From: a virus
Lineage: Duplodnaviria; Heunggongvirae; Uroviricota; Caudoviricetes
Direction: 5' to 3' (one strand)
Length of the DNA: 8,949 bases
IMG/VR virus record: IMGVR_UViG_2534681697_000024
The notes beneath the pieces are model-generated. The model did not search any database and was not told the DNA's origin. It saw only the letters and a program-made list of their open reading frames with translations. Each line of letters opens with the position of its first letter. Position 1 is the stretch's first letter. The translations under genes were made by a program, and so were the position numbers. Shown one piece after another: positions 1 through 8,949 of the stretch.

Positions 1-475
<475 letters not shown>

Positions 476-1873
476 ATGCCGCGCACTGTAACACATAATC
501 CGGATAGCCCCAATAATGACGATGTTTTAGCCGCATCTGAAAAATGGGACGCCTGTAAACCCCCCTATACCAGCGCACACATGAAAATCTGTGTTGCTGC
601 CGCCAAAATCATCCTCGCTGCTTCCGGCGTGGCTCGCCGTTCCAAATACGAAAAAGAGAACTATCTCCGTATCGATTTCAGCAAAGCCGGTAAGGTTACA
701 TTTTACGCCGAGTTTCCAAAAAAGATGGGCCTCAAAGGTAAAAAGCTCGGCGAGTGGCCGGAGCTCGCTATCCAGCTGGCGCGCGAAAAAGCACTAGGTA
801 TGGCTGACGGTGGACTGTGGGCAGAGTCCGTACATGCAGCGCTGGAAATGTACCGGGATGACCTCAAAGCCAAAGTAGCCCGGCAGAAGCTGAGCCCGGA
901 CAGTTTCACAACCTACGGGGTGCGTATCGACCGGATTAAAGCAACGTTCGGCGAGCGTGAGGTGTTCAGCGACGTAACATACAATCGGCTGGTGGAAGTG
1001 CTGGACGAGTGGATCGCCACTCGCTCGAACAATAACGCCCTGGAGTTGTTTGCCGAGCTCCGTCGGTTCTGGAAGTTCTGCGCACCTACTCTTTGCAACG
1101 GCCGCAATGTTGCCGCCAGTCTGCCAGATGATTATGTTTCCTCCCGCGCACAGAAACCTACCCCCACACGGCTTTTTACCGATATTGAATCAATCGCCCG
1201 ACTCTGGCTCAATGTTGCTGCCTGCACCTCTGTACACCAGAAGAATGCTGTTCGCTTCATGATCATCACTGGTGTTCGTCCGATTAATGTCCATAACCTG
1301 CGCTGGGACTACGTTTACGAGGAGGCTGGTGAAATTGTTTATCCGGAAGGGGTTATCGGCATGCGAGGGGCTATGAAAACACAAAAGGCTTTCCGCCTGC
1401 CGATAACGCCTGAGATCCGGCGGATTATCGACGAGCAGAAAGCTTGGCGTGATTCAGTTCCTGAGTGCAACAGGGATTATGTATTTTTGCAGCCACGTGA
1501 TCCAATGCAGCCATTTTCAAAACGATCACTGGATAAGCTGGTGAAAACATACAGCCCGGACGGGGCTGTAAAAGGAATAAAACATGATGGGACTGTTAAA
1601 GGGAAAGACGGTGCATTTAATACGATGTGCCGTAAATTCCTTAAGAGCAATGTTATTGCCTTGATGAAGGAAAGAGGCTATTCCCGCTCAGACCGAAGGG
1701 AAATCAGCCTCCTTTGCCTTCACCACTCCAGCAAGTCAGATGACCCGATGGCAGAACATTACGACTTTTCTGATGAGATTTTACAGGAAGAGATTGCGTT
1801 GAAGCGCGAAGCTTTCGAGGCTCACGAGCGGAGCATACTTGCGCAGGTGGCATTGCTACGGCGGCGAGGTTAA
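476..1873 (+). CDS. int: Tyrosine site-specific integrase, P4-like family (465 aa from ATG 476; ORF track opens at TTG 470)
   Basis: AAGGA (465-469) 6 nt before ATG 476; arm-binding-like N-terminal region (YLRIDFSKAGKVTFYAEF); catalytic-core-like segments MIITGVRPINVHNLRWDYV, AMKTQKAFRLPIT, LCLHHSSKSDDPMAEHY. Unusual 50-aa N-terminal leader, so start is uncertain (alternative ATG 578 has no SD). Confidence 0.8.
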   Translation: MPRTVTHNPDSPNNDDVLAASEKWDACKPPYTSAHMKICVAAAKIILAASGVARRSKYEKENYLRIDFSKAGKVTFYAEFPKKMGLKGKKLGEWPELAIQLAREKALGMADGGLWAESVHAALEMYRDDLKAKVARQKLSPDSFTTYGVRIDRIKATFGEREVFSDVTYNRLVEVLDEWIATRSNNNALELFAELRRFWKFCAPTLCNGRNVAASLPDDYVSSRAQKPTPTRLFTDIESIARLWLNVAACTSVHQKNAVRFMIITGVRPINVHNLRWDYVYEEAGEIVYPEGVIGMRGAMKTQKAFRLPITPEIRRIIDEQKAWRDSVPECNRDYVFLQPRDPMQPFSKRSLDKLVKTYSPDGAVKGIKHDGTVKGKDGAFNTMCRKFLKSNVIALMKERGYSRSDRREISLLCLHHSSKSDDPMAEHYDFSDEILQEEIALKREAFEAHERSILAQVALLRRRG

Positions 1874-2070
1874 TACTGGCTGCGACATTTTTGAATAAAA
1901 GCGTCGACATTTCGGCGCTCATAACGAACCACTTTTGCACTGAAACGAATTGGTGCCAGGATAGCCCGATGACGATGCTTAATATTCCACTCACATAGTG
2001 TTTTCTGTGTAATACCTAATTTTTGGCATACTTCATCCGGGGTGAGTAAATCGTCGGGTTTCTCGCTCAT
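1870..2070 (-). CDS. AlpA/Xis-family small DNA-binding protein (excisionase-like), 66 aa
   Basis: ATG at 2070-2068 with AGAGG SD inside the 3' end of the upstream gene; LLTPDEVCQKLGITQKTLCEW...PIRFSAKVVRYERRNVDAFI fits the AlpA/excisionase HTH pattern; start overlaps the stop of the 533-aa gene (ATGA). Confidence 0.75.
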   Translation of the reverse strand: MSEKPDDLLTPDEVCQKLGITQKTLCEWNIKHRHRAILAPIRFSAKVVRYERRNVDAFIQKCRSQY

Positions 2071-3668
2071 GCTATACCTCTCTTTTTCATGGCATCGAGC
2101 AGGATGTCCTGCACTGTTCGTTTTGAGTTGCGCTGCTCCATCACCATTTCGTCCATAGTGTCGGCAGCAATAATGTGGTGAATAAATACCGGACGATTGT
2201 GTCCGGCCTGTATCTGTCTGGTTGGGCCGATACGTTCAATAATTTGCTGATATTGCTCCAGGTCCCACCAGTGTGAGAAAAATACCAGTATATATCCGCC
2301 GTCCTGCATGTTCAGACCGTGGCCCGCGCTGGCTGGGTGTGCAAAGAGAACAGGAATCTTTCCGGAATTCCAGTCACGTAGTGTCTGTGGATCCTGGTCG
2401 AGGTGACGACCGCGAGGAAATGCTTTAAGCAAGCGTTCAAGATCGTGTTTCCAGTGATAAGCAACCAGCACAGGTGCGCCAGCTGCTTCGGTCAGTATGC
2501 TGTCCAGCGCCTGTAGTTTGGTGTCATGCAGTTCTGACCAACTTCCGGCGTCGTCTGTGTATACTGCGCCACTGGCGATTTGCAGACACTTCAGTGTCTT
2601 TGCCGCGGCGTTCGGTGCTTCGATGCCTTCGTCTATTTGTTCCTGTTTTAGTGAAGGGCGGGGAAGATTCTGGGGCTGGAATAGCCGTCCGGCCCAACGA
2701 CCGGTACGTGACGCCCCGCAGAACTGTAGCGTACCGCGTAAGCGCCCGTCGTGGCTTACGCCTTTCATCAGTGCCTTGTATTTACTGGTGCTGGTAGTAC
2801 TGGCCTGCAGGCGGATAGCCAGCATTTCTTTCACGGCAGATGGTAAATCGGGGTCGGCTATACGACGTTCTAGGGTACTGCGTTGCATGTCTGGTAGCTC
2901 CACACCGTAGGATTCAACGATGTGCTTAATCAACGCGTCCCGTTGTGTGGCTGCCTGCACTTCGCCATCAGTCATTTCCTGTGTACGCTTTGCCAGGCGC
3001 TTTTGCTCCTGGTCTACCGCTTCGATCGCAGCGCGCGCGAGTTGCATGTCCATGCAGACGCCCCGGTCGTTGATCTGCTGATCACGATGCCAGAGCGCCA
3101 GTTCTGTCCCCTGATAATTCCACTTCGGCAGACGGTTATAGACTTCGCGCATTGCCTCGATATCCAGTCCGGCGTAAGCAACAAAGCGCCGCCATTCTTC
3201 CGGGTGGGTTTTGCTGGTGGCCCGGCGCAGTTTGCTGTTTTTCGGGCGTGGCTTACAGAACAGCTGGATCAGCGCTTTACCTTCTTTGTCCTTCGCTTTG
3301 TCTTGCGGGACGCCTAGTACTTCGCAGAGTTCCCCCAGAGACCCCGGGAGACCGTGCGCCAGCGCCTGCACCATTGTGTCGCGCCAACGTTCGACTGGCG
3401 GTGCCAGGCGCGGCATTGCATAACGCAGGACGGTGCGGTCGAAGTGAGAGTTATGAAAATAAAGCAGGGTTTCAGGGGCTGCGATTGCTTCATATAAGCC
3501 GTGTGGAATACCACCACCGGCAGTGATATCCCACACGTTTACGGGCCCGTCGTTGATAGCCCATGCGAACAGCATCACTTCAACGCCTTCGGCATACGCA
3601 TGGGTACCGTTCGTAATAGGGATTTCGCAATAGGTTTCCAGGTCGCCCCAGAGAATGTTTTCAGACAA
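2067..3668 (-). CDS. Chimeric 533-aa protein: N-terminal T7/PolA-type DEDDy 3'-5' exonuclease, central PolA-like segment, C-terminal SNF2-like helicase C domain; function unknown
   Basis: TTG start at 3668 with GGAGGA SD 7 nt upstream. Exo I DLET (aa 9-12), Exo II FHNSHFD (71-77), Exo III YAGLD (165-169); TGRWAGRLFQPQNLP (322-336) has the spacing of the PolA TGRLSSxxPNLQNIP motif; LFAHPASAGHGLNMQ (441-455) and WWDLEQYQQIIERIGPTRQ (467-485) resemble helicase motifs V/VI. No GxxGxGK[ST] Walker A, no PolA motif B or C. Confidence 0.85.
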   Translation of the reverse strand: MSENILWGDLETYCEIPITNGTHAYAEGVEVMLFAWAINDGPVNVWDITAGGGIPHGLYEAIAAPETLLYFHNSHFDRTVLRYAMPRLAPPVERWRDTMVQALAHGLPGSLGELCEVLGVPQDKAKDKEGKALIQLFCKPRPKNSKLRRATSKTHPEEWRRFVAYAGLDIEAMREVYNRLPKWNYQGTELALWHRDQQINDRGVCMDMQLARAAIEAVDQEQKRLAKRTQEMTDGEVQAATQRDALIKHIVESYGVELPDMQRSTLERRIADPDLPSAVKEMLAIRLQASTTSTSKYKALMKGVSHDGRLRGTLQFCGASRTGRWAGRLFQPQNLPRPSLKQEQIDEGIEAPNAAAKTLKCLQIASGAVYTDDAGSWSELHDTKLQALDSILTEAAGAPVLVAYHWKHDLERLLKAFPRGRHLDQDPQTLRDWNSGKIPVLFAHPASAGHGLNMQDGGYILVFFSHWWDLEQYQQIIERIGPTRQIQAGHNRPVFIHHIIAADTMDEMVMEQRNSKRTVQDILLDAMKKRGIA

Positions 3669-3696
3669 GACAGGGTCCTCCGTGGACTAAACGGTG

Positions 3697-3723
3697 ATAA
3701 AAAGCCCCTGGCTGAGCAGGGGC
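3697..3723 (-). terminator. Rho-independent terminator/attenuator between the Bro-N gene and the 533-aa gene (minus strand)
   Basis: Perfect 7-bp GC-rich stem GCCCCTG (3704-3710) / CAGGGGC (3717-3723), 6-nt loop, followed on the minus strand by TTTTTAT (complement of 3697-3703). Confidence 0.5.
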
Positions 3724-3734
3724 GGATTGAATGA

Positions 3735-4511
3735 TTAACGAGGTAAAGTGGGTGGAATATATCTGCCGATGCGGTCTTCTATGGTCGGCAGAGCACACAT
3801 GCTGTCGCTGAAGCGATCATGCAACCGGTAAACCAGTTTCGAATCCATTTTTTCGAGAGCTGGCATTAATTGCGCCTGCCAGATTTCATTAATACGTCGG
3901 AAGTTATGACAGATGGCGCGGAGATTGTTGATGAACATTTCCTTCTCTGCGTCAGTGACTTCTGTCTTCGCTTTCTGAATACGCTTTGTACAGCCGTTCC
4001 GGTAGAAGCGATCCTGCGCAGCGACAGCCTCATCCACGGTTGGATAGCACCCTACGTAAACGCTTTTCTCTCCGTTCCATGCGTAGGCTCTGTACGGGTT
4101 GTATTTGCTCCGGTGATGGTAAACCATCTTCGGCAGACACTCCCTGTGCGGCGCCAGTACCGTGGAGGACTGCGGAATAGCGGTTTCTTTCTCTATAAGA
4201 TCAAGCACCCAACGGCGAAATTCTTTTGCTACCGGCGTTGTTGCGAACATCGCTACCAGGTGGGCACCGCGTAGGGAGAAAATACGCACATCTTTTTCTC
4301 GTAAGCTATTGTTGATCCCGTTGAACCTCATTTTGAGGTTGATTGACATGCAAGGAGTAAACTCATCCGAGTTGCGGTTGTATATCTGGGTGATTTTATC
4401 GCCGCGCGAATATTCCAGTGCAGTAGCCAAAGTCGCGGCGGTGAACCACTGCTTACCGTTGTGTTCGATCGTTTCGAGAACGTGGGATTTGAATACGGGT
4501 TGAGTACTCAT
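3735..4511 (-). CDS. Bro-N (antirepressor-like) N-terminal domain fused to an AP2-like DNA-binding domain, 258 aa from ATG 4511
   Basis: ATG at 4511-4509 with AAGGA SD 9 nt upstream; Bro-N-like WFTAATLATALEYS...IFSLRGAHLVAMFATTPVAKEFRRWVLDLIEK; AP2-like YRAYAWNGEKSVYVGCYPTVDEAVAAQDRFY. The ORF-track extension to 4628 is very basic, lacks an SD and overlaps the IS91 end. Confidence 0.75.
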   Translation of the reverse strand: MSTQPVFKSHVLETIEHNGKQWFTAATLATALEYSRGDKITQIYNRNSDEFTPCMSINLKMRFNGINNSLREKDVRIFSLRGAHLVAMFATTPVAKEFRRWVLDLIEKETAIPQSSTVLAPHRECLPKMVYHHRSKYNPYRAYAWNGEKSVYVGCYPTVDEAVAAQDRFYRNGCTKRIQKAKTEVTDAEKEMFINNLRAICHNFRRINEIWQAQLMPALEKMDSKLVYRLHDRFSDSMCALPTIEDRIGRYIPPTLPR

Positions 4512-4697
4512 AGTTTTATGTCCTTGACGTATAGGAAATTGAAAAACCAGACGATACCGCTGTCCACGCCTTATGCCACGTGAGCTTTTCTGCTTTTCCC
4601 TCCACTCCGGTGTTTTCTCTCTCTGCATGGTCGGTTTTTATACAGTAACAGGCTGTTTTTTATACTTGCACCGATTCCCGGGCACACTTAGCCTGTG

Positions 4698-5906
4698 TCA
4701 GGCCGGCATATACCTCAGCAGACTGATATCCCGCGCGTTTTTCTTCAGCCCCTCCACATTCAGTCCCGCGATGGCCCGGCGGTATACCATCCGGCCGCCA
4801 CACAGCTCGCATTCGAACGGGTCACGACTCAGGAACTGTTTCACCATTTGTGCATAGCACACTTTCGCCACTGGTTCCGGTTTATCCATCCCCAGAGCAC
4901 GGTACACCTGCGGCAGCTTCTCTCCACACACCCGGTTGGCAAGGAACCCGAAGTATCTCACCATCTTAAAAAACTTCTCCGGGATGTGCTGTTTCAGCCT
5001 CGCGACCAGCTCACGCTGTGTCAGCGTTTCCGTCGCCGTTTCTCCCGTTTTGTGGTCCAGGTAACGGAAGCTCAGGCTCGCCCCTCCGTTGTAATGTGCC
5101 AGCCGGGAGGCCGCTATCGGCGGCTTCTTCAGATAACGACCCAGGTAGCGCGCCGTATTCCTCCCGCCGGCCGTTTTTTTCGACATGTACACATGCCAGT
5201 ATTTTCCTCCGGCTTTCAGCACCAGGCTTCTCCACTGTGATTCCGTCGTGATATGTGACAACGACTCCGGCATCGCCAGCCCCTCTGACCACGCTTTCAG
5301 AAGCAGCTGCCGCATATTCCACATCCACCGTGAACGCATCGCGTCTTTCAGGAAGCTCAGCTTTTTCCACTGACCATGCTTATTCAGACCTCCACAGGTT
5401 ACAGACACATGTACATGCGGATGCCAGTTGAGACGACGGCCATACGTGTGGATGGCGCAGAAGATACCGGGTTCCTGCCCCCGTTTCCGGGCGGCATACA
5501 GCAGATTCTCCACCGCCAGACGGCACACGTCATTCAGCAGCCACCGGTTGCTTTCGAACACCGGCCACAGCGTGTCCGGCAGGGTGAAGACCAGGTGTAC
5601 CCAGTCGCAGTCAGGAAGACGATTCAGCTGTGTCGCTATCCACAGGTCTGTGGCCTTTTTTCCGCAGGACGGGCAGGCACGGCTGCCGCATGAGTTAGTG
5701 ACGTATCTGACGTGGGGGCACTCAGGTTTATCGCAGTTGTATTCCTTCACGCCCAGTATCCGCGTGCCGCAGGCCAGCATTTTGGTGACAGCCTCAACCT
5801 CGATATCGCGCAGACCGCCCGCATCCAGGAAGGACGTCCAGCACTGGTTGGCTGTGAACAGGCGTTTCAGCGGTCGGGGCTGAAAATCACCACCACTTCG
5901 GGTCAT
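4698..5906 (-). CDS. tnpA: IS91-family HUH transposase, 402 aa
   Basis: N-terminal Cys cluster (CDKPECPHVRYVTNSCGSRACPSCGKK), HUH-type motif HPHVHVSV, paired tyrosines ARYLGRYLKKPP. Confidence 0.9.
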   Translation of the reverse strand: MTRSGGDFQPRPLKRLFTANQCWTSFLDAGGLRDIEVEAVTKMLACGTRILGVKEYNCDKPECPHVRYVTNSCGSRACPSCGKKATDLWIATQLNRLPDCDWVHLVFTLPDTLWPVFESNRWLLNDVCRLAVENLLYAARKRGQEPGIFCAIHTYGRRLNWHPHVHVSVTCGGLNKHGQWKKLSFLKDAMRSRWMWNMRQLLLKAWSEGLAMPESLSHITTESQWRSLVLKAGGKYWHVYMSKKTAGGRNTARYLGRYLKKPPIAASRLAHYNGGASLSFRYLDHKTGETATETLTQRELVARLKQHIPEKFFKMVRYFGFLANRVCGEKLPQVYRALGMDKPEPVAKVCYAQMVKQFLSRDPFECELCGGRMVYRRAIAGLNVEGLKKNARDISLLRYMPA

Positions 5907-6159
5907 CCGCCTTCATCTCCGCTTCTGTTTCGTATAAATCAAAACGACGGCAGGTATGGCAGAACGTGACGTATTCGTACGGTGAATCCGGGTACATTTT
6001 GTGGAAGGTTTCCCAGAAACAGACCGTGCAGGAGGGATGACCGGTGATAAAGTCTGCAAATACGGACTTATAAGGGTGATTATTGGCTCTGGCGACGGCT
6101 TTCAGAACCTCTTTCACCATTCTGGTGTGGACTTTCTGGTGCTCCAGGTTGTGTGACAT
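5887..6159 (-). CDS. Small Cys/His-rich ORF upstream of and overlapping IS91 tnpA (90 aa); possible IS91 accessory ORF
   Basis: ATG at 6159-6157; overlaps tnpA start by 20 nt; HPSCTVCFWETFH...FCHTCRR metal-binding-like pattern; position matches the small upstream ORF of IS91-type elements; weak SD. Confidence 0.4.
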   Translation of the reverse strand: MSHNLEHQKVHTRMVKEVLKAVARANNHPYKSVFADFITGHPSCTVCFWETFHKMYPDSPYEYVTFCHTCRRFDLYETEAEMKADDPKWW

Positions 6160-6512
6160 GGGAACTCATTCTGGATGGTTACTCTGAAAGCTCATATTCT
6201 GCCACACCCCGATTTGCAGCCGCCAGGCTGCCGTGGTTCTATTTTTGTTCAGAATCCCTGTGTTCAGCAGGGCGGTCAGGTACTTGAACACCGCATACAA
6301 GAACGGCCCGTATCCTTAGCCTTTCGGCTGTTTTTCGGTATACGCGCTACCCGACCATATCTGAAAATGGACATAAAAAATCCGCATGACTGACGGGCGC
6401 GGTTTCCGCTTGTATAGGTGTGTTCAGCACCATGAAGCGGAATATAGCCCCGTTAATGCGGTGTTGTCAAATCATGTAGGCCTTATCTTGCTGTAAGCCG
6501 CGCCATTCGGGC

Positions 6513-6534
6513 TTTTCCCCACATTTGGGGAAAA
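6513..6534 (-). terminator. Hairpin just downstream of the antirepressor-remnant stop; possible terminator
   Basis: Perfect 8-bp inverted repeat TTTTCCCC (6513-6520) / GGGGAAAA (6527-6534) with 6-nt spacer, 15 nt beyond the stop at 6549; no clean trailing U-tract. Confidence 0.3.
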
Positions 6535-6548
6535 CTATCTTGTCAAAA

Positions 6549-7109
6549 TCATGCAGCCTTTCGCTCTCCTTCGATGAGTTCCTCTATTTTGTGCACTCCA
6601 GCCTCGTTGTACCGAAATGTTTCAACCTGCTTGTCACTGTGCGCCGATTTGTCGATGAACCACTTCCCGTACTTTTCTGTTTTGAGCATGTAGGTGTTGG
6701 CTATGCGTCCTACCTTGTTGGCTGAAATACCGTAGCGCTGGCCGACTTCCGTAGCAGAGTAGTAGTGCTCTGAGATAGCTGGCAGAGGAACAACATCGCG
6801 ACCAACAATCGGGGTGAACACTCCAGCTACTGCTGCCTGCTTTGATTCTGAGGACAGATTCGGGAACATATTCACCAGTCGATCCGCCACGTTCAAAGCT
6901 ATTTCCATGGCTCGCGCACGGTCTAGGCTACTTTCTGGTTGCGGTACTGGTTGAGGATGGTTGGCAACCTTTTCGCGCTGATTGAAGTAGCCGTCCTCCA
7001 GTTTTTCGAACACGTCCCATGCCTGATCGGTTTCGAGCATCTTCGCGTGACGGGCGGCTCCGCGCTCTGTCCAGAGGATGAGGTGGCGTGCATTTGGGGC
7101 AATTTTCAC
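6549..7109 (-). pseudogene. Antirepressor-like gene remnant (tail of a Bro-N-like domain + KilAC-like C-terminal domain), apparently 5'-truncated
   Basis: ORF begins at GTG 7109 with no SD; frame is open upstream to a stop at 7197-7199 with no start codon; only the last ~40 aa of a Bro-N-like domain (HLILWTERGAARHAKMLETDQAWDVFEKLEDGYF) followed by KilAC-like YSATEVGQRYGISANKVGRIANTYMLKTEKYGKWFIDK. Confidence 0.45.
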
Positions 7110-7224
7110 AAAGTAGTTTAAAGCTACTTTGTGTTTTAGCGCGCGCAGCTCGTCAGCGAGTTCAGATAAAAGAAATCTCCGCGAATGCGAGGATTGTTAT
7201 TCACCTTTGACGGCAAGTTGCAGG

Positions 7225-7653
7225 TTAGCCACGGTTAACCTCCTGCGGCGGTTCTGGTAGCTGCATCCAGTGGGTTACCTCTTTGAGATACAGGTCTTCG
7301 CCATCACCGTCATCCCAAGTGGGATTGCCATCATTAAACCAGTCGCCATATACGCCGACCTGAGTGTTGGGGATGTTTGGTGGGTAGTTGTTTTTAAAGT
7401 CAGCTGCTAACACATAGCATTGTCGCTCTCCCATTTCTGGCATTCGCTCACTACAGCTTATCCAACCATCCGGAATTACCGGAGAGTTGCCCGACATCTC
7501 ATTCAACTTGTAAGTCTGGCTTACAGGTTTGGCTTCCAGTTCAGCAAATTTACGCACCAGATATTCAGCGTTTGTTTCGTTAACCTTTAAATCTCGTGGG
7601 ATGCATTTACCTTTCAGAAATCCATCCATCTCAATTAGTGACATTTGTTTCAT
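7225..7653 (-). CDS. DUF551-family phage protein (about 142 aa from ATG 7653; ORF track opens at GTG 7671)
   Basis: C-terminal VTHWMQLPEPPQ and GWISCSERMPEMGERQCYVLA match the DUF551 signature (memory); GGAG 9 nt upstream of ATG 7653. Confidence 0.7.
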   Translation of the reverse strand: MKQMSLIEMDGFLKGKCIPRDLKVNETNAEYLVRKFAELEAKPVSQTYKLNEMSGNSPVIPDGWISCSERMPEMGERQCYVLAADFKNNYPPNIPNTQVGVYGDWFNDGNPTWDDGDGEDLYLKEVTHWMQLPEPPQEVNRG

Positions 7654-7796
7654 TTCTTCCCACTCCGCCACATAGCATTCAGATATTTGTTGTCATTAAC
7701 AGAACCGAAACTCTTTCTCTTAAGCAATTTCTTGAGGTAGCCTGAGTTTAACGGACACTCCTTCCTGAAATAGAATGGCATCAGAAGGAGCTAATA

Positions 7797-8099
7797 ATGA
7801 GCAGAAAAACCCAACGTTACTCTAAAGAGTTCAAAGCCGAAGCTGTCAGAACGGTTCTTGAAAATCAACTTTCGATCAGTGAAGGCGCTTCCCGATTATC
7901 CCTTCCTGAAGGCACTTTAGGACAATGGGTTACCGCCGCCAGAAAAGGGCTCGGTACTCCTGGTTCCCGCACGGTGGCTGAACTGGAATCTGAAATTCTG
8001 CAACTGCGTAAGGCGTTAAATGAAGCTCGCCTTGAGCGAGATATATTAAAAAAAGCAACAGCGTATTTTGCACAGGAGTCGCTGAAAAATACGCGTTAA
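7797..8099 (+). CDS. IS3-family transposase OrfA (HTH + leucine-zipper region), 100 aa
   Basis: AGGAG SD at 7784-7788; MSRKTQRYSKEFKAEAV...LGQWV HTH pattern and C-terminal LERDILKKATAYFAQES typical of IS3-family OrfA; I recall it as IS600-like. Confidence 0.85.
   Translation: MSRKTQRYSKEFKAEAVRTVLENQLSISEGASRLSLPEGTLGQWVTAARKGLGTPGSRTVAELESEILQLRKALNEARLERDILKKATAYFAQESLKNTR
8048..8055 (+). promoter_or_regulatory. Programmed -1 ribosomal frameshift site (A AAA AAA G) of the IS3-family element
   Basis: A7G run in the orfA frame; the -1 frame downstream reads SNSVFCTGVAEKYALIEQWRQQFPIEA, matching the start of IS3-family OrfB. Confidence 0.5.
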
Positions 8100-8137
8100 T
8101 CGAACAATGGCGACAACAATTTCCCATTGAAGCGTAA
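8054..8137 (+). pseudogene. Truncated IS3-family orfB (transposase catalytic ORF): only the first ~26 codons remain
   Basis: The -1 frame from the slippery site is open only to TAA at 8135-8137, and that stop is formed by the GTAA at the start of the IS66-type end. Confidence 0.5.
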
Positions 8138-8215
8138 GCGCCCCATCAGCGACGTCTTGTGAAAATTGTCCTGTCTGGCAACAATCGCGCCCATCTATAT
8201 TGATGGACACGAACG

Positions 8216-8890
8216 ATGAATTCCCAGACAACAAAAGATATTCCCTGCTTCCGTTCTTATTTGCCTGATGCCCTGCGTTTAAGATTTGAAGATAAACTGA
8301 CCATCCGGGCCATCGCTCAGCGTCTGGGTCTCAGTCATTTCACAATACATACGCTTTTTCAGCGATTTCTTGCATCCGGTATCGCATGGCCATTGCCCGA
8401 TTCAGTTTCATTCGCTCAACTTGACGCCATCCTTTATGCCAACAGAAAGAAGGAATTAACAGAGCCTCAAATCAGAGAAGGCTCATGGCGAAAAGAACGG
8501 CGAACCAGCTATAGCCGTGAATTTAAGGTCCGTCTGGCTAAGCAGGCGTTACAGCCTGGGGCTGTTGTTGCCCGGATCGCCAGAGAACACGATATCAATG
8601 ATAACCTGCTGTTTAAATGGAAAAGCCAGTACGAGGACGGCTTACTGAGCGATGATGACATACAGGAATGCATGCCTGTCCCGGTGGCACTGACTGATAC
8701 GCCGGAGTCGACCAGACCAGTTACAAATCCCTTCTGGCGTAACAAGCATGATGAGCGCCCTGAGGGGGCTCCCGGAAACGTCCCACGGTGCGAGCTGCAT
8801 CTTAAATCAGGTGTGGTAAAACTGTTTGACCCTCTCACTCCGGAACTGTTACGGGCGCTAATCCGCGAAATGAAAGGGGGTATCCGATGA
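8216..8890 (+). CDS. tnpA: IS66-family accessory protein OrfA (TnpA), 224 aa, with an N-terminal extension
   Basis: RRTSYSREFKVRLAKQALQPGAVVARIAREHDINDNLLFKWKSQY HTH region and C-terminal LHLKSGVVKLFDPLTPELLRALIREM match IS66 OrfA; stop overlaps the next start (ATGA). Confidence 0.8.
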   Translation: MNSQTTKDIPCFRSYLPDALRLRFEDKLTIRAIAQRLGLSHFTIHTLFQRFLASGIAWPLPDSVSFAQLDAILYANRKKELTEPQIREGSWRKERRTSYSREFKVRLAKQALQPGAVVARIAREHDINDNLLFKWKSQYEDGLLSDDDIQECMPVPVALTDTPESTRPVTNPFWRNKHDERPEGAPGNVPRCELHLKSGVVKLFDPLTPELLRALIREMKGGIR

Positions 8891-8949
8891 TAACGCTGCC
8901 GACCGGTACCAAAATCTGGATCATCGCTGGCATCACAGATATGCGTTGT
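8887..8949 (+). CDS. tnpB: IS66-family OrfB (TnpB), N-terminal 21 codons only (runs off window)
   Basis: MITLPTGTKIWIIAGITDMR matches the conserved N-terminus of IS66 Orf2 proteins; ATGA overlap with orfA. Confidence 0.75.
   Translation, partial: MITLPTGTKIWIIAGITDMRC

Follow-up and report, generated by a model that had tools for sequence, protein, structure and literature searches.

An open reading frame that begins as a proofreading exonuclease, continues as part of a DNA polymerase, and ends as part of a helicase raises the question of whether it encodes a new kind of enzyme or arose by an accident between neighboring genes. It lies in the window, by which we mean the whole 8,949-nucleotide stretch of DNA analyzed here (IMG/VR record IMGVR_UViG_2534681697_000024, Caudoviricetes). 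A preliminary description, made from the sequence of the window alone, had placed the ORF at 2067-3668 and had seen in it an architecture that could not be assigned to a characterized family, possibly a nuclease effector against invading DNA or a non-canonical replication or processing factor. The ORF is indeed there, on the minus strand; its 533-residue product is identical to EFW57020.1 of Shigella boydii ATCC 9905, and it starts at a TTG codon with GGAGG 8 nt upstream. Very probably, it is a relic of prophage decay, in which an in-frame deletion joined the front half of a polymerase gene to the back half of a helicase gene. It represents ordinary genome decay and not a new enzyme type. The parts of the ORF are as follows.

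2067..3668, minus strand: chimeric ORF (pol'::'helicase fusion), 533 aa
3633..3644, minus strand: Exo I motif DLET (D9, E11; aa 9-12)
3438..3458, minus strand: Exo II motif FHNSHFD (D77; aa 71-77)
3162..3176, minus strand: Exo III motif YAGLD (Y165, D169; aa 165-169)
2661..2705, minus strand: TGRWAGRLFQPQNLP (aa 322-336), a family-A polymerase motif upstream of motif A, from the parental polymerase
2632..3668, minus strand: polymerase-only part (aa 1-346), from the 3'-5' exonuclease domain to just past TGR...QNLP
2615..2631, minus strand: deletion junction, a 17-bp microhomology (sense strand CGAAGGCATCGAAGCAC) encoding EGIEA, present as a single copy in the window
2067..2614, minus strand: helicase-only part (aa 352-533), lobe 2 of a SNF2 ATPase with motifs IV-VI

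Parentage of the two halves

Residues 1-351 of the fusion come from a family-A prophage DNA polymerase of 687 aa, of which they form the N-terminal half. Over the polymerase-only part, the DNA is 98% identical to the first half of the intact polymerase genes, and at the protein level residues 1-351 share 97-99% identity with the corresponding N-terminal 350 residues in E. coli prophage and phage polymerases and 58-72% with those of Yersinia, Bordetella, and APSE (named relatives are WP_033809345.1, URC08725.1, Bbp42, and APSE P45). The PHROG profile phrog_17 (DNA polymerase) matches residues 3-340 (8.7e-63), and the Pfam exonuclease profile DNA_pol_A_exo1 gives a weak match (E 0.021), as it also does in the intact parent. 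The three DEDDy motifs reported from the sequence are all present at the residues given for them, and D9, E11, D77, Y165, and D169, singled out in the preliminary description for a conservation check, are invariant in an alignment of 20 homologues. The resemblance of residues 322-336, TGRWAGRLFQPQNLP, to the template-binding motif of PolA, which might have been a chance match, turns out to be inherited: the stretch is invariant in 20 intact polymerase homologues, and it aligns with TGRLSS..PNLQNIP in the solved structure of Pol I (PDB 6vdc). Exo I-III and TGR...QNLP are what the fusion keeps of the Pol I/T7-like family-A polymerase found in temperate phages of the BPP-1, APSE, YeP5, and vB_EcoM-606R2 type, whereas everything after residue 350 of that polymerase, including motifs A, B, and C, is missing. 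In the intact enzyme, motif A (DLSNIEGR) lies at residues 387-394, motif B at about 447-458, and motif C (VHDE) at 639-642. A motif scan of the fusion found no motif A (DxSxxExR), B (KxxxxGxxYG), or C (HDE), and Pfam DNA_pol_A (PF00476), which scores 53 bits on the intact parent, does not match the fusion at E <= 1. Because motifs A, B, and C (residues 387-642 of the parent) have been deleted, the fusion should be unable to polymerize.

A phmmer search with the fusion found no match among PDB sequences at E <= 0.01, and a profile of the intact polymerases gave weak Pol I matches, mostly to the motif A/B region that is absent from the fusion. An AlphaFold model of the N-terminal 350 residues, built with 20 close homologues, reached a pLDDT of 44 and was kept out of the fold search. 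Two alignments were not used for structure prediction: one that put full-length polymerases and helicase fragments alongside the fusion, which forced the non-homologous halves together, and a MAFFT alignment of trimmed sequences, which misplaced the helicase fragments.

The remainder of the fusion derives from the SNF2/DEAD-box helicase encoded in the same prophage replication module (WP_000627621.1, URC08732.1; PHROG 62). Its last 187 residues match residues 347-533 of the fusion at 184 positions, the DNA of the helicase-only part is 99% identical to the 3' end of the intact 463-aa helicase genes, and phrog_62 (DNA helicase) matches residues 345-531 (4.3e-62). Pfam Helicase_C matches residues 384-481, slightly under its gathering score. 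An AlphaFold model of residues 346-533 (pLDDT 82), compared with the PDB by Foldseek, finds lobe 2 of Snf2-family ATPases as its best match (E about 1e-7), with SRCAP, INO80, the C-terminal ATPase part of Fun30, and ISWI at the top (E 3e-7 to 1e-6). The helicase-like C-terminus that had been noticed is therefore real, although it extends over about 187 residues and not the roughly 90 first proposed. It includes VLVAYHWKHD (residues 400-409), which had been taken for a degenerate polymerase motif A but corresponds to positions 330-339 in the intact helicase, where it forms a lobe 2 beta-strand in the region of motif IV. What the fusion lacks is lobe 1, residues 1-276 of the helicase: the intact protein has a Walker A motif (AGMGMGKT) at residue 27, a DExx box (IPDES) at residue 128, and a match to Pfam SNF2-rel_dom (PF00176) at residues 29-184, whereas motif scans and Pfam found no GxxxxGK[ST], DExx, or SNF2-rel_dom in the fusion. 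The absence of Walker A, the DExx box, and PolA motifs B and C, already remarked on from the sequence, was borne out by the motif scan. Since the deletion took away lobe 1, which carries Walker A, DExx, and motif III, the fusion should be unable to hydrolyze ATP or to translocate. An exonuclease joined to half a polymerase and half a helicase is accordingly a fair description of the protein; the idea of an unassignable new architecture falls away, the halves being members of two well-characterized families, phrog_17 and phrog_62.

The junction and its prophage

In intact relatives at the same chromosomal site, next to yfhL, the polymerase and the helicase are separate genes 3.4-6.5 kb apart. 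E. coli EH2252 has the same order of yfhL, integrase, and HTH gene as the window; its helicase gene spans 5067-6458 and its polymerase gene 7990-10053, and the layout is the same in E. coli VL7S7 and in phage vB_EcoM-606R2. At the DNA level, window positions 1-2631 align to EH2252 3001-5631 (99.3%) and positions 2606-3650 to EH2252 8994-10038 (98.2%). These two alignments overlap on the repeat CGAAGGCATCGAAGCAC, which occurs once in the window and twice in both EH2252 and vB_EcoM-606R2, one copy lying in each of the two genes, polymerase and helicase, with identical codon phase. The 40-mer spanning the junction of the fusion is GAACAAATAGACGAAGGCATCGAAGCACCGAACGCCGCGG. Missing from the window are 3,388 bp relative to EH2252 and about 6.5 kb relative to VL7S7. 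As in a fusion pseudogene, both halves are collinear with and nearly identical to separate genes, and one copy of the repeat stands at the junction. Because the 17-bp repeat has the same codon phase in both genes, a deletion between its copies is automatically in frame.

The rest of the window is what remains of a prophage.

1-261, minus strand: yfhL, beside the integrase
470..1873, plus strand: prophage tyrosine integrase, adjoining yfhL and marking the end of the prophage remnant
1870..2070, minus strand: small HTH gene (AlpA/HTH_17-like), overlapping the stop codon of the fusion
3704..3723, minus strand: terminator-like hairpin with a T-run, between the BRO-N gene and the fusion ORF
3735..4628, minus strand: BRO-N domain gene upstream of the fusion, the last prophage gene before the IS91-family insertion
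4698..5906, minus strand: IS91-family (Y2) transposase gene, at the point where prophage homology stops

In intact prophages, the HTH gene overlaps the helicase stop codon in exactly the same way. In the sister strain CP026836, homology extends only about 150 bp upstream of the ORF before an IS66 fragment follows, and IS91, IS66, and IS3 elements erode the remaining prophage. No tRNA was found at the integration site, and no promoter-like site upstream of the fusion ORF. A literature search on the module of DUF2800, DUF2815, polymerase, and helicase yielded only phage genome descriptions, with nothing specific to it.

The parental state would have been a temperate phage like BPP-1, APSE, or YeP5 integrated beside yfhL, with a replication operon that included a complete 687-aa family-A polymerase gene (exonuclease plus polymerase). 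On the same strand, a handful of small cargo genes (VRR-NUC, DUF4406, regulators) would have come next downstream, and after them a complete 463-aa SNF2-type helicase gene. A deletion between the 17-bp copies, likely by replication slippage or short-homology recombination, would have cut away the polymerase gene's 3' half, the helicase gene's 5' half, and all that lay between them. With its replication functions lost, the prophage would then have been eroded further by IS91, IS66, and IS3. Judged from the motifs, at most a 3'-5' exonuclease might survive, as the deletion has physically removed motifs A/B/C of the polymerase and motifs I-III of the helicase; with all DEDDy residues intact, this would be the only plausible activity left, provided that any protein is made.

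Recurrence, selection, and rival explanations

Only one protein cluster at 90% identity, with 32 members, covers the fusion over its full length; all remaining protein matches cover 67-69% of it, corresponding to the polymerase part. The cluster comes mostly from S. boydii and S. dysenteriae, with a few members from E. coli and a fusion from Salmonella Napoli, and includes shorter protein records of 449-502 aa, which may reflect either the choice of start codon or genuine truncation. The junction was absent from all 5,426 complete E. coli genomes, 157 of which hold both genes apart. Comparison at the protein level points to more than one origin. Both halves of the E. coli fusion (P0012) are identical to their intact parents, which marks it as the product of a mishap in the very recent past, with no lineage maintaining it. 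The Salmonella Napoli fusion (P0005; EU383_18575) has a different pol::helicase junction, …SLEQEQI|PVLFAH…. These sequences indicate that E. coli independently underwent the same deletion as Shigella, and that pol::helicase fusions have at least two origins and probably three, in Shigella, E. coli (P0012), and Salmonella (P0005). The in-phase 17-bp repeat explains why the same site is hit again. Recurrent fusions could hint at selection, a counterpoint to reading the ORF as a relic, rather than only at a mutational hot spot together with a bias toward in-frame products, which are the ones noticed as long ORFs.

Wherever the full 533-aa product is recorded in S. boydii and S. dysenteriae, the 1.6-kb ORF has stayed open, and with all five DEDDy residues intact an exonuclease function may have been retained. 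Changes private to the Shigella lineage number 5 non-synonymous to 3 synonymous, compared with 7 to 54 between intact genes (Fisher p = 0.003), a contrast drawn from only 8 changes and 3 references. The corresponding pN/pS of about 0.5 comes from these same few changes and reference sequences, and some of the "private" changes could be older polymorphisms. Two of the private substitutions, N459Y and R512Q, fall at near-invariant positions of the helicase (N in 49 of 50 homologues, R in 48 of 50), and the polymerase-half changes taken alone show no clear relaxation. From these substitutions, the hybrid appears to drift under relaxed selection.

The main rival to decay is that the fusion is a domesticated, functional protein, either a stand-alone 3'-5' exonuclease or a decoy built from the interaction surfaces of polymerase and helicase, which would poison the replisome of related phages as they enter (superinfection exclusion), kept because it is useful to the host. 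Among the S. boydii and S. dysenteriae genomes examined, its ORF survives intact amid destroyed prophage neighbors, its DEDDy residues are intact, it has a plausible ribosome-binding site and TTG start, and E. coli and Salmonella Napoli have fusions of independent origin. However, the private substitutions at near-invariant helicase positions and the raised ratio of non-synonymous to synonymous changes, the recent and accidental character of the E. coli fusion with its halves identical to intact parents, the junction count of 0 in 5,426 complete E. coli genomes, and the terminator-like hairpin directly upstream, where a promoter-like site was not seen, all speak against maintenance, and the in-phase repeat accounts for recurrence at the same site. 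We regard domestication as very unlikely. A defense role finds no support in PADLOC-DB 2.0 either, which gave no significant full-length match; the marginal partial matches (DpdE helicase C-terminus, E 1e-4; DEDDh, E 2e-4) reflect generic lobe 2 and exonuclease folds. The suggested defense nuclease or non-canonical replication factor is thus unsupported for a protein whose halves are 98-99% identical in DNA to two separate intact genes. Very unlikely, in our judgment, is a more specific version in which the hybrids keep a working exonuclease and replisome-interaction surfaces that hinder related superinfecting phages, the 17-bp repeat serving as a breakpoint that repeatedly grounds active prophages; if true, it would explain both the open ORF in S. 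boydii and S. dysenteriae and the independent fusions in E. coli and Salmonella Napoli.

Two further explanations concern the reality and the direction of the event, and we consider both exceedingly improbable. A mis-join during assembly or sequencing could in principle arise where assemblers collapse sequence at a short repeat, as the junction lies in one, but 17 bp is far shorter than the read length, and the same junction recurs in assemblies made independently of one another, among them two complete chromosomes (CP026875.1 and CP026836.1), the ATCC 9905 draft, and several Logan read-set assemblies, with two Shigella alleles that differ at 3 nucleotides (2 non-synonymous, 1 synonymous). The fusion could instead be an ancestral multidomain protein that was split by gene fission in the "intact" prophages, for which the existence of the ORF is the one argument. 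Distribution and parental completeness refute gene fission: the separate polymerase has motifs A, B, and C, the separate helicase has both lobes, and these complete genes are conserved in phages ranging from Bordetella BPP-1 to those of Yersinia, Xylella, and APSE, while the fusion is without the catalytic halves of both proteins and limited to a single 90%-identity cluster.

Probable decay by short-homology deletion

For Shigella biology, decay of the prophage by deletion adds one more documented step of prophage decay at the yfhL site. More generally, striking and apparently impossible domain architectures on genomic islands should first be compared at the DNA level with intact relatives, because in-frame deletions between neighboring genes yield such chimeras. 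The recurrent in-phase repeat is a small curiosity in its own right, an example of a deletion hot spot that generates open hybrid ORFs.

Deletions at short homologies are known from bacterial genomes, and the decay of prophages in IS-rich Shigella is known from comparative genomics; an example of work on the former is reportedly that of Albertini and colleagues from 1982. The event described here resembles these deletions in that a single copy of a short direct repeat remains while the interval between the copies is gone, with IS-mediated erosion adjoining. It is unremarkable apart from the repeat, which is rather long, at 17 bp, and has the same codon phase in two unrelated genes, so that the fusion product stays open and the event recurs.

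A DNA polymerase and a helicase in one reading frame

The product of the minus-strand fusion ORF carries all of the motifs listed in the preliminary description, each at the residue reported there, and a motif check of the 533 residues likewise bears out the absence of Walker A, of a DExx box and of polymerase motifs A, B and C; the observation is therefore real. The features concerned are as follows.

Fusion ORF and its motifs
2067-3668, minus strand: fusion ORF, 533 aa, TTG start with GGAGG 8 nt upstream
aa 9-12: DLET
aa 71-77: FHNSHFD
aa 165-169: YAGLD
aa 322-336: TGRWAGRLFQPQNLP
aa 400-409: VLVAYHWKHD

The accompanying view that this architecture belongs to no characterised family does not hold, as a PHROG profile search splits the fusion into two well-known protein families, DNA polymerase (phrog_17, aa 3-340, E 8.7e-63) and DNA helicase (phrog_62, aa 345-531, E 4.3e-62). 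In Pfam, the Helicase_C and exonuclease matches are both sub-threshold and a match to DNA_pol_A is absent. By tblastn, only aa 4-359 match phage genomes, in genes annotated as DNA polymerase (97% for Escherichia phage vB_EcoM-606R2, 72% for Yersinia YeP4-6, 66% for Bordetella BPP-1, 61% for Xylella Xfas53, and 58% for the APSE phages). The helicase-like character proposed for the C-terminus is confirmed by phrog_62 and by the predicted fold: the AlphaFold model of aa 346-533 (pLDDT 82) has its best PDB matches in lobe 2 of Snf2-family ATPases (SRCAP, INO80, the C-terminal ATPase part of Fun30, and ISWI; E about 1e-7). VLVAYHWKHD, previously taken for a degenerate polymerase motif A, actually belongs to the helicase (residues 330-339) and forms a beta-strand of lobe 2.

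Intact relatives and the 17-bp junction

A megablast search with the window as query, run on 5,426 complete E. coli genomes, turns up related prophages that share its chromosomal location next to yfhL. The genes of one of them, in E. coli EH2252 (L001), run in this order.

Gene order in L001
yfhL, integrase, small HTH gene
DEAD/DEAH (SNF2) helicase, 463 aa
hypothetical protein, VRR-NUC, DUF4406, ANR regulator
DNA polymerase, 687 aa

The same two genes, with other cargo between them, are found in E. coli VL7S7 (L002) and in phage vB_EcoM-606R2 (L010). Each half of the fusion is collinear with one of these two separate genes and nearly identical to it: window 1-2631 aligns to L001 3001-5631 (99.3%) and window 2606-3650 to L001 8994-10038 (98.2%). 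The two alignments overlap in a 17-bp sequence (sense strand CGAAGGCATCGAAGCAC) that is present once in the window, at the junction (2615-2631), and twice in both L001 (5615 and 9003) and L010 (8029 and 12428). The fusion thus joins polymerase residues 1-350 to helicase residues 277-463. Because the polymerase copy (..D EGIEA L..) and the helicase copy (..G EGIEA P..) are read in the same codon phase, a deletion between them is necessarily in frame. Such deletions are generally ascribed to slippage or short-homology recombination, and either process acting between the two copies would have produced the fusion. The window lacks 3,388 bp of the L001 sequence, or about 6.5 kb when an L002-like arrangement is the reference. 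The deleted interval holds every one of the following, so that the fusion has lost all polymerase and ATPase catalytic motifs.

Features of the intact proteins within the deleted interval
Polymerase aa 387: motif A, DLSNIEGR
Polymerase near aa 447: motif B, KVMELGLGYG
Polymerase aa 639: motif C, VHDE
Polymerase: DNA_pol_A, above threshold in Pfam
Helicase aa 27: Walker A, AGMGMGKT
Helicase aa 128: DExx, IPDES
Helicase aa 29-184: SNF2-rel_dom (Pfam)

When the fusion is forced into alignment with the full-length parents, identity is only about 20% over the non-matching halves, which is noise.

The interval between the two genes in the intact relatives (L001 6497-7984, L002 6505-9721, L010 9123-11535) is a variable cargo slot with TIR-like domain proteins, a cytosine methyltransferase, Rha/Ant/Arc regulators, VRR-NUC/PDDEXK nuclease and DUF4406; the deletion has removed it from the Shigella element. 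The L002 polymerase (10203-13037) is annotated as 944 aa, against 687 aa elsewhere; the additional sequence, about 770 nt within the C-terminal half, may be an inserted element. Its PGAP start, equivalent to M32, would remove the Exo I motif, and the TTG start of the window, preceded by GGAGG, seems the better candidate.

Recurrence, distribution and constraint

An E. coli fusion protein, P0012, has the same junction as the window; its N-terminal part is identical to the intact polymerase P0016 (350/350) and its C-terminal part to the intact L001 and L010 helicases (187/187), and the Shigella fusion differs from it in both halves. P0012 most likely reflects a recent deletion at the same 17-bp repeat, independent of the Shigella one. 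The 440-aa Salmonella Napoli protein P0005 has a different junction (…SLEQEQI|PVLFAHPAS…) and hence marks another independent event. The 17-mer is absent from YeP5 and from the L002 helicase, and a match of this kind between these two unrelated genes has a chance expectation of about 2e-4; lacking deep conservation, it looks like a lucky coincidence of one phage sub-lineage, where the in-phase repeat would serve as a recurrent hot spot for in-frame deletion. There is also a detection bias, in that gene callers report in-frame products as long ORFs.

A 401-bp junction probe matches 157 of the 5,426 complete E. coli genomes, in every case with the helicase and polymerase matches apart, and the contiguous junction occurs in none of the 5,426. 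Shigella boydii ATCC 9905 has an identical protein, EFW57020.1, and chromosome CP026875.1 encodes it too. Among 5.8 billion protein clusters, full-length coverage is confined to a single 90%-identity cluster of 32 members dominated by the IS-rich Shigella lineage (S. boydii and S. dysenteriae; a few members carry the label E. coli, and one is a Salmonella Napoli variant); the remaining matches are to the polymerase part and span 67-69% of the query. Many contigs of S. boydii and S. dysenteriae have shorter cluster members on record, P0003, P0006 and P0009 (449, 489 and 474 aa). In these three the exonuclease domain may be genuinely disrupted at its N-terminus, as opposed to a different choice of start codon; the first residues of P0009, MTGI, are foreign.

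Five non-synonymous changes (K178N, L282M, T374A, N459Y, and R512Q) and three synonymous ones are private to the window lineage in a comparison with three intact references, against 7 and 54 in total between intact genes, a raised non-synonymous rate (Fisher's exact p = 0.003, from only eight lineage changes). Of 50 helicase homologues, 49 have N at the position of N459 and 48 have R at that of R512. Between the two Shigella alleles with available DNA, the differences are G41E, M282L and a single synonymous change. The substitution pattern suggests relaxed constraint, with the caveat that few changes underlie it and that part of them may be older than the deletion.

A decaying prophage

Outside the fusion region the prophage is eroded. 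Homology to L002 ends at window 4524, next to an IS91-family gene, and returns only briefly at 6266-6446.

Genes upstream of the fusion ORF
4698-5906, minus strand: IS91-family Y2 transposase gene, in the homology break 4524-6266
6549-7109, minus strand: 186-aa ORF between IS elements, no Pfam match
7225-7671, minus strand: DUF551 protein, 148 aa, between IS elements
7797-8099: IS3-family (IS600-like) orfA, cut off from orfB by the IS66-family element
8216 onward: IS66-family element, with an HTH_Tnp_1 gene at 8216-8890 (224 aa)

The 186-aa and 148-aa ORFs are probably leftovers of the same or another prophage. A 90-aa ORF without a family match (5887-6159) overlaps the start of the IS91-family transposase gene. 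TnpB_IS66 and DDE_Tnp_IS66 follow the HTH_Tnp_1 gene just past the window edge (L003 1-5900), and beyond these IS66-family genes lies an ipaH-type effector gene (LRR_TTSS and NEL). In the sister strain S. boydii CP026836 (L006), similarity continues upstream from the fusion ORF for only about 150 bp, to window 3815, where an IS66 fragment takes over; this fragment and an ipaH gene stand in place of the BRO-N gene. Erosion of the remnant is ongoing, yet the fusion ORF is open in this strain.

A functional protein, acting as an exonuclease or a replisome decoy, still stands as a reading because the ORF remains open and the DEDDy residues are intact, and we consider it very improbable. PADLOC found no defence family; immediately upstream of the ORF is a terminator-like hairpin (3704-3723), and the search for a promoter-like site ahead of the ORF came up empty. 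The fusion protein is probably non-functional or would retain at most a residual 3'-5' exonuclease activity. The fusion is already in public databases under other labels ("hypothetical protein" or "phage-associated DNA polymerase"), and it is an ordinary product of prophage decay, derived from two well-known protein families.
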